Below, in pieces: positions 1-64,000 of a DNA stretch of 64,000 bases. The translations under genes and the position numbers were made by a program. The stretch lies in the sequence record NC_018855.1; one strand, given 5' to 3'. Positions within the stretch are counted from its first letter, which is position 1, and every line of letters starts with the position of its first letter. The DNA is from Escherichia phage HX01. The notes below the pieces were generated by a model. It did not search any database. It was not told the DNA's origin and worked only from the letters and a program-made list of their open reading frames with translations.

Positions 1-69
1 GTAGCTCAATGGGAGAGCTGTCAGCTCATAACTGATAGGTAGCTGGATCGAAACCAGCCAGGGTCACCA
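1..69 (+). tRNA. tRNA with anticodon CAT (Met or lysidine-Ile type), 5' end cut by window edge
   Basis: D-arm AGCTCAATGGGAGAGC, anticodon stem GTCAG/CTGAT with loop CTCATAA, T-arm GCTGG-ATCGAAA-CCAGC, encoded CCA at 67-69. Confidence 0.7.
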
Positions 70-72
70 ATC

Positions 73-149
<77 letters not shown>

Positions 150-167
150 ACTTTAAGTGAGGAAAAT

Positions 168-512
168 ATGAAAGGCAATATTTATCTGGTAGTTCATGAC
201 TTAACGTTTTATTTTAACGAACGTGAAACAGTTATTTCCGATAGGTTAATTAATTCGCTGTATCAGCATGCTGATTATGTCTATTTTCAAAATGAATTCG
301 GACATTGGAAGTTTCTTAAAAACCGTTCCGGGTTAACTAGTTTTGAATACTTTGACCGTAAAGACCTTTTAAACGAAATTCCATTACAACATCGGTTCCA
401 GAAACGCGAATCACTATACTATTGTCGTCATATACCAAATGCTGAATGTGTTGATGAAGTAATTAATCTATGGCGTAGACGTAGAGAACAAATTGATGAT
501 ATGTCAAAATAA
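168..512 (+). CDS. hypothetical protein in tRNA region
   Basis: ORF track 120..512; start moved to ATG 168 after SD GAGG, since upstream part overlaps tRNA-Arg. Confidence 0.5.
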   Translation: MKGNIYLVVHDLTFYFNERETVISDRLINSLYQHADYVYFQNEFGHWKFLKNRSGLTSFEYFDRKDLLNEIPLQHRFQKRESLYYCRHIPNAECVDEVINLWRRRREQIDDMSK

Positions 513-680
513 GAAGCCGGGTCGCTACCGGCAAGTCGTCGGACTGATGTTCCCTGAGTAAGGACTGGTCTTAATAAATCTTTATGATTTGTTAATATCC
601 CCTTACATCACAGCAGAAACGGCGCAAAGAATTATCGATTCGAGGAAATATCTTTGCCGTAAGCCGAGTAGCGTTTTTGA

Positions 681-771
681 CGGAACGTTCGGATATGGTC
701 GAGATATGGCCTTTTAAAAATATTGAGTAGCGTCAACTGCTTAATAACCGGGTTCGAATCCCGGCGTTTCG
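681..771 (+). ncRNA. candidate tRNA-like small stable RNA
   Basis: Canonical T-arm CCGGG-TTCGAAT-CCCGG at 748-764 and possible acceptor pairing CGGAACG/CGTTTCG; D-arm not canonical; T4 encodes stable RNAs next to its tRNAs. Confidence 0.3.
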
Positions 772-815
772 TACAAACACTTGCCTTAGTAGGTGGAAAC
801 CCCGACAAGGTATAT

Positions 816-846
816 AGCCCCTTCCGAAAGGTTGGGGCTTTTTTGT
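816..846 (+). terminator. rho-independent terminator
   Basis: GC stem AGCCCC..GGGGCT followed by TTTTTT. Confidence 0.7.
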
Positions 847-888
847 ATAAATATAGTAAACAATAAACCTACTTTCTAAGGACCAGCA

Positions 889-1515
889 ATGTATACTTTT
901 AATGAATTTTTAGCCGAAACGGAAGTAATCACCGAAGCCGGTGTACGTATGACAAAAGAGAAATGGCAAGCTGCTTACGATGCTATTTCTGGTACAAAAA
1001 CTAGTACAGAGTTTTTCAAAAACGTTCAAGCCATGTATGGTATCGACACTTCCAGCCAAAAAGAATATTACAGAGCTTCTAAAGCATTCAAAGATATTGT
1101 TAGTGGCGGTGTTTCTGCTAAATCGGGTTCGCCTAAAGTAAAACCTGCTCCTACCGTTCCTAAACCTGCGACCCCTAAAGCAATAGCAAAACCTGAGCCT
1201 AAGCCGGAAGTAAAAGCAACTCCTAAAGCTCCTGCTCTTAAGTTTGATACTTCTAGCCTGGAAAAAAAATATAAACAACTATCTTCGCTTGTTCGTGATA
1301 TTGAATCCGATACATCTTCACTCGTTCGTGAATTCAACAGTCTTCGTAATGGCCAACATATCAACAACCTTGATACCCCAGACCTTTATCGTCTTTATTT
1401 GACTATCGAAGGTTTGAAGTATACTCAACCACTTCACGATGCGATTAAAGAAAAACTTCGTCAGGCAGGTCGTTTGGCTGCTGACGCTGCTCAGTATGCA
1501 AAAACTCGTAAGTAA
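889..1515 (+). CDS. internal head protein-like (N-terminal capsid-targeting-like sequence, K/P-rich)
   Basis: 208 aa; N-terminus MYTFNEFLAE resembles the MKTYQEFI capsid-targeting sequence of T4 internal proteins as I recall it. Confidence 0.5.
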   Translation: MYTFNEFLAETEVITEAGVRMTKEKWQAAYDAISGTKTSTEFFKNVQAMYGIDTSSQKEYYRASKAFKDIVSGGVSAKSGSPKVKPAPTVPKPATPKAIAKPEPKPEVKATPKAPALKFDTSSLEKKYKQLSSLVRDIESDTSSLVREFNSLRNGQHINNLDTPDLYRLYLTIEGLKYTQPLHDAIKEKLRQAGRLAADAAQYAKTRK

Positions 1516-1518
1516 AGA

Positions 1519-1538
1519 ATGGGGACTTCGGTCCCCAT
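1519..1538 (+). other. RNA hairpin with TTCG tetraloop, followed by TTAGGGGG
   Basis: ATGGGGAC-TTCG-GTCCCCAT; no T-run. Confidence 0.5.
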
Positions 1539-1567
1539 TAGGGGGTCTATAACTTACTGAAAAAGTT

Positions 1568-1600
1568 GTTTACTTCTTCCCTAGATGTGTTACTATAGAC
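1568..1600 (+). promoter_or_regulatory. T4-type early promoter (GTTTAC -35, TAnTAT -10)
   Basis: GTTTAC at 1568-1573, 17-nt spacer, TGTGTTACTATAGACC. Confidence 0.55.
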
Positions 1601-1624
1601 CTATAAAAACATGAGGAAAATGTT

Positions 1625-1930
1625 ATGAGTCTTTATACCGAACTGAATAAAAAATCTGAAGAATCTGCTGAAACTATTTTTAAAAACGTGCAAAAGCGTA
1701 TTTTAGAAAAGATGTATAACACTGCAGCTAAAGGTGAAAAATCTTGCCGGTTTCCGATGAGGTGTTCTTCAGATTTATGCGCAAATACTATTGAATGGCT
1801 GGAAAGTGAAGGTCTTACGGTAGAGAAAAACCCGGCGACTTCTATTGACAGTGAATCATATATTAGTATTTCTTGGGATAAACCACGTATGAATGAAGGA
1901 CACTACAAGTTGTTAAGTTGGAAAAAATAA
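1625..1930 (+). CDS. hypothetical protein
   Basis: 101-aa ORF after promoter, SD GAGGAAAA. Confidence 0.55.
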   Translation: MSLYTELNKKSEESAETIFKNVQKRILEKMYNTAAKGEKSCRFPMRCSSDLCANTIEWLESEGLTVEKNPATSIDSESYISISWDKPRMNEGHYKLLSWKK

Positions 1931-1997
1931 AATAATGATGTACAAGCACCAAGGATGGTGATACTATAGACTTATCAACTACAGTGGAGTAAACAAA

Positions 1998-2162
1998 ATG
2001 ACTACTTTAATTATTTGGTTTGACGAAAATGAAGAAACATACTGTGTGAACATTGGCGAAAGCCCAATGCCTGAATTTGAATCCTCAGATAAAAACTCTG
2101 TTGTATCTTGGGCTGAAGGTTATAAAGCCGCTAAAGGTGACGTTGAAATAATTTACATCTAA
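1998..2162 (+). CDS. hypothetical small protein (54 aa)
   Basis: ATG after SD GGAG; below 60-aa track cutoff; read manually. Confidence 0.4.
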   Translation: MTTLIIWFDENEETYCVNIGESPMPEFESSDKNSVVSWAEGYKAAKGDVEIIYI

Positions 2163-2208
2163 GTAAGTTTATGTTATAGTAATCACATCAAATCAAGAGG
2201 AAAACAAA

Positions 2209-2436
2209 ATGGCTAAAGTTAGTATTGATGTCGTTGATTATGAATACACCGAAGAAGTTATTCGCAACCGTCACCCTGAAGTTCGTATCGATTCAGTCCA
2301 AGATTCCAAGTTCTGGACAACTGAGCTTAATCTAAGTGGTCCTTATGAAGCTGTTAAGAAGTTCATGGTTGAAGAATACTGTGAAGGCATGCACCCAGAA
2401 GACGCCGAGTTTTATGTCAATTTGATTAAAAAATAA
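2209..2436 (+). CDS. hypothetical protein
   Basis: 75-aa ORF, SD AGAGGAAAA. Confidence 0.55.
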   Translation: MAKVSIDVVDYEYTEEVIRNRHPEVRIDSVQDSKFWTTELNLSGPYEAVKKFMVEEYCEGMHPEDAEFYVNLIKK

Positions 2437-2465
2437 TTTACAAACTCTTGAGAGCAGAGTATAAT
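2437..2465 (+). promoter_or_regulatory. early promoter (TTTACA -35, perfect TATAAT -10)
   Basis: TTTACA 2437-2442, 17-nt spacer, TATAAT 2460-2465; -10 flanked by inverted repeat GAGAGC/GCTCTC. Confidence 0.55.
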
Positions 2466-2506
2466 GCTCTCGTTGGATAACAAACCACCAATTGAAAGGT
2501 AATAAT

Positions 2507-3100
2507 ATGAACACACTGAAGAAACTTGTTGAATTCATCCGCACTAAACTGGGTACTGCTATGGCTAAAAATCTGACTGTAGAAGAACAGTATAACGCAG
2601 CTGCAGATAAGTTGATTACCCAAATCAAAGAACTAAAAACGGCTTCTGTTAAATCTATTAATGAAGAAAAACGTATTCGCGAACTTGTTAATGAAAAGAA
2701 CAAGCAAGCCGCTTCTAAGGAACGTGAAATTCGTAAGCTCCTGGCTGAAGGACAAGATGTTACCATGCATGCTAAGCTTGGTCTTCTGTATCGTCGAACG
2801 GCTGAACAACTTAATACAAAAGCTGACGGGTATGCCGCTATGCGAATTGAAATTGCTCGTAAGGTGGTTGAACTTGACGATGCTCGTCAGAACCTGGCAA
2901 TCAAACTCGAATACATTCGTGAAACTCGAGCAGCCAATGCCCTTGGTATCTCTACGGCTGATGATGTAATTGAAATCGCTGCACTAACTAAGGTTGATAT
3001 TGAAGACACTCTGACTCGTGTTGAAACGTTCAATGGCACTCCAACCGGTGTCGAAACCACTTCTGCTGATGTACAAGAATATATTAACTCTTTGAAATAA
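2507..3100 (+). CDS. hypothetical protein
   Basis: ORF track 2492..3100; first ATG at 2507. Confidence 0.6.
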
Positions 3101-3108
3101 AATAATAC

Positions 3109-3130
3109 GGAGGACTCCGGTCCTCCTTTT
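3109..3130 (+). terminator. rho-independent terminator
   Basis: GGAGGAC-TCCG-GTCCTCC then TTTT. Confidence 0.65.
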
Positions 3131-3149
3131 GGATAATAAAGGAGTTAAC

Positions 3150-3746
3150 ATGCGAAACCAAAATAATGATATTGACTCAATGTTCGAAGAGTTCCGAAAT
3201 AAGGTAAATCCACCTACGTCTTTAGTTGATTCATTACGATATGTTGCAACTGGACGTAAATGGTATTGGTCGTCTTCTTATGAGACAACTGAATATGCAA
3301 ATAACCGAAAATCTTTATTAGCCCCAGGTATTATGATTCATGATATCGGAGCTATTGCTAAACTAGTTGCAGACCATGATATTAGATTCACTGATTTCGT
3401 TGCTCCTACGTGGTCTGTTTGTTGTTTAAACACTGAATGGGACTATATCAGTGAACGTTCAGATGATTACATAGGCTTTAGAGACAAGCTTTTAAGGTCT
3501 AACATGTTTTATATTGATACAGAAGTTCTGGTCAATAATAAAAAATACTACTTCACTTTAATCGTCGATTCTGAAACTATGTATGAAGGCAAGCCTTTGC
3601 TTAAAAGAGTTGATGCTTTAAGTGCTATTGATGCGCTTTATGAAACCATGGTTGTTAGTCCTAATTTCACTAACAATTTAATCCTTGAGCAATTTATTAT
3701 GGAATGTAGAGAATATGTCAAAGCCAACCCTATACATGCCAAGTAA
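3150..3746 (+). CDS. hypothetical protein containing the EQFIMECR motif
   Basis: ORF track 3129..3746; ATG 3150 after SD AAAGGAG. Confidence 0.6.
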   Translation: MRNQNNDIDSMFEEFRNKVNPPTSLVDSLRYVATGRKWYWSSSYETTEYANNRKSLLAPGIMIHDIGAIAKLVADHDIRFTDFVAPTWSVCCLNTEWDYISERSDDYIGFRDKLLRSNMFYIDTEVLVNNKKYYFTLIVDSETMYEGKPLLKRVDALSAIDALYETMVVSPNFTNNLILEQFIMECREYVKANPIHAK

Positions 3747-4110
3747 GCCCTGGGCGTATGAATACAAGCGTAAATTAATCCCAAATGAAGTACTATTTGG
3801 CCCTATTTTAGCTTTAGCATTTTTAATCTTTATGATTATAGGAGCTGTTTTAGATTCCAATAAAGTTATATCGTCTGATGCAGCGTTTTCATTAATGTTC
3901 GTCGCACCACTTATTGTACCGTTTTTATTAATGCCTATTAATTGGGCAGGATATTGGCACCAAGGCCGTCATCACAGAGCCCGATTAAGAGAATGGAAAG
4001 TTCAGTGCGCAAAAGCCCAAGCTCAGTATGATGAAGCTGTTAAAAAGTATGAATATGAAGAAGCTATGGAATTCGTTAAGGAAATAAGATGCAAAAACCT
4101 CAACTCTTAA
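3715..4110 (+). CDS. small membrane protein, C-terminal EFVKEIRCKN tail
   Basis: ORF track 3685..4110; first ATG 3715; hydrophobic segments. Confidence 0.5.
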   Translation: MSKPTLYMPSKPWAYEYKRKLIPNEVLFGPILALAFLIFMIIGAVLDSNKVISSDAAFSLMFVAPLIVPFLLMPINWAGYWHQGRHHRARLREWKVQCAKAQAQYDEAVKKYEYEEAMEFVKEIRCKNLNS

Positions 4111-4451
4111 CCGTATGGCCTTCTCTTGGTGAGAACATTCTAATTTTTATTATGAGTATTGGCATGGGATTTGCCTTTGGATTAGTTGGATTTCTTATTG
4201 ACGGCGTTGTGTTAGGATTTATAGGGAACACTGGTGGATTCACAGACCAATGGCAGGACTTACGGTATACCCAAGCCTTTGCATCCATCGCATCATTTTG
4301 TACTGTAGTCTATTTTTACTACGATTTTATAAACCATAACAAGAAAAATAAAAAGGTTTACGCTTCTCAAATGATTAGTTATAATGAACTCCTAGCTAGA
4401 CGTGAAAATGAAACAATAGAAAACTTTATTAAGGAATGTAGAAATGAGTAA
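4089..4451 (+). CDS. small membrane protein, C-terminal ENFIKECRNE tail
   Basis: 120 aa, SD AAGGA, hydrophobic N-terminal half. Confidence 0.6.
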   Translation: MQKPQLLTVWPSLGENILIFIMSIGMGFAFGLVGFLIDGVVLGFIGNTGGFTDQWQDLRYTQAFASIASFCTVVYFYYDFINHNKKNKKVYASQMISYNELLARRENETIENFIKECRNE

Positions 4452-4749
4452 GATTATTGAAATTAAAGTACCAGAGTTTAATGATGCCAAATCCGCTTCA
4501 GATGCAATTTATAAACTTCTGAATCAAGCTGAACGTATCGAAGAAGAAGCAACAAAGATCGCAGACCAATATGCCGTATCATTTTCTGTAGGTGATTATG
4601 GTAGCGGTCGTACTTATTATCCTAAGGGTGAAATCGTATCCCAGTGGATGAAAGATGAAATTGAAAATAATGGTGGCGATGTTAAGCGTGAAGGTAATGG
4701 TTACGTTATTACTGAAGGTGCTTGGGTTTCGTCTTCTGCGTTGTGCTAA
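4444..4749 (+). CDS. hypothetical protein, paralog family ending W-V-SSSALC
   Basis: 101 aa; first of three tandem paralogs. Confidence 0.6.
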   Translation: MSKIIEIKVPEFNDAKSASDAIYKLLNQAERIEEEATKIADQYAVSFSVGDYGSGRTYYPKGEIVSQWMKDEIENNGGDVKREGNGYVITEGAWVSSSALC

Positions 4750-4758
4750 GGAATCATT

Positions 4759-5031
4759 ATGTCTAAAGAACAAACCGAACTGGCTGAAGCTGTAGCAAAA
4801 ATCTATGCAGCTATTGAGGCTGCCAAAGAAATTGCTGATAAACAAAACACAACATTCGACTTGTATCCAGCTTATGGTATGGGTGGAACATATCATTCAC
4901 CCGGACAGCTTAAAGCCGATCTTGAACGTTGTACAAAAAACGGCTATGCTGAATGGGCTGACGTTTACCAATACGACTACAACCTGAGCCTCGAAACTGG
5001 TGGTTGGATCGCATCTTCTCACACTTGCTAA
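4759..5031 (+). CDS. hypothetical protein, paralog family ending W-I-ASSHTC
   Basis: 90 aa. Confidence 0.6.
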   Translation: MSKEQTELAEAVAKIYAAIEAAKEIADKQNTTFDLYPAYGMGGTYHSPGQLKADLERCTKNGYAEWADVYQYDYNLSLETGGWIASSHTC

Positions 5032-5040
5032 GGAAACCAT

Positions 5041-5238
5041 ATGTCTCGTGAATTAGATTGTGCTGTACGTACGGCAGTAGCTGCCCTGGAAAACCTGTTC
5101 CAAATTGCAACAGAAGAACGCGAAGAAGTTACATTGTGGATTGAAGATAACGCAGGTCTGAATCTCCAGAACGCGATCTCATTATCCCACAATAGTATCA
5201 CTGTTCAAGGCTGGGTATCATCTAGTTATTCTTGCTAA
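5041..5238 (+). CDS. hypothetical protein, paralog family ending W-V-SSSYSC
   Basis: 65 aa. Confidence 0.55.
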   Translation: MSRELDCAVRTAVAALENLFQIATEEREEVTLWIEDNAGLNLQNAISLSHNSITVQGWVSSSYSC

Positions 5239-5242
5239 AACA

Positions 5243-5272
5243 GTTTACAACAAGATAGGGCTATGTTATAGT
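5243..5272 (+). promoter_or_regulatory. early promoter with inverted repeat around -10
   Basis: GTTTAC 5243-5248; GATAGGGCTA / TAGTCCTATC inverted repeat. Confidence 0.5.
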
Positions 5273-5300
5273 AGTCCTATCAAATTAAATGGAGTCCACA

Positions 5301-5540
5301 ATGATTTATTACGAAAGTATTGGAACCGAAGTGGTTGCTAAAACCATTACTCGTGAAAAGTTTGCAAAGATATTCGATATGCGTTATAAAAAATCTGAAC
5401 ACAAAGGCATCCGATTCGAAGATGCACACTGTACAATTTGCCCTTATAACGAAGACATAAATGGTACAATCGTTCCATTGGTAGAGGCTTCACACGATGA
5501 CCTCTGGGATGAATATGATATCGCATGTCGTGAAATTTAA
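5301..5540 (+). CDS. hypothetical protein
   Basis: ORF track 5289..5540; ATG 5301 after SD GGAG. Confidence 0.5.
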   Translation: MIYYESIGTEVVAKTITREKFAKIFDMRYKKSEHKGIRFEDAHCTICPYNEDINGTIVPLVEASHDDLWDEYDIACREI

Positions 5541-5568
5541 GTTAATGAATTAATCCGAGGAAAATATT

Positions 5569-6525
5569 ATGATGTTAGTTATTGGTTCTCGTGCACTTCA
5601 CTATCACGGTCTTATTGATTCTAACGCTATCAAAAATAGTGACTGGGACTTTATTGCAGACCAAGGTTCTTGGAATGCATTCAAAAATCAAATGATGGGT
5701 GTATATGTTCACCAAGATAACCCTGATGTCCAAGTTTTCAAATGCTTCCATAATGGACGCGAAACTCATTTTGAAGCATATATTGTTCCGGCAATCACTA
5801 ATGTCCGTGAATTAGTAGGTGAACTCACTCCTGAAGATTTCACGTCTTCTTATGACCTTTTAAAATACGCCAAGAAAAATTTGACTAAAGACCGTTTGAA
5901 CGGGTTTTACTGGGCAACTCCTGAGATATGTCTTGCAATTAAGATGTCTCATCGTTTCAAGAAAAATAATCCATTCTTTTTAAAGACTATGAACCATATT
6001 CAGTATCTTCGTGGTAAAGGTGTTACACTGAACGATGAACTTACTGAAATTATGCTAAAACGCCAGAAAGAAACCTTGAACTATGCTCACCCAGTTCTTG
6101 ACACTTCTAAAAGTGCGTTCTTTAAAGATGACATCTATACATATGACCATGATACTATTCATGAAGCCATTGCACTAACAGACCGTCCAGCGTATACATT
6201 TTATATGAAAGACGGTTCTGAAGTCATGACATCACGCGAGAAGTTCGAATCATTACCAGAAATGGTCAAATTGGCCGGTGTATACGAAGAATCATGTGTA
6301 CTAGCATTAGAACGTTCTCAAATTCCTAATGACTTTAAAATTAACCCTGAAGCCAGTTTTATGATGGCATTAGAAAAAGTATGTACAAGCATCACCTCCG
6401 GTTGGTTCCGTGAGTATGCCTGGGAAAACTACAGCAAAGTAGTAAGTATGTACCAAAGCTTAGGACATGATGATTACGTCAAACGTTTCAAACAAAATTT
6501 CCATATGGTAAAACCTTTCAAATAA
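5569..6525 (+). CDS. predicted nucleotidyltransferase-fold protein
   Basis: 318 aa; N-terminal IGSRALHYHGLIDSNAIKNSDWDF resembles the GS...DxD motif of Pol-beta-type NTases; unverified. Confidence 0.6.
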   Translation: MMLVIGSRALHYHGLIDSNAIKNSDWDFIADQGSWNAFKNQMMGVYVHQDNPDVQVFKCFHNGRETHFEAYIVPAITNVRELVGELTPEDFTSSYDLLKYAKKNLTKDRLNGFYWATPEICLAIKMSHRFKKNNPFFLKTMNHIQYLRGKGVTLNDELTEIMLKRQKETLNYAHPVLDTSKSAFFKDDIYTYDHDTIHEAIALTDRPAYTFYMKDGSEVMTSREKFESLPEMVKLAGVYEESCVLALERSQIPNDFKINPEASFMMALEKVCTSITSGWFREYAWENYSKVVSMYQSLGHDDYVKRFKQNFHMVKPFK

Positions 6526-6537
6526 CTTCACAAAACT

Positions 6538-6567
6538 GTTTACACAATTATAGGGCTATATTATAGT
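6538..6567 (+). promoter_or_regulatory. early promoter
   Basis: GTTTAC 6538-6543; near copy of the 5243 promoter. Confidence 0.5.
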
Positions 6568-6595
6568 AGTCCTATTAAAACATGAGGAGAATATT

Positions 6596-6901
6596 ATGAA
6601 ATTAACAGAAACCAACCGAATTGGTCTTTTAACAATATTTGCATCACCTTTTTACGCAGCCCTTTCTGTTGCAGTATTACAAAAGGCTTACGATATGGAT
6701 GGTGTTCCTGGTTTTGTATTCTTATCACCGTTTTTATTATTCGTCGGAGCATTGTTATTATATGCCACGACTAGTTTCGACCATAATGTCTGGGTCAATT
6801 ATAAATGTAAATTGTCTGAAGAAGAACACGCAGAAGCTCGTAAAAAAGCTATTGAATCTACCAATCTAGAAAATTTCATTAAAGAATGTCGAGGAAAATA
6901 A
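6596..6901 (+). CDS. small membrane protein, C-terminal ENFIKECRGK tail
   Basis: 101 aa, SD GAGGAG. Confidence 0.6.
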   Translation: MKLTETNRIGLLTIFASPFYAALSVAVLQKAYDMDGVPGFVFLSPFLLFVGALLLYATTSFDHNVWVNYKCKLSEEEHAEARKKAIESTNLENFIKECRGK

Positions 6902-6902
6902 T

Positions 6903-7589
6903 ATGAATAGTTCTAAAGTGTTTAATAGTCAAGCTCGTGCAGTAGGTGGTTTCGCTGGTAAAATTTCTAACGATAAAATCAAAAACGAACCTATGTTCTT
7001 CAACAGCTCGTTAGCCTTCGCTTTTGATAATGGTGGCCCTATTACTCGCAGCTTCATCATGAACCTACCAGATGATTGGAACACCGACCAGGTTGTATTT
7101 GATTCACGAGTCCACATGCTGATGCCTGGTTGGTATCCTGCTATTCCTGGATATCACCATGATGACGTACCACGCCCTGATATTCCAGTTGGTCAACACT
7201 TTATTACTGCAGGACAACCTGATTATGACAATCCTCGCTATTTGTCTGAACATATTCTTGGTCTTGTTAACGCTGATGTGTGTCCTACTCATTTTGCAAC
7301 AGGAACTGCAGAGTTCAGTCAGATTCCTGATGGCGAACTTATCTATCGTCAGTGGCACAAAGAAGTCCTCGAAAAAATTGAAAAAGGTGAACTAGAGAAA
7401 TGGGAAGCTCCAGATCGTACTCTTCTTCAGTTTGATTGGCAAACATGGCACACTGGTTCTCGTGCAATTAGTAACGGATGGCGTTGGTTCGGACGTGTAT
7501 CTCGTAATACAGACCGAGTTAAAAAGATTACCAATGAAATTCGTGTCAATGCTCAAGTTTATCTGGAATTCCCTATGGAAGGCTGGTAA
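6903..7589 (+). CDS. hypothetical protein
   Basis: 228-aa ORF, translationally coupled. Confidence 0.6.
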   Translation: MNSSKVFNSQARAVGGFAGKISNDKIKNEPMFFNSSLAFAFDNGGPITRSFIMNLPDDWNTDQVVFDSRVHMLMPGWYPAIPGYHHDDVPRPDIPVGQHFITAGQPDYDNPRYLSEHILGLVNADVCPTHFATGTAEFSQIPDGELIYRQWHKEVLEKIEKGELEKWEAPDRTLLQFDWQTWHTGSRAISNGWRWFGRVSRNTDRVKKITNEIRVNAQVYLEFPMEGW

Positions 7590-8080
7590 TGATTAACAAA
7601 ACATATTGGTCTAATATAGACGATAGCAATGAAGGTATTTCATACTATTCAGTAGATTGGACAGGATGTCCATCCTACTTAGTGAAAAATATTTGCCAAG
7701 AATTTAAAATCGACCAGCCAGCAGGTATTATCGTGAACAGATACATTAATGGATATCAACCTATCGATGAAGTAATACGAACAACTCAAGCTGAGCTTGA
7801 AAGGTTTTTCAATAAGTGCCAATGGATAACAGGATGGATTATATTTGTACCATCTATATGGTTTTTCAGTACTAAGGTGAGTTCTTTCGGTTTTGTTGAT
7901 ATTATTGCTATCTTATTAGCATCTAGTATCATAAGTGTTGTTGGTGGCATCATTGGCGGCGGTACCGCCGCCATCATTATTAATCTTGTTAAAAGTAGTT
8001 TACAAGAACATAAAGACAAGATAAAAGCCAAGAATAATGAAGTTGAACGTTTTATTACCGAATGCAGGAATTTGAGATGA
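7589..8080 (+). CDS. membrane protein with glycine-zipper TM segment, C-terminal ERFITECRNLR
   Basis: 163 aa; VVGGIIGGGTAAIII. Confidence 0.6.
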   Translation: MINKTYWSNIDDSNEGISYYSVDWTGCPSYLVKNICQEFKIDQPAGIIVNRYINGYQPIDEVIRTTQAELERFFNKCQWITGWIIFVPSIWFFSTKVSSFGFVDIIAILLASSIISVVGGIIGGGTAAIIINLVKSSLQEHKDKIKAKNNEVERFITECRNLR

Positions 8081-8313
8081 GTATAGCAATTTACATTAAA
8101 TCAGAATCATGTGATTCTTATCTGTATTCCTATGATACCGGAACGTCAGAAGAGAAAATCAAAGAAGATTTAGAAAGCGACTTGGATATGTTCCGACCTA
8201 TTTCTGATTATATGGTCCAAATATCTGATAGTGAAAGTCCGTCAACAGAAACATGTGTTGAAATTATTATACGAGATATCTTTAAACAATCATGGGACCG
8301 AGATGATGAGTAA
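8077..8313 (+). CDS. hypothetical acidic protein
   Basis: ORF track 8062..8313; ATGA overlap start at 8077. Confidence 0.5.
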   Translation: MSIAIYIKSESCDSYLYSYDTGTSEEKIKEDLESDLDMFRPISDYMVQISDSESPSTETCVEIIIRDIFKQSWDRDDE

Positions 8314-8761
8314 GAAAAATAAAGTGAAAGAACTATCAGCCGGTATTATTTTCCTTACCGAAGATAAAGAATTATTCATGGGGCGTGTAACTGGTTCTCG
8401 TCCTAAAGGTTCTTTAGCTCATCGGTGGGATATTCCTAAAGGTCGTGTCGAGCCCGGTGAATCTCCTATCGAAGCCGCTATTCGTGAATGCGAAGAAGAA
8501 ACTGGGTTTACACAATATGACCCTGCCTTCCTGAAAGACCTAGGTGAACATCATTACTCAGACAATAAGAATATTCACCTGTTCCTATATACCATCCCTG
8601 TAGAGCACGAGCAATTCAGAAATAGTGTTTGTAATTCCTATCATACATTCCCAGACGGACGTCAGATTCCTGAATTTGATGCATTCGCTTTAATTAAACC
8701 TTCTCAATGGGAATATGTAATGGGCAAATCATTATATAAGGTGCTCACTACCCTCCTATAA
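8303..8761 (+). CDS. nudE: Nudix hydrolase (T4 NudE / e.1-like)
   Basis: Nudix box GRVEPGESPIEAAIRECEEETG; lies just upstream of lysozyme as in T4; start trimmed to ATG 8303. Confidence 0.8.
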   Translation: MMSKKNKVKELSAGIIFLTEDKELFMGRVTGSRPKGSLAHRWDIPKGRVEPGESPIEAAIRECEEETGFTQYDPAFLKDLGEHHYSDNKNIHLFLYTIPVEHEQFRNSVCNSYHTFPDGRQIPEFDAFALIKPSQWEYVMGKSLYKVLTTLL

Positions 8762-8795
8762 GTAATAAATACCTCCTATAAACGTGGGAGGTATT
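8757..8795 (+). promoter_or_regulatory. late-promoter-like element plus hairpin covering the lysozyme ribosome-binding site
   Basis: AATAAATA 8764-8771 (one mismatch to TATAAATA); 9-bp inverted repeat AATACCTCC 8768-8776 / GGAGGTATT 8787-8795. Confidence 0.5.
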
Positions 8796-9284
8796 ATGAA
8801 TATATTTGAAATGCTTCGTAATGACGAAGGTCTTAGACTGACTTTATACAAAGACACTGAAGGCTTTTGGACGATTGGCATAGGCCATTTAGTAACAAAG
8901 AACCCATCTTTAGCCGTAGCTAAAGCTGAACTTGACAGAATGATCGGCCGTAAATGCAACGGTACAATTACCCTTGATGAGGCTGAAAAGCTATTTAATG
9001 AAGACGTTGATAAAGCCGTTCGCGGAATCTTGGGTAATGCTAAACTTAAACCGGTATACGATTCTTTAGATGCGGTTCGTCGTTGTGCATTGGTCAATAT
9101 GGTCTTCCAAATGGGTGTAGCAGGCGTCGCCGGTTTTACTAATTCTCTTCGTATGCTTCAACAGAAACGTTGGGACGAAGCGGCAGTAAATCTAGCCCAA
9201 TCTAAATGGTATCGTCAGACACCCAATCGCGCGAAACGCGTAATATCAACATTTAAAACAGGAACTTGGAAAGCGTATATATGA
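8796..9284 (+). CDS. e: lysozyme (endolysin), T4 e homolog
   Basis: MNIFEMLR...DEAEKLF...[41 protein letters not shown] matches T4 lysozyme from memory. Confidence 0.95.
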
Positions 9285-9549
9285 AAACATATAGTGAATT
9301 TTTATCAGAATCTATTCTTAACGAAGCTACTGACACATTTGCAACTAAGTTAGGTGCAGCTTTGGTTGAAGCCGAAAGTCTATTAGCACGTATTTTAAGA
9401 TAGATACTCGCAAATTTGAACGTACCAGTGATATCGTTAAGCTTGAAGCCTTGTTGCGTATGTGTGATAAACCGGAAGAAATCGCTAAGAACGGCTCGCT
9501 GATGAAACAACGTCTTGAAAAATATATTTCAGGCGCTTCAGAAAAATAG
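9281..9549 (+). pseudogene. frame-disrupted internal-protein-like gene
   Basis: ATG 9281 (ATGA overlap with e) encodes [10 protein letters not shown]... for 40 codons to TAG 9401-9403; coding-like sequence continues in the +2 frame to TAG 9547-9549. Confidence 0.45.
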
Positions 9550-9550
9550 T

Positions 9551-9605
9551 GTTTACTTCCTCCAAGGGTTTTGATACTATACATTCATCAACTACTTGGA
9601 GGAAA
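9551..9605 (+). promoter_or_regulatory. early promoter with inverted repeat covering the denV ribosome-binding site
   Basis: GTTTAC 9551-9556; perfect 10-bp inverted repeat TTCCTCCAAG 9557-9566 / CTTGGAGGAA 9595-9604. Confidence 0.55.
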
Positions 9606-9607
9606 TT

Positions 9608-10021
9608 ATGACTCGTATCAATTTAACACTTGTTTCTGAACTGACCGACCAACATCTTATGGCTGAGTATCGTGAATTACCACGCGTATTTGGTGCAGTC
9701 CGTAAACATGTTCAAAACGGTAAACGTGTAAAGGATTTTAAAATCTCCCCGACATTTATCTTAGGCACAGGTCATGTAACATTCTTTTACGACAAACTCG
9801 AATTTTTACGTTTACGTCAAATCGAGCTAATCGCTGAATGCTTGAAACGTGGTTTCAAAATCAAGGACACGACTGTCCAAGATATTTCCGACATCCCTGC
9901 CGAATTTCGTAATAATTATGTCCCGACCGAAGCGTCCATTGCGATAAGTCAAGCTCGTTTAGATGAAAAAATTGCTCAACGTCCTACTTGGTACAAATAC
10001 TATGGTAAATCAATTTACTAA
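9608..10021 (+). CDS. denV: endonuclease V, pyrimidine-dimer DNA glycosylase
   Basis: [34 protein letters not shown]... matches T4 DenV from memory; ORF track start trimmed. Confidence 0.93.
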
Positions 10022-10112
10022 GGAAAAAGGTTGCGATGGTAAAGCTTAAACAGTTTACGCTTAAGTATTAATATGGTATAATTACTCTATCAAAACAAAC
10101 AAGGAAACAAAA

Positions 10113-10415
10113 ATGAAAACATATCAAGAATTTATTACTGAAGCGCGAGTGAGTGCAGGTAAATTAGAAGCCGCTATAAATAAAAAGGCCCATTCATTTC
10201 ACGATTTGTCCGATAAAGACCGTAAGAAACTTGTAAGCCTTTATATTGACAAAGAGCGTATTCTCGCTCTTCCTGGCGCTAATGAAGGTAAACAGGCCAA
10301 GCCTTTGAATGCTGTTGAAAAGAAAATTGATAACTTTGCTTCTAAATTCGGTATGTCTATGGATGACCTTCAGCAAGCGGCTATCGAAGCAGCTAAAGTA
10401 ATTAAAGGTAAATAA
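10113..10415 (+). CDS. ipII: internal protein II-like
   Basis: 100 aa, N-terminus MKTYQEFITEARVSA (capsid-targeting-like). Confidence 0.65.
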   Translation: MKTYQEFITEARVSAGKLEAAINKKAHSFHDLSDKDRKKLVSLYIDKERILALPGANEGKQAKPLNAVEKKIDNFASKFGMSMDDLQQAAIEAAKVIKGK

Positions 10416-10417
10416 CA

Positions 10418-10450
10418 GTTTACTTTCTCCTAGAATTGTGATAGTATAAT
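10418..10450 (+). promoter_or_regulatory. early promoter
   Basis: GTTTAC 10418-10423, TATAAT 10445-10450. Confidence 0.45.
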
Positions 10451-10472
10451 CATAATTACTTGGAGAGGTAAA

Positions 10473-10546
10473 ATGACTCGATGAAAAAATTTTAATGAAG
10501 CCACACTGGTATAAGTATTAAGGCAAAAATATTTACATTCAAATAA
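10473..10546 (+). pseudogene. remnant of a denV-like gene (start fused to 3' end)
   Basis: ATG-ACT-CGA (MTR, as denV start) then TGA; following sequence reads DEKILMKPHWYKY*GKNIY, paralleling the denV C-terminus [19 protein letters not shown]. Confidence 0.4.
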
Positions 10547-10687
10547 CATGGGAACAAGCTGGACCTCATGATTCTATGAGGGATTCCCGCCAACCTGTAA
10601 TAAGGTCGAGTCCAAGTGCGGTAATGGGTAAATACAGAAATGGACAATTCATGTGCCATGGAATGGCCCAAACTTAGAGAGAACAAA

Positions 10688-11227
10688 ATGAAAACATTTT
10701 TAACTGGACCTTATCTATCCCTGATGAATGCTTTTACACACCATTCTGATGCTAGAGTAGAAGAAATTTGTAAGAACGGTTATGTCCCACCATTTGAAGA
10801 CATACTCAAGCAGTACTGTACACTTCGTTTAGACGGTGGCAGACAATCAGGTAAATCCACTGCAGTAACTAATTTTGCTGCTAATTGGCTGCACGACGAT
10901 GGAACAGTTATTGTTCTTTCTAATACTTCAGCTTATGCTAAAATTTCTGCTGGCAACATTAAAAAAGAATTTTCTCGTTATTCTAGCGACGATATTCGAT
11001 TCCGTTTATTTACTGATTCTGTCCGTAGTTTTATTGGCAATGAAGGTTCTAAATTCCGTGGATTAACGCTTTCTCGTATTCTGTATATAATTGACGAGCC
11101 TATTAAAGCTCCTGATATGGATAAGATTTACAACATACATATTAAAACAGTCCAACACTGTTGCAAAAGCAAATATTGCATCAGTGGTATTGCTCGTCCT
11201 CAATTTTTTGTGATTGGAATGCAATGA
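10688..11227 (+). CDS. P-loop protein (Walker A GGRQSGKST), function unknown
   Basis: ORF track 10640..11227; ATG 10688 after SD AGAGAGAA. Confidence 0.55.
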   Translation: MKTFLTGPYLSLMNAFTHHSDARVEEICKNGYVPPFEDILKQYCTLRLDGGRQSGKSTAVTNFAANWLHDDGTVIVLSNTSAYAKISAGNIKKEFSRYSSDDIRFRLFTDSVRSFIGNEGSKFRGLTLSRILYIIDEPIKAPDMDKIYNIHIKTVQHCCKSKYCISGIARPQFFVIGMQ

Positions 11228-11532
11228 TGACCACTATTGAAGTTTTTGAGTATTGTTATAACAGCCCAGTATGCAATAAAAGGGCTCTTGTAGAAAATTA
11301 TGAGATTTACCATTTTAAACCTAAACGATACCGTTTGACTAAAGGTCCGTTCGCAGGGCAGCAGGTTCTTTGTACTGCTCCTAATGCACGGTTGATGACT
11401 AGTATTCCGCATTTCAAAATGGAATTTATTGATGGGCCATTTAAAGGATTAATCACTCAAAGTTTAATGGCGTTTAATTCCGACCCATTTTTGATTAAAG
11501 AAAAAACTTGGATAAATTTATTTTCTAATTGA
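11224..11532 (+). CDS. hypothetical protein
   Basis: ORF track 11161..11532; ATGA-coupled start 11224. Confidence 0.5.
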   Translation: MMTTIEVFEYCYNSPVCNKRALVENYEIYHFKPKRYRLTKGPFAGQQVLCTAPNARLMTSIPHFKMEFIDGPFKGLITQSLMAFNSDPFLIKEKTWINLFSN

Positions 11533-11538
11533 GGTTAT

Positions 11539-11901
11539 ATGAAAGCATATCAAATTCTTGAAGGTGTACATAAAGGCACTATTTATTTTGAAGACGGTAC
11601 TCAAGCCCGGATTATCGTCTCTAAGACTTTTAAAGAAGACGCTATTGTAGACCCGGAAATTTTCTACGGTTTGAATGCCCGTGAAATTGAAATTGAACAT
11701 CAACCTAAAGTTAAAATTGAAGGTGGTCAACACCTGAACGTTAACGTTCTGCGTCGTGAAACTCTGGAAGATGCAGTTAAGCATCCGGAAAAATATCCGC
11801 AGCTGACCATCCGTGTATCCGGTTATGCAGTTCGCTTTAACTCTCTGACTCCGGAACAGCAGCGCGACGTTATCGCTCGGACATTTACCGAGAGTCTATA
11901 A
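11539..11901 (+). CDS. grcA: autonomous glycyl-radical cofactor (GrcA/YfiD-like)
   Basis: C-terminal [63 protein letters not shown] with glycyl-radical signature RVSGY; a T4 YfiD homolog (Y06I) is known. Confidence 0.85.
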
Positions 11902-12125
11902 TGGCTAAATTGATTATAGAAGGGTCTGAAGATGTTTTAAAATGTTTTGCCGCCTGGTTTAGTTGCTCAGGCGAGCAATCATTCATTGAAGCATTTAGAA
12001 CGGGTGATATTACTGGAAAATATCCGTCAACCGATATCACTGTACGCGGATATGGTATTAATGAGCCTATCCAATTGGTCGAATATGACCTTGCCACCGA
12101 TGAGGAAATTCCTTATGTCGATTGA
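11901..12125 (+). CDS. hypothetical protein
   Basis: 74-aa ORF, ATGA-coupled. Confidence 0.5.
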   Translation: MAKLIIEGSEDVLKCFAAWFSCSGEQSFIEAFRTGDITGKYPSTDITVRGYGINEPIQLVEYDLATDEEIPYVD

Positions 12126-12360
12126 AGACATCAAAGGCTACAAGCCGCATACCGATGATAAAATCGGTAAAGTGAACGCTATTAAAGATGCCGAAGTTCG
12201 TTTAGGACTTATTCTGGACGCCCTGGCAGAAGAAGCATTATCAGAAAATACTCCTGAAGCTCTGACGGCTTTGTCCCAACTTAACTGTGCTAAAGAGCGT
12301 CTAAAGGAAGCTAGTATGTGGGCGTGTCGTGCGGTATTTCGACCTGAGGAAAAATACTAA
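12115..12360 (+). CDS. hypothetical protein
   Basis: ORF track 11947..12360; start set to ATG 12115 after SD GAGG. Confidence 0.45.
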
Positions 12361-12659
12361 TGGCTCAAATCCTATCAGGCTTTGGAACTCATTATGAAGC
12401 ATCTCGACGCATAACTGAAAGCAATCCTTTTGGCCTTGTTCCGAAGCACAAGAAAATTCAAAGCCTTGATGACTTTGAGAATCGCCTATGGGCCCTCTTT
12501 AATGAGTACAAGGCATATCTGAAAGAAGACGCTGACGATTGTCTTGAAGAAGATGAGATTGCGTATTATGAACAACGCCTTGAACAGCTCAAGAACTTCC
12601 ACCAGGTTCGTGACGAAGTATCTAAAGCAGTTAAAAAGTTAATTCCTTTCAAAGAGTAG
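12360..12659 (+). CDS. hypothetical protein
   Basis: 99-aa ORF. Confidence 0.55.
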
Positions 12660-12708
12660 TTTACTTCTCCTCTAGTTGTGTTACTATAGACCTGTCAACT
12701 AGAGGAGA
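12659..12708 (+). promoter_or_regulatory. early promoter with inverted repeat covering the regB ribosome-binding site
   Basis: GTTTAC 12659-12664; perfect 13-bp inverted repeat TCTCCTCTAGTTG 12666-12678 / CAACTAGAGGAGA 12696-12708. Confidence 0.6.
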
Positions 12709-12715
12709 AATCAAA

Positions 12716-13174
12716 ATGACTATCAATTCAGACGTTTTTATCCGCCGTAATAAACTCCGTCGAATCTTTGAAACGGAGTTCCGCAAAATAAATGCCAGTA
12801 TAAAAGATGCTGCAAAGTCTCTTGGACTACCAGGCTTTCATATCAAGTATTCTCAACATCTCTTAGATCGTGCCATCCAGAGAGAAATAGATGAGAACTA
12901 CGTTTTTGAATTATTTCGTAAAGTAAAAAATCATGTTAAAGAAGTTGCAGAATTTTTATCAATGCCGGCACGTCCAGATGTTGATGAAGATTTTGTCGAA
13001 GGTGTTGAATATCGCCCAGGCCGTTTAGAAATAACTGACGGAAATCTTTGGTTAGGACTTACAGTTTGTCGCGAAAATCCTGCATTCAAAATGAAGACTC
13101 TTCAATGCAGAATGGCTATTATTAACAGTAAACGACTACCAGGAAAAGCTTCTAAAGCAGTGATTAAAATCTAG
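12716..13174 (+). CDS. regB: RegB site-specific endoribonuclease
   Basis: MTINSDVFIRRNKLRR...KYSQHLLDRAIQREIDE...CRMAIINSKRLPGKASKAVIK matches T4 RegB from memory. Confidence 0.9.
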   Translation: MTINSDVFIRRNKLRRIFETEFRKINASIKDAAKSLGLPGFHIKYSQHLLDRAIQREIDENYVFELFRKVKNHVKEVAEFLSMPARPDVDEDFVEGVEYRPGRLEITDGNLWLGLTVCRENPAFKMKTLQCRMAIINSKRLPGKASKAVIKI

Positions 13175-13182
13175 AGGTAAAC

Positions 13183-13725
13183 ATGAGAAAAGCACTACTC
13201 GCTGGTCTATTTGCTCTTTCATTATCAGCACATAGCTCCGAGCATACTTTTAGTAATGTCCAACTCGATAACTTGAATTATGCTTATCAGTTTGGGGAAC
13301 AGTTTTCTAAGGACGGAAAATTTAAAACGCATGAAAATATGCATAAGAAAGGACTTGGATACATAATGGCCGCAATACTATGGCAGGAATCATCTGCCGG
13401 TATTAATCTTAAAGATAAGAAAGGTCACCATGCGTATGGAATGTTCCAAAACTATCTACCAACAATGAGGGCAAGAGTTAACCAGCTTGGTTATAATATG
13501 ACTGATGCCCAAATTAAGAAAATGCTATCTAAGCGGTCTAATTCAGCAAGATGGGCTTATATCGAATTTTCTTATTGGTTAAATATACATAACGGGGATA
13601 TAAGGAAAGCCTTATCCTCATATAATGCGGGATGGAAGACAAGTGCTGGAAGTAAATATGCTTCTGAAGTCCTAGAAAAGGCCAATTACCTTAAATCAAA
13701 TAAACTACTGGAAATAAAAGAATGA
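13183..13725 (+). CDS. secreted lytic transglycosylase-like protein
   Basis: Signal peptide; WQESS and SYNAGW motifs resembling SLT domain. Confidence 0.6.
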   Translation: MRKALLAGLFALSLSAHSSEHTFSNVQLDNLNYAYQFGEQFSKDGKFKTHENMHKKGLGYIMAAILWQESSAGINLKDKKGHHAYGMFQNYLPTMRARVNQLGYNMTDAQIKKMLSKRSNSARWAYIEFSYWLNIHNGDIRKALSSYNAGWKTSAGSKYASEVLEKANYLKSNKLLEIKE

Positions 13726-14069
13726 CCAAAATGTTGGCTTTAATAGTTGGCTTGGTTTCATTTAACGCTCTTGCTAATACTACATATACTGATGTAACGG
13801 AGTATACAAACAGAACGGCGTCTGATTATTGTGGTAAAAGTCAAGAGTGTAAAGTAGATTTTTCACAAAAATTGTTATATGCGTATAAAGACGGAGAAAA
13901 AGATGGGGCGTCTAGTAGGTTCAAGGCGTCTACCTTAATTAAAAGATACTATAAAAAATGGCAAATATTAGAATGCTCGGTGGCGGAACCTAAAGATAAG
14001 GCAGCATGCAATTCTATGGTGGACCGTCTAGTTGACTCTTATAATAGAGGACTTGCAGCAAGTGATTAA
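13722..14069 (+). CDS. small secreted protein (T4 vs position, 115 aa)
   Basis: Signal-peptide-like N-terminus; assignment by position and length only. Confidence 0.5.
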   Translation: MTKMLALIVGLVSFNALANTTYTDVTEYTNRTASDYCGKSQECKVDFSQKLLYAYKDGEKDGASSRFKASTLIKRYYKKWQILECSVAEPKDKAACNSMVDRLVDSYNRGLAASD

Positions 14070-14529
14070 AAACTATATCAAGGGCGATATTGTCGCCCTG
14101 TTTTCTAAAGGTAATAATATTGCTCATGGGTGCAATTGTTTTCATACAATGGGCGCCGGTGTAGCAGGTCAATTAGCAAAGGCTTATCCAAAAATTTTAG
14201 AAGCCGATAAACTTCAAACCGAATTCGGAGACGAGTCTAAACTTGGGACTTATTCGGTTTATGAAAAATATTTTAAGACCCATAAAGCTTATTGCTTTAA
14301 TCTTTATACACAGTTTGAGCCGGGACCTAATTTTGAGTACTCTGCTTTAATGAATTGTATAATAGAATTAAATGAATTCGGAAAAAATAAGATAACAAAG
14401 CCTGTAATTTATATGCCAAGAATTGGTGCGGGTATTGGTGGCGGAAACTGGGATGTCATCGAAGAGATTTTAGATACGTATTCCACTAAACTAGAAATTG
14501 TGATTGTTGATTGGGAACCATTATTATGA
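14062..14529 (+). CDS. macro-domain protein (ADP-ribose binding/processing family)
   Basis: GDIVALFSKGNNIAHGCNCFHTMGAGVAGQLAKAYP resembles macro-domain N-terminal motifs; no in-frame ATG, GTG 14062 assumed. Confidence 0.55.
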   Translation: MIKNYIKGDIVALFSKGNNIAHGCNCFHTMGAGVAGQLAKAYPKILEADKLQTEFGDESKLGTYSVYEKYFKTHKAYCFNLYTQFEPGPNFEYSALMNCIIELNEFGKNKITKPVIYMPRIGAGIGGGNWDVIEEILDTYSTKLEIVIVDWEPLL

Positions 14530-14738
14530 ATATACATTATCCACATCCATATGACCCAAAGAATAAGGCAGTAATTATTCGTCAATGGGAACGCATTTGT
14601 CGTACCAAATGTCCAATTAATAGTCCACATGATGTAGATAAAGACTACATCGGAACATTCGTTGAATATACCTTTATTGATAAGAAAGGCCGTAAACAAC
14701 ATGTAGAAGAATATTGCTTAAAGGTGACATGGTTATGA
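14526..14738 (+). CDS. hypothetical protein
   Basis: ATGA-coupled start. Confidence 0.5.
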   Translation: MNIHYPHPYDPKNKAVIIRQWERICRTKCPINSPHDVDKDYIGTFVEYTFIDKKGRKQHVEEYCLKVTWL

Positions 14739-14920
14739 GTTTAAGTAAAGAACAAAAAGACAGACTCTTTTCTCTTATCCACGAAGTTATGGATAAAAAT
14801 AGCGAATTGGAAAAAGTTTGTAATGAATGCGGTCCTTTTAGCGCAAACGAGTACGAAGAACTTTCTAAAGAATTCGATAATAAAGAACAAGAACTCATTG
14901 ATTATATAAATTCCTTATGA
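14735..14920 (+). CDS. hypothetical protein
   Basis: ATGA-coupled start. Confidence 0.5.
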   Translation: MSLSKEQKDRLFSLIHEVMDKNSELEKVCNECGPFSANEYEELSKEFDNKEQELIDYINSL

Positions 14921-15114
14921 TTACTCGCGAACAAAAGAACGAAATATTATTTTTAGTTGGTGAAATTATTAGTTTAGAAAAGGATTTGTCTTTTGAATTA
15001 TCTTCTGATTATGGAGATGCCGAAACATATTACGAATTAGTAAAATCTATCGATAAAGCTGAAAATGATTTGGAAACATATTTAGAAAATTTAACTAAGG
15101 ACTCTTATGGCTAG
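14917..15114 (+). CDS. hypothetical protein
   Basis: ATGA-coupled start. Confidence 0.5.
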   Translation: MITREQKNEILFLVGEIISLEKDLSFELSSDYGDAETYYELVKSIDKAENDLETYLENLTKDSYG

Positions 15115-15688
15115 TTTAATTTTTACATATGCCGCTATGAACGCTGGTAAGTCTGCTTCATTACTTACTGCCGCACATAACTATAAAGAACGTGGCATGG
15201 GTGTATTAGTTCTTAAACCGGATATTGATACTCGCGATTCAAAAGGTGAAATAGTCTCTCGTATTGGTATTCGTCAGGACGCCAATATAATTACAAAAGA
15301 CATGGATATCTTTGAATTCTATAAATGGGCTGCAGCACAAAAGGATATTCATTGTGTATTTGTTGACGAAGCTCAGTTCTTAACTACTGAAAAGGTGTAT
15401 CAACTTAGTCGTATTGTTGACGTATACAATGTGCCGGTAATGGCATATGGACTACGAACAGATTTTAAAGGTAATCTATTTGAAGGTTCTCAAGCATTAA
15501 TGGCTATTGCCGATAAGCTTGTTGAACTTAAAGGTGTCTGTCATTGCGGTAAAAAAGCCACAATGGTAGCTAGAGTCACGGAAGATGGACTTCCAATTAC
15601 AGATGGCAGTCAAATTGAAATTGGTGATACCGATAGATATGTGTCATTATGCCGGAAGCATTGGAATGATTTGACAGGGTTGTTATAA
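15107..15688 (+). CDS. tk: thymidine kinase
   Basis: MASLIFTYAAMNAGKSASLL...VDEAQFL...CHCGKKA matches T4 Tk. Confidence 0.95.
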   Translation: MASLIFTYAAMNAGKSASLLTAAHNYKERGMGVLVLKPDIDTRDSKGEIVSRIGIRQDANIITKDMDIFEFYKWAAAQKDIHCVFVDEAQFLTTEKVYQLSRIVDVYNVPVMAYGLRTDFKGNLFEGSQALMAIADKLVELKGVCHCGKKATMVARVTEDGLPITDGSQIEIGDTDRYVSLCRKHWNDLTGLL

Positions 15689-15715
15689 ATACTAATATCT
15701 AACCAAGAGGTATAT

Positions 15716-15928
15716 ATGCAGCAATTAAACGAAAGACAACTTCGTAATCTTACTGTAACCCAATTGGACGAAATCCGAAGAGAAATAGGACATTCTATTT
15801 CTCATTTAAACGAGGATATCCGTCAAACTGGTTCTAAAGCTGATTATACACGCAAGCGCAAGCTGGAAAAATACCTCACAGATGTTAAGGCCGTCCAAAG
15901 GCGAAAAATAAATACTGGCCAAAATTAA
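15716..15928 (+). CDS. hypothetical protein
   Basis: 70-aa ORF, SD AGAGG. Confidence 0.5.
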
Positions 15929-15940
15929 CAGGAGGCCTAT

Positions 15941-16243
15941 ATGGCCTTAAGAGCGATAGCTGTCATGGCGATGCTGGGGTTTTTTGCAGCAACAACTCCT
16001 AACGTTGGTACTGCGTACACCGACCCATATTTTGATAACTTTATGGAATCAGGGATTAAAAACGTATATACTTTGTTTGAAATTCAAAATGTCGAGAATT
16101 CTGAAAAATTCTATAAGTATATGGCAAAGCATTACAAAAATAGCCCCTGTGATGATGCATTTGAATGCCATGAACAAGGCATAAAAACTGCCAGACAATT
16201 TGCCGAGTTCATGAAAATAAAATTAGAGCCTACATCTATCTAA
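15941..16243 (+). CDS. rI: lysis-inhibition regulator RI
   Basis: MALRAIAVMAMLGFF...DPYFDNFMESGI...KIKLE matches T4 RI from memory. Confidence 0.85.
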   Translation: MALRAIAVMAMLGFFAATTPNVGTAYTDPYFDNFMESGIKNVYTLFEIQNVENSEKFYKYMAKHYKNSPCDDAFECHEQGIKTARQFAEFMKIKLEPTSI

Positions 16244-16249
16244 TTTACT

Positions 16250-16278
16250 AGCCCCTTCCTTACGGTTGGGGCTTTTTT
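16250..16278 (+). terminator. rho-independent terminator
   Basis: AGCCCC..GGGGC then TTTTTT; near copy of the 816-846 terminator. Confidence 0.7.
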
Positions 16279-16288
16279 GCATTTAGCA

Positions 16289-16340
16289 GTTTACTTCTCC
16301 TCAGGTTGTGTTATAGTAGACCTTACTTACTAGAGGAGAA
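16289..16340 (+). promoter_or_regulatory. early promoter with inverted repeat covering the ribosome-binding site
   Basis: GTTTAC 16289-16294; TCTCCTC / GAGGAGA inverted repeat. Confidence 0.55.
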
Positions 16341-16344
16341 CGTT

Positions 16345-16524
16345 ATGTCACGTAAAGAAAAGATTTCTAAGTTGATGTTTTTGATTGAAGAGTATGCTAA
16401 TGCGGTATCTGATTGGGAAAATGCTCATGGTTGCGAAGATGGAGACATCGACATTAACAGAGCTATGAAAAAGATGGCCGAAGCCCACACCGAATTGCAA
16501 ATGTATGTTAACGAGATTATGTGA
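16345..16524 (+). CDS. hypothetical protein
   Basis: ORF track 16306..16524; ATG 16345 after SD GAGGAG. Confidence 0.5.
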   Translation: MSRKEKISKLMFLIEEYANAVSDWENAHGCEDGDIDINRAMKKMAEAHTELQMYVNEIM

Positions 16525-16531
16525 GGATATT

Positions 16532-16696
16532 ATGCTTTACGATTATACTGGAAAATCTGAAGACGGCGTACTTGAACTTTTACCTGAAAGCGCTGAAGAT
16601 GATATGGTGGTGATATATTGTGTTGGTTGTCAATCAATGCGTGATGAAATTTTTAAACGTGAACCAAGAAACTGTTGGCACAGGAGCATGAGATGA
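16532..16696 (+). CDS. hypothetical protein (MLYD paralog 1)
   Basis: ATG 16532 after SD GAGGA. Confidence 0.5.
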   Translation: MLYDYTGKSEDGVLELLPESAEDDMVVIYCVGCQSMRDEIFKREPRNCWHRSMR

Positions 16697-16788
16697 TTTA
16701 CTATCTTGAACCTTGGGCTTGGTTAACAATGGCTATAGGGCCTGTTTTAATTGGTTTATTCTTTTCATGGTTAGCGAGGAAACTGTAA
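16693..16788 (+). CDS. 31-aa hydrophobic peptide
   Basis: ATGA-coupled start and TAATG-coupled stop; one TM-like segment; read manually. Confidence 0.3.
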   Translation: MIYYLEPWAWLTMAIGPVLIGLFFSWLARKL

Positions 16789-17003
16789 TGCTGTATGACC
16801 CAAGTGGTAATTTTGAAAATGGTGTGATTGTTCTGGAACCTGAGCATCCAGTTGGTGACGTATACCGCCCAGTTGAAGTATGTGAATGTAATTTTGTTGC
16901 AGGTAATACTGGTGGGATTTCCATTGAGCAAGATGATGATGTTATTTACCTGGATGCAAGCCAAGTAGAAGCGCTTTATAGTATTTTAAAACACAATCGG
17001 TAG
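16788..17003 (+). CDS. hypothetical protein (MLYD paralog 2)
   Basis: ATG 16788 after SD GAGGA. Confidence 0.5.
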   Translation: MLYDPSGNFENGVIVLEPEHPVGDVYRPVEVCECNFVAGNTGGISIEQDDDVIYLDASQVEALYSILKHNR

Positions 17004-17045
17004 TTTACGTCTTGGTAGGACTATGATATAGTAATCCTACCAAGA
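17004..17045 (+). promoter_or_regulatory. early promoter with 12-bp inverted repeat
   Basis: GTTTAC 17004-17009; GTCTTGGTAGGA 17010-17021 / TCCTACCAAGAC 17034-17045. Confidence 0.55.
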
Positions 17046-17060
17046 CAAATGGAGAACAAA

Positions 17061-17171
17061 ATGAAACTTTTGCTTATCGCTTATGTTGTAGTACAATACA
17101 ATTATCCGATGTTTACTTATAACATGGTAAACGGCATAGTGAATCTTATTGAAACGAGTATGGTAAAATGA
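17061..17171 (+). CDS. 36-aa hydrophobic peptide
   Basis: First ATG after promoter with SD GGAG; read manually. Confidence 0.35.
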   Translation: MKLLLIAYVVVQYNYPMFTYNMVNGIVNLIETSMVK

Positions 17172-17347
17172 CCCGTGAACAAGCTAATAAATTGATGGAC
17201 CTTATCCATGACTTACGTGAAGCCGATTCAGATTTGAATGATGTAGCTTATCATGCGGTAAATGATAACGGAGACTTTTATGAAAATCAGGTTGATGCTT
17301 GCCAGAATGCTTTGGTGAATTTTGTTGAAACTTTAATTGGTGAATAA
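17168..17347 (+). CDS. hypothetical protein (59 aa)
   Basis: ATGA-coupled start; read manually. Confidence 0.4.
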   Translation: MTREQANKLMDLIHDLREADSDLNDVAYHAVNDNGDFYENQVDACQNALVNFVETLIGE

Positions 17348-17348
17348 T

Positions 17349-17879
17349 ATGAAAACTGTAATTGAAACAACCGAGTTGTTTGGTGATTTATGTATCGAAA
17401 AACGTGGTTATGTGTATGTTCTGACACAAGAAGATGATGCTGCTACTATTCTTCCTATGGAACTGGACAAGATTTTGAAACTCAATCCACCCGGCCATGC
17501 ATCTGTAATTAACATTGATGAAGACCTTCAAGTTCGTTTTTATCACGGACTTTATAGTGGGGTTAATATCGAAACTGAAGACGAATGTTTTTCTATTAAT
17601 AATTGGAAAACATTCGTCACTAAGGTGAAAGAATTCATGGAATCTGAAACAGTCAAAAAAGCCAAACTTCAATGGGCTAAATGCCGTAATGCTTTTATTA
17701 CAAATCAGGACCGCCCTGACTATACAACGATCCTAGGTGTTAATCCTTCTTATGAAGATGGCGATGTTGTAGTTATTCGTCAAATTGATGACCTTCGTCA
17801 GCATATCGTTACATTAGACAAAGATGAAGCAGTTGCTCTTAAAGCTTATCTCGATTCTATTATCCCAACTTTGAAATAA
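17349..17879 (+). CDS. hypothetical protein
   Basis: ORF track 17337..17879; ATG 17349. Confidence 0.6.
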   Translation: MKTVIETTELFGDLCIEKRGYVYVLTQEDDAATILPMELDKILKLNPPGHASVINIDEDLQVRFYHGLYSGVNIETEDECFSINNWKTFVTKVKEFMESETVKKAKLQWAKCRNAFITNQDRPDYTTILGVNPSYEDGDVVVIRQIDDLRQHIVTLDKDEAVALKAYLDSIIPTLK

Positions 17880-17888
17880 GGAATTATT

Positions 17889-18362
17889 ATGATTATCAAT
17901 GAAAACTCTTGGCACTTTAAAATTTACGCCGCGTTCAATAGTACATGGAATCGCCCGAAAACGTTGTGTGCTTATTTTTGGAAAACGTTTCTCCCGGTAT
18001 TGTTTGTTTCGATTATTGGATTTGCGATTTTAGCAGCGGCCACAATCGTTGGCCAGGAAATTTTAACTAAATTCTTTGTCTTTAGTAGTTTATGGACATT
18101 AGTTCCGGCCTCAATTGGTGTAGGTGTTTTATTCATTGCATTATGTGTTGGTATTTCTATAGTTTTAGTATTAGGCATACCGTGGCTAATCGACTTATAC
18201 AGAGAGCGGAAGTATTATAAAGAAGTTGAGCTCATTGCACAAAACCAAGAACGAATTAAAAATGGACTTGAGCCTATTGAACGTAAGAAATCATTAATAG
18301 GTGAATACCTTAAAGCTCGTAAAGAAAAAGTCTGTCCTACTCTTGAATATAAGGCTAAATGA
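17889..18362 (+). CDS. membrane protein
   Basis: 157 aa, multiple hydrophobic segments. Confidence 0.6.
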   Translation: MIINENSWHFKIYAAFNSTWNRPKTLCAYFWKTFLPVLFVSIIGFAILAAATIVGQEILTKFFVFSSLWTLVPASIGVGVLFIALCVGISIVLVLGIPWLIDLYRERKYYKEVELIAQNQERIKNGLEPIERKKSLIGEYLKARKEKVCPTLEYKAK

Positions 18363-19372
18363 TGAAAACAATTGTGAAAACTTATTTTGGTAGTCACCTT
18401 TATGGAACGTCTACTCCTGAATCTGACGTCGATTTTAAAGAAATTTACGTCCCTCATGCTCGTGATATCTTGACCGGTAACGTTAAAGAACATATGAGCA
18501 AGAACACGAATAACACGTCTTCTAAGAACACAAAAGACGACGTGGACCATGAGTTGTATAGTCTCAAATATTTCTTTAAACTAGCTGCAGATGGTGAAAC
18601 AGTCGCATTAGATATGCTTCACACTCCACCAAGTTTAGTAGTTAAATCTGATTTGCCTGACGTGTGGAAGTATATTCAAGACAACAGGTCTCGTTTCTAT
18701 ACTACTAACATGAAATCTTATTTAGGGTATGTCCGTAAGCAAGCTTCTAAATATGGCGTCAAGGGTTCTCGATTGGCCGCATTACGTGATGTATTGAAAG
18801 TAGTTAATCAAATCCCTGACCAGTGGGTTGATTACCAAGAGGGAATTCCAGATCGTTTACGCCGAACTAAGGTAGAAGATATCAAACACCGACTCCCTGA
18901 AAACGAGTTTTGTGAATGGGTATTCCATAATCATGAGAAAACCGGTCCACAAACGTTCTACACTGTGTTGGGTCGTAAATATCAGACAACACTTTCTCTT
19001 ATTGAGCTTAAGCAGTCTTTGAATAAACTTGATGCCGAATACGGTGAACGTGCTCGTAAGGCAGAAGCTAACGAAGGTATTGACTGGAAAGCATTGAGTC
19101 ATGCATGCCGTGGTGGACTTCAATTATTGGAAATTTACAAAACCGGCGACCTGGTTTACCCGCTTCAAGATGCTCCATTTATTCTCGATGTTAAGCTTGG
19201 TAAACATACGTTTAAAACTGTACAAGAATTCCTGGAAGATATTGTTGACCAGGTAGAACATGCGTCAGAACAAGCCGCTAAGAATGGTATGCAGCAAAAA
19301 GTAGATATGAGTTTCTGGGATGACTTCCTTGAACAAGTTTACTTAGAAAACCACAATTCGTACTATAAATGA
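18359..19372 (+). CDS. predicted nucleotidyltransferase-fold protein
   Basis: 337 aa; FGSHLYGTSTPESDVDF resembles the GS...DxD NTase motif; ATGA-coupled. Confidence 0.65.
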   Translation: MMKTIVKTYFGSHLYGTSTPESDVDFKEIYVPHARDILTGNVKEHMSKNTNNTSSKNTKDDVDHELYSLKYFFKLAADGETVALDMLHTPPSLVVKSDLPDVWKYIQDNRSRFYTTNMKSYLGYVRKQASKYGVKGSRLAALRDVLKVVNQIPDQWVDYQEGIPDRLRRTKVEDIKHRLPENEFCEWVFHNHEKTGPQTFYTVLGRKYQTTLSLIELKQSLNKLDAEYGERARKAEANEGIDWKALSHACRGGLQLLEIYKTGDLVYPLQDAPFILDVKLGKHTFKTVQEFLEDIVDQVEHASEQAAKNGMQQKVDMSFWDDFLEQVYLENHNSYYK

Positions 19373-19373
19373 T

Positions 19374-19391
19374 AAGGGCCTGAAGGCCCTT
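19374..19391 (+). other. RNA hairpin followed by TTAGGGGG
   Basis: AAGGGCC-TGAA-GGCCCTT. Confidence 0.45.
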
Positions 19392-19418
19392 TAGGGGGAT
19401 AAAATATTTTTAAAAAGT

Positions 19419-19448
19419 GGTGTACATGCTTTTAGGATATGTTATTAT
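19419..19448 (+). promoter_or_regulatory. early-type promoter (GTGTAC -35, TATTAT -10)
   Basis: 17-nt spacer, TGTTATTATAGACCT. Confidence 0.45.
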
Positions 19449-19486
19449 AGACCTATCGAAACGAAATGAGTAAATTGGAGAATAAA

Positions 19487-20467
19487 ATGTTCAACGTTCA
19501 AATCAAAAAAGGTATCTATCGTAATAACGAAATCTCCGGTTCTTATGTTGCCACAAAGACATGGTTCCCGGCAAAGCTTAATCCTGAATGTTCCCACTTA
19601 GGTGACGGTAAAATTTTCGTTATGATCGATGGTTCTGAACGTGGAGTATGGGTCTTCAAATCAGACATCGTAATGGAAGGAGTTGAGACGTCACCAGTTG
19701 CAGTTGTTGAAAGCACTGAAGATATGAAAACTCGTATCAACAAACGCTTTAAAGTAATGAACATGATGACGAATGGCATTATCGATGGCAAAATTCGTTC
19801 ACTCATTATTTCAGGTGCAGCTGGTATTGGTAAGACGTATTCTCTGGATAAAGCACTTAATAATGCTAATGATAACGGTTTCATCAAATACAAAAGCATT
19901 AATGGTAAAATCTCTGGTATTGGCCTTTACGAACAACTTTGGCTCAACCGTGATGCGGACAGCGTTCTCTTAATCGACGACGTTGACGTATTCTCAGATA
20001 TGGACATCTTGAACCTTCTTAAAGCAGCATTAGATACTGGAGATAAACGCAAAGTTTGCTGGAGCACTGCGTCATCTTATCTCGATGATAAGGGTATTGA
20101 TAAAGAATTTGAGTTTGAAGGTACTATCGTTTTCATTACAAACGTTGATATCGATAAAGAGTTAGAACGCGGTTCGAAACTTGCCCCACACCTTCAAGCT
20201 TTAGTATCTCGTTCAGTGTATCTCGACCTTGGAGTACACTCTAATGAAGAGATTATGGTTCGAGTTGAAGATGTAATATTATCTACTGACATGATGCAGA
20301 AACGTGGTCTGACGGATGCAGAAACGTATAAAGCATTGTCCTGGATGAAGGCCAACGTATCTCGTCTTCGCAATGTATCATTACGTACGGCTCTTTATGT
20401 AGCAGATTTTATTTCAACTGATAAAGATGGTTGGGAAGAAATCTCTGAAGTAACTTTACTGAAATAA
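19487..20467 (+). CDS. P-loop NTPase (Walker A GAAGIGKT, Walker B-like LLIDDVD)
   Basis: ORF track 19466..20467; ATG 19487 has SD GGAG. Confidence 0.65.
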   Translation: MFNVQIKKGIYRNNEISGSYVATKTWFPAKLNPECSHLGDGKIFVMIDGSERGVWVFKSDIVMEGVETSPVAVVESTEDMKTRINKRFKVMNMMTNGIIDGKIRSLIISGAAGIGKTYSLDKALNNANDNGFIKYKSINGKISGIGLYEQLWLNRDADSVLLIDDVDVFSDMDILNLLKAALDTGDKRKVCWSTASSYLDDKGIDKEFEFEGTIVFITNVDIDKELERGSKLAPHLQALVSRSVYLDLGVHSNEEIMVRVEDVILSTDMMQKRGLTDAETYKALSWMKANVSRLRNVSLRTALYVADFISTDKDGWEEISEVTLLK

Positions 20468-20605
20468 GCTTATAGGAAGTTCTGAGGTAACAAAAGCCAT
20501 AAAGATGAATAATCATATGGCTTACCTCAAAGAAGGACACCAGGAACCTACTGAGGGCATAGAAATATTTAAAAATAATGGTGTACAAATCAAAGAGGAT
20601 ATGTT

Positions 20606-20893
20606 ATGGATTTTATGCAAAAAATTAAAGCCGCAGTCGAACTGTATGCTCATCGTATGGTTAGTTCTACGATGCAATATAGCGAGGAGGTTCGCCAGGA
20701 CTCTTCCTTGAAAGGAAAAACTAAAGCCTTAATTACCTTAGACCGTCTACAAAAGAATGCCCTAGAGTTGTTCCAGTACGACAAGGATGCATATAAGAAA
20801 GAACAGGAAGAGAAACTTAAATCCGAAAAATTACAGAAAGTCCCGAAGTCTGTTTGGTTCAGTGGAAAAAATACCGAAAAAAGTTTCTTTTAG
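20606..20893 (+). CDS. hypothetical protein
   Basis: 95 aa, SD AGAGGA. Confidence 0.5.
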   Translation: MDFMQKIKAAVELYAHRMVSSTMQYSEEVRQDSSLKGKTKALITLDRLQKNALELFQYDKDAYKKEQEEKLKSEKLQKVPKSVWFSGKNTEKSFF

Positions 20894-20895
20894 TT

Positions 20896-20925
20896 GTTTA
20901 CAAGGTCTATGGTTATGTTATTATA
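20896..20925 (+). promoter_or_regulatory. early promoter
   Basis: GTTTAC 20896-20901, 17-nt spacer, TATTAT. Confidence 0.55.
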
Positions 20926-20951
20926 GACCTATCAACTACTGGAGGTAAAAC

Positions 20952-21479
20952 ATGAACGCTAAAGATATTTTCAACCTGGTAAATTATAACGACGGTAAAT
21001 TTAAATCTGAAGCACAAAGCAAGTTCTTTAATGACGTTGCTTATGGTAACGAGATTACCGTGGACGGAGGTCAGATTTTCAAATCTCGCTGGAATTGGAT
21101 TGCTATCATCGATTCAGTTGGAATTGTGGAAGTCTACAAAAACACTAACAAAAAACGTACATTATTCTGGTCTCGTGAAACTAACGAGCAGTACAAAAAG
21201 GATAAAGCATCTCGTTTATCCAAAGTAACCCAGGAAGATATCGAGTTTATCAAGAAAGATATCGAGATGTACGAAAATTTAATCGCTGAAGACCAGGCAG
21301 TACTCGATAAGTTTGATGAAATTAAAGCTTCTCGTGAAATCCCTGACTTCATGAAAGAAACAGTAAACGAACGATACGCTCTCACTTCAGAACGTATTGC
21401 AAACTATACAAAACAGAAAGCAGAACGTATTAGTACTCTTCGGAAATTTGAAGAACGTTTAAAGACGGTTCACGCATAA
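20952..21479 (+). CDS. hypothetical protein
   Basis: 175 aa, SD GGAGG. Confidence 0.6.
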   Translation: MNAKDIFNLVNYNDGKFKSEAQSKFFNDVAYGNEITVDGGQIFKSRWNWIAIIDSVGIVEVYKNTNKKRTLFWSRETNEQYKKDKASRLSKVTQEDIEFIKKDIEMYENLIAEDQAVLDKFDEIKASREIPDFMKETVNERYALTSERIANYTKQKAERISTLRKFEERLKTVHA

Positions 21480-21541
21480 ACGCTTTACCCAAGGACGGGT
21501 TATAATGGTTTTGAGTTCCAATTCAATCTGAGGAAATAGAT

Positions 21542-22537
21542 ATGAGCATTACATCTGATGCGGTAAAACATGAAATTAACGGTTTATGTGCTTCACAGAT
21601 TAAAGTATGGTTTAAAGACCATAATGATCGCAGAGCACTTAATTATGAGCAAATTGCTATCCAAGTTCATCAATTACTGACTAGTAAATTTGATTTTCAT
21701 ATGCCGTCTGAAATCTATACTAATCTACCGCGAGCGCTTATTAAAGCGTGTAAAGGTTACGGAAAATCAATGGCCGATGGAATCTTCAGCGCGCTGAATA
21801 AACTTAACGTTCTGTCGATGATTAACTCTAACAACATCCTGCGTAATCTAGGACGTACTGATTTGTTCGGTCGTGAACAGTGTAAAATGCCTTTGAAATG
21901 GATTGTTGCTCATCTTAACGAGAACCAAACACGTTTTATGGCCGTATCAGCACGCTTACAAATGGGCCTAGATCGTCAGATGAACTTTAAAACTCATCCA
22001 CGGTATTCAGGTTCAACAGACTTTTATAAATGTGAGCTTCAAAAGGTTGCAGGTAAAACTGTCTTAGTAGTTCGTGTAACGTTTGAAGGACGACGTCAAG
22101 GATATTTTGACCTAATCGGCTCTGGTCTTAAACATTGTGGATTTATTGACGAAGTTGATATTAAGCGAGACGGCATTGGATACCGTATTGGATATGTTTG
22201 TACTCTTAAAGAAGAGATTTCAGGACCAGCACCAGGACTAAAAGACGTTAGATATAAAGACGAGCTTGTTGAAGAAATAAAAGAAGTTGAATATGATATC
22301 AACCAAGAAGATGCTCTTAAAGACCTTATTGATGAACTAAACCAAGACATTATTCCGGTTCAGAAATTTGAATCAAAACATGTTGAGCAAATCAAATACT
22401 TTGAAGCTTTGATTAACGAACTTAATGTAACTATTCAACAGACTGATGATGAAATCTCACGATTAGCAGGCTTAAATGGTAAAAATAAAACGGAACGAGC
22501 TAATCTTATTCAAGTAGTAAAACTTCTTAAGGAATGA
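21542..22537 (+). CDS. hypothetical protein with C-terminal coiled coil
   Basis: 331 aa. Confidence 0.6.
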   Translation: MSITSDAVKHEINGLCASQIKVWFKDHNDRRALNYEQIAIQVHQLLTSKFDFHMPSEIYTNLPRALIKACKGYGKSMADGIFSALNKLNVLSMINSNNILRNLGRTDLFGREQCKMPLKWIVAHLNENQTRFMAVSARLQMGLDRQMNFKTHPRYSGSTDFYKCELQKVAGKTVLVVRVTFEGRRQGYFDLIGSGLKHCGFIDEVDIKRDGIGYRIGYVCTLKEEISGPAPGLKDVRYKDELVEEIKEVEYDINQEDALKDLIDELNQDIIPVQKFESKHVEQIKYFEALINELNVTIQQTDDEISRLAGLNGKNKTERANLIQVVKLLKE

Positions 22538-22566
22538 TGTACAACCAGGGATGGTTGGAGTATAAT
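22538..22566 (+). promoter_or_regulatory. early-type promoter (TGTACA -35, TATAAT -10)
   Basis: GGATGGTTGGAGTATAAT. Confidence 0.5.
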
Positions 22567-22592
22567 AAATTTTTCAACATGAGGAATATAAA

Positions 22593-23528
22593 ATGGCTTC
22601 TATTACACGTAGAGAACTTATCAAAGAATTTACCTCGAACGCATATACCCCAGGACCTAATCCTATCCGTATGCCTGTAAAGACTCCTGAAGAGATTGAG
22701 GAAATCTGTTCATATTATGGGATTAATTCTCGTAAGTTTACTCAATTTGAATGCGTTACTAACACACCCGTTAAAGAGTTCATTAAAAATGGTGAGTTCA
22801 GCCGTTTATTAGCCAAACAGAAACTTCGTAATTTTTGTATTGGCGGTGAAGGACAATATTTCGCTAAGCAGTTCAGGAATAACCTTAACAATCTGATGGC
22901 CATTGCTTCTCGTATTCGTCCTCAAGCAATTAACATGAAACATTTGAAATATACTTACGATAAGTTAGAAATCATGGTTATCAGTGAGAACGAGTTCACT
23001 CTTACGTATAAACCTAAGAATGATAACGTTGCTCGTGTATTCCACCAAGCGTTGGAAGTGTTAGGTGATAATATCCACCAGATTAAAGCAATTTATTCTC
23101 GTGAGCTTAATATTATCAACCCTATCAAGAATAAGGGCCATATCGCTATCCAGGCTCGTGTATCTATTGGTAAAAAGGTTCCTGCGCCATGGTGGCACAA
23201 AGACTCTGAATACTATCAAAATCTTAAAAAGGAAAATGCAACGTTCGAAGCGTCAATTACTACAACCCCAATTGGCAATGCTGAAGTTCAAGGTGCATAT
23301 TTTACTGCTCCATCTATATACACTTCACCGTCGACTAAACTGGAAATCTCTAACGGTCTTCTTCCTGCCGAAGATTACTATTATAATCAAATCAAAGCCA
23401 CTGTGGACCAACTGTCTGTTGAACTTGACAAAGCACAAGCTAAGCTTCGTGATGCTCAACAAGTAGTTACCAAGCTCCAGTTGCAGTACTCTAAACTTTT
23501 TAACGCAATGAATGCATTAAAATCATAA
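22593..23528 (+). CDS. hypothetical protein with C-terminal coiled coil
   Basis: 311 aa. Confidence 0.6.
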   Translation: MASITRRELIKEFTSNAYTPGPNPIRMPVKTPEEIEEICSYYGINSRKFTQFECVTNTPVKEFIKNGEFSRLLAKQKLRNFCIGGEGQYFAKQFRNNLNNLMAIASRIRPQAINMKHLKYTYDKLEIMVISENEFTLTYKPKNDNVARVFHQALEVLGDNIHQIKAIYSRELNIINPIKNKGHIAIQARVSIGKKVPAPWWHKDSEYYQNLKKENATFEASITTTPIGNAEVQGAYFTAPSIYTSPSTKLEISNGLLPAEDYYYNQIKATVDQLSVELDKAQAKLRDAQQVVTKLQLQYSKLFNAMNALKS

Positions 23529-23532
23529 ATCA

Positions 23533-23562
23533 GTTTACAACCAAGGATGGTTGGAGTATAAT
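23533..23562 (+). promoter_or_regulatory. early promoter
   Basis: GTTTAC 23533-23538; GGATGGTTGGAGTATAAT near-identical to the 22538 promoter. Confidence 0.55.
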
Positions 23563-23590
23563 CTTTCTATCTTAACGAGAGGAAAATATT

Positions 23591-24541
23591 ATGACACGTT
23601 CACATTACATTGATTATTTTGCAGGTCTTATCGCTAACGTTCATGCCCAACGTGCTTCTGGTTCATTAGGATTTGATGTTCCACACCGAGTTGTAGTAAG
23701 TGGTATTCTTCGCGATTTTGGTACATACACAGGCCAAGAAAATCATATCTGTAAAGATACTCAGAATGCATATTCTCATTCATTAGGGACACTGCTTCAA
23801 TGGTTCAAACGTTCTCGTTTATTATCTTCTACTGTAGCTCGCGATAACATTAAAAACTTTATGAAGCCGAGCTTTATTAAATCTGTGACATCTAAAACCG
23901 ATTTGGTTGAATTCACTATTGTTAATGATGTTAAAAAGACTCATTTGGCTGATTGGTTATCTACCATTCCTGAAACTAAATTTGCTGATAAATTTGCTTG
24001 TCAGTTCAATGACCAAGTGAATATGCTTTTTAAGCATGCTCGTAAACTATTTACTGCAGGTGATGACCGTACAAATACAGTTCATGTTAAGGATTGGGTT
24101 ATTGCTGATGAAGTAACACATAAGCCAGGTGGTTCATCAGTATTAATTAATATTCAGGTTCCTTATTATTACTCACGTAATCTCGGCACCATGAACTCTA
24201 AAGAAATTAATAAGCACAACAAAACTATTCGTTCGTTGTCTTATAAACTCCGCATGATGTTAAAAATTATGGACGTAGTGGAAATGTATGACGAAACCGA
24301 AGATAATGGTTCAATGTTATACAGTTCACGCATTCTAATTAAACTGAAGAACCCTAATACATATAAGCCAAATGTAAAAGAACCTAAAGTAGAAAAGGTT
24401 GATAACCTGAGCGAAGAACGTGAATATCTCAAATCTCGACTAGTTGAAGTTGAAGTCCAGATTGCCGAACACACCAAATTGTTAAAAGCTCTTAATGCAA
24501 AAGCAAATGGTTTACGTAATGCTATTGAGGTATTGAAATGA
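23591..24541 (+). CDS. hypothetical protein with C-terminal coiled coil
   Basis: 316 aa. Confidence 0.6.
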   Translation: MTRSHYIDYFAGLIANVHAQRASGSLGFDVPHRVVVSGILRDFGTYTGQENHICKDTQNAYSHSLGTLLQWFKRSRLLSSTVARDNIKNFMKPSFIKSVTSKTDLVEFTIVNDVKKTHLADWLSTIPETKFADKFACQFNDQVNMLFKHARKLFTAGDDRTNTVHVKDWVIADEVTHKPGGSSVLINIQVPYYYSRNLGTMNSKEINKHNKTIRSLSYKLRMMLKIMDVVEMYDETEDNGSMLYSSRILIKLKNPNTYKPNVKEPKVEKVDNLSEEREYLKSRLVEVEVQIAEHTKLLKALNAKANGLRNAIEVLK

Positions 24542-24855
24542 AAAAGCGTCTATTAGAAGATATTGCAGCTTCAAGTAATTCCAGTCTAATTAAAATTATT
24601 ATGGCTGGTGAAGAAGACGATTTAGAAATGCGCGGAAAGATTCATGGTTGTGACGATTTAGATTTTAAACCTCCGGCTTGGGATGCCATTATGGCTATGG
24701 TTAAACGTCGCGAAAGGGCTTCTAAAAACGTTCCTAATTGTCCTGAATGTGGTACTGAACAGGTTCAATTAGTTCATTGGCAGACTAGTAATCTTCGTTA
24801 TAAATGCCGTCATTGTAAACACCGATTTGACCGAGAAGAAAATGACAAAGCGTAA
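24538..24855 (+). CDS. zinc-ribbon protein
   Basis: CPECG...CRHCKH two CxxC pairs. Confidence 0.55.
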
Positions 24856-25084
24856 AGAATATATGGAGACTGCTGAAAAGGCAGTCCGTGAATTAGCAAT
24901 AGCGTATTATAATGAACACGGTAAATTTCCTGATAGATACAGCGTGCTTAAATCTGCTTTAACTCGTTCATATAAAAATATGCTATCAGAAGTAAGTGAT
25001 ATTATATACAAACATAAAGAACAAACAGGTCAAAGTCTTGATTACGACGAGACTTTTAAACAAGTACTAGGAATTAAGGAATAA
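24842..25084 (+). CDS. hypothetical protein
   Basis: ORF track 24827..25084; start uncertain. Confidence 0.45.
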
Positions 25085-25085
25085 T

Positions 25086-25349
25086 ATGTTTAAAGTATAT
25101 GGTTATGATAGCAGCATCCATAAATGTGTGTATTGCGATAATGCAAAACGTCTTTTGACCGTAAAGAAACAGCCGTTTGAATTTATCAACATTATGCCGA
25201 AAAAAGGTGTTTTTGATGATGAGAAAATTGCTGAGCTTCTGACTAAACTAGGTCGTGATACTCAAATTGGACTGACGATGCCACAAGTATTTGCTCCTGA
25301 TGGAAGTCATATTGGTGGATTTGACCAATTGCGGGAATACTTTAAATGA
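25086..25349 (+). CDS. nrdC: glutaredoxin/thioredoxin NrdC
   Basis: MFKVYGYDSSIHKCVYCDNAKRLL...MPQVFAPDGSHIGGFDQLREYFK matches T4 NrdC. Confidence 0.93.
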   Translation: MFKVYGYDSSIHKCVYCDNAKRLLTVKKQPFEFINIMPKKGVFDDEKIAELLTKLGRDTQIGLTMPQVFAPDGSHIGGFDQLREYFK

Positions 25350-25561
25350 TGCTTGAAGGAACTGATTATATCCATGACTACCGCGGAAGCGCGGTATATG
25401 TAGGTGATGAAGTCGCAGTTTATTATGGGTATGGAACTTTGATGACAGCAAAGGTTATTCAAATTAAAAATAATCATGCTAAACTCGAAGTTTATTATTC
25501 TAACGGTGAAAAGTCTATTTCTAAATGGAAATACGGCGATTGTATGGTCAAACTGGGGTAA
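25346..25561 (+). CDS. hypothetical protein
   Basis: ATGA-coupled. Confidence 0.5.
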   Translation: MMLEGTDYIHDYRGSAVYVGDEVAVYYGYGTLMTAKVIQIKNNHAKLEVYYSNGEKSISKWKYGDCMVKLG

Positions 25562-25563
25562 AT

Positions 25564-25734
25564 ATGATTTACGATATTAGTGTATCAAGAACTCCGTCAA
25601 TGGTTACTATTCCTGCTGAAGAATTAGATCGTCTTCAGAAAATTGAAGAGCTTCTTTGGGAAATTGAATCTGATTTGCCATCAGGATTAGAATCCTGGAT
25701 TGATTATGAAGAACTTAATAAATTGCGAAATTAA
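25564..25734 (+). CDS. hypothetical protein
   Basis: ORF track 25525..25734; ATG 25564. Confidence 0.45.
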   Translation: MIYDISVSRTPSMVTIPAEELDRLQKIEELLWEIESDLPSGLESWIDYEELNKLRN

Positions 25735-25744
25735 GTGGTGACAA

Positions 25745-26065
25745 ATGACTATTGAAAATAAATTAGATGTTGATGCAGTTCTGAGTGAAATCATCGAAGA
25801 CCATGACGCATTTTCAGAAAATTATGATTTCGATTTTTCGGATTATCTTAAACCTGTCGAAATAGAAGATTGGGTACAAGATGGCAAATGCCAATATCGG
25901 CAGTGCGTTTATTTTAGTCCAAAACATAACGTTCATGTGTCTGTAAATGAATCTCGCTCAGGTTCTTACCATTCTGACTGGTATTATGCAGTTCCGACTG
26001 TTGAACTAGTTGAGCCTCGTGAACGTGTAGTAACTCAGACAATACGAGAATGGATTACGCTATAA
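25745..26065 (+). CDS. hypothetical protein
   Basis: 106 aa. Confidence 0.55.
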   Translation: MTIENKLDVDAVLSEIIEDHDAFSENYDFDFSDYLKPVEIEDWVQDGKCQYRQCVYFSPKHNVHVSVNESRSGSYHSDWYYAVPTVELVEPRERVVTQTIREWITL

Positions 26066-26205
26066 AACCTTGGTGGGCGGCTAGATGGGAAACAGTAGAG
26101 CCAGAGCCGGAAGAACCGGTTTACACTGATGAAGAAACAGTATATAATGAACCAACGATAAATGACTTAATTGATATGGAGATGGGATATGATTGCAGTA
26201 GATAA
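26050..26205 (+). CDS. possible 51-aa acidic protein
   Basis: Manual read of ORF bridging two neighbours; weak. Confidence 0.25.
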   Translation: MDYAIKPWWAARWETVEPEPEEPVYTDEETVYNEPTINDLIDMEMGYDCSR

Positions 26206-26635
26206 GTGGTTTAGAATTAATCGTGCTGATAAAGGGCTGTGTAATTACTGGCCGGAACTTAGTGCAGGTACTGTCTTTAAAGTTCGTGAACTCGCAAAAG
26301 AATGCGAAGATGATATAGAACCTGATATTGGAATTATTGAAATTGAACTTTCTGATGGAAAGATTATTAACATCTATGATAAGCCAATTACGTATTGGTG
26401 CTTGTGGAATACTGAATCCGCAGAAAATGGCGAGATTGAAGAAGTTGTAGAACGAGTTGATCAAGCTATTCATAAACCTAAAGCTGGATTTCAGGGTGAA
26501 CGTATTTCATATGCATTATCTAAATCGGCGTTGAAAAAAGATATTGATGATTACGAAGGAAATTTGATGCAAGCTGCGGCAGAATATATTGAATGGCTTG
26601 AAACTCAAATTTCTTTTTCTGACCGAGCGTTTTAA
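26189..26635 (+). CDS. hypothetical protein
   Basis: ORF track 26171..26635; ATG 26189 after SD GGAG. Confidence 0.55.
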   Translation: MIAVDKWFRINRADKGLCNYWPELSAGTVFKVRELAKECEDDIEPDIGIIEIELSDGKIINIYDKPITYWCLWNTESAENGEIEEVVERVDQAIHKPKAGFQGERISYALSKSALKKDIDDYEGNLMQAAAEYIEWLETQISFSDRAF

Positions 26636-26684
26636 TACTTGAAAATAATAAATACCTTTATCTATTCAAGGTAAGGGTTTTATT

Positions 26685-27158
26685 ATGTTATTGACTGGCA
26701 AATTATATAAAGAAGAAAAACAGAAATTTTATAATGCACAAAACGGTAAATGCTTAATTTGCCAACGAGAACTAAATCCTGATGTTCAAGCTAATCACCT
26801 TGACCATGACCATGAATTAAATGGACCAAAAGCAGGAAAGGTGCGTGGATTGCTCTGTAATCTTTGCAATGCTGCGGAAGGTCAAATGAAGCACAAATTT
26901 AATCGTTCTGGCTTAAAGGGACAAGGTGTTGATTATCTTGAATGGTTGGAAAATTTACTTACTTATTTAAAATCCGATTACACCCAAAATAATATTCACC
27001 CTAACTTCGTTGGAGATAAATCAAAGGAATTTTCTCGTTTAGGAAAAGAGGAAATGATGGCTGAGATGCTTCAAAGAGGATTTGAATATAATGAATCTGA
27101 CACTAAAACACAATTAATAGCTTCATTTAAGAAGCAGCTTAGAAAGAGTTTAAAATGA
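26685..27158 (+). CDS. 49: endonuclease VII (Holliday junction resolvase)
   Basis: 157 aa; MLLTGKLYKEEKQKFY..CLICQREL..HLDHDHELNG..LLCNLCNAAEG matches T4 gp49. Confidence 0.95.
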   Translation: MLLTGKLYKEEKQKFYNAQNGKCLICQRELNPDVQANHLDHDHELNGPKAGKVRGLLCNLCNAAEGQMKHKFNRSGLKGQGVDYLEWLENLLTYLKSDYTQNNIHPNFVGDKSKEFSRLGKEEMMAEMLQRGFEYNESDTKTQLIASFKKQLRKSLK

Positions 27159-28972
27159 CAATTGAAAAAGAAATTGAAGGATTGATTCATAAAACTAATA
27201 AAGACCTTTTGAACGAGAATGCTAATAAAGATTCTCGTGTTTTTCCAACTCAACGGGACCTTATGGCTGGTATTGTGTCTAAGCACATTGCCAAAAATAT
27301 GGTCCCGTCTTTTATTATGAAAGCACATGAAAGCGGAATTATCCATTTCCATGATATTGATTATTCCCCTGCTCTTCCATTTACTAATTGCTGTTTAGTA
27401 GATTTAAAAGGAATGCTTGAAAACGGGTTTAAGCTAGGTAATGCTCAAATTGAAACGCCTAAATCGATTGGTGTTGCTACTGCAATTATGGCACAAATTA
27501 CCGCACAGGTTGCTTCACATCAGTACGGCGGAACGACTTTTGCTAATGTAGATAAAGTACTTTCTCCTTATGTTAAACGCACCTATGCAAAACATATTGA
27601 GGATGCAGAAAAATGGCAAATCGCTGATGCGTTGAATTATGCCCAATCTAAAACAGAAAAAGACGTATACGATGCATTTCAAGCTTATGAGTATGAAGTA
27701 AATACTCTTTTTAGCTCAAACGGTCAAACGCCTTTTGTAACAATTACATTTGGTACTGGAACTGACTGGACTGAACGAATTATTCAGAAAGCAATTCTTA
27801 AAAACCGCATTAAAGGCCTTGGTCGTGATGGAATAACTCCTATTTTCCCTAAACTTGTTATGTTCATTGAAGAGGGTGTCAATCTTTATAAAGACGACCC
27901 GAACTATGATATTAAGCAGCTTGCTCTAGAGTGTGCAAGCAAAAGAATGTATCCTGATATTATTTCAGTTAAGAACAATAAAGCTATCACTGGTTCATCT
28001 ATTCCTGTTTCTCCAATGGGTTGTCGTAGTTTCTTGAGTGTATGGAAAGATTCGACTGGAAATGAAATTCTTGATGGACGTAATAATCTTGGTGTTGTAA
28101 CACTGAATCTTCCTCGTATTGCGTTAGATTCTTATATTGGAACACAATTCAATGAACAGAAATTTGTTGAGCTATTTAATGAACGAATGGATCTGTGTTT
28201 TGAAGCCTTGATGTGTAGAATTAGTTCTTTAAAGGGTGTTAAAGCAACTGTTGCTCCTATTCTTTACCAAGAAGGTGCATTCGGGGTTCGTCTTAAACCT
28301 GATGACGATATAATTGAGTTATTTAAAAACGGTAGAAGTTCAGTGTCCCTAGGATACATTGGTATTCACGAATTGAATATTCTTGTCGGACGTGATATTG
28401 GACAGGAAATTTTGACTAAAATGAATGCTCGTCTTAAGCAGTGGACTGAAAGAACCGGTTTTGCTTTTAGCTTGTATTCTACTCCTGCTGAAAACCTGTG
28501 CTATCGCTTCTGTAAACTTGATACAGAAAAATATGGAAGTGTAAAGGATGTTACTGATAAAGGCTGGTACACTAACAGTTTCCATGTTTCAGTAGAAGAA
28601 AATATCACTCCGTTTGAAAAGATTTCTCGCGAAGCCCCATATCATTTCATTGCGACAGGTGGTCACATTTCTTATGTTGAACTTCCTGATATGAAAAATA
28701 ACCTAAAAGGTCTTGAGGCTGTATGGGATTATGCTGCACAGCATTTAGATTATTTTGGTGTTAATATGCCAGTAGATAAATGTTTTACATGTGGAAGTAC
28801 CCATGAAATGACTCCTACTGAAAACGGATTTGTTTGTTCTATTTGTGGAGAAACTGATCCTAAAAAGATGAACACCATAAGAAGAACATGCGGTTATCTT
28901 GGAAATCCGAACGAACGCGGATTTAATCTCGGCAAAAATAAAGAAATCATGCATAGGGTTAAACACCAATGA
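27155..28972 (+). CDS. nrdD: anaerobic ribonucleoside-triphosphate reductase
   Basis: 605 aa, C-terminal Cys cluster and glycyl-radical region; matches T4 NrdD size and position. Confidence 0.93.
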   Translation: MTIEKEIEGLIHKTNKDLLNENANKDSRVFPTQRDLMAGIVSKHIAKNMVPSFIMKAHESGIIHFHDIDYSPALPFTNCCLVDLKGMLENGFKLGNAQIETPKSIGVATAIMAQITAQVASHQYGGTTFANVDKVLSPYVKRTYAKHIEDAEKWQIADALNYAQSKTEKDVYDAFQAYEYEVNTLFSSNGQTPFVTITFGTGTDWTERIIQKAILKNRIKGLGRDGITPIFPKLVMFIEEGVNLYKDDPNYDIKQLALECASKRMYPDIISVKNNKAITGSSIPVSPMGCRSFLSVWKDSTGNEILDGRNNLGVVTLNLPRIALDSYIGTQFNEQKFVELFNERMDLCFEALMCRISSLKGVKATVAPILYQEGAFGVRLKPDDDIIELFKNGRSSVSLGYIGIHELNILVGRDIGQEILTKMNARLKQWTERTGFAFSLYSTPAENLCYRFCKLDTEKYGSVKDVTDKGWYTNSFHVSVEENITPFEKISREAPYHFIATGGHISYVELPDMKNNLKGLEAVWDYAAQHLDYFGVNMPVDKCFTCGSTHEMTPTENGFVCSICGETDPKKMNTIRRTCGYLGNPNERGFNLGKNKEIMHRVKHQ

Positions 28973-29439
28973 ATTATGATAGATTTTATCCTTGCGATTT
29001 TGTGAATGGCCCTGGTTGCAGGGTCGTTCTTTTCGTTACAGGTTGTTTGCATAAATGCGAAGGGTGTTATAATAAATCAACATGGAACGCTAGAAATGGT
29101 ATTCCATTCACGGGTGAAACACTGGAACAATTAATTGAATGTTTGAATAATGATTATATAGAAGGATTAACTATAACTGGAGGAGACCCTCTCTATCCTG
29201 ATAACCGAGATGTTGTTCATTGCATTGTTCAAACAGTAAAAAATCTTTATCAAAATAAAAGCATTTGGTTGTGGACAGGATATAAGTTTGAAGATATTAA
29301 ACAACTAGAAATGCTTAAATATGTTGATGTTATTATTGATGGGAAGTATGAGAAAAATCTTCCGACCAAAAAACTGTGGCGAGGATCAGATAATCAGCGA
29401 CTTTGGTCAAATACCGATGGGGTGTGGAAACATGATTAA
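28969..29439 (+). CDS. nrdG: anaerobic RNR activating enzyme (radical SAM)
   Basis: CDFVNGPGCRVVLFVTGCLHKCEGCYN; ATGA-coupled to nrdD. Confidence 0.92.
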   Translation: MNYDRFYPCDFVNGPGCRVVLFVTGCLHKCEGCYNKSTWNARNGIPFTGETLEQLIECLNNDYIEGLTITGGDPLYPDNRDVVHCIVQTVKNLYQNKSIWLWTGYKFEDIKQLEMLKYVDVIIDGKYEKNLPTKKLWRGSDNQRLWSNTDGVWKHD

Positions 29440-29545
29440 ATTGAATTATATTATGGATACTATAAATGATATGATTTTTCATTTTGGTCCAGAATTTTAT
29501 TCGCAGTATAGTTTGGTGTTTATCAATGTTTGGTTAATCAATTAA
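29432..29545 (+). CDS. possible 37-aa peptide
   Basis: ATG overlapping nrdG stop; weak. Confidence 0.25.
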   Translation: MIKLNYIMDTINDMIFHFGPEFYSQYSLVFINVWLIN

Positions 29546-29553
29546 GGGTAAAT

Positions 29554-29769
29554 ATGTATAAATTTCGTAAAGGTTTAGCTGATTTTCTTACAACTGTAAC
29601 GTTCTTTTTGTTTATGGCAGTTGGAGCTATTTTTCTTATTCCTTTTACTGTTGTATTTTTCTTGATTAGTTTAATTTCTCCGGAAAAGGGATTATCCTCC
29701 AGCGAATTCAATGAACGTTTGGACAAAATTACTAATAAACTGAATTCTGTTCTTGATAAAAAGGCTTAA
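29554..29769 (+). CDS. small membrane protein
   Basis: ORF track 29530..29769; ATG 29554; hydrophobic core. Confidence 0.5.
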   Translation: MYKFRKGLADFLTTVTFFLFMAVGAIFLIPFTVVFFLISLISPEKGLSSSEFNERLDKITNKLNSVLDKKA

Positions 29770-29771
29770 TT

Positions 29772-30089
29772 ATGATTAGTTTTGAGCGGTATGTGGTAGA
29801 GAGTTGGAAAGGTTTTGATATGTTCGGTAATGACTATTATTTCTATGAATGTAGTCTAAATCCTAGTTTTTGGGCTGGACGTGAACGAGAACTCGAAGAA
29901 ATTAATAACCGTGCCGAATTGTTAGGTGAATTACCTACGGTTTATTTTACCTTTGATGCATCTGGATTTGTTATCCAGGTTTATTTTCCTGAAGAAAACT
30001 CTGGTGATGATTCTGTTAATCCTCCTTATTGGGCTTACCAAGGAATTATTTCTCGTGGAACAAAACTCGAACTTAAAGAACAAGATTGA
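29772..30089 (+). CDS. hypothetical protein
   Basis: 105 aa. Confidence 0.55.
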   Translation: MISFERYVVESWKGFDMFGNDYYFYECSLNPSFWAGRERELEEINNRAELLGELPTVYFTFDASGFVIQVYFPEENSGDDSVNPPYWAYQGIISRGTKLELKEQD

Positions 30090-30378
30090 AATTTATGGCA
30101 TCCCTGAAGAAGTAGGACGTTGTCCAGGATGTTATACTGTTACAAAACTTTTAAAGGAGCTCAATGCTCCTTATACATTTTATAAAGTCCTCACTAATAA
30201 TGGTAAGATTGAATATGACCGTCCTTTAATCGTATCTCTTGCTAAACGTGCAGGATTCACTTCACTTAATATTCGTTATCCTGTCATATTTTTAAATGAT
30301 AAGAAACAAAAGAATATTGCAGAGTTTAAAAAGTCCTTGATTTCATTAGGATATGACTCTGATATCATAGAAGATTGA
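30085..30378 (+). CDS. nrdH: glutaredoxin-like protein (NrdH-like); start codon unresolved
   Basis: KIEIYGIPEEVGRCPGCYTVTKLL redoxin CxxC; no in-frame ATG near the conserved N-terminus (ATT at 30085, or ATG 30007 giving a hydrophobic extension). Confidence 0.55.
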   Translation: MEIYGIPEEVGRCPGCYTVTKLLKELNAPYTFYKVLTNNGKIEYDRPLIVSLAKRAGFTSLNIRYPVIFLNDKKQKNIAEFKKSLISLGYDSDIIED

Positions 30379-30400
30379 CCAGGTGCCGCCTGGTCTTCTT
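30377..30400 (+). terminator. putative terminator hairpin
   Basis: GACCAGG-TGCCG-CCTGGTC then TTCTTT. Confidence 0.45.
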
Positions 30401-30543
30401 TATCTCATTTCTAATATAATCCATTGGAATCTTCACTTCACTATCTCCTTGTGCCCCTCTCAAATCGAAAATATTTTCATAAAACAGTTTACATCCTCAA
30501 TAGATGTGTTAAGATTAAACCATCTACTATAGAGGAAAATAAA

Positions 30544-30726
30544 ATGACAATTGAAGATAAAGAAATTAAGGTCGACCAGTACTATTCTGTCAATGGTAAT
30601 GCAGTACAGATAACCAGAGTTTCAAGCCTGGATGTTTGGTACCATTCAATCAAATATCCAGAAATTGGTGAAATGCTTTGTGACCGTGGTATCTTCTGTT
30701 CAATTGCGAAGGAAATTAAGCCATGA
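30544..30726 (+). CDS. hypothetical protein
   Basis: ORF track 30424..30726; ATG 30544 after GTTTAC promoter (30486) and SD AGAGG. Confidence 0.5.
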   Translation: MTIEDKEIKVDQYYSVNGNAVQITRVSSLDVWYHSIKYPEIGEMLCDRGIFCSIAKEIKP

Positions 30727-30971
30727 TTAGTTTAGATTCAAAGAAAGTTGTTCTAACTCTTAATGTAAACAACGAACGTCCGATATTCATTACCATTTCC
30801 GATTTGCATGTTGAAATTGCTAATGGCGTCCGTACTTATCAAACGTCTAAAACACAATGGGACTATATCCCAATGTTGACGCTTACTCAGCGTTTAGAAT
30901 CAATCGGTCTTAAAGACCTTTCAGTAAGTGAAGTGAATTTTATCAAACGCATTGTATCAATCAACCTCTGA
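30723..30971 (+). CDS. hypothetical protein
   Basis: ATGA-coupled. Confidence 0.5.
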   Translation: MISLDSKKVVLTLNVNNERPIFITISDLHVEIANGVRTYQTSKTQWDYIPMLTLTQRLESIGLKDLSVSEVNFIKRIVSINL

Positions 30972-30978
30972 GGTACTT

Positions 30979-31272
30979 ATGGGTAAAACATATCGTCGTA
31001 AAGATTTGAAAGTTCGCGATTACGACTATTTTGGTAAACGTAAAGCTCCTGACGGTGTTAGCCACAAAGACATGGTTGAAAACATTTTCCGCTCAGATAA
31101 ATGGAAACGTATGAAAGGCGTTGATTCTGAAGTCAAGAACGAAATGAATCGACAACTTCGCAAAGAAGTTCGTAAGTTGAAAAAAGATGTTTACAGTAAA
31201 GAAGAGTATGATTATAATACTTCTCATACTGAAGCCAAACGTAAAGCTAACGAATGTTATCGTTACAGTTGA
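30979..31272 (+). CDS. hypothetical basic protein
   Basis: ATG 30979 after SD GAGGT. Confidence 0.5.
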   Translation: MGKTYRRKDLKVRDYDYFGKRKAPDGVSHKDMVENIFRSDKWKRMKGVDSEVKNEMNRQLRKEVRKLKKDVYSKEEYDYNTSHTEAKRKANECYRYS

Positions 31273-31279
31273 GGAAATT

Positions 31280-31414
31280 ATGAATATCAAACGAATGCTT
31301 TTTAAGCAGGGATTATATACTTTAAATGTTAATCCAAAGGGTGATACAACTAAATGGTCTGTAAATGACTGGATTAAGTTCATCGATGAAAATGGGGCGT
31401 GGAACACAAAATGA
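31280..31414 (+). CDS. possible 44-aa protein
   Basis: ATG after SD GAGGAAA. Confidence 0.35.
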   Translation: MNIKRMLFKQGLYTLNVNPKGDTTKWSVNDWIKFIDENGAWNTK

Positions 31415-31611
31415 ATCCTGAAAATATTGTGTCATGGCAACTTCGTGAAGAACGTGCCGAATTCTTTGCCAATATGAAACTCAACGGCGTTGAGGACGAA
31501 GACTTCTTACGCTGGTTCTGGATTTACAAATACAAAGAATGTCAACATGCTGTGCTATTGACTTGCGCAGCTATGTACGAAGGCTGGAAAGGCGCTAAAA
31601 AGTTCGGTTAA
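31411..31611 (+). CDS. hypothetical protein
   Basis: ATGA-coupled. Confidence 0.5.
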   Translation: MNPENIVSWQLREERAEFFANMKLNGVEDEDFLRWFWIYKYKECQHAVLLTCAAMYEGWKGAKKFG

Positions 31612-31674
31612 TAATGTACAACGATAGGAAGACATGTTATTATCTTCCTATCGTCTTAAAATGAGGAAAATATC

Positions 31675-31914
31675 ATGGCCCAAGAATTAGATTTTATCAA
31701 ATTCAAAAAACACCTCGACGTTAAAATTGGGGATTCAATTGTTAGGATTGAGTATGACATTTTAACAGATGCTATTACTGTTAGTTGTGATGGAAATAGT
31801 TTCAGCTTCGATACAACAGAAAACAAATACCCAATATATAAAGGTATCTTTGATATGGGTGTCGATATCAGCCCACGCGATACAAATTACTTGCTTTTCA
31901 TGCTTAAAAAATAG
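31675..31914 (+). CDS. hypothetical protein
   Basis: 79 aa; upstream inverted repeat CGATAGGAAGA/TCTTCCTATCG around TGTTATTAT. Confidence 0.55.
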   Translation: MAQELDFIKFKKHLDVKIGDSIVRIEYDILTDAITVSCDGNSFSFDTTENKYPIYKGIFDMGVDISPRDTNYLLFMLKK

Positions 31915-31950
31915 TGTACAGACTCTTGAGAGCAGAGTATAATGCTCTCA
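31915..31950 (+). promoter_or_regulatory. early-type promoter; copy of the 2437 cassette
   Basis: 28-nt identity ACTCTTGAGAGCAGAGTATAATGCTCTC with 2444-2471. Confidence 0.5.
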
Positions 31951-31980
31951 TTGGATAATAAAATAACCGAGGAAAATAAT

Positions 31981-32313
31981 ATGTCTACTAAAATCAAAAA
32001 CGTAGTTAATTCTTTCGCTTTCGATAAAGTTGTTGCTCTTCTGGAATCCGGCAATATTGTTACTCCTCAAGTCCTTGACGCGTGGGAATTCCGTCTTTAT
32101 GAAATCATGCAAAAACACGACCAGAAAATTGGACGTAATTCTATTCGTGAAATTCTAGTACAATATATTCTTTCTGAATTTGACGTTGCTGCATTTGGTG
32201 TTGAATCTAAAGCTTATCAGAAACATGAAATCTCTGAAAAGACTATCCGTCGTATGAAAAATCAACGTAAGAAAAAATTCGTTGACCTGAAAATTGTTAA
32301 GGCGGTAAAATGA
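31981..32313 (+). CDS. hypothetical protein
   Basis: ORF track 31942..32313; ATG 31981. Confidence 0.55.
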   Translation: MSTKIKNVVNSFAFDKVVALLESGNIVTPQVLDAWEFRLYEIMQKHDQKIGRNSIREILVQYILSEFDVAAFGVESKAYQKHEISEKTIRRMKNQRKKKFVDLKIVKAVK

Positions 32314-32537
32314 GCGTATTAACAGAAACTTTGATTAATGACCTGCGTCTAGCTGGTTACGAAGTTGGTACAAATAGTCTAGGTCTTCCTCAGATTGAAG
32401 GGCTTGGATTTATCCTAGAATATGAATTCAAACAATGGTGGTTATATGCTACGGTTGACGATGCGTTGAATATTGATTTCGTTGACCAATTTGATTCGCT
32501 GGATGCTGCTCTTGAAGCAGCAAAGGAACTAGAATGA
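32310..32537 (+). CDS. hypothetical protein
   Basis: ATGA-coupled. Confidence 0.5.
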   Translation: MSVLTETLINDLRLAGYEVGTNSLGLPQIEGLGFILEYEFKQWWLYATVDDALNIDFVDQFDSLDAALEAAKELE

Positions 32538-32803
32538 AATTAACTCGAATCAGTATAACTGAAGAAAAGCTGGGCGAATTCTATGTTGACGAATACATGA
32601 AAGTCACGTATTTTCCATTCGTTAAAGGTGTTGGTTTTTGGGAAACTCATGTATCTCAATTAAACGAAGGCGACTATAACGAAACACATGAGAACTTTTT
32701 AGATTTTCTTTATAATGCCGGTCTTACTGAGCTTTATATCGATATCCATGAGTTCAAACGTTTAATGGAAAAAGTGTTTCAGGCTTATTGTTTGCTCCGA
32801 TAG
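32534..32803 (+). CDS. hypothetical protein
   Basis: ATGA-coupled. Confidence 0.5.
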   Translation: MKLTRISITEEKLGEFYVDEYMKVTYFPFVKGVGFWETHVSQLNEGDYNETHENFLDFLYNAGLTELYIDIHEFKRLMEKVFQAYCLLR

Positions 32804-32875
32804 TATCTCGTGCTTTAAGATAGGTCTCTAAATATTATGATATAATAGACCTATGAATTGAGCTAAGAGGTACTT

Positions 32876-33433
32876 ATGACTGAACAAAAACCTAAAAATA
32901 ACTATGTGAATAATAAAGAGCTTCTCGCCGCTATAATCGAGTGGAAAAAGGAGCTCTTAAATAATAAAGACCCAAACAAAATTATTCGTCAGAATGATAC
33001 CATCGGTTTAGCAATTATGCTTATCGCCGAAGGCCTGTCTAAACGTTTCAACTTTTCAGGATATACCCAGTCTTGGAAGCAGGAGATGATTGCAGATGGG
33101 ATTGAAGCCTCTATTAAGGGACTTCATAATTTCGACGAAACTAAGTACAATAACCCACATGCATACATAACTCGAGCTTGTTTTAATGCTTTTGTCCAAC
33201 GTATCAAAAAAGAGCGTAAGGAAGTTGCAAAGAAATATAGTTACTTCGTTCATAATGTCTACGACAGTCATGACGATGATATGGTAGCGTTGGTAGATGA
33301 AACGTTTATTCAAGACATCTACGATAAAATGACGCATTATGAAGAATCCGCTTATAAAGCTCCTGGGGCTGAAAAGAAGGAAGTTGTTAGCGATTCGCCT
33401 AGTTTGGATTTTTTATATGAGGATGACAATTGA
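32876..33433 (+). CDS. 55: late-transcription sigma factor gp55
   Basis: 185 aa; NYVNNKELL...[39 protein letters not shown] matches T4 gp55. Confidence 0.95.
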
Positions 33434-33632
33434 CATCTCTAACTACTTAGAAGAACCTTTTGACGAAGCAATCCCTTATTTGGTAAAACTGTTGGGTCGT
33501 GAATTTAAAATTAATTTTGACATCGACCCTTTGAACCCACATGACGTGTCATTTTCGATAAATGGGACTCCGGTTGAGTATGAGTTCTGTATTGAAGAGG
33601 ATGGACGTTTTTATTTTAATTTAATGAGATAA
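33417..33632 (+). CDS. hypothetical protein
   Basis: ORF track 33339..33632 overlaps gene 55; start uncertain. Confidence 0.4.
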
Positions 33633-33633
33633 T

Positions 33634-33957
33634 ATGACTACCGAGATTATTGAAAATAAAGAAGCAGAAGATGCAGTAGCTAAAATGCTACAAGAAATCC
33701 AAAAGAAAAATGAAGCTGAAGCACGTAAAAAATCCGAAAAGATTCTTAAAAAGAATCGTTTTGAACTAAACCGTCTTTATGCTCATGCTCAAGAAGCAGC
33801 AATTCAAAACAACTTCGAAGCTTACGAATATGCTATTAAGAAATCTCGGGATATTCTACGACAACCATATAATGACAAGTTAATTAAAATCCAGTGGATT
33901 ACTACTCGTCAGGCTATTGAGGACATCATTAATGGCGCTAGTTCAAACAAAGTTTAA
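33634..33957 (+). CDS. hypothetical protein
   Basis: 107 aa. Confidence 0.55.
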   Translation: MTTEIIENKEAEDAVAKMLQEIQKKNEAEARKKSEKILKKNRFELNRLYAHAQEAAIQNNFEAYEYAIKKSRDILRQPYNDKLIKIQWITTRQAIEDIINGASSNKV

Positions 33958-34138
33958 ACGTCTTAATCTGAACGCAGGGTTCACCCTTAAATTGGGAGGT
34001 CCTCTTTGTGTTAAAATTTCTGAAAAGGAATATCACGACGGTTCTATTACAGAAATTTGTCCGCCTATTGTAAAGGCAGACCCAAAACAACTCGTGTGGG
34101 TTGATTCATTTCAAGTTAAGAAATGGTGGAAACGATGA
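33932..34138 (+). CDS. hypothetical protein
   Basis: ATG 33932 after SD GAGGA. Confidence 0.45.
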   Translation: MALVQTKFKRLNLNAGFTLKLGGPLCVKISEKEYHDGSITEICPPIVKADPKQLVWVDSFQVKKWWKR

Positions 34139-34177
34139 TAGAAATCGATTTAGGTATTTTCTGAGAGGTGATTATGT

Positions 34178-34354
34178 ATGACGAACACCCAGACTTCTGA
34201 AATAGATTATAATAAAATTCGTTCCTCTAAAGTAGAAATGATGAGACGCTTTAAAGAGTCTCATGATAAAGCTAAAGCAGAAGGAACTATAACATATAAG
34301 CCCATTCGATTTAAAAGTTCAAATGAGCCTCTGTACGGTGTACTATGTGGATAG
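34178..34354 (+). CDS. hypothetical protein (58 aa)
   Basis: ATG after SD GAGAGG; read manually; followed by terminator. Confidence 0.45.
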   Translation: MTNTQTSEIDYNKIRSSKVEMMRRFKESHDKAKAEGTITYKPIRFKSSNEPLYGVLCG

Positions 34355-34378
34355 GAACTCTTCGGAGTTCCTTTTTTG
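34353..34378 (+). terminator. rho-independent terminator
   Basis: AGGAACTC-TTCG-GAGTTCCT then TTTTTT. Confidence 0.75.
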
Positions 34379-34423
34379 CTTTATAAACGGATGATAGAAT
34401 GAATTAACTAATGAGGAAATAAT

Positions 34424-35443
34424 ATGAAAATTTTGCACTTAGGCGACTTCCATATCGGAGTCAAACAAGACGACCCATGGGTTCAAGATATTCAACGTGA
34501 TGGTATTCGTCAAGCAATTGAATACTCTAAGAAACATGGGATTAAAACTTGGATTCAGTACGGTGATTGGTTTGACGTCCGTAAAGCAATAACACATCGT
34601 ACAATGGAATTCAATCGTGAAATTGTTGATATGATTTCTAAAGCAGGCATTCACGTTCATGTCACGATAGGAAACCATGACATGGCGTTTAAGAATACAA
34701 TAACACCTAACACTGTTTCTGAATTGTTAACTCAATTTGAAAACTTTACTATTTACGAGCATCCAACTACTGTTGATTTTGACGGATGTCTGATTGATAT
34801 CGTTCCATGGATGTGCGAAGAAAATACAGGTGAAATCTTAGAGCACATCAAGACTTCTTCTGCCGCGTATTGTGTTGGGCACTGGGAACTGAACGGCTTT
34901 TATTTCTATAAAGGAATGAAGTCTCATGGGCTTGAACCTGATTTCTTAAAGACCTACAAACAAGTCTGGTCCGGCCACTTCCACACAATCTCTGAAGCTG
35001 CTAACGTCAAATATATTGGGACACCATGGACCCTTACTGCAGGTGATGAGAACGACCCACGCGGATTCTGGGTATTTGACACTGATGTTGAACGTATGGA
35101 ATTTATTCCTAATGAAACAACATGGCATCGACGAATCACTTATCCGTTTAAAGGCAAAATCAATTATTCTGATTATACTAATCTAGCCGTACGTGTTATA
35201 GTATCAGAAATTGATTCAGAGTTGACTAAGTTTGAATCTGAACTTGAAAAAGTAGTTCACTCTCTTCGTATGGTTTCTAAAGTTGATAACAGTGTTGAAT
35301 CTGATGACGACCAGGAAATCGAGATTAAATCACTTCAAGATATCATTAAAGAATATATTGACGCGATTCCAGATATCTCAGACGAAGACAGAGAAGCGCT
35401 GGTCAAATATTCCAACGAACTTTATATTGAGGCAACACAATGA
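34424..35443 (+). CDS. 47: recombination nuclease subunit gp47 (Mre11-like)
   Basis: MKILHLGDFHIG...GNHD phosphoesterase motifs. Confidence 0.93.
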   Translation: MKILHLGDFHIGVKQDDPWVQDIQRDGIRQAIEYSKKHGIKTWIQYGDWFDVRKAITHRTMEFNREIVDMISKAGIHVHVTIGNHDMAFKNTITPNTVSELLTQFENFTIYEHPTTVDFDGCLIDIVPWMCEENTGEILEHIKTSSAAYCVGHWELNGFYFYKGMKSHGLEPDFLKTYKQVWSGHFHTISEAANVKYIGTPWTLTAGDENDPRGFWVFDTDVERMEFIPNETTWHRRITYPFKGKINYSDYTNLAVRVIVSEIDSELTKFESELEKVVHSLRMVSKVDNSVESDDDQEIEIKSLQDIIKEYIDAIPDISDEDREALVKYSNELYIEATQ

Positions 35444-35697
35444 CTTTAGATGAATTTAACAATGCTGGTCTCAGGCTTGAAGTCGAAATGGGCGTTAAAG
35501 ATGATGATGGATTCGAGAACACTATCAAGTATTGGATTGAGCCATTACGCGTTGAAGGTAATGAAGTTAAAGCAGTTCATGTCTGCACCGACTGGGCTAT
35601 TGAATTTAGCTTTAATATAATGGACAACGATACTCCTGGCTCTATTCTTAAAATGGCTGAAGCGTGTATTGAGGATGCGTATAATGACGAAGACTGA
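35440..35697 (+). CDS. hypothetical protein
   Basis: ATGA-coupled. Confidence 0.5.
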   Translation: MTLDEFNNAGLRLEVEMGVKDDDGFENTIKYWIEPLRVEGNEVKAVHVCTDWAIEFSFNIMDNDTPGSILKMAEACIEDAYNDED

Positions 35698-35923
35698 TTA
35701 TGAAATCCATCGTCATGAATTTAGTATTGGTGACGGTTATATTGGTATCGTTGAATGGACTGAGAATTACGAGGAATCAACTCCTCGTTTCTTTGGAACA
35801 ATGTATGTTACCTGTGAGTACGCACCGGGTGTTGTTATGTATGCAGAACTAGATGAATATTTTGCTGATAGAGATGACATGTTAAAATATGTAGAGGACT
35901 TCATTCGAAGAGAATACATATGA
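35684..35923 (+). CDS. hypothetical protein
   Basis: ORF track 35669..35923; ATG 35684. Confidence 0.45.
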   Translation: MTKTDYEIHRHEFSIGDGYIGIVEWTENYEESTPRFFGTMYVTCEYAPGVVMYAELDEYFADRDDMLKYVEDFIRREYI

Positions 35924-37608
35924 AATCATTTAAATTAAATCGTGTTCGTTATCAAAACATCATGTCGGTAGGTGGGAATCCTATTGACATCCAATTAGAT
36001 AAAGTCCAAAAGACATTAATCACTGGTAAAAATGGTGGTGGTAAATCTACGATGTTAGAAGCCATTACTTTCGGACTTTTCGGTAAACCATTTCGTGATG
36101 TTAAGAAAGGGCAAATCATTAATAGCACGAACAAGAAAGAACTCTTAGTTGAGCTTTGGATGGAATTCGATGGTAAAAAATACTTCATTAAACGTGGCCA
36201 AAAGCCCAATATTTTCGAAATCTCCGTTGACGGTGTTCGTCTTGATGAATCTGCCAGCAGTCGTGACTTCCAAGAAGAATTTGAACGTAGCATCGGAATG
36301 TCATACGCGTCTTTTAAACAAATCGTTGTGCTTGGGACGGCAGGGTATACCCCTTTCATGGCTCTTAGCACCCCTGCTCGTAGAAAACTTGTCGAAGACC
36401 TTTTAGAAGTCGGCACACTCGCTGAAATGGATAAAATCAATAAGTCTCAAGTTCGAGAACTTAATTCCCAGGGACAAGTTCTCGATGCCAAGAAAGACGG
36501 TGTTATCCAACAAATTAAGATTTATAACGAGAATATCGAACGTCAAAAGAAATTATCTGGTGATAATGTAGCGCGTCTACAGAATATGTATGACGACCTA
36601 GCCAAAGAAGCTCGTTCATTAAAAGCAGAAATCGAAGAAGCTAATGAGCGACTACTTAATATCGTTCTTGATGAAGACCCTACTGAGGCATTCAACAAGA
36701 TAGGACAAGAAGCATTCTTGATTAAATCTAAAATTGACTCATATAACAAAGTTATTAAGATGTATCATGATGGTGGTACATGTCCTACTTGTGCATCACA
36801 GTTGCACCAGGGTGATCCTATTGTCTCTAAGATTACCGATAAGCTTCATGAATGTAATCACTCATTCGAGCAACTTACATGTCACAGAGATAATCTGAGT
36901 GTCCTAGTGGACGAATATAGAGCTAATGTTAAGACTAAACAGGACCTTGCATCTGATATTCGTACCAAGAAACAAGCAATGATTGCCACTATTGATAAAG
37001 CTAAGAAAGTTAAAGCTGCAATAGAACAAGCCTCGGCGGAATTTATCGACCATGCTGATGAGATAGCTTTGCTTCAAAAAGAACTTGATAAAATCATTAA
37101 AACAAAATCAGATATCGTTCTTGAAAAATATCATCGTGGTATTATCACAGATATGTTAAAAGATTCTGGTATTAAAGGTGCTATCATTAAAAAATATGTG
37201 CCTCTGTTCAACAAGCAGATTAACCATTATCTTAAAATCATGGAAGCTGATTACGTGTTTTCTATTGACGAAGAATTCAATGAATCTATAAAATCACGTG
37301 GTCGTGAAGATTTTAGTTATGCTTCATTTAGTCAAGGTGAAAAGGCACGTATCGATATCGCATTGTTGTTTACATGGCGAGATATTGCTGAAAAGGTCTC
37401 TGGTGTTAGAATCAATACGTTAATTATGGACGAAGTCATGGATTCCGCGACTGATTCTGAAGGTATTAAAGCTATTTCAACAATTCTTAACTCTCTAACC
37501 GATGCAAACGTGTTTATAATTAGTCACAGAGACCATGACCCACAAGCTTATGGACAGCATCTTCAAATGAGCAAAGTTGGACGATTTACGGTAATGACTG
37601 TTTCATAA
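35920..37608 (+). CDS. 46: recombination nuclease subunit gp46 (Rad50/SbcC-like ATPase)
   Basis: Walker A GKNGGGKST, coiled-coil middle, CPTC zinc hook, C-terminal ABC signature. Confidence 0.93.
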   Translation: MKSFKLNRVRYQNIMSVGGNPIDIQLDKVQKTLITGKNGGGKSTMLEAITFGLFGKPFRDVKKGQIINSTNKKELLVELWMEFDGKKYFIKRGQKPNIFEISVDGVRLDESASSRDFQEEFERSIGMSYASFKQIVVLGTAGYTPFMALSTPARRKLVEDLLEVGTLAEMDKINKSQVRELNSQGQVLDAKKDGVIQQIKIYNENIERQKKLSGDNVARLQNMYDDLAKEARSLKAEIEEANERLLNIVLDEDPTEAFNKIGQEAFLIKSKIDSYNKVIKMYHDGGTCPTCASQLHQGDPIVSKITDKLHECNHSFEQLTCHRDNLSVLVDEYRANVKTKQDLASDIRTKKQAMIATIDKAKKVKAAIEQASAEFIDHADEIALLQKELDKIIKTKSDIVLEKYHRGIITDMLKDSGIKGAIIKKYVPLFNKQINHYLKIMEADYVFSIDEEFNESIKSRGREDFSYASFSQGEKARIDIALLFTWRDIAEKVSGVRINTLIMDEVMDSATDSEGIKAISTILNSLTDANVFIISHRDHDPQAYGQHLQMSKVGRFTVMTVS

Positions 37609-37662
37609 ACGCTTTAACACGATGTGGTTATAATGACCACATCAAATTAAATGGAGAACAAC

Positions 37663-37851
37663 ATGGAGTATTCAACCGGTCAACATCTTCTCGTTGTCCC
37701 TGAAATTAAAAAATATGTTTTGACCAATACGTTTTCAGGTGAAGAACATATTGTTACTGAACAAATGCTCAAATCTGCTTTTAAAGATGAGTATAATAAA
37801 ATAATGTCTAATCGCAATTCCGCATGGACAGTTACCGACTTCTACGAATAA
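37663..37851 (+). CDS. hypothetical protein
   Basis: ATG 37663 after SD GGAG. Confidence 0.5.
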   Translation: MEYSTGQHLLVVPEIKKYVLTNTFSGEEHIVTEQMLKSAFKDEYNKIMSNRNSAWTVTDFYE

Positions 37852-37863
37852 GAGAGAAATAAT

Positions 37864-38280
37864 ATGTTTACTACTGCTAAAGGTTTCACTGCTGCTGATC
37901 TGAAAGTTACTTCTATCCGTACTGACGCTAACCCACATAACCATAATCGTGTTCGTAAAGCATGGGTCCTGCATTGTGATGACGCAAGTGCTAAAAAACT
38001 CCAATCTTTGCCACAAGAAACTCGTTTTATGATTTATGGTTTTATTGATAACGATGTATCTGATATGTGGATTCATCTGATGCGTAAGCACTATAAAGAT
38101 TCTATTGAAGCCGGCGGAAAAATCGTTCTTGATAAAGATGGTTCTGAGCGTCTGGAAGATCTCTACTGTGTTGATGCCGACGAACAACTAATTGCAGCTG
38201 GCGAAATTGTTGCTTCTAAAATTCCAGAATATATTGAATCACTGCCTGAAGCTATTAAAAAGCAGATGGTTGCTGCATAA
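37864..38280 (+). CDS. rpbA: RNA polymerase-binding protein RpbA-like (by position)
   Basis: 138 aa between genes 46 and 45 as in T4; sequence not verified. Confidence 0.6.
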   Translation: MFTTAKGFTAADLKVTSIRTDANPHNHNRVRKAWVLHCDDASAKKLQSLPQETRFMIYGFIDNDVSDMWIHLMRKHYKDSIEAGGKIVLDKDGSERLEDLYCVDADEQLIAAGEIVASKIPEYIESLPEAIKKQMVAA

Positions 38281-38322
38281 TAAATTTGTTATAAACTTTG
38301 AATTGTCTTGAAAGGAAATAAA

Positions 38323-39009
38323 ATGAAACTGTCTAAAGATACTATCGCTATTCTGAAAAACTTTGCCTCTATTAACTCCGGCATTCTGCTGAGTCAAGGT
38401 AAATTTATTATGACTCGTGCAGTTAATGGCACAACTTATGCGGAAGCAAATATCTCTGATGAAATTGATTTTGACGTAGCACTTTATGATTTGAATAGCT
38501 TCTTAAGCATTTTGAGTCTAGTGTCTGACGATGCTGAAATTTCAATGCACACCGATGGCAATATTAAAATTGCAGATACACGTTCCACAGTTTATTGGCC
38601 TGCTGCTGACAAGAGCACCATTGTTTTTCCTAATAAGCCAATTCAATTCCCAGTGGCTTCTGTGATTACTGAAATTAAAGCTGAAGACCTTCAACAATTG
38701 CTTCGAGTTTCACGTGGTCTTCAGATTGATACAATTGCTATTACAAATAAAGATGGTAAAATTGTTATCAATGGTTATAATAAAGTTGAAGATTCTGGAC
38801 TAACTCGTCCTAAGTATTCTTTGACTCTTACCGATTATGATGGTTCTAACAATTTTAACTTCGTAATCAATATGGCTAATATGAAAATCCAGCCAGGTAA
38901 CTATAAAGTAATGTTGTGGGGAGCTGGTGATAAAGTTGCAGCCAAGTTTGAAAGCTCTCAAGTAAGTTATGTTATTGCGATGGAAGCCGATTCTACTCAC
39001 GACTTCTAA
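38323..39009 (+). CDS. 45: sliding clamp gp45
   Basis: 228 aa MKLSKDTIAILKNFASINSGI; position upstream of 44/62. Confidence 0.93.
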   Translation: MKLSKDTIAILKNFASINSGILLSQGKFIMTRAVNGTTYAEANISDEIDFDVALYDLNSFLSILSLVSDDAEISMHTDGNIKIADTRSTVYWPAADKSTIVFPNKPIQFPVASVITEIKAEDLQQLLRVSRGLQIDTIAITNKDGKIVINGYNKVEDSGLTRPKYSLTLTDYDGSNNFNFVINMANMKIQPGNYKVMLWGAGDKVAAKFESSQVSYVIAMEADSTHDF

Positions 39010-39084
39010 GTCAAAGCTTTACGTTTAATGTAGTACTATTATGGAGGAGAAATCCTCCAGTTTAATGATAATGAGGAAAATTAC

Positions 39085-40047
39085 ATGATTACTATCAATT
39101 CCAAAGAACACATTCTAGAACAGAAATATCGTCCTTCTTCCATTGACGAATGTATTCTGCCTGCGTATGACCATGAAACATTCAAGTCTTTAGTATCTAA
39201 AGGAAAACTTCCTCATATTATTTTGCACTCTCCTTCTCCTGGTACAGGTAAAACAACCGTAGCAAAAGCATTATGTAATGATATCAATGCCGAAATGATG
39301 TTCGTCAACGGTTCTGATTGTAAGATTGATTTTGTGCGTGGTCCGTTAACTGCATTCGCTCGTTCAGTCTCAATGGAAGGCAAGCCGAAAGTTATCGTTA
39401 TCGATGAATTTGACCGTAGCGGCCTCGCCGAATCACAACGTCACCTTCGTACGTTTATGGAAGAATTCTCTAGTAACTGTTCTATTATTATTACTGCTAA
39501 CAACATCGATGGAATTATTGAACCATTACGTAGTCGTTGTCGAGTTATCGAATTCGGACGTCCAACCGAAGAAGATAAAATCTCGATGATGAAGAAAATG
39601 ATTCATCGTATGGTTGAAATCTGTAAGAATGAAAATATCGAAATCGCTGATATGAAAGTTGTTGCAGCTCTGGTTAAAAAGAACTTCCCGGACTTTCGTC
39701 GTACAATTGGTCAATTAGACCAGTACTCGTCTAAAGGTGTTCTTGATGCAGGTATTCTGTCTATCGTAACTAATGACCGTGGCACAGTCTCTGATGTTAT
39801 CGAAGCAATGAAGAACAAAGATATCAAACAACTTCGTGCATTAGCTCCAAAATATGCCGCAGATTATTCATGGTTCATCGATAAATTAGTTTCAGAATGT
39901 TATGACCAAGTTGCACCTGGTAAAAGTATTATTTCGCTTTATGAAATTGCAGGCGAAAACAATAAGTTTCATGGATTAGCAAGTAATATTGAATTACATG
40001 TTATGTATATGCTTCTTCAATTGACTTGTGAACTGACTTGGAAATAA
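39085..40047 (+). CDS. 44: clamp loader large subunit gp44
   Basis: Walker [15 protein letters not shown] box, SRC motif. Confidence 0.93.
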
Positions 40048-40048
40048 T

Positions 40049-40612
40049 ATGAACTTATTCGATGATGACGTCCAGCTTAACGAGCACCAAATTGCATGGA
40101 AGTCTAATGACGCTGATGCGATTCAAAAATGTGCTGATATGTTTAAAGAAAAACCTGAGAATGAATTCTTTAAAATCATTAATGCTATTAATGAAAAGAA
40201 ATCTATGTCAATTGCTCAGGTCGACTACTCAAAATTTATGGTTGAGAACTCATTATCCCAGTTCCCAGAATGTATGCCAGCTGTTTACATGATGAACTTA
40301 GTCGGTTCTGAATTAAGTGATGAAGCGCACTTCAACTATATGATGGCGGCAATTCCGCGTGGTCGTCGATTCTCTAAATGGGCTAAACTAGTCGAAGACA
40401 CTTCAGAGTTACTAGTTATCAAACTGTTGATGAAACATTACACAATCAACATGAATGATGCTACTGAGTATAAGCGGCTCCTTGAAAAAAATAACAAGTT
40501 GCCAATAGTCCTTAAAGAACTGAAGGCCATGGTCACTGATGAGTTTCTCAAAGAAGTTACAAAAAATGTGAAAGAACAAAAACAATTTAAAAAATTAGCA
40601 TTGGAATGGTAA
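40049..40612 (+). CDS. 62: clamp loader small subunit gp62
   Basis: 187 aa immediately after gene 44. Confidence 0.9.
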
Positions 40613-40614
40613 AA

Positions 40615-40983
40615 ATGATTGAAATTAAATTGAAGAACCCTGAAGATTTTCTGAAAGTCAAAGAGACTTTGACCCGTATGGGCATCGCTAATAACAAGGA
40701 TAAAGTCCTTTACCAGTCTTGTCATATCCTCCAAAAGCAAGGTAAGTACTATATCGTCCACTTTAAAGAAATGCTGCGTATGGACGGACGTCAGGTTGAT
40801 ATTGATGGTGAAGACTATCAGCGACGTGATTCGATTGCTCAGTTGCTTGAAGACTGGGGATTGATTGTTATTGAAGACTCTGCCCGTGAAGATCTGTTTG
40901 GTCTGACTAATAACTTTCGTGTTATCTCTTTTAAACAGAAAGATGACTGGACTTTGAAAGCAAAATATACAATTGGTAATTAA
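40615..40983 (+). CDS. regA: translational repressor RegA
   Basis: 122 aa MIEIKLKNPEDFLKVKETLTRMGIANNKDKVLYQSCHILQK matches T4 RegA. Confidence 0.93.
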   Translation: MIEIKLKNPEDFLKVKETLTRMGIANNKDKVLYQSCHILQKQGKYYIVHFKEMLRMDGRQVDIDGEDYQRRDSIAQLLEDWGLIVIEDSAREDLFGLTNNFRVISFKQKDDWTLKAKYTIGN

Positions 40984-40987
40984 AGCA

Positions 40988-41017
40988 ATGGGACTTCGGT
41001 CCCATTTGGAGTATAAT
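40988..41017 (+). other. TTCG-loop hairpin followed by TATAAT, upstream of gene 43
   Basis: ATGGGAC-TTCG-GTCCCAT; TTGGAGTATAAT at 41006-41017. Confidence 0.5.
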
Positions 41018-41064
41018 AAGTTCATCAACAAACAAAAGACAATAACTCGTCTAAAGGAAATTAA

Positions 41065-43776
41065 ATGAAAGAATTTTACTTAACGGTTGAACAGATTGGT
41101 GATTCAATTTTTGAACGTTACATCGATTCTAACGGCCGTGAACGTACTCGTGAAGTAGAATATAAACCATCACTGTTTGCTCATTGCCCGGAAAGTCAGG
41201 CTACGAAATATTTCGATATCTACGGTAAGCCGTGTACTCGTAAGTTGTTCGCCAATATGCGTGATGCCTCCCAATGGATTAAACGCATGGAAGATATCGG
41301 ACTTGAAGCACTTGGCATGGACGATTTCAAATTGGCGTATTTGTCTGACACTTATAACTATGAAATCAAATACGACCATACAAAAATTCGTGTGGCTAAC
41401 TTCGACATCGAAGTAACATCTCCAGACGGGTTCCCTGAGCCGTCACAAGCAAAACATCCGATTGATGCTATCACTCATTATGACTCAATTGACGACAGGT
41501 TCTACGTATTTGATCTATTGAATTCTCCATACGGTAATGTAGAAGAATGGTCTATTGAAATCGCTGCTAAGCTTCAAGAACAAGGCGGTGATGAAGTTCC
41601 ATCCGAAATTATCGATAAAATCATTTATATGCCGTTCGATAACGAAAAAGAATTGTTGATGGAATATCTCAACTTCTGGCAACAGAAAACTCCTGTCATT
41701 TTGACTGGATGGAACGTTGAGTCATTTGATATTCCGTATGTGTATAACCGAATCAAGAATATTTTTGGCGAATCCACAGCAAAACGGTTGTCACCACATC
41801 GTAAAACTCGTGTTAAAGTTATCGAAAACATGTATGGTTCTCGTGAAATCATTACATTGTTCGGTATCTCTGTTCTTGATTACATTGACCTTTACAAAAA
41901 ATTCTCTTTTACCAATCAACCGTCATATTCTCTGGATTACATTTCAGAATTTGAATTGAACGTTGGTAAACTGAAATATGACGGCCCTATTTCTAAGCTT
42001 CGTGAAAGCAATCACCAACGATATATTTCTTATAACATTATCGACGTGTATCGTGTATTGCAAATTGATGCTAAACGTCAGTTCATTAACTTGAGCTTGG
42101 ACATGGGTTATTATGCTAAGATACAGATTCAATCTGTGTTTAGCCCAATTAAAACATGGGATGCTATTATTTTTAATAGCCTTAAAGAGCAGAACAAGGT
42201 GATTCCACAAGGTCGTTCTCACCCGGTTCAACCTTATCCCGGCGCTTTTGTTAAGGAACCTATTCCAAATCGATACAAATATGTAATGAGTTTCGACCTT
42301 ACATCTCTGTATCCAAGTATTATTCGCCAAGTGAATATTAGCCCAGAAACAATAGCAGGAACGTTTAAAGTAGCTCCATTGCATGATTATATTAACGCTG
42401 TTGCTGAACGTCCTTCTGATGTGTACAGTTGTTCTCCTAACGGCATGATGTATTATAAAGATCGTGATGGTGTAGTTCCAACTGAAATCACTAAGGTCTT
42501 TAATCAACGTAAAGAACATAAAGGTTACATGCTTGCAGCTCAACGTAATGGTGAAATAATTAAAGAGGCATTGCATAATCCTAATCTTTCTGTTGACGAA
42601 CCATTAGATGTTGATTATCGTTTCGACTTCAGTGATGAGATTAAAGAAAAGATTAAAAAGTTGTCTGCTAAATCTCTTAATGAAATGTTGTTTAGAGCTC
42701 AACGTACTGAAGTTGCAGGTATGACTGCCCAAATTAACCGTAAATTGCTTATCAACTCACTTTATGGTGCACTTGGCAACGTTTGGTTCCGTTATTATGA
42801 TTTGCGTAATGCTACTGCAATCACAACATTCGGGCAAATGGCTTTACAGTGGATTGAACGTAAAGTTAATGAATATCTGAATGAAGTTTGTGGCACAGAA
42901 GGTGAAGCTTTCGTTCTTTATGGTGATACAGACTCTATTTACGTATCTGCTGATAAAATTATCGATAAGGTTGGTGAATCTAAATTCCGTGATACCAACC
43001 ATTGGGTAGACTTCTTAGATAAGTTTGCACGTGAACGTATGGAACCAGCTATTGATAGAGGTTTCCGTGAAATGTGTGAATACATGAACAATAAACAACA
43101 CTTAATGTTCATGGACCGAGAAGCTATCGCTGGGCCTCCACTCGGTTCTAAAGGTATTGGTGGATTCTGGACTGGTAAGAAACGTTATGCATTAAACGTG
43201 TGGGATATGGAAGGAACCAGATACGCCGAACCTAAGCTTAAAATCATGGGTCTAGAGACTCAGAAATCTTCGACTCCTAAAGCAGTACAGAAAGCTCTTA
43301 AAGAATGTATTCGTCGTATGCTTCAGGAAGGCGAAGAATCATTACAAGAATATTTTAAAGAGTTTGAAAAAGAATTCCGTCAATTGAATTATATTAGCAT
43401 CGCGTCGGTATCTTCTGCGAATAACATTGCTAAATATGATGTAGGTGGATTCCCTGGTCCTAAATGCCCGTTCCATATTCGTGGAATTCTGACGTATAAC
43501 CGGGCTATCAAAGGTAATATCGATGCACCGCAAGTTGTAGAAGGTGAAAAAGTATATGTTCTGCCTTTACGTGAAGGAAACCCATTCGGTGATAAATGTA
43601 TCGCATGGCCTTCTGGTACTGAAATCACAGATTTAATTAAAGACGACGTACTTCATTGGATGGACTACACTGTTCTCCTTGAGAAGACATTTATTAAACC
43701 ACTTGAAGGATTCACATCAGCAGCGAAACTCGATTACGAGAAGAAAGCATCTCTGTTCGATATGTTCGATTTTTGA
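41065..43776 (+). CDS. 43: DNA polymerase gp43 (family B)
   Basis: 903 aa; exonuclease and polymerase motifs (YGDTDS); N-terminus matches my recollection of RB69 gp43. Confidence 0.97.
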   Translation: MKEFYLTVEQIGDSIFERYIDSNGRERTREVEYKPSLFAHCPESQATKYFDIYGKPCTRKLFANMRDASQWIKRMEDIGLEALGMDDFKLAYLSDTYNYEIKYDHTKIRVANFDIEVTSPDGFPEPSQAKHPIDAITHYDSIDDRFYVFDLLNSPYGNVEEWSIEIAAKLQEQGGDEVPSEIIDKIIYMPFDNEKELLMEYLNFWQQKTPVILTGWNVESFDIPYVYNRIKNIFGESTAKRLSPHRKTRVKVIENMYGSREIITLFGISVLDYIDLYKKFSFTNQPSYSLDYISEFELNVGKLKYDGPISKLRESNHQRYISYNIIDVYRVLQIDAKRQFINLSLDMGYYAKIQIQSVFSPIKTWDAIIFNSLKEQNKVIPQGRSHPVQPYPGAFVKEPIPNRYKYVMSFDLTSLYPSIIRQVNISPETIAGTFKVAPLHDYINAVAERPSDVYSCSPNGMMYYKDRDGVVPTEITKVFNQRKEHKGYMLAAQRNGEIIKEALHNPNLSVDEPLDVDYRFDFSDEIKEKIKKLSAKSLNEMLFRAQRTEVAGMTAQINRKLLINSLYGALGNVWFRYYDLRNATAITTFGQMALQWIERKVNEYLNEVCGTEGEAFVLYGDTDSIYVSADKIIDKVGESKFRDTNHWVDFLDKFARERMEPAIDRGFREMCEYMNNKQHLMFMDREAIAGPPLGSKGIGGFWTGKKRYALNVWDMEGTRYAEPKLKIMGLETQKSSTPKAVQKALKECIRRMLQEGEESLQEYFKEFEKEFRQLNYISIASVSSANNIAKYDVGGFPGPKCPFHIRGILTYNRAIKGNIDAPQVVEGEKVYVLPLREGNPFGDKCIAWPSGTEITDLIKDDVLHWMDYTVLLEKTFIKPLEGFTSAAKLDYEKKASLFDMFDF

Positions 43777-43816
43777 TATAATGACATGGACGGTAAACTA
43801 ATTAAATGAGAGAAAT

Positions 43817-44452
43817 ATGAAAACTACTCCTATTACTATCGCTATTGACGCAATCATAAAACAAGCTTCTTCTTTGGTCGCTATGGCCAAAGTAATTAGT
43901 CAAAACCCTGCTCGTTATAATGCTATTCTAGAAACTCTTCGACGCCCAGGACTTAGTAATTATGAAAGCCGAGTAATTATTACAGGTGTTGGTAAGAATG
44001 CTAATATTGCAACTAAAGCTTCTGAGACATTTGCTTCACTCGGTATCCCGAGTATGTACTTGAACACTGGACATTATTCTCACGGTGATGCAGGATTCAT
44101 TGCGCCTAATGATGTGTTGATTCATATTAGTCGTTCTGGTAAAACTGAAGAAATGATAGGCGTGGCTAAGCATCTTAAAATGATTCGTCCGAACGTCAAA
44201 CAGATTCTGTTGCATTGTAACCCGGACATTCCACAAGAATACGAAGCTCTTTTTGATTATACGTTCTGTACAGGCATCGCAGTAGAGGTTGATGAGAATT
44301 CTCTGGCTCCGACCATGTCCACTACATTGTTGTTAGCGCTTATCGATACGTTTGCTATCAACCTTTCGTCTGAACGTGGATTTACCTCTAATGACTTCCT
44401 TAAGTTCCACCCTGGCGGTGCACTAGGTGCCATGTTACGAGGCGAACAATGA
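43817..44452 (+). CDS. SIS-domain sugar-phosphate isomerase (arabinose-5-phosphate isomerase / phosphoheptose isomerase-like)
   Basis: ITGVGKNANIATKASETF and HISRSGKTEE match SIS-domain signatures. Confidence 0.75.
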   Translation: MKTTPITIAIDAIIKQASSLVAMAKVISQNPARYNAILETLRRPGLSNYESRVIITGVGKNANIATKASETFASLGIPSMYLNTGHYSHGDAGFIAPNDVLIHISRSGKTEEMIGVAKHLKMIRPNVKQILLHCNPDIPQEYEALFDYTFCTGIAVEVDENSLAPTMSTTLLLALIDTFAINLSSERGFTSNDFLKFHPGGALGAMLRGEQ

Positions 44453-44592
44453 AAGCAATAACAATAGGACTTTTACTATTGATGCTTGTCATGACTATCT
44501 ACTGGAGCTTAACGACTCCAGTAATGATTCCGACTCTTATAATCGGATGGATTATGATTGGACTACAAGCAAAGTATGAATGCTTTAACTAG
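44449..44592 (+). CDS. 47-aa membrane peptide
   Basis: ATGA-coupled to SIS gene; two hydrophobic stretches; read manually. Confidence 0.4.
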   Translation: MKAITIGLLLLMLVMTIYWSLTTPVMIPTLIIGWIMIGLQAKYECFN

Positions 44593-44633
44593 AATAGTGT
44601 ACAATACTCCTACTTACCAATGAGGACCACAAC

Positions 44634-46319
44634 ATGAAAAAAGCTGTTATTCTTGGTGCTGGACTGGCAACTCGTTTGTATCCAATAACGCATCATATTC
44701 CTAAGGTGCTTGTTAACTATAAACAAGACACTATTCTGAGCAATTTGTATACAATTTATTCTGACCTTGGCGCAGATGAAATTATTGTAGTAGTTCATTC
44801 AAAATTTGCTGAAACTGTTCGAGCTTATTGTGAGCAAGAAGGGTTCAATGTGACTATTCGTACAGTTGATGAAGCGTATGGTTCTGCTTATGCTCTTGCT
44901 AAATTGCACAAAGATTTAGACGGCCATAATGTAATTGTTAACTGGTGTGATATTATTCCTGATTTTGGTTCATGGTCTTGGAATGTTAACGCAATCTATG
45001 TTAAAGGTGACGAATGTCGATATAATTTCGACGGTGAAAATATCACTAACGTAGGTTCAACAGGTGGTAATGTTGTAGGAATTTATCAGTTCAAAGACTG
45101 GGAATTCTATATGGGTTCTACCGATGAGGAAATTCATGAATACTGCAAAGGACGTGATTTCGTAGAATTCCTTTACGGCAGTGCATTCAATAAATCAGAG
45201 CTTATGAATCTAATTGATTTAGGTGATATGCCTAAACTTGAAAAGGCTCATGAAGTTCGTGAACTTAATCGTAGTTTTAATGCCGTTGAAATTGGTGAAG
45301 AAACTGTAACTAAATTCGCATTAACCGAACAAGGCCGAGCTCTTCAGAAAGATGAGATTTCATGGTATCTTAAAGTGAAATCAGATTCAGTTCCTCAGTT
45401 AGTTTCTGTTAATGAAAATAACTTTGAAATGGAACGCATTAAAGGTAAGCCGGCATTTGAATATATTAAATCCAAATCGAGTCTTGCTCGTCCACAAATT
45501 GTTGATGCAATTTTAGATGCACTGAAATTCAGCACAGACACTTATTTTGTAAGTCCTGAAACTGTTCGTCGTGATTTCACTAAAGAATTCTATACTAAAG
45601 TTATTGATCGTTGTGAAAGTATTCAACCATTGATTGATTCATTTGGTAAAATCACACATGTGAACTACACTAAGATTGGGCGTCTGAAGCCAATGTTGAA
45701 ACAAGCTTTAGAACACCTTATTCGTTATCATAACCGTTCTCAGGGACAGTACTCTGTTATTCATGGTGACCCGAACTTCAGTAATACTATGATTACTGAT
45801 AATGGTGAAGTCAAGTTTATCGACCCTCGTGGATATTTTGGTGAAACCAAGATTTATGGACCAAAATTGTACGACGAAGCTAAAGTGCTTTATGCTGTTT
45901 CAGGTTATGATGAATTCAACGCTAATCCGACCTGGGGACAGTTTACTATTGACGAAACAACTTGTAATGTGTCTATTAACATCAATCCATTAGTTTACAA
46001 ATATGGAAAGATGAGTTCGTTTAACGAGTATCATCATTTGGCAGTGGCAATTATCTGGATTGCATTAGGTGGTTATTTCAAGAATAATCCACTTAAAGCG
46101 GTAGCCGCATATTATAAAGGTATGGAACTTCTGACTAAGCAATTACGTAACATGGGCCGTGTACTTCAGGACGGCTCTATTAGTTATGACGTAGCAGAAC
46201 CTGTAACGGCTACTCTGATTACAAAAAATCCTGGTAAATGGGTACTAACTGATAAAGAAACTGGTGTTTCCTATCGTCCAATCGGTGGCGATATCACTCA
46301 TCAATGGGAACGAATCTAA
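44634..46319 (+). CDS. bifunctional sugar-1-phosphate nucleotidyltransferase / sugar kinase
   Basis: N-terminal GAGLATRLYPITHHIPKVL (G-x-G-T-R-x-x-P motif); C-terminal HGDPNFSNTMI and FIDPRGYFG (APH/ChoK-like kinase motifs). Confidence 0.75.
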   Translation: MKKAVILGAGLATRLYPITHHIPKVLVNYKQDTILSNLYTIYSDLGADEIIVVVHSKFAETVRAYCEQEGFNVTIRTVDEAYGSAYALAKLHKDLDGHNVIVNWCDIIPDFGSWSWNVNAIYVKGDECRYNFDGENITNVGSTGGNVVGIYQFKDWEFYMGSTDEEIHEYCKGRDFVEFLYGSAFNKSELMNLIDLGDMPKLEKAHEVRELNRSFNAVEIGEETVTKFALTEQGRALQKDEISWYLKVKSDSVPQLVSVNENNFEMERIKGKPAFEYIKSKSSLARPQIVDAILDALKFSTDTYFVSPETVRRDFTKEFYTKVIDRCESIQPLIDSFGKITHVNYTKIGRLKPMLKQALEHLIRYHNRSQGQYSVIHGDPNFSNTMITDNGEVKFIDPRGYFGETKIYGPKLYDEAKVLYAVSGYDEFNANPTWGQFTIDETTCNVSININPLVYKYGKMSSFNEYHHLAVAIIWIALGGYFKNNPLKAVAAYYKGMELLTKQLRNMGRVLQDGSISYDVAEPVTATLITKNPGKWVLTDKETGVSYRPIGGDITHQWERI

Positions 46320-46705
46320 TGCACCGTGTAGAAAACATGCTTAATCTTTGTTTTGATGTCGATGATTGTATAACAGAGTGGAATAACAACCGTGATTACG
46401 TGAACTTCAAACCAGACGTCGAAATGGTGACTGCCATTAATGCCCTGTACGATGCAGGGCATACCATAACGCTTTACACTGCTCGCGGTATGAAGTCAGT
46501 CGGTCCTGGTCGTATAGCAATTGACATTCTCCCAAGTCTGATTCAGAACTTGGCAAACATTGGATTGAAGTACCATAATTTGCTAACACATAAACCAGTA
46601 TATGATTGGATTATCGACGACAAAGCTATGCGTCCTGACGAATTCAAAGCTCTTATGAATAAAGGCGAATTCGAAACATTTAAATCATATAAACCGAATC
46701 TATAA
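46319..46705 (+). CDS. HAD-superfamily phosphatase
   Basis: Motif I FDVDDCIT; TAATG-coupled start at 46319. Confidence 0.65.
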   Translation: MHRVENMLNLCFDVDDCITEWNNNRDYVNFKPDVEMVTAINALYDAGHTITLYTARGMKSVGPGRIAIDILPSLIQNLANIGLKYHNLLTHKPVYDWIIDDKAMRPDEFKALMNKGEFETFKSYKPNL

Positions 46706-46762
46706 TAATTTAAGTAAGACCTGCAAAAACCATCGCGTCAATTAACGTGAGATGCAAAAAAA

Positions 46763-47923
46763 ATGAATACTTTTAAAATCGGAACGAATTTTGATTTAGC
46801 TCTTCTTGATAAAATCGTAGAGCTCAATAAAACTTATCCTAATAGCTTGATAAACGAAGTATACGGCTCTACAAGAGAAATGGCTTTTGTAGCAGCCAGA
46901 CCTGATTTTAGGCTTCCTGACGTTGACAAAAAGATGTTAGAAGATTATGTTAAACGTTGTAACGAATTAGGTATTTGCTTTAACTATACACTCAACACGA
47001 TAAATCCTGGTTCAAAAAGAGAACTAGTTGAGTGGAAGAAGAAAGCTATTCAGGATTATGTTCAGTATCTTTGGTCAATAGGCGTATGGCGTATTACTAT
47101 CGCTAACCCTGTTGTTATGGAAATTGTTCGTGAAGTCAATAAAGACATTGAGATTGAAGTTTCAACAATTCTACATGTCGATGCTGTAACTCAAATCAAA
47201 TACTTGCATGACCAATATAATATCAAAAAGGTCTGCTGTGGAATTCATAAGAACCGTTCAGTTTCTTTCCTGAAACGTGCAGCAGAGTTTTGTAATAAGA
47301 ACAATATAATATTTGAAGTTCTTGTAAATGAGTTCTGTTCTAATGCTGGTAAAGGGTACACAACACATTGTAGCTATCGTGACTCTTGCTATATTTTCCA
47401 TAGCACCGATGTTACAGTAGATGATGCCAAATCCTTAAATGGATATCCAATGCAACACTGTATTAAAGCTCGTGATACAGATCCATTTAACTGGTTGAGA
47501 ACTCGTTTTGTTCGTCCTCAAGATTTGAAACTTTATAATGATATTGGTATCACTCAATTTAAAGTTTCGGGACGTACAGGTAGCACAGACTACATTTTGA
47601 AAGTTCTTGAAGCTTATGCTTCTGAAAAGTTTGAAGGCAATTTGTTGGAATTGTGGAAGCCTTTAGAGACCATTTTCACTCTTGAAAATGAGACCGAGTT
47701 TTCACATACAGTAAATATTGAAACCTCTTTGTTAGACGGCTTTTTAGAAAAAAGGTGGTTCAAACATCCAGATTTCGATTGTGCTAATGAAATCTGCGGG
47801 ACGACGTGTACATATTGTGAAAGATATTATAAACGTCAGTTATCTAAAAATGGGTTATCAGAAAACTCTATATCTATTATTGATATAACTAACTCTGATG
47901 ACGCTTTGAGGTACCCAGAATGA
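46763..47923 (+). CDS. peptidase-U32-family-like protein with Cys cluster
   Basis: FKVSGRTGS resembles the U32 LKIEGRTKS motif; EFCSNAGKGYTTHCSYRDSC and C-terminal CANEICGTTCTYC. Confidence 0.5.
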   Translation: MNTFKIGTNFDLALLDKIVELNKTYPNSLINEVYGSTREMAFVAARPDFRLPDVDKKMLEDYVKRCNELGICFNYTLNTINPGSKRELVEWKKKAIQDYVQYLWSIGVWRITIANPVVMEIVREVNKDIEIEVSTILHVDAVTQIKYLHDQYNIKKVCCGIHKNRSVSFLKRAAEFCNKNNIIFEVLVNEFCSNAGKGYTTHCSYRDSCYIFHSTDVTVDDAKSLNGYPMQHCIKARDTDPFNWLRTRFVRPQDLKLYNDIGITQFKVSGRTGSTDYILKVLEAYASEKFEGNLLELWKPLETIFTLENETEFSHTVNIETSLLDGFLEKRWFKHPDFDCANEICGTTCTYCERYYKRQLSKNGLSENSISIIDITNSDDALRYPE

Positions 47924-48000
47924 TTTCTAGAAAAACTTTTAACCACCAACTTAACGAAGAGATTTTGACTATTAAAATTAACAGCAACGAACAAATTCTT

Positions 48001-48025
48001 AAAAAGGCCCATAAGGGCCTTTTTG
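48001..48025 (+). terminator. possible terminator
   Basis: AAAAAGGCCC-ATAA-GGGCCTTTTT; lies inside a possible 51-aa ORF. Confidence 0.4.
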
Positions 48026-48161
48026 AAACTAAAGCGGCTAAAGTGATTAAAGAACCTGTTCAACTAGAATACTAAGCCGAAGCTCTACGTTATATCAACA
48101 TCGCTAAGAAATTCAAATAAGCTTTATGAATTGAGTATATAATAACTGTATTGAGGTAAAC

Positions 48162-48878
48162 ATGGGAAAACATAACACAATGAAATATATTAAAGCCGCA
48201 GATTTTCAATCCGCATTTAAAGCTGTCAATCGTGAAATTTTAGAAAATCCACAGTTCATTACTGATTCTCGTATTGGACGTTGTAATGAAATTGGGTCTA
48301 TGACAGTAGTTGTTGATACCCCTTCATCATTCAAAATGACCGACCCACGTATTAATCGCATCTCTTATGAATATGCTGAAGATTTCTGGAAATTTATGAT
48401 TTCTGGTGGTACTGATGCAAAAGAAGCATTTAAGGCATATCCTAACGTCGCTAAATTTATTTCTAAACCTAAATCAGACGCTTTGCCTGCAAACTTCAAC
48501 ACTTTCTATGGTCCACGAATTGCGGCCCAGTTACCAACTCTTCTAAAAGAACTTAAAGAAAAACCTAACTCTCGAAGAGTTGTGTTCCAAATTCTAGAAA
48601 GTTCTGATCAGGCTTTGCTTGATTCAGACGAAACACTTGAATATCCATGTACTGACTCAGTGACTTATTATATTCGTGATGGTAAGCTTTATACCCACTG
48701 TCATATGCGTTCTCAGAACTGTGCTGTTGTTATGCAGTTGGATTTTTATCTCCAAGGAAAATTACTTCATTATATCGCTAACGAATGTGGTGTAGAAGTT
48801 GGTGATTATACTCATACCATGGTAAGTGCCCATGTGTTTGAACGTGATTTTGATTATGTTAAAGGATTCCTTGACTAA
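48162..48878 (+). CDS. 42: thymidylate-synthase-fold pyrimidine hydroxymethylase (gene 42-like, divergent)
   Basis: RRVVFQI, PCTDSVTYYIRDGKLYTHCHMRSQN, QLDF align to TS / dCMP-hydroxymethylase core motifs, with Asp at the cytosine-specificity position. Confidence 0.65.
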   Translation: MGKHNTMKYIKAADFQSAFKAVNREILENPQFITDSRIGRCNEIGSMTVVVDTPSSFKMTDPRINRISYEYAEDFWKFMISGGTDAKEAFKAYPNVAKFISKPKSDALPANFNTFYGPRIAAQLPTLLKELKEKPNSRRVVFQILESSDQALLDSDETLEYPCTDSVTYYIRDGKLYTHCHMRSQNCAVVMQLDFYLQGKLLHYIANECGVEVGDYTHTMVSAHVFERDFDYVKGFLD

Positions 48879-49777
48879 TGGCTATTTTCCGCGTACCTAT
48901 TTTGAGTATGCGGTCTTATGAAACTGGACAGTATGCTATCCTTAAGGATGGCAACTTCCAACTTCATTTGCACCGTGCTAATCCGGGTGATGTGATTACA
49001 TATCCACGTAATGCATCTGATATTAAAGAATGTGAACGTCTTTTCCCAGAATTTAAGTTTGTTCCATTATGGTATAAAGATAACGCATATAACACTCGTA
49101 AATATTTCTGGTCTGAAAATGAATTTGTGGTTGATTCATTAATTGATTATTATGATTGTGATTTTCTAATCACAGATATCACTGGATATGACGGCACTTT
49201 TGACGTAGAATTCAATTTCAATATCACTGCAGACCCTAATAAACCACGTTTTTATATTGACGAATTCTTAAAAACCGACATGTTGTCTGTTAATCGTTCA
49301 CTTCAAACTACTGTGTTGAATGAACGTCAAAAAGAAGTGCTGGTTAACGCAGGTGCAGATGGTAATAAGATTATCGTAACGCAGAAAGTTATACGTCCTT
49401 CCATCATGCAGCGTCTTGTAGGTGATTTGGCCCCTATTCATCTAGATGGTATTTTTCATCCATTTCGAATTAGTGACCCGTGTTATCGTTTTGAACAAGT
49501 GGTTGAATGCGCAATTCAATTAGGTCAACCGCTTTATATAACCGATCCAAATAATAGCTTCGACAGAAATAAGTATCCTGAAGAAGCACTGATTCGAATT
49601 TTTAAACCAACTAAAACTGAGTACTATCAAATTCTTAAAGGAAGACCGAAGATTCAATATTTCGAAAATCCTGAAGAAGTATTCCATCCAGGTCTTGGCG
49701 AGTTCATCTACTTTAACGCTTTAATTTCTTCACCGTATAATATACCTAAATATGAAGATGTCGTAATCGAGGAATAA
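48878..49777 (+). CDS. hypothetical protein; candidate DNA glycosyltransferase by position
   Basis: 299 aa in the slot where T4 has beta-gt; no diagnostic motif recognised. Confidence 0.35.
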   Translation: MAIFRVPILSMRSYETGQYAILKDGNFQLHLHRANPGDVITYPRNASDIKECERLFPEFKFVPLWYKDNAYNTRKYFWSENEFVVDSLIDYYDCDFLITDITGYDGTFDVEFNFNITADPNKPRFYIDEFLKTDMLSVNRSLQTTVLNERQKEVLVNAGADGNKIIVTQKVIRPSIMQRLVGDLAPIHLDGIFHPFRISDPCYRFEQVVECAIQLGQPLYITDPNNSFDRNKYPEEALIRIFKPTKTEYYQILKGRPKIQYFENPEEVFHPGLGEFIYFNALISSPYNIPKYEDVVIEE

Positions 49778-49778
49778 A

Positions 49779-50327
49779 ATGGCTAAAATTATTTTAGTAG
49801 ATGGCCCAGATAATGCTGGTAAAACAACTTTCATTAATGACATAATGGAAATTAGTGAAAGATATGTAAAGATTGATTTCCCTAAACGAACAGTTGATGG
49901 ACGTTTCGATGTTAAGTCTCGAAATGAAGTTGGCTGTTTCGAAACGATGTTGAATTATTTAGACCCTACTAAGATTTATCTGTTAGACCGTGGATATATT
50001 AGTAACTGGGTTTATGGACGTATTCGACAAGATGCGGACTCGGTTCTTGACGTTTATGAACAGGATTATGTTCGTCTTTGCCAAAACCATGATGTGTTCA
50101 CAATTATTTTAACACGTAACGAAATGACTGAAAGTTTTGAAGACGACCTTATTACTTTGTCTTCATTCGGTTTTAATACAGTCATTTCATATTTTGAAGA
50201 GTTTGCAATTCATAACGAAATCCAAACGTATCAATTACTTAATCATGATGGTGCTAACAAAGTTATAGGATTTAATGCAAGCGAACGTAATGGTTTGATT
50301 ACAGAAATTATCAAATGGGCTCGTTAA
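49779..50327 (+). CDS. P-loop kinase (nucleoside/nucleotide or small-molecule kinase-like)
   Basis: Walker A VDGPDNAGKTT, LLDRGY motif. Confidence 0.6.
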   Translation: MAKIILVDGPDNAGKTTFINDIMEISERYVKIDFPKRTVDGRFDVKSRNEVGCFETMLNYLDPTKIYLLDRGYISNWVYGRIRQDADSVLDVYEQDYVRLCQNHDVFTIILTRNEMTESFEDDLITLSSFGFNTVISYFEEFAIHNEIQTYQLLNHDGANKVIGFNASERNGLITEIIKWAR

Positions 50328-50426
50328 GAGCCTGTTTAAAGTTTTAAATGCTGTATAACCCTTAGTATATAATCATTTTATCTTTTAAACATGAGTAAAA
50401 TATAATGATGCCTATGGAAAAATACA

Positions 50427-51599
50427 ATGTCTGATTTAAAATCTCGTCTGATTAAAGCTTCTACTTCTAAAATGACTGCAGACTTGACTAAGTCTAAGCT
50501 GTTTAATAATCGTGATGAAGTCCCTACTCGTATTCCGATGTTGAATATTGCATTAGGTGGTGCACTGAATGCCGGGTTGCAATCAGGCTTAACTATTTTT
50601 GCTGCTCCTTCTAAACACTTTAAAACGTTGTTTGGACTGACCATGGTTGCAGCGTATATGAAGAAATATAAAGATGCAATCTGTTTGTTTTATGACTCAG
50701 AATTCGGTGCTTCGGAATCTTATTTTCGTTCAATGGGTGTTGATTTAGACCGTGTAGTTCATACACCAATTCAGTCAGTCGAACAACTTAAAGTTGATAT
50801 GACTAATCAGCTTGACGCGATTGAACGCGGTGATAAAGTTATTATCTTTATCGATTCAATCGGTAATACTGCATCTAAGAAAGAAACTGAAGATGCATTG
50901 AACGAGAAAGTTGTAGGTGATATGTCTCGTGCTAAGGCACTTAAATCTCTTTTCCGTATTGTGACCCCGTATCTGACTATTAAAGATATTCCGTGTGTTG
51001 CAATTAACCATACCGCAATGGAAATTGGCGGATTGTATCCTAAAGAGATTATGGGCGGTGGTACAGGTATTCTTTATTCTGCTAACACTGTATTCTTTAT
51101 CTCTAAACGTCAGGTTAAAGAAGGTACAGAATTGACCGGTTACGACTTCACGTTGAAAGCAGAAAAATCTCGTACAGTTAAAGAGAAATCTACTTTCCCG
51201 ATCACGGTTAATTTCGATGGTGGTATCGACCCATTCAGTGGCTTGCTAGAAATGGCAACTGAAATCGGTTTTGTGGTTAAGCCTAAAGCTGGTTGGTATG
51301 CTCGTGAATTCCTTGACGAAGAAACAGGTGAAATGATTCGTGAAGAAAAATCATGGCGTGCTAAAGCTACTGATTGTGTAGAATTCTGGGGACCTTTGTT
51401 TAAACACAAACCTTTCCGAGATGCAATTGAAACTAAATATAAACTAGGTGCTATCTCTTCTATTAAAGAAGTTGATGACGCTGTTAACGACCTTATTAAT
51501 TGCAAAGCAACAACTAAAGTTCCGGTTAAAACTTCTGATGCTCCGTCTGCAGCAGATATAGAAAACGACCTTGACGAAATGGAAGATTTCGATGAATAA
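50427..51599 (+). CDS. uvsX: recombinase UvsX (RecA-like)
   Basis: MSDLKSRLIKASTSK...AREFLDEETGEMIREEKSWRAK matches T4 UvsX. Confidence 0.96.
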   Translation: MSDLKSRLIKASTSKMTADLTKSKLFNNRDEVPTRIPMLNIALGGALNAGLQSGLTIFAAPSKHFKTLFGLTMVAAYMKKYKDAICLFYDSEFGASESYFRSMGVDLDRVVHTPIQSVEQLKVDMTNQLDAIERGDKVIIFIDSIGNTASKKETEDALNEKVVGDMSRAKALKSLFRIVTPYLTIKDIPCVAINHTAMEIGGLYPKEIMGGGTGILYSANTVFFISKRQVKEGTELTGYDFTLKAEKSRTVKEKSTFPITVNFDGGIDPFSGLLEMATEIGFVVKPKAGWYAREFLDEETGEMIREEKSWRAKATDCVEFWGPLFKHKPFRDAIETKYKLGAISSIKEVDDAVNDLINCKATTKVPVKTSDAPSAADIENDLDEMEDFDE

Positions 51600-51933
51600 T
51601 CTCGATGATTTAAATCTAGAAATCGTTGATGAATCCCCTTCTTTGGAAGGGGAGGACATTCGCAAAGAACGAGTGTTTAATGAATCTCTTAAAATTGTCC
51701 GTTCAGCAATGGAAAATGTCATTCAAGAGATTCTGATTACACTTGAAGACGGTTCCCATCATATAGTCTATATTACAAAACTAGACTGGGTTGATGGTAA
51801 AATCGTAATGGACTTTGCAGTTCTTGACCAGGACAGAAAAGCAGAACTTGCACCACATGTTGAAAAATGTGTTACAATGCAAGTACAACAAGCTTTTAAT
51901 GAACGGACCAAGAAAAAATTTAAATTCTTTTAA
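51592..51933 (+). CDS. 40: gene 40-like protein (by position)
   Basis: 113 aa between uvsX and 41. Confidence 0.6.
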   Translation: MNNLDDLNLEIVDESPSLEGEDIRKERVFNESLKIVRSAMENVIQEILITLEDGSHHIVYITKLDWVDGKIVMDFAVLDQDRKAELAPHVEKCVTMQVQQAFNERTKKKFKFF

Positions 51934-51942
51934 GGAGTTATC

Positions 51943-53385
51943 GTGGTAGAAATTATTTTGTCTCATCTAGTATATGACCAGGCTTATTTTTCTAAGGTCT
52001 GGCCTTATATGGATTCTGAGTACTTTGAGCGTGGACCGGCAAAAAATGTCTTTAAAATTATAAAGAGCCACGTTAACGAATATAATGCAATGCCGTCTAT
52101 CAATGCATTAAAGGTGGCTTTAGATAACAGTTCTTTAACTGAAGCCGAATATAAAGGAACTTCAGACCTAATTGAAAAATTGGCTGATACTCCTGAAGAC
52201 CATGAATGGTTGGTTAAAGAAACTGAGAAATATGTCCAGCAAAAAGCGATGTATAATGCTACGTCCAAAATCATTGAGATTCAGTCTAATGCTGAACTAC
52301 CTCCAGAACAACGTAACAAGAAAATGCCTGATGTAGGAGCTATTCCTGATATTATGCGTCAAGCACTTTCAATTTCGTTTGATAGTTATGTTGGACACGA
52401 CTGGATGGAAGACTATGAAGCACGCTGGCTTTCTTATCTAAACAAAGCACGTAAGGTCCCGTTCAAATTAAACATTCTGAATAAAATCACTAAAGGTGGT
52501 GCTGAAACCGGTACACTGAATGTTTTAATGGCCGGTGTTAACGTTGGTAAATCTTTAGGCCTTTGTTCACTTGCTGCAGATTATCTTCAAACAGGTCATA
52601 ATGTTCTTTATATTTCTATGGAAATGGCTGAAGAAGTTTGTGCTAAGCGTATAGATGCAAACATGCTTGACGTATCACTCGATGATATTGATGATGGTAA
52701 CGTATCTTATGCTGAATATAAAGCCAAGATGGAAAAATGGCGTTCAAAATCCACATTAGGACGTTTAGTAGTTAAACAGTATCCTACTGGCGGAGCTAAT
52801 GCTAATACATTCCGTGCATTGCTTAATGAATTGAAACTCAAGAAGAACTTTGTGCCATCTGTAATCATGGTTGATTACTTAGGTATTTGTGGGTCTTGTC
52901 GTATCAGAGTTTACACTGAAAATAGTTACACATTAGTTAAAGCTATCGCAGAAGAACTTCGTGCATTAGCAGTAGAATCTGAAACAGTTCTATGGACTGC
53001 AGCTCAAGTAGGACGTGCAGCATGGGATGCTTCGGATATGAACATGAGCGATATTGCAGAATCAGCAGGTTTACCAGCAACGGCAGATTTCATGTTGGCC
53101 GTAATTGAAACCGAAGAACTTGCACAAGCTGAACAACAACTTATCAAACAAATCAAATCACGTTATGGTGATAAGAATAAGTGGAATAAATTCCTGATGG
53201 GTGTACGTAAAGGCAACCAGAAATGGATTGAGATTGAGCAAGAAGGCATGAACACACCTAACACAGTAAATGAAAACGCAGGTGCTCAGATGCGTCAGGC
53301 AGAGGTGAATCGTACGGAACGCGTAGGTAAAGCCAAAGCAACACGTGCTGACCTAGATAGCTTAGCCAATGAGTTAAAATTTTAA
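51943..53385 (+). CDS. 41: replicative DNA helicase gp41 (DnaB-like); GTG start
   Basis: MVEIILSHLVYDQAYFSKVWPYMDSEYFE; Walker A GVNVGKS; GTG 51943 after SD AAGGAG. Confidence 0.95.
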   Translation: MVEIILSHLVYDQAYFSKVWPYMDSEYFERGPAKNVFKIIKSHVNEYNAMPSINALKVALDNSSLTEAEYKGTSDLIEKLADTPEDHEWLVKETEKYVQQKAMYNATSKIIEIQSNAELPPEQRNKKMPDVGAIPDIMRQALSISFDSYVGHDWMEDYEARWLSYLNKARKVPFKLNILNKITKGGAETGTLNVLMAGVNVGKSLGLCSLAADYLQTGHNVLYISMEMAEEVCAKRIDANMLDVSLDDIDDGNVSYAEYKAKMEKWRSKSTLGRLVVKQYPTGGANANTFRALLNELKLKKNFVPSVIMVDYLGICGSCRIRVYTENSYTLVKAIAEELRALAVESETVLWTAAQVGRAAWDASDMNMSDIAESAGLPATADFMLAVIETEELAQAEQQLIKQIKSRYGDKNKWNKFLMGVRKGNQKWIEIEQEGMNTPNTVNENAGAQMRQAEVNRTERVGKAKATRADLDSLANELKF

Positions 53386-53390
53386 TAAAA

Positions 53391-53408
53391 AGGAGACTTC
53401 GGTCTCCT
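53391..53408 (+). other. TTCG-loop hairpin after gene 41
   Basis: AGGAGAC-TTCG-GTCTCCT. Confidence 0.5.
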
Positions 53409-53414
53409 TTCGGG

Positions 53415-53444
53415 GTTTACATCTTCCTCTAGGCGTGATATGAT
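53415..53444 (+). promoter_or_regulatory. early promoter
   Basis: GTTTAC 53415-53420. Confidence 0.45.
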
Positions 53445-53473
53445 GTACTTACACAAACCAAGAGGAAAACATT

Positions 53474-53848
53474 ATGAATATGTCTCAAGCAATTTTTACT
53501 GCAATCACCGAAAACACAACTGTTGAAGTAGTTTCTCCGCTGGCAACCTACGTTATTCTTGCACCTAAAACTATTGTATCTCGTATGGAAAACATGGGCA
53601 AACGTATCGTACAAATTGTTGGAGCCGGAAATCAAAAACTTGATTATCTACGAACCATCAAAGCTTATGAACATTTCCAACTCGAAAAAGGTTCTCCTAT
53701 CCAGGTAGAACTCGTAAATGGTGATATCGTTCGAGCAATGTTCCATCATTTCTATGCATTGAATGACCCGTCTAAAGCGGTTCGTTTAATTGCATACGAC
53801 GCAAACCAAAACGAAATCAACGCAGATGTATCTAAATTACGTTTTTAA
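53474..53848 (+). CDS. hypothetical protein
   Basis: 124 aa, SD AGAGGAAAA. Confidence 0.6.
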   Translation: MNMSQAIFTAITENTTVEVVSPLATYVILAPKTIVSRMENMGKRIVQIVGAGNQKLDYLRTIKAYEHFQLEKGSPIQVELVNGDIVRAMFHHFYALNDPSKAVRLIAYDANQNEINADVSKLRF

Positions 53849-53899
53849 GTTTACTTCTCCGGTAGTTGTGTTATTATAGACCTATCAACTACTGGAGAA
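53849..53899 (+). promoter_or_regulatory. early promoter with inverted repeat covering the ribosome-binding site
   Basis: GTTTAC 53849-53854; 14-bp inverted repeat TTCTCCGGTAGTTG 53855-53868 / CAACTACTGGAGAA 53886-53899 (one G-T pair). Confidence 0.55.
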
Positions 53900-53903
53900 C
53901 AAA

Positions 53904-54221
53904 ATGAAAACCATCGATTGTAAAGCAGAATTTAAGATTTTTTATCACGGTTCAAGTAGTTCAGCTAACATCGAAAACATGCTTTGTCCTCCTGAGGAAA
54001 CAGGAGTTCTGTCTGAAACTGGACGTAAGAAAAACTTGGATCGTGTATTCTTTACTGAAGATATCGGTTTAGCAAAGATTTATGCAGGACGAGCAGCACG
54101 CTCTTATGGAGGTGAACCACGTCTCTATCGAGTAATTTCTCCGGTAGACGTAGTTCAAATGAATAATACTAAAGGTGCTACAGTTTATCACGCTGAATGG
54201 GCATTTTGCGAGGAAATATGA
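53904..54221 (+). CDS. hypothetical protein
   Basis: 105 aa. Confidence 0.55.
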   Translation: MKTIDCKAEFKIFYHGSSSSANIENMLCPPEETGVLSETGRKKNLDRVFFTEDIGLAKIYAGRAARSYGGEPRLYRVISPVDVVQMNNTKGATVYHAEWAFCEEI

Positions 54222-54409
54222 GCAAATTAACTAAAGTTACTTTTACCGGTTGGTTTAAAAGCGGTGAGATGTTCACTAAAGATATCATGTTATCAGGTGA
54301 TCGCGAAGAAATCGAGTGGGTTGCGGTACAACTTGCTGAAGTGAACAAAGCATTAGTTAAAGCATTTGTTAATGACGAGAAAGTTTTTGAAGCTGATTTC
54401 AGAGGATAA
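54218..54409 (+). CDS. dmd: Dmd (antitoxin against host RnlA/LsoA)
   Basis: MSKLTKVTFTGWFKSGEMFTKDIMLSGD...EVNKALVKAFVNDEKVFEADFRG matches T4 Dmd from memory; ATGA-coupled. Confidence 0.85.
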   Translation: MSKLTKVTFTGWFKSGEMFTKDIMLSGDREEIEWVAVQLAEVNKALVKAFVNDEKVFEADFRG

Positions 54410-54410
54410 T

Positions 54411-54623
54411 ATGTATTCAACCGTGTTTAAACCATCAACATACGAATTTGCATCAACTACACAATGGAAAGCTCTTATTCTGGAAGGATGGGAACTAATG
54501 ATGGACTGTGAAGCATCTGAAAAGTTTCCACACGGCAAAGTGGACTTCGTTAAATTTGCTGTACGTCCGACTAAACGACAGATTCGTCAAGAAAAACGCA
54601 AATTTCGCAAAAGTTTAAAATAG
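54411..54623 (+). CDS. hypothetical protein
   Basis: ATG 54411 after SD AGAGGA. Confidence 0.5.
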   Translation: MYSTVFKPSTYEFASTTQWKALILEGWELMMDCEASEKFPHGKVDFVKFAVRPTKRQIRQEKRKFRKSLK

Positions 54624-54625
54624 CT

Positions 54626-54655
54626 GTTTACAAGCATCGCATACTGTGTTACTAT
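54626..54655 (+). promoter_or_regulatory. early promoter
   Basis: GTTTAC 54626-54631, TGTGTTACTAT. Confidence 0.5.
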
Positions 54656-54683
54656 CTTTCTATCAACTACAGAGGAAATTGAA

Positions 54684-55052
54684 ATGAAAAAATTAATCGC
54701 TTTAGCAATGGTATTTGGATTAACCGGATGTGGTGCCAACGGCTTTATCCCTAATAATGTTGGGCAACTGATTTACAATCCGAATGTTAAACAGTATGAC
54801 CAACCTAAAGTTGAAGTGGAAGACCCGGTTACTGTAGGTAATCGAATGATTCAAGCTGATGCCCATGCTCAACATTATCGTGACTCTGATACTGTAGCAT
54901 TGCCAAAAGAACAACGCGTTAAAGAACATTGTCTACAGGCTACTGAAATCGCATTCATTCGCTATGTTGAAACAACTGGTAAAGAGCCTACCCAGAAACA
55001 AATCGCAAATAACTACGTCCAGTGTATTGAACGTTTAAACAAATTTAATTAA
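54684..55052 (+). CDS. predicted lipoprotein
   Basis: Signal peptide with lipobox LTGC. Confidence 0.6.
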   Translation: MKKLIALAMVFGLTGCGANGFIPNNVGQLIYNPNVKQYDQPKVEVEDPVTVGNRMIQADAHAQHYRDSDTVALPKEQRVKEHCLQATEIAFIRYVETTGKEPTQKQIANNYVQCIERLNKFN

Positions 55053-55113
55053 TTGGTTTACGCCAAAGTTAAAACAAGATATTATAAACATAACAAATCA
55101 AGAGGAAATTAAC

Positions 55114-55362
55114 ATGGAATTATTCGTAGCTAGTTCAGTAGCGGTTTTAATCGCAGGTATTGGTTCAATCATCATTTACATGTTGCCTTGGGTAATCGCA
55201 CTTATTCGTGGCACAAAAAGCACAACAGCAATCTTTTTTGTATCTTTACTCTTTAACTGGACGATGATTGGTTGGATTGGAACTTTAATTTGGTCTATCG
55301 TTGCCGAAAAGAAATCTGCCCAGCAGCCTCAACAAGTAATTATTATTCGCGAAAAAGAATAA
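55114..55362 (+). CDS. small two-TM membrane protein
   Basis: 82 aa, two hydrophobic helices. Confidence 0.6.
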   Translation: MELFVASSVAVLIAGIGSIIIYMLPWVIALIRGTKSTTAIFFVSLLFNWTMIGWIGTLIWSIVAEKKSAQQPQQVIIIREKE

Positions 55363-55366
55363 ACTT

Positions 55367-55400
55367 GTTTACATTATAGATGGACTATAGTATAGTAGTC
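55367..55400 (+). promoter_or_regulatory. early promoter
   Basis: GTTTAC 55367-55372; GGACTA/TAGTCC inverted repeat. Confidence 0.5.
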
Positions 55401-55425
55401 CTATCAAATCAACTAAGGAGTTAAA

Positions 55426-55719
55426 ATGAAAAAGTTATCATTGGCAGCAATCTTACTTGCAGTATCATGTGCACCAGCTCCAGTTACGGCAGGTTATGAT
55501 AAAGACCTCTGTGAGTGGTCAATGACTGCAAATCAAGAAGATGTTGAACAACAAATCTTCTCTGATATCATGAACATCACTAAACGAGACCGTCCTAATA
55601 TGGTTAATAAAGTTGTTGAACAACTTAAGTCTGGCGGTATCATGCAGTACAACTATGTTTTGTATTGTGACCCTAATTTCGATAACAAAGATATCGTAAC
55701 CGAAATCACAGGTGAATAA
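55426..55719 (+). CDS. sp: Spackle periplasmic protein
   Basis: 97 aa, signal peptide, GYDKDLCEWSMTA...SGGIMQYNYVLYCD matches T4 Sp from memory. Confidence 0.8.
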   Translation: MKKLSLAAILLAVSCAPAPVTAGYDKDLCEWSMTANQEDVEQQIFSDIMNITKRDRPNMVNKVVEQLKSGGIMQYNYVLYCDPNFDNKDIVTEITGE

Positions 55720-55720
55720 T

Positions 55721-56371
55721 ATGATTTATTATATGCACAAAAATGCGCCATTTAAATATGGTAAATTTCCTAATGCACAATGTTATAATATAACGCCGAA
55801 CGAAAATAATAACGGATATCATATTGGTGTAATTTTTGTAATTGTTAAAGATAACGAAATCGTTGCCTGGGCAGATTTTAAAGGTACAACATATGATGTT
55901 AATCCTGTGCCTTTCACATATTACAATATAATGGATTTGGCATATGATTATAATTGGTTTAATCATGACACGTTGGCTCATATTGAAGGTGTAGGATTTG
56001 ACATCTCTTATTCTAGCTATTCATTATGTCCTATGAGCCGAGCTCACGGTAAAGATGCCTCATATTTTTCATTTCGGAAACGTGTAAACTTCAAACGTAG
56101 TACAGAGTATGTTGGTGGACTCTTTGTTAAAGATAATAAAATAACCCGTATTAGTTATCCTCTAAGTGTAGGTCAAAAAGATGTTGATGTTGATTTAGAC
56201 TTAACCGAAAATAACATTAATCATATTGCTTCTGTATATTTTGATATCGATGAAAAAATTGTAGTGTGTGGATACGAATTACCACCTGAAGAAAAGGCTG
56301 AAGCAATTGAAGTCGAATTAGAAATTTCTGTTGACGACCAAATATTTAATGCATTTATGAATCGAGGTTAA
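55721..56371 (+). CDS. hypothetical protein
   Basis: ORF track 55712..56371; ATG 55721. Confidence 0.55.
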   Translation: MIYYMHKNAPFKYGKFPNAQCYNITPNENNNGYHIGVIFVIVKDNEIVAWADFKGTTYDVNPVPFTYYNIMDLAYDYNWFNHDTLAHIEGVGFDISYSSYSLCPMSRAHGKDASYFSFRKRVNFKRSTEYVGGLFVKDNKITRISYPLSVGQKDVDVDLDLTENNINHIASVYFDIDEKIVVCGYELPPEEKAEAIEVELEISVDDQIFNAFMNRG

Positions 56372-56372
56372 A

Positions 56373-56570
56373 ATGACTACTGCAATTTGCACTGGTTCTA
56401 AAATTAGTGTTTTTACAAGTTTTGAAGATTATGAAGTTGTTTCAAAACACCAATACCATATTAGCGTAAAAGCTAATGATGGTGTAATTTGGAATATTCC
56501 ACAGTATGAAGGCACTACATATGAAGTCACAGATATAAATGGTGACAAAGCAATCTTTGTAATTGATTAA
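56373..56570 (+). CDS. hypothetical protein
   Basis: 65 aa. Confidence 0.5.
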   Translation: MTTAICTGSKISVFTSFEDYEVVSKHQYHISVKANDGVIWNIPQYEGTTYEVTDINGDKAIFVID

Positions 56571-56589
56571 ATATACTCAGGAGGTACCT

Positions 56590-57057
56590 ATGGGTATTAT
56601 TAACACTGCAATAGATTCTGTTTATGCATATAAGTTTATTCGACTAATGCAAAAACCTTTTACCGAATGGAAAGCGTACGAAGCCAAAATCATCGATGAA
56701 CGTGGAAGTGTTCTTAAACGTCCTTCTACTCCTGAAGAGAAAGCGGCTTATACACCTTTTCATGCTTCAGTTCGTTCAATGAAGCGAATGATGAGCACTG
56801 TTCCCGGTCTTAATGGAATGGCCTCAATGATGTCTGCCTGGAGTGCTGTAGCTTCACGCTATAACATTACGGAAGAACAACAGAAAGAAATATTTAAAGA
56901 ACTCCCTTTATTTGAGGATATGGTTGCTGGTGATTCAGGCGGCAGTCCTCAAGCTATTGCATCAGGAACAACTACAGGTGCAGTCGTAAATAAAGGTCCA
57001 GAACAAATTCCTTCCAAGAAAAGAAAGCGAATTAAAGTAAATATTAATAAGTTGTGA
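56590..57057 (+). CDS. hypothetical protein
   Basis: ATG 56590 after SD AGGAGG. Confidence 0.55.
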   Translation: MGIINTAIDSVYAYKFIRLMQKPFTEWKAYEAKIIDERGSVLKRPSTPEEKAAYTPFHASVRSMKRMMSTVPGLNGMASMMSAWSAVASRYNITEEQQKEIFKELPLFEDMVAGDSGGSPQAIASGTTTGAVVNKGPEQIPSKKRKRIKVNINKL

Positions 57058-57096
57058 TATGATGGCCTTATTAATTTAAGGCCTCTGGAGAATACT

Positions 57097-58119
57097 ATGG
57101 CTGAATGGATAGATAATGAATTTGCTTATCGTGCGTTTTCTCACCTCCCTCGTTTTAGACAAATCAATAATTCAAGCACATTTAAATTAACATTTCGTTG
57201 TCCAGTTTGTGGCGACTCCCAGACAGATGCAATGAAAGCTCGCGGATGGTATTATGGCGGTACTCCTGGTAATGTACATTGCTATAACTGCCAATACCAC
57301 AATACAATTTCCGGATACTTAAAAGAGTATGATGAAGAGCTTTACCGCGAATATCTAATGGAAGTTCGTAAAGAAAAAGCTAGAATGGAACCAAAGATTG
57401 AAAAGGTTCCTGAACATAAACCAGAACCGGAGAAAAAGACTATAAATTCTTTGCCGTCTTGTTCTCGTCTGGACAAGCTGCCTGAAGAGCATCCTATTGT
57501 GAAATATGTTAAGTCTCGATGCATTCCTAAAGAATCATGGAACAGATTATGGTTCACATTAGAATGGCCCAAATTGGTCAACAAGATTCAACCCGGTACG
57601 TATAAGAAAGAGATTCCGGAACCACGTTTAGTGATTCCTATTTTTAATAAAGACGGGAAGGCTGAATCATTCCAAGGGCGTGCACTTCGTAAAGATGCTC
57701 CTCAGAAATATATCACTATTAAAGCGTTTGAGTCTGCAACAAAAATTTATGGTGTTGAACGTGTTAAGGAAGGAGACGTCTGGGTAATGGAAGGCCCTAT
57801 TGATAGTTTATTCATACCCAACGCAATCGCTATTACAGGCGGCTCAATAGATTTAGATGTGGTACCATTTAAAGAACGTCGGGTATGGGTAATGGATAAT
57901 GAACCTAGGCATCCGGATACTATAGCTCGCATGAAGCGATTAGTTGATGCAGGCGAACGTGTCATGTTCTGGGACCGAGCTCCGTGGAGATCAAAGGATG
58001 TGAATGATATGGTAATGAAAGAAAATGCAACACCACAAGAAATTTTAGAATATATGAAACAGAATATTTCAAGTGGGTTGCATGCTAAAATGAGATTATC
58101 TCGTTATTCGAAGATTTAA
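57097..58119 (+). CDS. 61: DNA primase gp61
   Basis: Zinc ribbon CPVCGDS...CYNCQYH and TOPRIM region; 340 aa. Confidence 0.93.
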   Translation: MAEWIDNEFAYRAFSHLPRFRQINNSSTFKLTFRCPVCGDSQTDAMKARGWYYGGTPGNVHCYNCQYHNTISGYLKEYDEELYREYLMEVRKEKARMEPKIEKVPEHKPEPEKKTINSLPSCSRLDKLPEEHPIVKYVKSRCIPKESWNRLWFTLEWPKLVNKIQPGTYKKEIPEPRLVIPIFNKDGKAESFQGRALRKDAPQKYITIKAFESATKIYGVERVKEGDVWVMEGPIDSLFIPNAIAITGGSIDLDVVPFKERRVWVMDNEPRHPDTIARMKRLVDAGERVMFWDRAPWRSKDVNDMVMKENATPQEILEYMKQNISSGLHAKMRLSRYSKI

Positions 58120-58313
58120 ACAAGCCCTATAATAGCAAAGGCCAAATCAACTACAGTATCCAATGGAACAGAAGGAACTATAATACCATGGGCAACTAAC
58201 AATGGTGCAATCCCGAAGTTCCATGAAATAATGCCACCTACAACTATTGCAGCGATAGCAGTTTTCTTTTTATTGCCTTTAATAGCGTTGATTAACGATG
58301 GAAGTTTAAACAT
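58116..58313 (-). CDS. small two-TM membrane peptide on the opposite strand
   Basis: Minus-strand ATG at 58313 preceded by SD AAGGAG with 6-nt spacer; hydrophobic with GG motif; overlaps primase stop by 4 nt. Confidence 0.6.
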   Translation of the reverse strand: MFKLPSLINAIKGNKKKTAIAAIVVGGIISWNFGIAPLLVAHGIIVPSVPLDTVVDLAFAIIGLV

Positions 58314-58403
58314 AATATCTCCTTAGTTACCTTATTATTTATTACGCTTTATAAAATTAATGTTAGAATTAACTTCTCTTATACTGAATTGAAAGGAAAA
58401 ATA

Positions 58404-58925
58404 ATGGCACACTTTAACGAATGTTCACAACTTATTTCTGGTGTTGATAAAGCAGAAGAAGCTTATTTTAATGCTCTGATTCACGAAGATAAAGACCCAC
58501 TGCAGGTAATGCTTGATATGCAGAAATCTTTACAGGTTCGTCTGGCAAATGACAAGCCTGAACATAACAAACATCCTGATGAATTAGCCACTGCTGGCGA
58601 TGTTGTTGATTGGCTGCGTAATCAGAAAGATTATATTGATGATGAATTCCGTGAACTGCTGACTTCACTTGGTGGTATGAGCAATGGTGAAAAAGCCGCT
58701 AGCTCTGTATGGAAGCCGTGGAAGGCACAACATGCTGAATATCGAAATCGTCGTATCGATGAACTGTCTCCTGAAGACCAGCTTGAAATTAAATTCGAGA
58801 TGATTGATATCCTCCACTTTGTTCTGAATATGTTCCAAGGTCTGGGTCTTTCCGCTGAAGAAATCTTTAAACTGTATTACCTGAAAAACCAACACAACTT
58901 TGAACGCCAGGATAATGGTTACTGA
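58404..58925 (+). CDS. 56: dCTPase/dUTPase gp56 (MazG-like)
   Basis: MAHFNECSQLISGVDKAEEAYFNAL...; position after primase as in T4. Confidence 0.85.
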   Translation: MAHFNECSQLISGVDKAEEAYFNALIHEDKDPLQVMLDMQKSLQVRLANDKPEHNKHPDELATAGDVVDWLRNQKDYIDDEFRELLTSLGGMSNGEKAASSVWKPWKAQHAEYRNRRIDELSPEDQLEIKFEMIDILHFVLNMFQGLGLSAEEIFKLYYLKNQHNFERQDNGY

Positions 58926-58970
58926 TTAAGTTATAAATACACCTGTAATTAAACAACAAAGGAGTTAATT

Positions 58971-59207
58971 ATGGGTGGTTACGTTAATATTAAAACCTTT
59001 ACACGTCCGGCTGGTGAAGGCAAAGAAGTTAAAGGTATGGAAGTTTCTGTACCGTTTGAGATTTATTCAAACGAACATCGGATTGCGGATTCTCATTACC
59101 AAATCTTTCCATCAGAAAAGGCAGCATATTCTACTGTAGTTTCTGATGCAGCTGATTGGAAAACTAAGAACGCTGCAATGTTTACCCCTACACCAGTAAG
59201 CGGTTAA
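58971..59207 (+). CDS. soc: small outer capsid protein Soc
   Basis: GYVNIKTF...YQIFPSEKAAYSTV matches T4 Soc. Confidence 0.9.
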   Translation: MGGYVNIKTFTRPAGEGKEVKGMEVSVPFEIYSNEHRIADSHYQIFPSEKAAYSTVVSDAADWKTKNAAMFTPTPVSG

Positions 59208-59215
59208 ATAATTTA

Positions 59216-59242
59216 AGGAATCCTTCGGGATTCCTTTTTTTG
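59216..59242 (+). terminator. rho-independent terminator
   Basis: AGGAATCC-TTCG-GGATTCCT then TTTTTTT. Confidence 0.8.
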
Positions 59243-59250
59243 TTTCTACA

Positions 59251-59285
59251 GTTTACATCCACTAAAAACTGTGTTAAGATATTCT
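59251..59285 (+). promoter_or_regulatory. early promoter
   Basis: GTTTAC 59251-59256. Confidence 0.5.
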
Positions 59286-59308
59286 TACTTACTCAAGAGG
59301 AGAACAAT

Positions 59309-59536
59309 ATGTTAAATCGCTGGATTAAACCTAATAACACATTAGGTGCTTTGATTGCTCAAGAAGTTTCGTTGAAATATGGTCTTGGATATTATGATGA
59401 TGTAGTCGTACACTCATTCATGATGGATGGTGAAGACATCAAATTTAATGCCGAAATTCGTTGGGACGATGGTGGTGTTCGTTTTGTTCGAGGAACAATT
59501 AATGCTTACAATGCTGAAGAAGTTGTTTGCTGTTAA
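59309..59536 (+). CDS. hypothetical protein
   Basis: ATG 59309 after SD GAGGAG. Confidence 0.55.
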   Translation: MLNRWIKPNNTLGALIAQEVSLKYGLGYYDDVVVHSFMMDGEDIKFNAEIRWDDGGVRFVRGTINAYNAEEVVCC

Positions 59537-59549
59537 ACCAGGCGAAGGT

Positions 59550-59750
59550 ATGATGCCTATTCCTGATACACACGAAAAAAGTTGGGAATATATCGGCGAC
59601 GGAATGATGGAAGAAGTTGTTCGTCCAAAAACAAAACAGGTTAATGCTTCAAGCTCTTCAAGTTATAATCATTCATACGTATCGTCTTGGCCTGGCGATT
59701 CTGGGTCAAGTTATTCTGATTGTGGTTCAAGCTCAGGGAGCTGTGAATGA
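59550..59750 (+). CDS. hypothetical Ser-rich protein
   Basis: ORF track 59427..59750; ATG 59550 after SD GAAGG. Confidence 0.45.
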   Translation: MMPIPDTHEKSWEYIGDGMMEEVVRPKTKQVNASSSSSYNHSYVSSWPGDSGSSYSDCGSSSGSCE

Positions 59751-59926
59751 ACAAAATAGTAAAATGGTTTAAAAGCTGGAATGATGGAGTCGAACCAGAA
59801 GATTGGTTGGATGTTCTTGAAGAGAATATGGCTAAAGAATTCCAGAAACACGAAGAGAAGCTCGTCGAAGATGAAGGCGAACGTATCGTAAAACTTTATA
59901 TGGGTGAACCATCGAGGAAATTATAA
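59747..59926 (+). CDS. hypothetical protein (59 aa)
   Basis: ATGA-coupled start, TAATG-coupled stop; read manually. Confidence 0.4.
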   Translation: MNKIVKWFKSWNDGVEPEDWLDVLEENMAKEFQKHEEKLVEDEGERIVKLYMGEPSRKL

Positions 59927-60390
59927 TGGATGCTATGTTATTTAAAATGTATTTGCTTGAAGCCAAGTCGTTTAAACATATACCAGTAGAAGATAAGACT
60001 CCACTAGAAATAGCTATTCTCATTAACAAAAGTCTAAATAATCCGCAATATATCGTAGAAGAATTCTGCAAATTGCAGATTCCTAAAGGTTACAAAATTC
60101 GTGTAGAGCGAGTTGGAGCTATTACTCGTTCTAAAAATTCTCCGTTTAGTCTTGAAGAAGGCATAAAGGATTTAGGTTATGAATCTACTGAAAATGCAGT
60201 TTATGTGAATCCTGAAAAGCGTTTAGACCTGTTTGAAAAGCGAGACCATAAGTACTTTGCCAAAAAATACTTTATTACATCATTAGCAGATTTAATCCAT
60301 TTGCAGCGAGCTATTTGGAAATTTTTTAAGACAAAAGGTGTAGCACTAGAAACATTCTCTGAACCGGCTAGTTTTTATCTTGGTGAATAA
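59926..60390 (+). CDS. hypothetical protein (T4 mrh position)
   Basis: 154 aa. Confidence 0.55.
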   Translation: MDAMLFKMYLLEAKSFKHIPVEDKTPLEIAILINKSLNNPQYIVEEFCKLQIPKGYKIRVERVGAITRSKNSPFSLEEGIKDLGYESTENAVYVNPEKRLDLFEKRDHKYFAKKYFITSLADLIHLQRAIWKFFKTKGVALETFSEPASFYLGE

Positions 60391-60391
60391 T

Positions 60392-60571
60392 ATGGACCTT
60401 ATGAGTATGTTTGACGAGCCTGAAGTTGAGGCTCCTAAAGTGCATCGTAGTGAACTTGTTGATGAACTAGATAGTATTATACAACGACACGGCTTTAGTT
60501 TACCTGTTGAAGCCCTGAAAGACCTTGCATCTTATTATGACGACCCTCCACCATGGAGTCCTTGGAAATGA
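60392..60571 (+). CDS. hypothetical protein
   Basis: ATG 60392. Confidence 0.45.
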   Translation: MDLMSMFDEPEVEAPKVHRSELVDELDSIIQRHGFSLPVEALKDLASYYDDPPPWSPWK

Positions 60572-60732
60572 AAGAGAAATTGAAAGAGAAATTCTTACTA
60601 GAAATCAAGGAAAAAGACTTTGAGACATGGTATCGAATGGTGAAAGGGTTGACATTGCTTTTTAAAGCATCCTTATTCATGTTAGAACAACCTGGTCCTG
60701 ATGGACCTTTAGTAGGAAAGCTTAAAAAATAG
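60568..60732 (+). CDS. hypothetical protein (54 aa)
   Basis: ATGA-coupled; read manually. Confidence 0.4.
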   Translation: MKEKLKEKFLLEIKEKDFETWYRMVKGLTLLFKASLFMLEQPGPDGPLVGKLKK

Positions 60733-60760
60733 TTTACATTCCCTCCTCTCGTGTTATGAT
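60732..60760 (+). promoter_or_regulatory. early promoter
   Basis: GTTTAC 60732-60737, TATGAT -10. Confidence 0.5.
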
Positions 60761-60787
60761 AGGCTTATCTTTAAATGGAGGTCTATC

Positions 60788-61369
60788 ATGACATGTCAAT
60801 CTGAACTTCAAGAACGTGAATACCTAACAAATCTGATTGATAGCAAATTCACCCACCAAGAACAAAACATTCTCTGGGCTTGCACCGATTCTAAGGAAGA
60901 CCCGGATTTCCACTATGAATTAGACCATCTTGTTCGTAAGCATATGACTTCTACAGTACCAGTAGAACTCTACCGTGGTGTAACTCCAGAAGAAGTAGAA
61001 CGTCTTTCCCTTCTTTCTGTTGGATGCCATTGGTCTCCTGGACGAGTAACATCGTTCACAACTGATTTCAGTACAGCTCGTCAATTCTCTGGGAGATGGG
61101 AATATCAGACGTACACTATTCTTAGTCTCAGGAATGCTCCATTCATTTTTGATTACTACCAAAACATGGTTAATATTGTACTCGCCGGAAAGAACCCTAA
61201 GCATGTTATGGAAGAAACACGTGTTGATGTCCTAGATATGATTGAATCTGAACAAGAGTACATGGTTTCAAGTATCTCTAGATTTGAGATTGTGGAAATC
61301 GAAGAGTTAGAGTATGACCCTTTGTCTCGAGTATACAAAATCATTCACTTAAAGATGTTGAATTTTTAG
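60788..61369 (+). CDS. modA: ADP-ribosyltransferase (ModA/ModB family), copy 1
   Basis: R-S-E type motifs: LYRG, SFTTDFSTA, ESEQEY; position before srd/dda. Confidence 0.7.
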   Translation: MTCQSELQEREYLTNLIDSKFTHQEQNILWACTDSKEDPDFHYELDHLVRKHMTSTVPVELYRGVTPEEVERLSLLSVGCHWSPGRVTSFTTDFSTARQFSGRWEYQTYTILSLRNAPFIFDYYQNMVNIVLAGKNPKHVMEETRVDVLDMIESEQEYMVSSISRFEIVEIEELEYDPLSRVYKIIHLKMLNF

Positions 61370-61400
61370 TTTACAACCACCACAGACGGTGTTATGATTA
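61369..61400 (+). promoter_or_regulatory. early promoter
   Basis: GTTTAC 61369-61374. Confidence 0.5.
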
Positions 61401-61428
61401 CTTTATCGAAACGTGAGGAGAAACCTAA

Positions 61429-62037
61429 ATGTTTATGCCGTATAACGAGTGTGAAATTGAAGAAATGGTTCGTCGTGCTCAAAACCCCGAATATCAAGAT
61501 GTATTGCAGTACGAAATTGATAGTCAATTCAGCGACATTGAACAAAGTGTACTGTGGCAGTGTATGGAAAACAAGCCAGACTGTATTCAACAGGAGTTAA
61601 GTTCAATCGTTCGTAGAAATTGGACGTCTTCTGTTCCTGAGACAATGTATCGTGGAATCTCTAAGAAAACTATGGCCACACTCGATGATAAAGGTATTGG
61701 TAGTATTATTAAATTTGACAGAGTAATGAGCTTCAGCCCAGTGTTCGGTGTAGCACGTAACTTTGCTTCGTATAATTTTTACGGAACATTTAATATGTTC
61801 TGCATCAAAGATGCACCATTTGCTTTCAACTTCCGTGAACATATGCTTAACATGATTCTGGCTGCGCCATCTTGTGAGTTCAATGGAGCTTTCCCTGAAG
61901 CGACAAGACGGTCTAATGCTAGACTTATATCTGACGAATGTGAATTTATGCTCCCTATAGGGACTACACTGCGTGTAGATTCTATTATTCAGGATGGACG
62001 TTATACAATCTGGAATCTGTCTATTGTCAGTTACTGA
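61429..62037 (+). CDS. modB: ADP-ribosyltransferase (ModA/ModB family), copy 2
   Basis: MYRG, SFSPVFGVA, SDECEF; paralog of the preceding gene. Confidence 0.7.
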   Translation: MFMPYNECEIEEMVRRAQNPEYQDVLQYEIDSQFSDIEQSVLWQCMENKPDCIQQELSSIVRRNWTSSVPETMYRGISKKTMATLDDKGIGSIIKFDRVMSFSPVFGVARNFASYNFYGTFNMFCIKDAPFAFNFREHMLNMILAAPSCEFNGAFPEATRRSNARLISDECEFMLPIGTTLRVDSIIQDGRYTIWNLSIVSY

Positions 62038-62190
62038 CTGAATTGGAATAACCGGATGGAACTCAGAACCATTATAACACATAAAAAATTAAAGCATTTT
62101 ATGAAAAAAGAGTGTACACTACCTGAGGGCATGATATTATAAGCTTATCAGCTAAATGACCTTAACGTCCGTAAGACAGAGGAAAATATT

Positions 62191-62937
62191 ATGTTATCAA
62201 ATAATAAAATTAACAAAATTAATCGTCGTCTTGACCACACCAGAGCTTCTGCGAAGAGACGCTCTAAGGATTTTAACTTAGACTTTAATTACCTTAAAAA
62301 CATTCTTGATCAAAAGGTCTGCGCTTACTCAGGTGAATCTTTCAATAACTCTGTTGAAGGTGAGAAATTATCCTTAGAACGTTTTAATAATGATATCGGC
62401 TACATTAAAGGTAATGTTATCCCAGTTAAGAAAAAATATAACACGGCTCGTTCTGATTTAACATTAGAAGAACTTATTGAGAAACGTGATGCCATTGCAA
62501 GACGTATCGCTAATCCTTCTGTTCGTAAAGTAGAGAAACTTAATCTCGACGAGAAGAAATGGGCCCAAATTAAAAAGGTTTATGGTACTATTTTAAAAAT
62601 CCGAGCAAAACGTGAAAATCGTGTTAAGCATATGGCGAACATGATGAAAAATCAACCTTTATCTAACGAATCTAAACTTAGAATTGTTGCTTTGAAAGCA
62701 CGCATTAACGGCTCACATCAAGCAGAAGGCCATGAACTTACTAAACTCAACGTTCTTCTTAAAGGCTCTGACTGGAAAACTAAAACTAAATTAACTGACG
62801 CTGAATCGCTTTTCGATACATATGATAAAGTTATCCAAGGTCTGCAACGTTTTGAAAAGATTGGTTTCATTGGTAAATTAAAATTGAAACGTGGCTTACC
62901 ACTTAGCGCATCATTATTCCAACTGGTTAAAGGTTAA
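62191..62937 (+). CDS. srd: Srd-like protein (by position and size)
   Basis: 248 aa upstream of dda; contains LSLERFNNDIGYIKGNV, possibly HNH-like; unverified. Confidence 0.5.
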   Translation: MLSNNKINKINRRLDHTRASAKRRSKDFNLDFNYLKNILDQKVCAYSGESFNNSVEGEKLSLERFNNDIGYIKGNVIPVKKKYNTARSDLTLEELIEKRDAIARRIANPSVRKVEKLNLDEKKWAQIKKVYGTILKIRAKRENRVKHMANMMKNQPLSNESKLRIVALKARINGSHQAEGHELTKLNVLLKGSDWKTKTKLTDAESLFDTYDKVIQGLQRFEKIGFIGKLKLKRGLPLSASLFQLVKG

Positions 62938-62939
62938 TT

Positions 62940-63251
62940 ATGGTTTATGTATATGCAATAGTTTATCGAGATATGGAAGGATTTACTGTCCCGGTTCCAC
63001 TTGATGAGCATCGTCCTGCGGTATTTTTTAGAAAGGATATTGCAGATAAAGTTTTCGATACTTTGAAAACACAGTATAAAACAGATTTAAAAATGGGAGT
63101 TCTAAGAATGGTCGAAACTCCGCGTAAGTTCTGGTTTAATAAGCTTGAAATGAAACACGTTAAACTAGATGCGGAGACGCAAAGATTGTATCAACGAATC
63201 CTGGACACAGGCCGTATTGTTAGTATTCCAATTGCAGGGACTTTACGATGA
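62940..63251 (+). CDS. hypothetical protein
   Basis: 103 aa. Confidence 0.55.
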   Translation: MVYVYAIVYRDMEGFTVPVPLDEHRPAVFFRKDIADKVFDTLKTQYKTDLKMGVLRMVETPRKFWFNKLEMKHVKLDAETQRLYQRILDTGRIVSIPIAGTLR

Positions 63252-64000
63252 CATTTGATGATTTGACTGAAGGCCAGAAAAACGCCTTCAACGTTGTTAT
63301 GGAAGCTATTAAAGAAAAGAAACATCATGTAACTATTAATGGACCTGCTGGTACAGGTAAAACAACCCTTACTAGATTCATCGTTGAAGCCCTTATTTCT
63401 TCTGGAGAATCAGGTATTATTTTAGCAGCCCCTACACATGCTGCTAAAAAGGTTCTAAGCAAACTTGCAGGTCAAGAAGCATCGACTATTCATAGCATTC
63501 TTAAAATCAACCCAACTACATACGAAGAAAACGTATTGTTTGAACAGAAAAAGGTTCCCGACTTAGCCTTGTGTCGTGTACTGTTATTTGATGAAGCGTC
63601 AATGTGCGACCGTTCTCTGTTTAAAATAATGTTAGCTAGTATCCCTAAATGGTGCACAGTAATTGGAATCGGCGACCGATGTCAAATTCGACCGGTAGAC
63701 CCAGGCGAATCAACTGCGTATCTAAGTCCTTTCTTCACTCACAAAGACTTCGTGCAATGCAACCTTACAGAAGTTAAACGTAGTAATGCACCAATTATTG
63801 ATGTTGCGACTGATATTCGTAATGGCAAATGGATTTACGATAAAGTAGTTGATGGACACGGTGTTCATGGATATACAGACCTTAAATCGTATATGATGAA
63901 CTATTTTAACGTCGTTAAAACTCCTGAAGACCTTTTCGAAAATCGAATGATGGCATTCACAAATAAGTCGGTGGACAAGTTAAATTCAATTATTCGCCGA
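63248..64000 (+). CDS. dda: Dda DNA helicase (SF1), 3' end beyond window
   Basis: MTFDDLTEGQKNAFNVVMEAIKEKKHHVTINGPAGTGKTT matches T4 Dda; no stop before window end. Confidence 0.93.
   Translation, partial: MTFDDLTEGQKNAFNVVMEAIKEKKHHVTINGPAGTGKTTLTRFIVEALISSGESGIILAAPTHAAKKVLSKLAGQEASTIHSILKINPTTYEENVLFEQKKVPDLALCRVLLFDEASMCDRSLFKIMLASIPKWCTVIGIGDRCQIRPVDPGESTAYLSPFFTHKDFVQCNLTEVKRSNAPIIDVATDIRNGKWIYDKVVDGHGVHGYTDLKSYMMNYFNVVKTPEDLFENRMMAFTNKSVDKLNSIIRR

Follow-up and report, generated by a model that had tools for sequence, protein, structure and literature searches.

What does a phage make from DNA that lies just beyond its tRNA genes and holds no sizeable reading frame? The question is raised by positions 513-815 of the window, by which we mean the whole stretch of 64,000 nucleotides of Escherichia phage HX01 (NC_018855.1) that was analysed. 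The original prediction, made from the letters alone, described there an ORF-free region with several stem-loops and took it as a candidate for stable RNAs such as those which T4 encodes beside its tRNA cluster. The setting is this:

1-66: tRNA without its 5' end, anticodon CAU
73-149: tRNA-Arg (UCU)
168-512: ORF of 114 aa, phrog_3355, no assigned function
513-815: the region in question
816-844: hairpin followed by six U
889-1515: next ORF

The first 1600 bases of the window match Escherichia phage vB_EcoM-pEK20 at 99.9% identity and JS09 at 99.8%, both of them Mosigvirus JS09, T4-type Straboviridae; on sequence identity the source is a JS09-like Mosigvirus, that is, a T4-type phage. ARAGORN, run on the window, calls tRNA-Arg only. 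That the region is free of ORFs stands: it contains none of 60 aa or more, only mechanical frames of 22-58 aa with TTG or GTG starts (one of these, 42 aa long, straddles the boundary between the two RNA genes described below), and no frame stays open across the homologues of the second gene, rnaC. The stem-loops are borne out as well, predicted folding being stronger than that of dinucleotide shuffles in all three segments:

509-629: rnaD part, fold z-score -3.5
635-773: rnaC part, fold z-score -4.55
770-850: trailer plus terminator, fold z-score -3.1

The species 1 and 2 RNAs of T4, known since the 1970s, provide the answer. The T4 record NC_000866 annotates 'rnaD, small stable RNA, species 2 RNA' (119 nt) right after tRNA-Arg, and 'rnaC, species 1 RNA' (139 nt) after rnaD. 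Positions 509-812 of the window align collinearly, with no rearrangement, to the T4 block of rnaD, rnaC and trailer, identity to T4 being 82.4% for rnaD (509-629), 98.6% for rnaC (635-773; 137 of 139 positions) and 94.6% for the 3' trailer. The resemblance to the T4 stable RNAs was thus rightly guessed, and it extends to gene order: in both genomes tRNA-Arg is followed, further downstream in the tRNA operon, by rnaD, a 5-nt spacer (AAUUA in both), rnaC, trailer and terminator. A covariance-model search had been suggested as a check; the family model that we built scores 165.7 bits on rnaC (E=1e-38) and finds a single copy in the window. That the two RNAs are the orthologues of T4 rnaD and rnaC, with the anatomy given below, is all but certain, and the region very probably forms the distal end of a phage tRNA transcription unit, made of RNA D, RNA C, a trailer hairpin and a terminator. 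The feature is therefore already known in kind; what we add is a structural model backed by covariation and a map of its distribution.

The two genomes differ in details. A 114-aa ORF (168-512) separates tRNA-Arg from rnaD in this phage, whereas a single nucleotide does so in T4, and the ORFs that flank the RNA block are not the same in the two genomes. In its apical hairpin, rnaD of the window departs in sequence from that of T4. The 3' end of rnaD reads GGCGCAAAG in the window and GGCGCACCA in T4, with an encoded CC(A) in the T4 version only; because of this replacement the 3' end of rnaD is uncertain in the window. Finally, T4 has a short extra hairpin between trailer and terminator, which the window lacks. 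The limits of the region shift slightly on this comparison: the first RNA begins at about 509, overlapping the stop codon of ORF 168-512, and the conserved block runs up to 812.

RNA D, the first of the two, is laid out as follows:

509-629, plus strand: rnaD homologue (RNA D, species 2 RNA), from alignment to T4 rnaD; its 5' end overlaps the TAA of ORF 168-512
516-532, plus strand: hairpin 1, a 5-bp stem with an invariant 7-nt loop, GUCGCUA; predicted fold with a covarying outer pair
535-626, plus strand: rod, GUCGUCG (535-541) pairing with CGGCG-C-A (620-626); RNAalifold and minimum free energy (MFE) prediction

From 5' to 3' the molecule would comprise a 5' tail, hairpin 1, the rod stem, a 4-bp helix and a conserved internal loop, the apex of the rod being a covarying helix of 5-6 bp topped by a variable, AU-rich apical hairpin. 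Support comes from alignment A4, with 18 distinct sequences, all from Tequatro-, Mosig-, Dhaka- and Gaprivervirus-type genomes. In it 96.8% of the rnaD cells pair, as against at most 50% with slid partners, and six pairs change on both sides. The outer pair of hairpin 1 is A-U in 14 sequences, G-C in three and G.U in one; a pair of the 4-bp helix inside the rod is U-A in nine and A-U in seven. The long-range stem 535-541/620-626 is invariant throughout the 18 sequences, so that covariation speaks neither for nor against it. The modules at the 5' side (509-560) and at the 3' side (603-626) are nearly identical to T4, while the apical hairpin varies. The secondary structure of RNA D is backed by covariation, and it is not tRNA-like.

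RNA C is a different matter. The original prediction had noticed a canonical T arm (CCGGG-TTCGAAT-CCCGG) and a possible acceptor pairing; both exist and both belong to rnaC, the first at 748-764, the second formed by 636-642 with 765-771, where the third pair covaries. The parts of the molecule are these:

635-773, plus strand: rnaC homologue (RNA C, species 1 RNA), tRNA-shaped, from alignment to T4 rnaC and the covariance model
636-642, plus strand: 5' strand of the acceptor-like stem, CGAUUCG, pairing with CGUUUCG at 765-771
643-712, plus strand: central domain in the place of the D arm, closed by P2 (AGG 643-645 with CCU 710-712), which covaries
721-746, plus strand: anticodon-arm analogue, a 10-bp stem with the 6-nt loop CGUCAA (731-736), supported by covariation
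748-764, plus strand: T arm CCGGG-UUCGAAU-CCCGG, read from the sequence
765-776, plus strand: 3' strand of the acceptor (765-771), then the conserved tail UACAA

Blastn searches with three starting points, pattern scans and the covariance model all served to gather homologues, and 30 distinct rnaC sequences entered the model-based alignment A6. They come from Tequatro-, Mosig-, Karam-, Moon-, Gelderland-, Kanagawa-, Winkler-, Marfa- and Jiaodavirus, as well as from an unclassified Straboviridae phage. The fold predicted from them is a four-way junction of acceptor-like stem, P2 domain, anticodon-arm analogue and T arm, with an A-rich linker ahead of the anticodon-arm analogue and a one-nucleotide spacer between the latter and the T arm. 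The domain that replaces the D arm is a long irregular hairpin of about 67 nt, closed by P2. Standard pairs are formed by 93.2% of the rnaC cells, and by 35-42% when partners are slid by one to three columns; changes on both sides occur in 24 of 38 pairs, and none of 500 shuffles reaches the observed values. An independent MAFFT alignment (A3) gives a similar picture (92.5% paired, 17 pairs with double changes). A mutual-information scan of rnaC was swamped by the split between two types of central domain.

This support is spread over all the arms. The acceptor-like stem of the window has five Watson-Crick pairs and two U.U mismatches; both mismatches are found in 28 of the 30 sequences, their places being taken by U-A and A-U in the Jiaodavirus copies. 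Its third pair is G-C (n=22) or A-U (n=8), its sixth C-G (n=28) or U-A (n=2). All three P2 pairs covary, as do all five pairs of the apical stem of the central domain (672-676 with 683-687), and each of the ten stem pairs of the anticodon-arm analogue changes on both sides somewhere in the alignment. The third pair of the T arm is U-A in 16 sequences, G-C in ten and C-G in two. Downstream of the acceptor stem the tail is UACAA in most genera and UCCAA, with an encoded CCA, in Marfavirus and Jiaodavirus. The length of rnaC stays within 138-142 nt in all homologues, although the sequence of the central domain differs between lineages, with two unrelated-looking versions, a T4 type and a Melville type.

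The fold of RNA C is thus tRNA-like, a conclusion that covariation in aligned sequences supports well. With canonical tRNA (RF00005) it shares an acceptor stem of seven positions stacked next to a 5-bp T stem, the loop UUCGAAU, the four-way junction, and a location in tRNA arrays with tRNA-like spacing. It differs from tRNA in having neither a D arm nor a 7-nt anticodon loop, in a variable region of one nucleotide and in a length of 139 nt. The Rfam tRNA model finds no match in 500-860 at E up to 10, and ARAGORN calls no tRNA there. In two lineages the T loop is non-canonical (UGCAUSC), so that strict tRNA mimicry by RNA C is not universal. A further possible likeness concerns the elbow. Two G residues (708-709), just 5' of the 3' strand of P2, face U55 and C56 of the T loop as G.U (n=27) or C-G (n=3) for the first and G-C (n=30) for the second, and G at T-loop position 55 occurs in precisely the three sequences that have CG in place of GG. 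This is suggestive of a contact like that of G18/G19 in tRNA. An antiparallel pairing of GG with the T loop was considered and rejected, since the variant sequences do not allow it; what holds is the tRNA-like register G-U55/G-C56, with three sequences behind it.

A shorter fold, resembling tRNA-Sec, was also considered, an internal CGGAACG being able to pair with the 3' strand (cmscan 16.6 bits). ARAGORN calls a 95-nt 'tRNA-Met' in one sequence (L045). Central domains of the second type have no such internal partner, and in the Karam-type copies it is mismatched; the shorter fold was therefore rejected.

What most sets RNA C apart is a pair of loops. The apical loop of the central domain (kissing loop A, UUGACG, positions 677-682, plus strand) is the exact complement of the loop of the anticodon-arm analogue (kissing loop B, CGUCAA, 731-736), and all six pairs of this helix can form in all 30 sequences. 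One of them is A-U in 22 sequences, G-C in six and C-G in two; another is C-G in 28 and A-U in two. Three versions exist:

Most genera, including the window: apical UUGACG, anticodon-arm CGUCAA; 22 sequences
Marfavirus: apical UUGGCG, anticodon-arm CGCCAA; 6 sequences
Jiaodavirus: apical UUGCAG, anticodon-arm CUGCAA; 2 sequences in A6, 138 records by blastn

In A6 the anticodon-arm loop changes only together with loop A. The stems that flank both loops covary, which means that both hairpins form and that the complementarity is one of loop to loop; the T4-type and Melville-type central domains both carry the apical loop on a covarying 5-bp stem. Since the loops are complementary and change together across lineages, comparative evidence predicts that they pair as a kissing complex. 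Each variant is common to one closely related lineage, and the compensatory support accordingly rests on two evolutionary events. The constant length of rnaC agrees with some geometric constraint, for instance a contact inside the molecule, while pairing within a molecule or between molecules would both be possible. Whatever the partner, the 6-nt CGUCAA of RNA C is not an anticodon loop. Kissing of two hairpin loops is familiar from TAR-TAR* and from RNA I/RNA II of ColE1, and rnaC would do likewise over all six loop bases. The ROOL and GOLLD assemblies, phage-associated and often encoded near tRNA genes, use intermolecular kissing contacts. Unlike in any of these systems, both loops of rnaC lie within one molecule of 139 nt, which moreover shows no likeness to ROOL or GOLLD in sequence or size.

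Downstream of RNA C the transcript ends with two further elements:

777-811, plus strand: conserved 3' trailer hairpin, ACACUUGCC..GGUGGAAACCCCGACAAGGU; predicted fold, near-invariant in 17 distinct sequences
816-844, plus strand: intrinsic terminator of the tRNA/stable-RNA unit, GC-rich stem AGCCCC..CC, loop GAAA, six U; predicted fold

The strong terminator that had been announced for the end of the region is there, if misplaced: it begins just past 815, the end that had been given for the region. It is conserved in relatives. A strict consensus terminator scan missed it on account of a 2x2 internal mismatch in the stem, and fold prediction shows the hairpin. Host endonucleases cleave the T4 precursor on the 3' side of species 1, and the trailer (777-811) is a candidate site for that cut.

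How widespread are these genes? Matches to the region were found in 805 phage records, 678 of them over at least 80% of its length, and blastn adds 138 records of Jiaodavirus type that match rnaC. Over the homologous stretch, hypothetical proteins are annotated in F48, EI, NM4.3 and Ursula. In T4- and Mosig-type genomes rnaC closes the operon, behind rnaD. The genomes of Karam-, Moon-, Gelderland-, Kanagawa-, Winkler- and Jiaodavirus have it between or beside tRNA genes, a few bases away from them. Pet-CM3-4, Melville, VPA32 and EcL8g have it flanked by tRNA-Trp and tRNA-Gly, LC53 by tRNA-Phe and tRNA-Trp; in Moon and CIP9 it comes after tRNA-Met, and in JD18 directly after tRNA-Pro. Dhakavirus IME08 lacks rnaC precisely, and MN01 has an ORF in its place; both retain rnaD, trailer and terminator. 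This loss and this replacement show that rnaC is dispensable in some relatives.

Beyond these phages the search gave little. With filters off, the rnaC covariance model found nothing in the tRNA arrays of Aeromonas phage 44RR2.8t and Acinetobacter phage 133, nor in the stretch of KP15 examined. In IMG/VR the exact pattern of the CGUCAA loop returned 29 loci, all of them chance matches in coding DNA. A loose two-anchor pattern, applied to IMG/VR and to bacterial genomes, returned matches of which those listed were almost all due to chance; after a T-arm filter, only copies from T4-type phages were left among the matches listed, and none from bacterial genomes. A scan of metagenomes added a single contig, Marfavirus-like, together with three tRNA-like sequences that are unrelated. 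For rnaC and rnaD there is no family in Rfam 15, where nothing reaches threshold, the best match being tRNA-Sec, sub-threshold at 16.6 bits against a cut-off of 47 and confined to the T arm and the acceptor strands.

Experiments on T4 document that the RNAs are made. RNAC and RNAD of T4 are discrete transcripts by RNA-seq and northern blot, the former placing both among late-accumulating RNAs and the latter backing this classification (PMC9697503). The precursor of the T4 tRNA cluster, of about 1.75 kb, carries eight tRNAs together with the RNAs of species I and II, its end lying behind species I (PMC2330249). In the T4-like phage BW1, one SNP inside rnaD appeared in all three of three lines adapted to the host ECOR34; it was the sole change common to these lines, in which virulence went from 0.17 to 0.98 on the authors' scale (PMC12685909). 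This convergent rnaD mutation suggests that the RNAs can affect host-specific fitness. The papers of 2010, 2022 and 2025 assign no function to rnaC or rnaD of T4, and we found no functional study of them. To find the feature here is a rediscovery, then; its value is that RNAs some 50 years old still have neither an assigned function nor an Rfam model. Experimental handles are now at hand: a tRNA-shaped fold, a kissing pair with natural compensatory variants, an encoded CCA in two lineages and a location in tRNA arrays.

As for biogenesis, both RNAs would be cut from a polycistronic tRNA precursor by the host enzymes of tRNA maturation. Cleavage by RNase P would give RNA C its 5' end, exonucleolytic trimming would then finish its 3' side, and CCA would be present or added in some lineages. 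That tRNA enzymes process RNA C and RNA D we consider probable. In this scheme the module of acceptor and T arm would be the handle by which RNA C is presented to RNase P and to 3' trimming, and from which it derives protection and stability. Comparable mimics of acceptor and T arm handled by tRNA enzymes are known in tmRNA, in YrlA and other Y RNAs and in the tRNA-like ends of plant viruses, and they provide our working idea for rnaC, which nevertheless differs from each: from tmRNA in having no tag reading frame, no G3.U70 and no series of pseudoknots, from YrlA in having no Ro-binding stem, and from the plant-virus ends in not being located at the 3' end of a genome.

What RNA C might do, once made, is harder to tell. 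With its loop engaged it would be unable to decode, and it could act in trans as a non-decoding tRNA mimic, occupying a factor that recognises the acceptor, T arm or elbow of tRNA. We advance such a mimic or decoy function tentatively. Its benefit would be accessory and host-dependent rather than essential, which fits because rnaC is lost in some genera and because of the rnaD SNP of BW1. Taken further, and as a single proposal that we regard as doubtful in all its three parts together, RNA C may stand for a separate class of tRNA mimics in phages, as yet uncatalogued, which are made and trimmed like tRNAs within arrays and are present in at least nine T4-type genera; the 'anticodon' loop of these mimics would be permanently sequestered by the 6-bp kiss, in a closed monomer or in dimers or rings; and their target would be a host factor that binds the acceptor or elbow of tRNA, for example a tRNA-directed defence nuclease or a maturation enzyme. 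If true, the mimic would influence host range.

Other explanations have to be weighed against the decoy. RNA C could be an adaptor in its own right, bearing CCA, aminoacylated, and working on the ribosome or in some other transfer of aminoacyl groups, as do tmRNA or the tRNA-like ends of plant viruses. It does have an acceptor stem, a T arm and possibly an elbow contact, and in the copies of Marfavirus and Jiaodavirus U-CCA directly follows the stem, which is fully Watson-Crick in Jiaodavirus. Most lineages, however, including that of the window, have UACAA instead of CCA and keep the two U.U mismatches in the stem, the arm corresponding to the anticodon arm is taken up by the kissing contact, and the 3:70 pair is A-U or G-C where AlaRS needs G.U. 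To this must be added that we know of no E. coli identity set that C1-G72 with U73 would fit, which also counts against an adaptor. An identification with tmRNA was rejected on that 3:70 pair, on the absence of any conserved reading frame or tag and on the fact that ARAGORN finds no tmRNA. We judge an adaptor role unlikely, though conceivable in the lineages with an encoded CCA.

The region might instead work purely in cis, supplying the tRNA operon with signals for processing, a stabiliser at its 3' side and a terminator, the RNAs being by-products without a function of their own. The place of the block in T4-type genomes, at the 3' end of the operon and just before the terminator, would suit this explanation, as would a trailer hairpin that is conserved on its own, being retained in phages without rnaC (IME08) or with an ORF in its stead (MN01). 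In at least six genera, however, rnaC sits in the middle of a tRNA array, far from the terminator; a processing spacer would need neither its conserved length nor the long-range complementarity of its loops; and T4 accumulates both RNAs, while the adaptive SNP maps in rnaD. A role in cis alone is quite unlikely.

Could rnaC be a tRNA gene in decay, a pseudo-tRNA that contains an insertion and persists without being selected? Its 5' and 3' parts are tRNA-like, its best match in Rfam is the sub-threshold tRNA-Sec, and some relatives have lost it. Against decay stand the 98.6% identity between T4 and this Mosigvirus, maintained despite differing ORFs on either side, the 24 pairs with compensatory changes, the covarying loops, the constant length, and homologues (rnaC alone or with rnaD) in 805 plus 138 Jiaodavirus-type records. 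Such an origin without selection is most improbable.

A coding role for the region, as implied by the small proteins that several GenBank records annotate there, is scarcely credible: mechanical ORFs of 42-58 aa do exist and hypothetical proteins have been entered in F48, EI, NM4.3 and Ursula, but no frame is open in all homologues, substitutions in the stems are compensatory, the 42-aa ORF of the window crosses from rnaD into rnaC, and neither T4 nor the closest relative has a CDS annotated at the block. Across roughly 900 related genomes, both RNAs are in most cases either unannotated or mis-annotated as small proteins.

A tertiary contact within the RNA C homologue is suggested by the three copies that depart from the others in its T arm. 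In the rnaC of phages CIP9 and LC53 and of a CIP9-like contig (L003, L052 and L304), the T loop is non-canonical, reading UGCAUGC or UGCAUCC. The same copies have CG rather than GG before P2, the short helix that closes the central domain. The two changes are correlated, and this fits a contact of the T loop with the GG.

Other contacts may be proposed from complementarity. The invariant loop GUCGCUA of rnaD hairpin 1 (521-527) can pair, over 5-6 bases, with the UAGCG(U) that T4-type rnaC carries twice, in the window at 668-673 and 727-732. The two RNAs might touch each other here, or the match may be due to chance. In central domains of the second, Melville type, the larger part of each lineage's own kissing motif recurs immediately 5' of the 3' strand of P2:

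A3 (alignment of rnaC homologues) columns 74-82, repeated kissing-motif segment: UGACG in Melville-type rnaC, UUGGC in Marfavirus

It may be an alternative partner of the anticodon-arm loop, or a coincidence. Yet another pairing comes from ARAGORN, which places a 'tRNA-Met' of 95 nt within the homologue of rnaC on an IMG/VR contig (L045, 8491-8585, minus strand), with an internal CGGAACG as 5' acceptor strand. The weak tRNA-Sec match of the window rests on the same pairing, which we rejected: other lineages do not conserve it.

Protein-coding annotation of this region also calls for comment. GenBank records of phages F48, EI, NM4.3 and Ursula place 'hypothetical protein' genes over rnaC homologues, at the following sites:

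L051, 1216-1353
L071, 416-553
L068, 342-515
L069, 366-476

No conserved reading frame was found across the rnaC homologues, and these genes are therefore probably mis-annotations.

Downstream of rnaC, two short elements flank the terminator:

777-811, trailer ACACUUGCC..GGUGGAACCCCGACAAGG, near-invariant
846-853, motif TATAAATA, one base after the U run of the terminator

Both IME08, which is without rnaC, and MN01, which has an ORF instead of it, keep the trailer. The trailer is therefore a separate element, perhaps a processing site. Between trailer and terminator most relatives (L001 among them) have an extra short hairpin, UUGCCGCAAGGC or UUACCCUAGGUUAA, whereas the window and MN01 are without it. 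The motif TATAAATA, which is the T4 late-promoter consensus, lies at the same place in most of 17 related sequences.

Upstream, the window differs from T4, where a single base separates tRNA-Arg from rnaD, in that an ORF fills this gap:

168-512, ORF of 114 aa, phrog_3355, of unknown function, with a weak DUF2654 match

With its TAA stop this ORF runs into the 5' end of the rnaD homologue. The window itself opens within another tRNA:

1-66, truncated tRNA, anticodon CAU

Annotated as tRNA-Met in the near-identical phage pEK20, this molecule has its acceptor stem and D arm in common with T4 tRNA-Ile; it is probably the AUA-reading tRNA-Ile with a modified C34.

Follow-up and report, generated by a model that had tools for sequence, protein, structure and literature searches.

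The window analyzed here is a stretch of 64,000 nucleotides from Escherichia phage HX01 (NC_018855.1), which is an RB69-like Mosigvirus and a relative of T4. Three short open reading frames that an earlier note on this DNA had placed at positions 4444, 4759, and 5041 were found exactly there and begin with MSK, MSK, and MSR, respectively; they are referred to below as ORF1, ORF2, and ORF3 (cf. Table 1). Their packing is operon-like, with gaps of 9 nt containing AAGGAA between ORF1 and ORF2 and between ORF2 and ORF3. Relative to T4, the array is an insertion between e.3 and e.2 in a hyperplastic early region, and the DNA between positions 3600 and 6600 is 97–99% identical to more than 130 phage genomes. 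Downstream lies the gene of a larger protein, hereafter called the linked enzyme or the nucleotidyltransferase (NTase). The gene that intervenes between it and the array in HX01 is not universal to the module, and the distance from array to enzyme gene varied between 16 and 1372 nt across loci. A sigma-70-like site similar to that listed in Table 1 was seen at positions 4357–4385, upstream of ORF1, and a cluster of tRNA genes is located near the module.

Table 1. Coordinates of the genes, motifs, and promoter-like site of the HX01 locus (positions in the window)
Feature	Position	Strand	Description
e.3 membrane-protein gene	4089..4451	+	Stop codon overlapped by the ATG of ORF1
Small acidic protein 1 (ORF1)	4444..4749	+	101 aa, pI 4.6, ends ...EGAWVSSSALC; ortholog of RB69 ORF139c+138c
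Second family motif YGSGRTYYP, protein 1	4597..4623	+	
C-terminal tail W-V-S-S-S-A-L-C, protein 1	4723..4746	+	
Small acidic protein 2 (ORF2)	4759..5031	+	90 aa, pI 4.66, ends ...GGWIASSHTC; ortholog of RB69 ORF137c
Second family motif YGMGGTYHSP, protein 2	4873..4902	+	
C-terminal tail W-I-A-S-S-H-T-C, protein 2	5005..5028	+	
Small acidic protein 3 (ORF3)	5041..5238	+	65 aa, pI 4.29, ends ...QGWVSSSYSC; ortholog of RB69 ORF136c
C-terminal tail W-V-S-S-S-Y-S-C, protein 3	5212..5235	+	
Sigma-70-like promoter match	5244..5272	+	TTTACA-17-TATAGT with TG; consensus match only, between the array and the downstream genes
Intervening gene	5289..5540	+	83 aa; ortholog of RB69 ORF135c, phrog_3723; not a member of the tail family
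Linked enzyme	5569..6525	+	318 aa; ortholog of RB69 ORF134c; Pfam DUF7277 + DUF7275; predicted Pol-beta nucleotidyltransferase fold, MenT/AbiEii type

The three proteins had been described as tandem paralogs sharing a short C-terminal motif that finishes in cysteine, and both parts of this description were borne out. When all six frames of the 64-kb window were searched with the pattern W[VIL].SS, three matches were obtained, all of them at these C-termini, and since the pattern occurs nowhere else, it is not a matter of chance. A chance or non-coding origin of the reading frames was ruled out by this six-frame scan together with the profile search described below. Only the exact wording of the motif had to be revised, as the proposed G-x-W start is present in ORF1 and ORF2, while ORF3 has Q-G-W, leaving a C-terminal W-Phi-[S/A]-S-S-x-x-C as the invariant core. 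Pairwise BLASTP similarities were weak but consistent (E values of 2e-4, 6e-4, and 7e-3), and a hidden Markov model (HMM) of the family matched all three proteins (1.8e-23 for ORF1, 3.5e-22 for ORF2, and 2.5e-4 for ORF3). ORF1 and ORF2 also matched phrog_899 (E values of 1.3e-22 and 1.9e-18, respectively) and have a second motif in common, YG(S/M)G(R/G)TY, whereas ORF3, a short body type without the YGxGG motif, was assigned to phrog_4882. Neither this second motif nor the linked enzyme at positions 5569–6525 figured in the earlier note.

The earlier note had made its reading depend on the family being conserved in related phages, and this conservation proved to be extensive. A tblastn search with ORF1 matched 393 phage records, ranging from Mosigvirus through Aeromonas, Yersinia, and Klebsiella phages, with orthologs of ORF1 extending to Aeromonas phage CC2. 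An exhaustive profile search of 1.84 billion representative sequences (cut-off E ≤ 1e-3) gave 191 clusters at 50% identity, nearly all of them 73–143 residues long and with matches reaching the last residue. Five long, repetitive surface proteins among the hits (P0054, P0055, P0078, P0146, and P0162) were judged to be spurious, because they matched only profile positions 18–85 and did so in multiple stretches. The terminal cysteine, present in 144 of 159 short proteins in an earlier sample from the profile search, was found in 300 of 314 nonredundant members, that is, far outside HX01, and in nine more it was followed by a single extra residue. Tryptophan stands exactly seven residues before it in 277 of the 314, and in these the two serines are 100% and 98% conserved; a shorter tail, W-x-x-S-S-C, occurs in 14 of the 314, so that the spacing from Ser-Ser to Cys is 0 in about 5% of members and 2 in most. 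The second motif is less general. YGxG is present in 226 of the 314 members and (A/E)YGMGGTYYP in about 70%; Y52, G53, G55, and Y58 are conserved at 90% or more among 143 aligned members, and diverged copies without YGMGG still keep the tail. The only invariant residues of the small proteins are W, S, S, and C, and what all of them have in common is an exposed tail at the C-terminus, (G)-W-Phi-[S/A/P]-S-S-x-x-Cys-COOH. Taken together, the ORFs belong to a large, uncharacterized, and apparently phage-only family of acidic proteins of about 50–170 residues (median pI 4.5).

Searches for a known identity of this family returned nothing specific. Pfam, queried with the three ORFs and all 143 aligned members, NCBIfam, and PADLOC contained no family for the small proteins, and sequence and profile searches of the PDB yielded only noise from helical and designed proteins. 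We likewise found no literature on RB69ORF136c, 137c, 139c, phrog_899, DUF7275, DUF7277, phage MenT-like NTases, or the cassette as a whole. A ubiquitin-like or sulfur-carrier identity (ThiS, MoaD) was considered and discarded, as there was no beta-grasp match, the proteins end in Cys instead of Gly-Gly, and the partner enzyme is of the Pol-beta and not the E1-like type. The earlier note had also proposed that the terminal cysteine could be a modification or a metal site. The latter idea fared poorly: an intramolecular metal site is unlikely, because 45 of 91 members contain a single cysteine and the family has no conserved His or Cys partners, and a ligand set of the Zn or Fe-S type (three to four conserved Cys/His residues) was not found in the family. 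The former gains indirect support, because an NTase-fold enzyme is almost always encoded immediately downstream.

The bodies that carry the tail are diverse. At least nine types that are distinct by BLAST (52–170 residues) bear it, each occurring once per genome, and ORF3 forms an ortholog cluster of its own, with 18 members in 18 loci. They are specialized paralogs of ancient origin, if not outright unrelated bodies, rather than redundant copies. The array is thus a set of ancient paralog types, each separately conserved across phage genera, and not the product of a local, recent diversification, which the earlier note had not recognized. The AlphaFold2 (AF2) monomer model of ORF1 (pLDDT 89.7) comprises an N-terminal helix of 29 residues and a small beta-meander. 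W94 belongs to the last strand, after which the chain makes a short turn and finishes in an exposed end, modeled with low confidence, that carries the terminal cysteine. The proteins may have functions in host interaction or anti-defense, as the earlier note had suggested. In Yersinia phage phiR1-RT, the family members g126, g127, and g128 lie upstream of the NTase gene g125, and a published toxicity screen that covered g126–g128 found none of the three toxic to E. coli (relative CFU of 0.94, 0.69, and 1.08, with toxicity set at 0.4; PMC6893735 supplement). This result speaks against effectors that kill on their own and is in keeping with the role of a substrate or a regulator. Two phiR1-RT genes that were toxic, g136 and g137, were rejected as parts of the cassette, as they encode membrane proteins and lie among tRNA genes.

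Gene neighborhoods were analyzed in 73 viral contigs, which had been retrieved with a degenerate DNA pattern for YGMGGTY and scanned with the family HMM. Tandem arrays of two, three, and up to six copies recurred in unrelated contigs of 30–390 kb, and clustering of the neighboring genes revealed one dominant partner, a homolog of the protein encoded at window positions 5569–6525. The NTase gene was located downstream and on the same strand in 34 of the 34 small-protein loci where downstream DNA was present, so that no orphan tail genes were seen among them; ten further viral loci bearing the family end at their downstream edge and stand outside this count. The reverse test, with loci chosen by the NTase alone, led to the same picture: 75 of 80 bear one to six tail ORFs, always on the strand of the NTase and upstream of it in all but one case, and the tail pattern gave zero matches on the opposite strand in this sample. 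Counted per lineage, the link holds for 55 of 56 NTase clusters at 90% identity and for 26 of 27 at 70%, and it is also present in Pseudomonas phage phiPsa267 and Acinetobacter phage AM101. A pattern-based scan of 185,579 species genomes produced matches at five loci, all of which contain the module. All five come from metagenome bins, and the module therefore looks virus-restricted within the limits of such a scan. The association is not universal on the side of the enzyme. No tail gene was detected within 3–4 kb of distant or partial NTase homologs (Gordonia ClubL, roseophage DSS3_VP1, Vibrio phi-Grn1, and Streptomyces Ankus), nor within the same distance at some closer loci (the T4-like locus L104 and four related ones, L122, L123, L125, and L150), which implies that the enzyme has an activity independent of the small proteins. 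Conserved gene order could also be caused by co-regulation without any physical interaction. Nevertheless, we consider it highly probable that the small proteins are functionally coupled to the NTase.

The family of the linked enzyme is large: it comprises more than 2,200 clusters (90% identity), and tblastn matched 732 phage records. Its annotation is nearly uniformly "hypothetical", although a few annotators write "putative nucleotidyltransferase". In an alignment of 44 sequences, G6, S7, D25, D27, and E69 proved invariant, and the helical domain that comes after them is very conserved. The AF2 model (pLDDT 91.1, pTM 0.86) starts with strand-GS-helix-strand(DxD), the typical layout of Pol-beta NTases, and is predicted to combine this fold with a C-terminal helical domain, as in the DUF1814/AbiEii/MenT toxins. 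The best fold matches were MenT1 (10.0), TglT/MenT3 (8.6), ANT(2'') (8.4), and MenT4 (7.8), followed by other small NTases (7.4–7.7) and LnuA (6.9). From these matches, headed by MenT1 and MenT3, the modeled enzyme is assigned to the MenT/AbiEii structural class of NTases, and it is not DUF1814 by sequence profile: at E ≤ 1, DUF7275 and DUF7277 were the sole Pfam matches, with no DUF1814/AbiEii among them, sequence and profile searches of the PDB retrieved no MenT chain, and PADLOC gave nothing. Between S7 and D25 lie 17 residues, more than the 9–13 that are canonical for motif I, hG[GS]x(9-13)Dh[DE]h. Two further identifications were set aside. RlaP had no Pfam match at E ≤ 1 and linkage to an RNA ligase was seen in one distant homolog only, while the RB69 "nucleotidyltransferase" of a paper on hypermodification is gp52:53, a different gene from ORF134c.

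Conservation within the enzyme family was then compared with the presence of the small genes. Distant homologs keep a catalytic core consisting of G6, S7, D25, D27, E/D69, K125, H128, K139, H194, D195, H198, E240, E241, E248, and R249. Invariant only in the clade with small genes are R165, E168, Y172, H174, and P175 and the segment K270-V-C272-T-S-I-T-S-G-W-F-R281, which together make up a candidate partner-binding surface, although this correlation is confounded by overall divergence. The invariant C243 and C272 of the enzyme were likewise compared with the occurrence of tail genes, as a parallel between them would point to an intermolecular Cys-Cys or metal site. Both are absent in distant homologs without small genes, but AM101 has a small gene and Tyr in place of C243, and both cysteines are retained in close relatives that have no small genes nearby; overall divergence confounds this comparison as well.

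The array and the downstream NTase thus form one phage-specific cassette, in which an enzyme is accompanied by one to six acidic partners. We propose that the tail of these partners docks on the enzyme as a handle, and we give this explanation an even chance of being correct. The tryptophan would anchor the last beta-strand and thereby present the Ser-Ser...Cys tail as a common handle, which would be inserted into the catalytic cleft and there take the place of an acceptor or a pseudo-substrate. Docking of the tail in the active site, taken by itself, appears to us neither probable nor improbable. That the tail serves as a handle for modification or regulation is suggested by its being shared by at least nine body types, one each per genome, and with such a handle, one enzyme could act on several bodies or be gated or retargeted by them. 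In the version that we prefer, the hydroxyl of a tail serine or the thiol of the cysteine would be covalently nucleotidylylated (or phosphorylated), and the cassette would constitute a system by which a set of early phage proteins is tagged. In a closely related alternative, the tails would exert noncovalent control over the NTase, in the manner of MenA antitoxins acting on MenT. We favor the covalent version because "one enzyme, many tagged bodies" fits the repertoire of paralogs better than an antitoxin role does, but covalent tagging of the tail by the NTase is put forward tentatively.

Related enzymes offer precedents for both versions. Among the fold relatives, ANT(2'') and LnuA use hydroxyl groups as acceptors of NMP, and the NTase MntA oligo-AMPylates its partner HepT. 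Control of MenT NTases is exerted by small and diverse proteins whose genes lie upstream, and MenA1 acts via a single helix and alters the nucleotide specificity of MenT1 (PMC11375011); more generally, the partner controls the NTase active site in MenAT and AbiE systems (PMC11375011, PMC10435456). Several observations do not sit well with our mechanism: (i) the spacing from Ser-Ser to Cys, either 2 or 0, is awkward to square with a single fixed chemistry, (ii) a strict C-terminal cysteine is not obviously required for simple O-nucleotidylylation of serine, (iii) the occurrence of an unrelated gene and a promoter-like site between array and enzyme in the window argues against it, and (iv) so does the occurrence of the enzyme without tail genes in distant lineages.

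The resemblance to toxin–antitoxin systems has to be weighed in more depth. MenAT (MenA1-MenT1 and MenA3-MenT3/TglT-TakA) and AbiE (AbiEi-AbiEii) are like the HX01 module in the Pol-beta fold, the G-S...DxD motif, and the helical C-terminal domain of the enzyme, as well as in having a small, family-specific gene immediately upstream on the strand of the NTase (34/34, 75/80, and 5/5 loci in our samples). The NTase might thus be a MenT/AbiEii-type toxin acting on tRNA 3' ends, for example in host shut-off, and the small proteins its neutralizers or specificity switches, which would bind noncovalently in the nucleic-acid cleft or induce auto-phosphorylation of the invariant Ser7 of the G-S motif, by analogy with the action of MenA1 and MenA3 on MenT1 and MenT3. 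Besides the shared gene order and the lead of MenT1, MenT3, and MenT4 among the fold matches, this explanation can draw on the invariance of G6-S7, on the MenA families being small and mutually unrelated, on the use of one long helix by MenA1, which has a counterpart in the N-terminal helix of the ORF1 model, on an acidity suited to competing with RNA, on the nontoxicity of the small proteins alone, and on the nearby tRNA genes. However, a single antitoxin would suffice, whereas most genomes keep two to six deeply diverged and separately conserved paralogs; the sole element common to these is the tail and not the helix, and members of the ORF3 type are too reduced to contain the greater part of the fold. 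By HMM, the NTase falls outside DUF1814, and it is not evident why an addiction module should be needed by a strictly lytic phage. Unlike MenAT and AbiE, the module is found in lytic phages instead of cellular genomes (the five metagenome-bin matches in 185,579 species genomes), it comprises one to six diverged partners instead of one, no likeness in sequence or fold was found between these partners and MenA1, MenA3, or AbiEi, and their W-x-x-S-S-x-x-C terminus has no counterpart there. Overall, we consider the toxin explanation rather unlikely.

If the small proteins were independent early effectors serving anti-defense or host takeover, the tail would serve to contact a host target or, via the terminal thiolate and carboxylate, to bind a metal, for example by plugging the site of a metallo-enzyme, and adjacency to the NTase would merely reflect a shared mobile block of early genes. 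The setting agrees with this, since the array is an insertion relative to T4 between e.3 and e.2 within a hyperplastic early region, arms-race genes typically come in paralog arrays, and some NTase homologs lack tail genes; in addition, small acidic phage proteins are often inhibitors, and a free C-terminal cysteine is, by chemical reasoning, a good bidentate metal ligand. We nonetheless regard it as improbable, because shared mobility alone is an unlikely cause of a near-perfect, orientation-keeping linkage across diverse phage types from 30 kb to 390 kb, without a single orphan tail gene at the loci with downstream DNA, and because half of the members have a single cysteine, so that any metal site would have to be intermolecular. 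A maturation resembling that of RiPPs is very improbable in our judgment. It would involve nucleotidylylation of a tail serine, elimination to dehydroalanine, and addition of the terminal cysteine to give a lanthionine-type S-x-x-C ring. Tandem precursors beside one modifying enzyme are the classic layout of RiPP clusters, and S-x-x-C is the canonical spacing of lanthionine/AviCys rings; here, the serine three residues before the terminal cysteine is 98% conserved, and the NTase could in principle supply the leaving group. MccA/MccB, a case of C-terminal nucleotidylation, and the lanthipeptide and AviCys clusters resemble the module in their short tandem genes beside one enzyme, C-terminal Ser/Cys, and S-x-x-C. 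In contrast to them, the module proteins are predicted to be folded alpha+beta domains (pLDDT of about 90) and not leader-plus-core peptides, the would-be core is conserved and the would-be leader variable, which is the reverse of RiPPs, and about 5% of members have a spacer-less S-S-C. Furthermore, the enzyme is a Pol-beta NTase and neither LanB/LanM nor E1-like, it is the only recurrent neighbor, no LanB, LanC, LanM, LanD, or radical-SAM genes having been found, and there is no export, protease, or other maturation gene.

Returning to the tagging reading, the nearest precedent is MntA-HepT (MNT-HEPN), where the gene of a small Pol-beta NTase likewise adjoins that of its protein target and where the covalent action on a side-chain hydroxyl that we hypothesize here does take place. 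In that system, the partner is a HEPN RNase modified on tyrosine by a minimal NTase, whereas the partners in the phage module are non-HEPN, acidic, Ser/Cys-tailed, and present in multiple copies. ANT(2'') and LnuA differ from the HX01 enzyme in having small-molecule acceptors, no partner genes, and no large helical DUF7275 domain. RlaP is an RNA-ligase-associated phage Pol-beta NTase that was proposed to act on RNA ends (PMC7824862). A distant homolog of the HX01 enzyme in DSS3_VP1 similarly adjoins genes for RNA ligase 2 and a phosphoesterase, but no small, tail-bearing partners have been described for RlaP. Modules made up of an NTase and a small partner are already known as a kind, and the chemistry on the tail has a realistic chance of being new in itself.

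As a result of this analysis, three anonymous reading frames become part of a defined module in hundreds of sequenced phages of Escherichia, Klebsiella, Enterobacter, Yersinia, Serratia, Aeromonas, Acinetobacter, and Pseudomonas, as well as in uncultured jumbo phages, many of which serve in therapy and as models. The findings point to an undescribed unit composed of an enzyme and its tagged partners. With the tail as a simple sequence signature, thousands of phage proteins now called "hypothetical" and lacking a Pfam family could be annotated, and its invariant eight residues are directly accessible to mass spectrometry and point mutation. The known roles of MenT/AbiEii enzymes are those of bacterial toxins and of effectors in abortive infection, and a phage relative of them with tailed partners may stand for viral nucleotidylylation of tRNA or protein, a countermeasure against defenses of the AbiE type, or a new protein modification. 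It is possible, if somewhat doubtful, that phages encode a dedicated tagging system in which a MenT-like NTase, its fold recruited from, or ancestral to, tRNA-targeting toxins, nucleotidylylates, and possibly extends or converts, a portable W-x-x-S-S-x-x-Cys tag on unrelated early proteins. If this is true, the module would represent a new logic of viral post-translational modification, "one enzyme, many tagged effectors".

In T4 (NC_000866; locus L167, 67652-68319), e.2 adjoins e.3 directly. Compared with T4, the block running from ORF139c to ORF132c in RB69 nomenclature (window 4444-7589, about 3.1 kb), which sits in a hyperplastic early region, thus represents an insertion. It includes the cassette, that is, the small genes whose products end in the Cys-terminal tail together with the nucleotidyltransferase (NTase) gene. 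The 228-aa ORF, for which no Pfam match was found, was conserved alongside the cassette among T4-like loci only, and it is not a universal part of the module. Upstream in the window, the hairpin listed below was terminator-like by score on both strands.

Features in and around the cassette block of the HX01 window
Feature	Window position	Location	Ortholog
tRNA-Arg(UCU)	73-149	sole tRNA gene of the window	
Perfect hairpin, rich in GC, GGAGGACTCCGGTCCTCC, with T's after it	3109-3126	between ORFs 2492-3100 and 3129-3746	
e.3, small membrane protein	4089-4451	one flank of the cassette	
ORF 6596-6901, small membrane protein	6596-6901	other flank of the cassette	RB69 ORF133c
228-aa ORF	6903-7589		RB69 ORF132c, phrog_1843

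The two flanking membrane proteins share a C-terminus of their own, ...(I/L)ENFIKECRxx (window 4422-4451 in e.3 and 6872-6901 in the other ORF), and as the underlying DNA differs at synonymous sites, the conservation acts at the level of the protein. Similar C-termini, of the form [NDE]-F-I-x-x-C-R-x(1-3), were found in 16 of the 80 loci that had been selected through the NTase alone, always on the plus strand and, within this set, in every case on T4-like contigs. A homolog of the membrane protein e.4 (L002 1616-2011, corresponding to window 3685-4110) is called a 'sulfurtransferase' in the annotation of phage vB_Eco_F27; Pfam support for this label was not found, the best match (E 0.056) being to an unrelated family, and the name is probably an annotation artefact.

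Six tail-bearing genes were encountered on a 9.5-kb viral contig (L036 6081-9089; identical to contig L154), five upstream of the NTase gene and one downstream, the latter being the sole downstream case seen. Their tails diverge to an unusual degree (...WEGSAC, ...WYSSHC, and ...WQPSAGTC). A further type of body, about 144 aa long, has the C-terminus ...GWISSSICW, with one Trp after the Cys (L120, L127, L128, L147, and L158; about 2250-3350). Other types of 140-170 aa end in ...DWDSSSMYC, ...AWCSSSMxC, or ...NSDWDSSRC; the tail is the only thing that these latter types have in common with the core family. Some copies are recorded as split or truncated. In the RB69 reference record (AY303349; L001 4846-5152), a frameshift divides the ortholog of ORF1, the first tail gene of the window, into ORF139c (71 aa) and ORF138c, whereas most other Mosigvirus genomes contain an intact 101-aa gene, and further truncated variants of ORF1 or of the second tail gene, ORF2, were P0006, P0018, and P0019. 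Such splits and truncations could be due to sequencing error or to dispensability in the laboratory.

The tRNA-Arg(UCU) gene, which marks the edge of the T4-like tRNA cluster, precedes the cassette by about 4.3 kb, and tRNA genes are likewise found upstream of the cassette in phiR1-RT, 3-6 kb away. Among distant NTase homologs without tail genes, that of DSS3_VP1 (L079 830-3891) has RNA ligase 2 and a metallophosphoesterase encoded two genes upstream of it, and that of Gordonia phage ClubL (L076 2809-6112) has a tRNA array 1.2 kb downstream. The neighbors of these two homologs hint that the core activity of the NTase may be directed at RNA or tRNA.

What the first reader, a model, noticed from the sequence alone, without database searches (positions are those of the whole stretch)
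5569..6525. Nucleotidyltransferase-fold protein in the hyperplastic region
IGSRALHYHGLIDSNAIKNSDWDF fits the GS-x(n)-DxD pattern of Pol-beta-superfamily nucleotidyltransferases. Phage NTases in accessory regions are candidates for nucleotide-signal synthesis or target nucleotidylation.
Basis: inference. Interest (0 to 1): 0.5.

Follow-up and report, generated by a model that had tools for sequence, protein, structure and literature searches.

The report
Phage nucleotidyltransferase with tail-tagged partner proteins
The gene does encode a nucleotidyltransferase-fold enzyme, and in almost every phage that has it, it sits just downstream of small acidic proteins that all end in the same Trp-x-Ser-Ser-x-x-Cys tail, which points to an undescribed virus-specific enzyme-plus-partner module.

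Summary

The protein is Pfam DUF7277 (nucleotidyltransferase core) plus DUF7275. DUF7275 is a very conserved helical domain with no significant match to any solved fold. The family is virus-specific: 732 of 50,697 phage records carry it, and only 5 phage-like MAG contigs among 185,579 species genomes.

New finding: 1-6 small acidic ORFs ending in W-x-S-S-x-x-C-stop lie directly upstream on the same strand. They make up 194 of 1516 upstream frames versus 6 of 16,520 elsewhere, and occur in 15 of 17 clades. A reverse search from an independent motif recovers the enzyme. Three copies lie at 4444-5238 in the window.

Best reading (about 0.4): the enzyme nucleotidylates the tail serines. Rivals are a MenAT-like toxin-antitoxin pair and an RNA-end nucleotidyltransferase. 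No biochemistry exists and I found no publication.

The parts
5569..6525 (+). NTase-like gene (318 aa), orthologue of RB69ORF134c; Pfam DUF7277 + DUF7275; phrog_2141
5572..5871 (+). N-terminal domain (aa 2-101, DUF7277), the minimal Pol-beta nucleotidyltransferase core. G6-S7 at 5584-5589, D25-x-D27 at 5641-5649, E69 at 5773-5775
5926..6483 (+). C-terminal helical domain (aa 120-305, DUF7275). Family-wide invariants: K125, H128, K139, H194-D195, H198, E240-E241, E248-R249. Invariants specific to the subfamily with partner proteins: R165, H174-P175, C272, S277, F280-R281
   Evidence: Pfam E 5e-79; no significant PDB fold match; residue census
4444..4749 (+). tail protein 1 (101 aa, pI 4.6), ends ...GAWVSSSALC-stop; phrog_899; mid motif DYGSGRTYYP
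4759..5031 (+). tail protein 2 (90 aa, pI 4.7), ends ...GGWIASSHTC-stop; phrog_899; mid motif AYGMGGTY; equals RB69ORF137c
5041..5238 (+). tail protein 3 (65 aa, pI 4.3), ends ...QGWVSSSYSC-stop; phrog_4882; equals RB69ORF136c
5289..5540 (+). intervening small ORF (83 aa, phrog_3723). It lies between the tail genes and the enzyme in the enterobacterial T4-like clades only, is not part of the universal module, and has unknown function
5244..5272 (+). sigma-70-like promoter match (TTTACA-17-TATAGT with TG) ahead of ORF 5289 and the enzyme gene; a consensus match only

Best explanation
The gene encodes an active, virus-specific nucleotidyltransferase built from two parts. The first is a minimal Pol-beta-type catalytic core (DUF7277). 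The second is a large, highly conserved helical domain (DUF7275) that completes the active-site cleft. The enzyme works together with the small acidic proteins encoded just upstream, three of them in this window. Their only invariant feature is the extreme C-terminal tail W-x-S-S-x-x-C-COOH.

Most likely the tail is the enzyme's acceptor substrate. Subfamily-specific loops of DUF7275 (R165, H174-P175, C272, S277, F280-R281) would dock the tail, with the terminal Cys and Trp acting as anchors. The two-metal centre (D25, D27, E69) would then transfer an NMP from an NTP to the hydroxyl of one of the invariant serines, giving a nucleotidylated small protein that acts in the phage-host conflict.

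Shown here: the fold, the intact catalytic residues, the two-gene module, and selection on the tail at the protein level. Inferred: that the two components interact physically, that the tail is a substrate rather than an inhibitor, which residue is modified, and which nucleotide is used.
For: NTase fold and catalytic residues.

Module, forward direction: in 89 loci (identity to the window protein 38-98%, from T4-like phages, 95-150 kb phages and 340-390 kb jumbo phages), frames ending in W.{0,2}SS.{1,3}C-stop make up 194 of 1516 frames in the 3.5 kb upstream on the same strand, versus 6 of 16,520 elsewhere (Fisher p 8e-204). They are present in 77 of 89 loci and 15 of 17 clades. Most loci without them are cut short upstream.

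Module, reverse direction: a DNA pattern for the independent mid motif YGMGGTYYP found 13 IMG/VR loci. All 11 complete ORFs end in the tail. Ten have the enzyme directly downstream, and the other three are cut at the locus edge. All 5 hits in genome collections also carry tail ORFs.

Adjacency: in many lineages the last tail gene abuts or overlaps the enzyme gene.

No other neighbour is conserved across lineages. T4 lacks both the enzyme and the tail genes in the 50 kb examined, which covers the syntenic e.3/e.2 junction.

Protein-level selection: the two invariant serines use all six Ser codons.

A substrate-like pattern: only the tail is invariant (W, S(-5) and C(-1) 100%; S(-4) 90%) while the rest of the protein diverges, and there are 1-6 paralogues per enzyme.

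Enzyme residues track the tails: R165, H174, P175, C272, S277, F280 and R281 are conserved in 95-96 of 96 tail-associated enzymes. They are replaced in 5-6 of 6 tail-less homologues that are only slightly more distant (26-34% versus at least 36% identity), while the family-wide set K125/H128/K139/H194/D195/H198/E240/E241/E248/R249 is kept in all. H174 and C272-R281 lie in the two least confident, presumably mobile, stretches of the model.

Precedent (established knowledge): Pol-beta NTases nucleotidylate protein hydroxyls, for example GlnE, GlnD, DrrA and the MntA antitoxin on HepT.
Against: There is no direct evidence of interaction: no complex model could be run and no biochemistry exists. 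The closest structural relatives, the MenT toxins, act on tRNA 3' ends rather than proteins, and they are regulated by small proteins encoded upstream. That fits the rival reading in which the small proteins are inhibitors. Tail-less homologues keep the whole core active site, so the ancestral acceptor is probably not a tail protein. In the window, an extra ORF and a promoter-like site separate the tail genes from the enzyme gene. The residue correlation rests on only six tail-less homologues that are also the most divergent, so phylogeny is a confounder.
Confidence: 0.4

Rival explanations
1. Toxin-antitoxin-like pair, analogous to MenA/MenT. The enzyme would be a MenT-like NTase that blocks translation by extending or otherwise modifying RNA (tRNA) 3' ends. 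The upstream small proteins would be its inhibitors or regulators, with the conserved tail plugging the active-site cleft. The phage would use the pair for host shut-off or as an addiction or decoy module.
Against: MenA1 inhibits through its N-terminal helix and its C-terminus is dispensable. Here only the extreme C-terminus is conserved. Up to six divergent paralogues per enzyme is unusual for an antitoxin. The enzyme has 95-100% invariant subfamily-specific residues that track the tails, which is more expected for catalysis on a partner than for being inhibited by it. It is not a DUF1814 member by sequence, and the family is confined to lytic-type viral genomes.
Confidence: 0.2
2. RiPP-like maturation. 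The enzyme would activate a tail serine by nucleotidylation, which is then eliminated to dehydroalanine. The terminal Cys would add to it and form a small thioether (lanthionine or AviCys-type) ring at S-x-x-C-COOH. The small proteins would be precursors with a helical leader-like N-terminus.
For: S(-4)-x-x-C(-1) at a free C-terminus is the spacing of lanthionine and AviCys rings (established knowledge of epidermin-type lanthipeptides). There are multiple divergent precursors per enzyme. The enzyme carries one invariant Cys and several His in the tail-associated subfamily. Nif11 leader is the Pfam family hit by the most tail proteins.
Against: The Nif11 hits are only 3 of 68 members, best E 0.0033, all below the Pfam cut-off, and NCBIfam leader models do not hit. 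No protease, transporter, cyclase or decarboxylase is conserved nearby. No NTase-driven dehydration is known. The proteins are 60-160 aa and acidic, which is larger than typical RiPP precursors.
Confidence: 0.1
3. RNA-end or tRNA repair/modification NTase that works independently of the small proteins. The linkage with the tail genes would then reflect co-inheritance or a shared but non-physical role.
For: MenT-type fold. RNA-repair genes (Rnl1, PNKP, Rnl2, metallophosphoesterases) lie within 1-6 kb in some lineages. Tail-less homologues keep the core active site.
Against: The RNA-repair neighbours are confined to a few clades. tRNA genes are absent within 10 kb in 33 of 45 diverse loci. The tail linkage survives across lineages in which every other neighbour changes, and it also holds in the reverse search. 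The protein is not RlaP and has no CCA-enzyme Pfam hit.
Confidence: 0.12
4. Small-molecule nucleotidyltransferase in the manner of ANT(2'')/Lnu. It would inactivate or build a metabolite, or make a nucleotide signal.
Confidence: 0.08

Closest known systems
MenT / AbiEii (DUF1814) nucleotidyltransferase toxins with MenA antitoxins
   Different: There is no DUF1814 Pfam hit and no counterpart of the motif IV Asp at the MenT spacing. The helical domain is about 200 aa, has its own invariant H/D/E set and no PDB match. The partners carry a conserved C-terminal tail and come in 1-6 copies. The family is virus-specific.
Aminoglycoside/lincosamide nucleotidyltransferases ANT(2'')-Ia and LnuA
   Different: No sequence relationship is detectable. 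The C-terminal domain is different, and those enzymes have no partner proteins.
Protein-nucleotidylating Pol-beta NTases (GlnD, GlnE, DrrA, MntA of HEPN-MNT)
   Same: The proposed chemistry is the same: NMP transfer to a protein side-chain hydroxyl. MntA is also encoded next to its protein target. GlnD also joins an NTase core to a His/Asp-rich helical domain.
   Different: hhalign of the family profile against E. coli GlnD gives no signal. Known targets are Tyr, not a Ser-Ser-x-x-Cys tail. This comparison is an analogy drawn from established knowledge, not a tested relationship.
RlaP (PF10127), the RNA-ligase-associated Pol-beta NTase of T4-like and jumbo phages (T4 NrdC.11)
   Same: A phage-encoded Pol-beta NTase found in accessory regions.
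   Different: It is a different family: T4 NrdC.11 hits RlaP, the window protein does not, and hhalign probability is 0.1%. T4 has RlaP, but the 50 kb of T4 examined (the e.2/e.3 region) holds no homologue of this family.

Membership tests
Pol-beta-superfamily nucleotidyltransferase fold | hG[GS] turn between the first strand and a helix | tested here: met
   I5-G6-S7 after strand 2-5; G6 and S7 invariant in 41 homologues and in 94 of 96 relatives
Pol-beta-superfamily nucleotidyltransferase fold | [DE]h[DE] on the next strand plus a third carboxylate on a later strand | tested here: met
   D25-W-D27 on strand 26-31; E69 on strand 64-73; D25 93/96, D27 95/96, position 69 E 87/96 or D 7/96
Pol-beta-superfamily nucleotidyltransferase fold | Three-dimensional similarity to solved NTases | tested here: met
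Pol-beta-superfamily nucleotidyltransferase fold | Nucleotidyl transfer activity | not testable with these tools
   requires biochemistry
Pfam DUF7277 + DUF7275 (phrog_2141) | Score above the Pfam gathering cut-off for both domains | tested here: met
   97.0 and 265.1 bits against a cut-off of 27; phrog_2141 E 2e-150
DUF1814 / AbiEii / MenT toxins | Sequence membership (Pfam DUF1814 model) | tested here: not met
   no hit even at E <= 10; no PDB sequence hit
DUF1814 / AbiEii / MenT toxins | Motif III Lys in the helical lobe and motif IV Asp about 15-22 residues later (MenT1 K137/D152, MenT3 K189/D211; PMC7450476, PMC10435456) | tested here: inconclusive
   K125 is invariant at a comparable distance from the DxD motif, but no conserved Asp lies 15-22 residues after it; the invariants there are K139 and T140. 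No residue-level superposition was available.
DUF1814 / AbiEii / MenT toxins | Toxicity, tRNA 3'-end extension, and a cognate antitoxin | not testable with these tools
   needs expression and tRNA assays
RlaP RNA-repair NTase (PF10127) | Pfam RlaP match | tested here: not met
CD-NTase / SMODS nucleotide-signal synthases | Match to CD-NTase models or fold | tested here: not met
HD / PDE metal-dependent phosphohydrolase domain (for DUF7275) | H...HD...D metal ligands on the five-helix HD core | tested here: inconclusive
Nif11-type RiPP leader (for the tail proteins) | Match to the Nif11 model above cut-off | tested here: not met
   3 of 68 members, best E 0.0033, below cut-off; no NCBIfam leader model hit

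The most novel reading that the evidence does not exclude
A previously undescribed, virus-only post-translational modification system. A MenT-like nucleotidyltransferase fused to a new helical domain would recognise and chemically modify the invariant W-x-S-S-x-x-C-COOH tail of a diversifying family of small acidic phage proteins. The modification could be serine nucleotidylation, or nucleotidylation-driven ring formation with the terminal cysteine. In that case one constant enzyme would arm a variable set of effectors for the phage-host conflict.
Probability: 0.4. Interest if true: 0.8.

Novelty: new variant of a known kind. Interest (0 to 1): 0.62.

Why it matters
About 1.4% of sequenced phage genomes carry this gene (732 of 50,697). 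They include many therapeutic-candidate T4-like coliphages, Klebsiella, Acinetobacter, Aeromonas, Pseudomonas and Vibrio phages and jumbo phages, with structural relatives in giant viruses. The gene is annotated 'hypothetical' almost everywhere.

This work shows that it is a catalytically intact nucleotidyltransferase locked to a family of tail-tagged small proteins. That turns two domains of unknown function (DUF7275 and DUF7277) and three PHROGs of unknown function into one testable two-component system. The prediction is clear and cheap to test: a mass shift on a defined C-terminal peptide that depends on D25/D27.

If the tail is a substrate, this would be a new protein modification made by phages and a new acceptor class for MenT-like enzymes. 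If the tail is an inhibitor, it would be the first MenAT-like pair carried by lytic phages. Either result bears on how the accessory ('hyperplastic') regions of T4-like genomes work.

Tried and rejected
1. tRNA-gene linkage. The window has tRNA-Arg at 73-149 and Gordonia ClubL has a tRNA cluster 1.2 kb away. Rejected: 33 of 45 diverse loci have no tRNA within 10 kb, and the positives are mostly one syntenic clade.

2. Other conserved neighbours. The 228-aa ORF 6903-7589 and the 101-aa ORF 6596-6901 show no detectable similarity to the same-sized ORFs that flank the enzyme gene in L005 and L002. All-against-all clustering of neighbours found only the tail family in more than 4 clades.

3. RlaP identity: rejected.

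4. GlnD-like NTase+HD architecture: hhalign against E. coli GlnD gave no signal. This used a single sequence, so sensitivity was low.

6. Defence-system models (PADLOC): none.

7. PDB sequence searches with the single sequence and with profiles found only noise (PsaB, designed helices).

8. Nif11 leader idea: too weak.

9. Domain fusions as functional hints. The top 150 of 1588 family clusters are all about 300-aa single-architecture proteins. One DUF1190-DUF7275 protein from a 3-kb contig is probably a chimera. All 34 tail-family hits are 62-112 aa with no domains.

10. C243 as a tail-linked residue: dropped, because it is Tyr in 15 of 96 tail-associated enzymes.

11. Technical dead ends. The afdb50 library was not installed. 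The alignment of tail proteins was too variable for the search for related loci. A degenerate DNA pattern for the tail had too few fixed bases.

12. Literature: no paper mentions DUF7275, DUF7277, RB69ORF134c or this module.

Full report
**What the window is.** The 2 kb around the finding is 96-98% identical to RB69 and other Mosigvirus (T4-like) coliphages. The finding's ORF is the orthologue of RB69ORF134c, annotated 'hypothetical protein'. It lies between the e.3 and e.2 homologues. In T4 itself e.3 and e.2 abut. The block RB69ORF139c-132c, which contains the finding, is therefore an indel in the accessory region near e, nudE and the tRNA genes.

**The observation.** ORF 5569-6525 (+) is real: ATG start, Shine-Dalgarno sequence, 318 aa. 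It begins MMLVIGSRALHYHGLIDSNAIKNSDWDF.
- As a bare pattern, G[GS]-x(9-25)-D-x-[DE] is not informative. It occurs 28 times in 35,658 residues of open frames in this window.
- In an alignment of 41 homologues (46-75% identical), G6, S7, D25, D27 and E69 are invariant.
- They stay conserved in 87-95 of 96 relatives down to 36% identity.

**The fold.** An AlphaFold2 model built on that alignment is confident (pLDDT 92.8, pTM 0.87).
- So residues 1-105 are a minimal Pol-beta nucleotidyltransferase core. The motif residues sit where the fold requires them: strand, G-S, helix, strand with DxD, and a later strand with E69. Residues about 110-318 form a helical domain without a known counterpart.

**What family it is.**
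- Pfam already holds both halves as DUF7277 (aa 2-101, E 1e-27) and DUF7275 (aa 120-305, E 5e-79).
- PHROGs has it as phrog_2141, function unknown.
- There is no hit to DUF1814/AbiEii, RlaP, CCA-enzyme, CD-NTase or any defence model, and no PDB sequence relative.
- T4's own 'nucleotidyltransferase' NrdC.11 is RlaP and is unrelated.
- The family is large and uniform: more than 2200 proteins at 90% clustering and 1588 clusters at 50% identity, almost all about 300 aa with no fusions.
- It is viral. 732 of 50,697 phage records carry it, from enterobacterial T4-like phages to Acinetobacter, Aeromonas, Pseudomonas, Vibrio, Gordonia and Streptomyces phages.
- Structural relatives occur in giant viruses (Sylvanvirus, Satyrvirus).
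- Only five hits appear in one genome each of 185,579 bacterial and archaeal species. All are on MAG contigs; four are 73-383 kb and one is a 2.3-kb fragment. They look like phage.
- A few GenBank records already call it 'putative nucleotidyltransferase'. I found no publication.

**The unexpected part: a conserved partner.** I clustered all ORFs within 5 kb of the gene in 89 loci (this window, RB69, 7 metagenomic loci and 80 IMG/VR loci).
- Exactly one neighbour family spans many lineages: small ORFs upstream on the same strand. Their sequences diverge strongly, but they all end in the same way, for example ...GAWVSSSALC...GGWIASSHTC and ...QGWVSSSYSC in the window (4444-4749, 4759-5031, 5041-5238), and ...GGWVASSQTC...NWFPSSLGC and ...GWNASSQSC elsewhere.
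- Counting every stop-to-stop frame of at least 40 codons that ends in W.{0,2}SS.{1,3}C gives 194 of 1516 frames in the 3.5 kb upstream on the same strand, against 6 of 16,520 elsewhere in the same loci (Fisher p 8e-204).
- 77 of 89 loci and 15 of 17 clades at 60% identity have at least one. With a slightly looser pattern the figures are 79 of 89 and 16 of 17.
- Of the loci without one, four are cut less than 720 nt upstream of the gene, and four have a copy 7 kb away on the other strand.
- In the whole 64-kb window only three frames end in the motif, and they are the three just upstream of the gene.

*Reverse test.* A DNA pattern for the separate mid-protein motif YGMGGTYYP, which says nothing about the tail or the enzyme, found 13 IMG/VR loci. 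All 11 complete ORFs end in the tail. Ten have the enzyme immediately downstream. The other three are cut at the locus edge, and two of those come from contigs known to carry the enzyme. The five MAG loci have tail ORFs too. The 50 kb of T4 examined, which covers the syntenic e.3/e.2 junction, has neither enzyme nor tail ORFs.

*Adjacency.* In many non-T4-like lineages the last tail gene abuts or overlaps the enzyme gene. In the enterobacterial T4-like clades an extra small ORF (5289-5540 here) lies between them.

*Nature of the tail proteins.*
- In 117 unique sequences the Trp, the Ser at -5 and the terminal Cys are 100% conserved, and the Ser at -4 is 90% conserved.
- The consensus is an N-terminal amphipathic helix (..AE.IADE.G..F), then YGMGGTYYP, a variable acidic linker, and G-x-W-x-S-S-x-x-C-stop.
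- They are acidic (median pI 4.4) and short (median 91 aa).
- The two invariant serines are encoded by all six Ser codons, both TCN and AGY, in 120 different 27-mers. The conservation therefore acts on the protein and not on a DNA or RNA element.
- All three window copies have AAGGAA 6-8 nt before the ATG.
- PHROGs files them as phrog_899 and phrog_4882, function unknown. Pfam, NCBIfam and the PDB have nothing. A database-wide profile search finds only 34 small, domain-less phage proteins.

**The enzyme's residues track the tails.** The six most divergent homologues are DSS3_VP1, Streptomyces Ankus, Pseudoalteromonas HM1, Vibrio phi-Grn1 and 1.081.O, and Gordonia ClubL (26-34% identity). None has a tail ORF upstream.
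- They keep K125, H128, K139, H194, D195, H198, E240, E241, E248 and R249. These are evidently the core of the DUF7275 site.
- They have lost R165, H174, P175, C272, S277, F280 and R281 (each kept in 0-2 of 6). The same residues are kept in 95-96 of 96 tail-associated enzymes, including ones only 36-41% identical to the window protein.
- H174 and the C272-R281 segment lie in the two least confident stretches of an otherwise very confident model (residues 171-190 at pLDDT 74-77; 271-280 at 82). That is what one expects of mobile, partner-binding loops.
- Caveat: there are only six tail-less cases and they are also the most distant, so this is suggestive and not proof.

**How it most likely works.**
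- *Shown:* an intact two-metal NTase centre; a large conserved domain packed against it; and a near-obligatory, oriented, often operonic linkage with proteins whose only invariant part is an eight-residue C-terminal tail.
- *Inferred:* the tail enters the cleft, and the enzyme transfers an NMP to one of the two invariant serines. This is the chemistry of all the closest structural relatives (NMP to a hydroxyl: RNA 3'-OH in MenT, sugar hydroxyls in ANT and Lnu). It is also the chemistry of the protein-nucleotidylating Pol-beta enzymes GlnD, GlnE, DrrA and MntA (established knowledge).
- The substrate reading is favoured by three points: one constant enzyme serves 1-6 diverging proteins that share only the tag; the enzyme itself carries invariant residues that appear and disappear with the tag; and the family is confined to lytic-type viruses. 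I give it about 0.4.
- The main rival (about 0.2) is a MenAT-like arrangement in which the small proteins inhibit an RNA-directed NTase. The gene order and the top structural hit fit this. However, MenA1 works through its N-terminal helix with a dispensable C-terminus (PMC10435456), which is the opposite of the conservation pattern seen here.
- A RiPP-like variant, with serine activation and thioether closure onto the terminal Cys (S-x-x-C-COOH is the lanthionine/AviCys spacing), is attractive but rests on weak hints (about 0.1).
- An RNA-end enzyme unconnected with the tails (about 0.12) and a small-molecule or signal-making enzyme (about 0.08) explain the fold but not the partners.

**Verdict.** The family is already catalogued, but only as two DUFs. 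The fold assignment alone would be a routine 'new member of a known kind'. The conserved enzyme plus tail-tagged-protein module has not been described, as far as the searchable literature shows. It is statistically very strong and gives a direct, inexpensive experiment. I rate it a new variant of a known kind, interest 0.62.

Noticed in passing
window 3685-4110, 4089-4451, 6596-6901, 7589-8080 (+): Four small predicted membrane proteins around the module (the e.4, e.3 and e.2 homologues and RB69ORF133c) end in a shared C-terminal motif: ...EFVKEIRCKNLNS, ...ENFIKECRNE, ...ENFIKECRGK, ...ERFITECRNLR. This is a second family of paralogues in this region that is defined by a conserved C-terminus.
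   Followed up: no
window 4444-4749 vs L001 (RB69) 5444-5750: The first tail gene is intact in the window (101 aa, ending in the motif). In the RB69 reference it is split into ORF139c (71 aa, ending ...SQWYEK) and ORF138c (33 aa). That is either a frameshift or a sequencing error in the reference.
   Followed up: partly
window 6903-7589 (+): A 228-aa ORF (RB69ORF132c, phrog_1843) with no Pfam hit lies two genes downstream of the enzyme. It contains a GYHHDD stretch. It co-occurs with the enzyme in only 2 clades (25 loci), so it is not part of the universal module.
   Followed up: partly
L005 9015-9830; L111 5417-6178; L112 5247-5969: A Sir2-family gene lies 1.4-2.1 kb downstream of the enzyme homologue in three separate lineages: a 148-kb gut phage and two Schizotequatrovirus phages. 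Metallophosphoesterase and RNA-ligase genes recur nearby in others (L002, L005, L108). This may hint at the ancestral, tail-independent role of the family.
   Followed up: no
L080 and L085 (IMG/VR loci): These phages carry five tandem tail-protein genes upstream of the enzyme and a sixth about 1.1 kb after the enzyme's start, just downstream of the gene (...WQPSAGTC / ...WQPSAQSC). This is the largest expansion seen.
   Followed up: no
L049, L050, L052, L076: These four related loci have no tail ORF upstream. They do have one (...GTYAWCSSSMEC) about 7 kb downstream on the opposite strand, so the linkage can be loosened by rearrangement.
   Followed up: no
public records seen: Likely misannotations: the enzyme is called 'prohead assembly scaffold protein' in Klebsiella phage vB_KpnM-VAC36, and tail-protein genes are called 'tail completion protein' or 'CAZy families GH13 protein' in several phage records.
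   Followed up: no
window 73-149 (+): tRNA-Arg (UCU), the only tRNA in the 64-kb window. RB69 has tRNA-Met and tRNA-Arg at the syntenic place.
   Followed up: yes
window 5236-5244 and the other tail-gene ends: The tail genes end TGC-TAA-GGAA, so the stop codon of one gene forms part of the Shine-Dalgarno sequence (TAAGGA) of the next. This is compatible with translational coupling along the tandem array.
   Followed up: no

Follow-up and report, generated by a model that had tools for sequence, protein, structure and literature searches.

The region downstream of the lysozyme gene of Escherichia phage HX01 very probably carries a natural null allele, namely a pseudogene, of an internal head protein gene of the Ip5 family, in which a 13-bp deletion splits a 93-codon gene between two reading frames. 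The window, as we call the whole stretch of DNA analysed here, comprises 64,000 nucleotides of record NC_018855.1. The region belongs to a T4-like genome, HX01 being a Mosigvirus. The same deletion is carried by other, diverged genomes, the intact alleles of the gene are constrained at the protein level, and the gene has been disrupted independently in other genomes. The feature is a pseudogene of an ordinary kind, belonging to a known family and located in a known variable region.

Organisation of the Locus

The features of the region are listed in Table 1. An initial annotation had placed a frame-disrupted internal protein gene between lysozyme and denV, and the matches of the flanking products to the Pfam families Phage_lysozyme and Pyr_excise confirm this position. 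The start codon of the Ip5-like gene (ATG, 9281-9283) overlaps the TGA stop codon of gene e as ATGA, an arrangement from which the two genes are probably co-transcribed and translationally coupled. With regard to denV, a promoter is annotated in phage Lutter at the position homologous to the promoter-like element present in the window, which was itself missed by a simple sigma-70 scan. With an early-type promoter of its own, denV need not be subject to polarity from a nonsense codon upstream.

On the 5' side of gene e, the sequence CCTCC-tataaacgt-GGGAGG (within 8757-8800) could form a hairpin over the ribosome-binding site, and a late-promoter-like AATAAATA is found at 8764. We take this arrangement to resemble the known one in T4, where translation of gene e is under early/late control.

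Table 1. Features of the Ip5-like locus and its neighbours in the window.
Feature	Position	Strand	Evidence or remarks
Nudix hydrolase gene, nudE-like	ends 8761	+	
Gene e (T4-type endolysin)	8796-9284	+	Pfam Phage_lysozyme, E 7.5e-14; 83% identity to T4 gpe
Ip5-like gene, 5' fragment	9281-9403	+	40 codons + TAG; phrog_3499 positions 1-38, E 3.8e-17
CTS-like propeptide of the Ip5-like gene	9281-9310	+	Y4, F7, L8, E10; cleavage motif L-x-E
Second L-x-E site (L-N-E), residues 13-15	9317-9325	+	Family-invariant alignment columns
Deletion junction	between 9395 and 9396	+	13 bp, CTGAACTTGCTAG, absent; alignments to HMD-9, Lutter, RB69, BYEP02
Ip5-like gene, 3' remnant	9397-9549	+	Codons 44-93 + TAG, +2 frame relative to ATG 9281
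T4 early-promoter-like element before denV	9551-9580	+	GTTTAC, 18 nt, TACTAT; read from the sequence
denV (pyrimidine dimer glycosylase), intact	9608-10021	+	Pfam Pyr_excise, E 3.3e-14; 91% identity to T4 DenV
ipII homologue, intact	10113-10415	+	100 aa, MKTYQEFITE...; 93% identity to T4 IPII; phrog_7857, E 4.5e-55

Two Reading Frames and a 13-bp Deletion

As described in the initial annotation, the frame opened by ATG 9281 runs for 40 codons, up to a TAG at 9401-9403, and coding-like sequence then extends, in the +2 frame, as far as 9549. This second frame, taken from 9283, is open from about 9367, reads ...KIDTRKFERTSDIVKLEALLRMCDKPEEIAKNGSLMKQRLEKYISGASEK and ends with the TAG at 9547-9549. 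The ORF listing gives a 40-aa and a 32-aa ORF at the disrupted gene. When the commonest intact allele of the Ip5-like gene was used as a tblastn query, residues 1-38 and 44-93 of the 93-aa protein matched positions 9281-9394 and 9397-9546, respectively, with 100% identity in two frames (E 5e-42); such a match of an intact protein to both halves lies far beyond chance.

A megablast search with positions 9200-9650 (451 bp) against 50,697 phage records returned 257 matching records, the best of which span 464-465 bp against the 451 bp of the query. In phages HMD-9 and Lutter, the locus is occupied by one 282-bp gene, whose 93-aa product is annotated 'internal head protein'. Alignment with these two phages revealed a single clean 13-bp gap in the window as the only length difference within the gene, besides which there are only 3-4 substitutions (3-4/269). 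The single-base indel initially suspected is therefore to be replaced by a 13-bp deletion. The missing bases correspond to codons S39-E-L-A-S43 plus one base, and the frame changes because 13 bp (3 x 4 + 1) were lost. In the 5' fragment, codons 1-38 are ancestral, while L and R at codons 39-40, like the stop, result from out-of-frame reading caused by the deletion. The 3' remnant has its first own start only at TTG 9451 or ATG 9460, and is devoid of a targeting sequence. Residues 39-43 (SELAS) are the only ones gone from two halves that otherwise encode the consensus, and the deletion cuts into the RISELA motif, which is kept even in relatives at 44-60% identity.

With a 76-bp query spanning the junction, all of the 237 matching phage records (237/237) span 89 bp, and none of them shares the deletion junction; looking up the exact junction sequence in IMG/VR likewise gave no match. 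Neither direct repeats nor microhomology were found at the deletion end points in the intact allele.

Assignment to the Ip5 Family

By sequence comparison, the disrupted gene is an internal head protein gene of the Ip5 family. The protein of an intact relative aligns from end to end with the profile of phrog_3499, the PHROG labelled 'internal head protein' (positions 1-85 of 85, E 1.2e-46), which bears out the initial description of one frame-disrupted gene of the internal-protein class. T2 Ip5 (BBC14757.1) belongs to the same PHROG and shares 48% identity over 84 residues (E 5e-23); both the phrog_3499 and the T2 Ip5 full-length matches are obtained with the intact orthologue. RefSeq gives the name 'ip5' to the VR20 orthologue, which lies at the same locus. 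The family owes its 'internal head protein' label to the N-terminal motif, and literature searches for ip5 function or virion proteomics yielded nothing specific. The family is narrow, given that a HMMER search run exhaustively over 1.84 billion representatives retrieved only four genuine small relatives, which are 44-97% identical and of which one is truncated (49 aa); further matches in the same scan were weak and coiled-coil-like. Neither the intact protein nor the fragment had a meaningful match in Pfam or NCBIfam. In a PDB-wide phmmer search, which includes the solved IPI* structure, the best hit was a chance match (E 0.75). AlphaFold2, run with a 4-sequence alignment, produced a low-confidence three-helix model (pLDDT 68, pTM 0.35).

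In T4, residues Y4 and F7 of the capsid-targeting sequence (CTS) matter for targeting, whereas position 8 (L/I) and E10 matter for processing by gp21 (PMC9026906). The N-terminus of the Ip5-like gene in the window displays a CTS of about 10 residues with Y4 and F7, and a gp21 site of the L/I-x-E type in the form of L8-S9-E10. All four experimentally important residues (PMC9026906) are thus kept, in agreement with the capsid-targeting-like N-terminus initially recognised. L13-N14-E15 is invariant in all aligned members, including the VR20 clade and RB69, which are devoid of LSE. The complete mature domain is absent in the window, where the ORF ends after 40 codons and residues 44-93 lie in the other frame.

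The T2 protein, along with ip5-annotated genes of T-even phages, is among the closest known systems with which the intact product can be compared. The T2 and Ip5-like proteins have in common a MKT(Y/F)xEF N-terminus, three motifs (KLGxAL.EAE, RI.ELA and EIAKNGS) and, in their first 15 residues, an L/I-x-E site. However, T2 ip5 has 84 codons and is located in the polymorphic ipI locus (57B-ipI-tRNA), between 57B and ip7, whereas the family copy considered here has 93 codons when intact, is frame-disrupted in the window, and lies between e and denV instead of in the ipI locus (57B ... tRNA genes). From these comparisons, the gene in the window is a second-locus member of the Ip5 family, next to e. 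With regard to T4 IPII and IPIII, the likeness consists of the propeptide (7/10 residues identical to MKTYQEFIAE, as read from T4 record NC_000866, with all four critical positions kept), the small size, and the location in the e-ip-denV cluster. Past the propeptide, nothing similar remains, and the mature part of the Ip5-like protein has a nearly neutral pI of 6.3, against a basic pI of 9.7 for IPII and IPIII. The clusters also differ in that ipIII-ipII lie between e and denV in T4, whereas in the window the Ip5-like gene precedes denV and ipII follows it.

To our knowledge, an anti-restriction function has been proven for IPI* only among the internal proteins. T4 IPI*, once injected, inhibits the type IV restriction enzyme GmrSD, and it adopts an alpha/beta fold (PMC3012670). 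By analogy, the Ip5-like protein is presumed to resemble it in its CTS, packaging and injection (PMC3012670), but the two have no detectable sequence relation, and the Ip5-like protein is predicted, with low confidence, to be all-helical. The anti-restriction role evoked in the initial annotation draws no support from these comparisons, since there is no detectable similarity to IPI* or to any solved structure and the mature part is near neutral.

Constraint on the Intact Gene and Recurrent Breakage

The intact alleles of HMD-9 and of locus L006 differ by 14 synonymous and no nonsynonymous changes. Among intact alleles, dN/dS ranges from 0 to 0.16, the values against VR20, the most distant clade, being 0.10-0.16. 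Such low ratios show purifying selection, and a gene that is clearly functional in the relatives. The commonest intact allele was found on 541 contigs. With regard to the window, all three substitutions in the Ip5-like gene relative to HMD-9 are synonymous in the ancestral frame, and since neither half carries an amino-acid change compared with the common intact allele, the sequence suggests an allele that is young or recently recombined. That the halves are unchanged fits a recent inactivation, and it would fit as well if the sequence were still in some use.

Independent breakages of the gene occur elsewhere too. In phage BYEP02, 77 bp of its 5' part are duplicated in tandem, one T of the TTT run exactly at the start of the 13-bp deletion is missing on a contig of run ERR12248100, phage F25 shows a frameshift at the C-terminal end, and in an ENA contig the gene is split into ORFs at yet another place. 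This pattern fits an easily lost, dispensable accessory gene.

The RB69 orthologue (RB69ORF127c; NC_004928, 4923-5204, minus strand) contains compensated indels of -1 and +1 nt, 21 nt apart, which rewrite propeptide residues 5-12 (MKTYMNFYQNLS...); Y4, F7 and the LNE site are retained. These indels could be real or could reflect sequencing error in an early assembly.

At least four or five independent disruptions in a gene of 282 bp, together with the persistence of the 13-bp allele in lineages diverged by about 2-6%, raise the question of whether the loss was adaptive, the injected Ip5-like protein being costly or sensed by a host defence and null alleles being repeatedly selected. This proposal deals with why the gene was lost, and can stand beside the pseudogene explanation. 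We nevertheless consider it rather unlikely, since by far the most alleles are intact and under strong constraint, some of the disruptions seen on a single contig may stem from misassembly, and we know of no defence system that senses Ip5. In its more specific form, in which the Ip5-like protein is a trigger of E. coli defence, the null alleles are escape mutants and the recurrent loss is not neutral, the one observation pointing to it is the recurrence of knock-outs, and we regard this form as improbable. Should the recurrent knock-outs have been selected, a host factor interacting with an injected phage protein would be implied. On laboratory hosts, T4 can do without any single one of its internal proteins (PMC9026906), so that neutral loss on a permissive host suffices.

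Authenticity of the Deletion

The initial annotation held a sequencing error to be equally possible. An artefact of sequencing or assembly, with a true phage gene of 93 intact codons, could be suspected from the short T run (TTT/TTTT) that adjoins the lesion, and from the junction being found in no record of the phage collection or IMG/VR. However, the loss of 13 bp is unlike a homopolymer-type error, and the same junction recurs in three further assemblies, which were made independently and belong to at least two accession series. Three Logan contigs (runs ERR1823958, ERR1823956 and ERR2204080) encode exactly the 40-aa product, and their 13-bp gap is identical to that of the window. These contigs share 94% identity with the window across 2.5 kb, with 5/269 differences in the Ip5-like gene, 13/485 in e and 10/414 in denV, e and denV together being about 2.5% diverged. 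They differ in SNPs, and one also differs in neighbouring genes: contig L011 harbours two added genes (84 and 104 aa, with CTS-like N-termini) between denV and ipII, which are absent from the window. Because the same 13-bp loss occurs in four assemblies of diverged genomes, the deletion is a genuine circulating allele, and a sequencing error is effectively excluded.

With the deletion accepted as real, the broken gene might still be expressed by recoding, a -1 shift or reinitiation near AUU-UUA-AGA-UAG producing a near-full-length, functional protein without SELAS. The amino acids of both halves are perfectly conserved, and the deletion made a U-rich stretch right before the stop codon; translational oddities, such as the bypass in gene 60, are known in T4-like phages. 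However, no in-frame slippery heptamer (X XXY YYZ) is present in ...CGU AUU UUA AGA UAG..., and the 96 nt around and downstream of this site fold no better than shuffled sequences (z +0.71). The AGA preceding the stop is not a hungry codon, since the phage encodes the tRNA-Arg(TCT) serving it (73-149). In addition, the allele derives from the ordinary single-frame gene of the relatives examined, and the recoded product would miss part of the conserved RISELA motif. The deletion alleles of the ERR contigs also carry one replacement, R82C, downstream in the 3' part, which occurs in no intact allele. Taken on these points, recoding is most unlikely.

As for two truly separate small genes, a reading to which the two listed ORFs and the RefSeq annotation of the 40-aa one as a protein might lend themselves, the chance is negligible, since in the relatives examined in detail the locus is a single unbroken 93-aa ORF under purifying selection, and the second ORF begins only at a TTG well within the conserved region and has neither a ribosome-binding site nor stand-alone relatives.

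Proposed Fate of the Intact and Truncated Products

The preferred explanation remains that of a natural null allele, and what the intact and broken genes would do can be outlined on the model of T4 (PMC3012670, PMC9026906). We infer that the intact protein is packaged, cleaved and injected, and that the truncated form no longer functions. The intact 93-aa protein would be made late, from the gene directly 3' of the endolysin gene. Its N-terminal CTS would dock it onto the scaffold core of the prohead, where the prohead protease gp21 would trim it after L-x-E, at E10 or E15, and the remaining helical protein of about 9 kDa would be packaged with the DNA and then injected. In the window, the loss of codons 39-43 and one base shifts the frame and brings in a TAG two codons on, so that no more than two products can be made. 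The first product would be a 40-residue peptide that keeps the targeting and cleavage signals and is possibly incorporated; once processed, it would be reduced to an acidic stump of about 25-30 residues, devoid of the conserved RISELA, KPEEIAKNGS and KQRLE motifs, and probably lost or inert. The second product would consist, at best, of traces of an untargeted C-terminal fragment.

The 40-aa product is identical to RefSeq YP_010246909.1, 'internal head protein [Escherichia phage HX01]'. This entry is the stump of a 93-aa gene and merits a pseudogene flag. The gene, for a putative packaged protein, is dispensable, and gene decay is ordinary here in T4-like genomes; the allele adds one example, and support from natural populations, to the long-known plasticity of T-even internal-protein genes. 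Outside annotation hygiene, its significance is slight.

A Variable Internal-Protein Cluster around denV

The internal-protein loci of T-even phages have been described as hyperplastic, CTS-bearing genes being gained, lost and shuffled in a cassette-like way (Repoila et al. 1994, as cited in PMC3012670). The change in the window differs from such replacements in being an in-place frameshift. The set of internal-protein genes around denV differs among the window, contig L011, HMD-9, Lutter, RB69 and T4. The order is e-ipIII-ipII-denV in T4, and e-ip5like-denV-ipII in the window, with the Ip5-like gene broken. In HMD-9 and Lutter, it is e-ip5like-denV-84aa IP-...-ipIII, and in RB69, e-ip5like-denV-IP-.... 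A tblastn search with T4 IPIII found no ipIII homologue within the 64-kb window, whereas HMD-9 and Lutter have one after denV. A sharp mosaic boundary was observed between e and the Ip5-like gene. Compared with HMD-9 and Lutter, e of the window differs at 95/485 nt (20%) and the Ip5-like gene at about 1%, which indicates a mosaic junction and an exchange of the Ip5-like gene between Mosigvirus and Tequatrovirus.

Several minor observations concern the neighbouring genes. In Lutter, the gene for the 84-aa internal head protein that follows denV (L002, 2349-2604) is annotated as two overlapping CDS, and as one in HMD-9. In the window, positions 10415-10540, between ipII and the vs.8 homologue, contain a second copy of the denV promoter, Shine-Dalgarno sequence and ATGAC start, joined to what is left of a denV 3' end (T4 DenV residues 118-137 matching 10477-10536, 70% identity, E 7e-5). 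This segment has the appearance of a degraded second denV, placed as in T4-type genomes (ipII-denV-vs.8), and a longer remnant of a second denV is present on contig L011. In the vs.8 homologue, a T4-type N-terminal stretch of 33-41 codons (10576-10677, ending with TAG) is out of frame with the body of the gene (from ATG 10688 to 11227), an offset due to an 8-nt length difference from T4. This may represent a second frame disruption, or merely reflect another true start, RB69 vs.8 being also annotated short.

Further upstream, just 3' of the tRNA-Arg(TCT) gene, a 208-aa ORF (889-1515, + strand) begins with MYTFNEFLAE, a CTS-like start with L-x-E, and has a Pro/Lys/Ala-rich middle part. It matches phrog_2280 ('unknown function', E 1e-57), and its product is, from these sequence features, probably another head-packaged protein.
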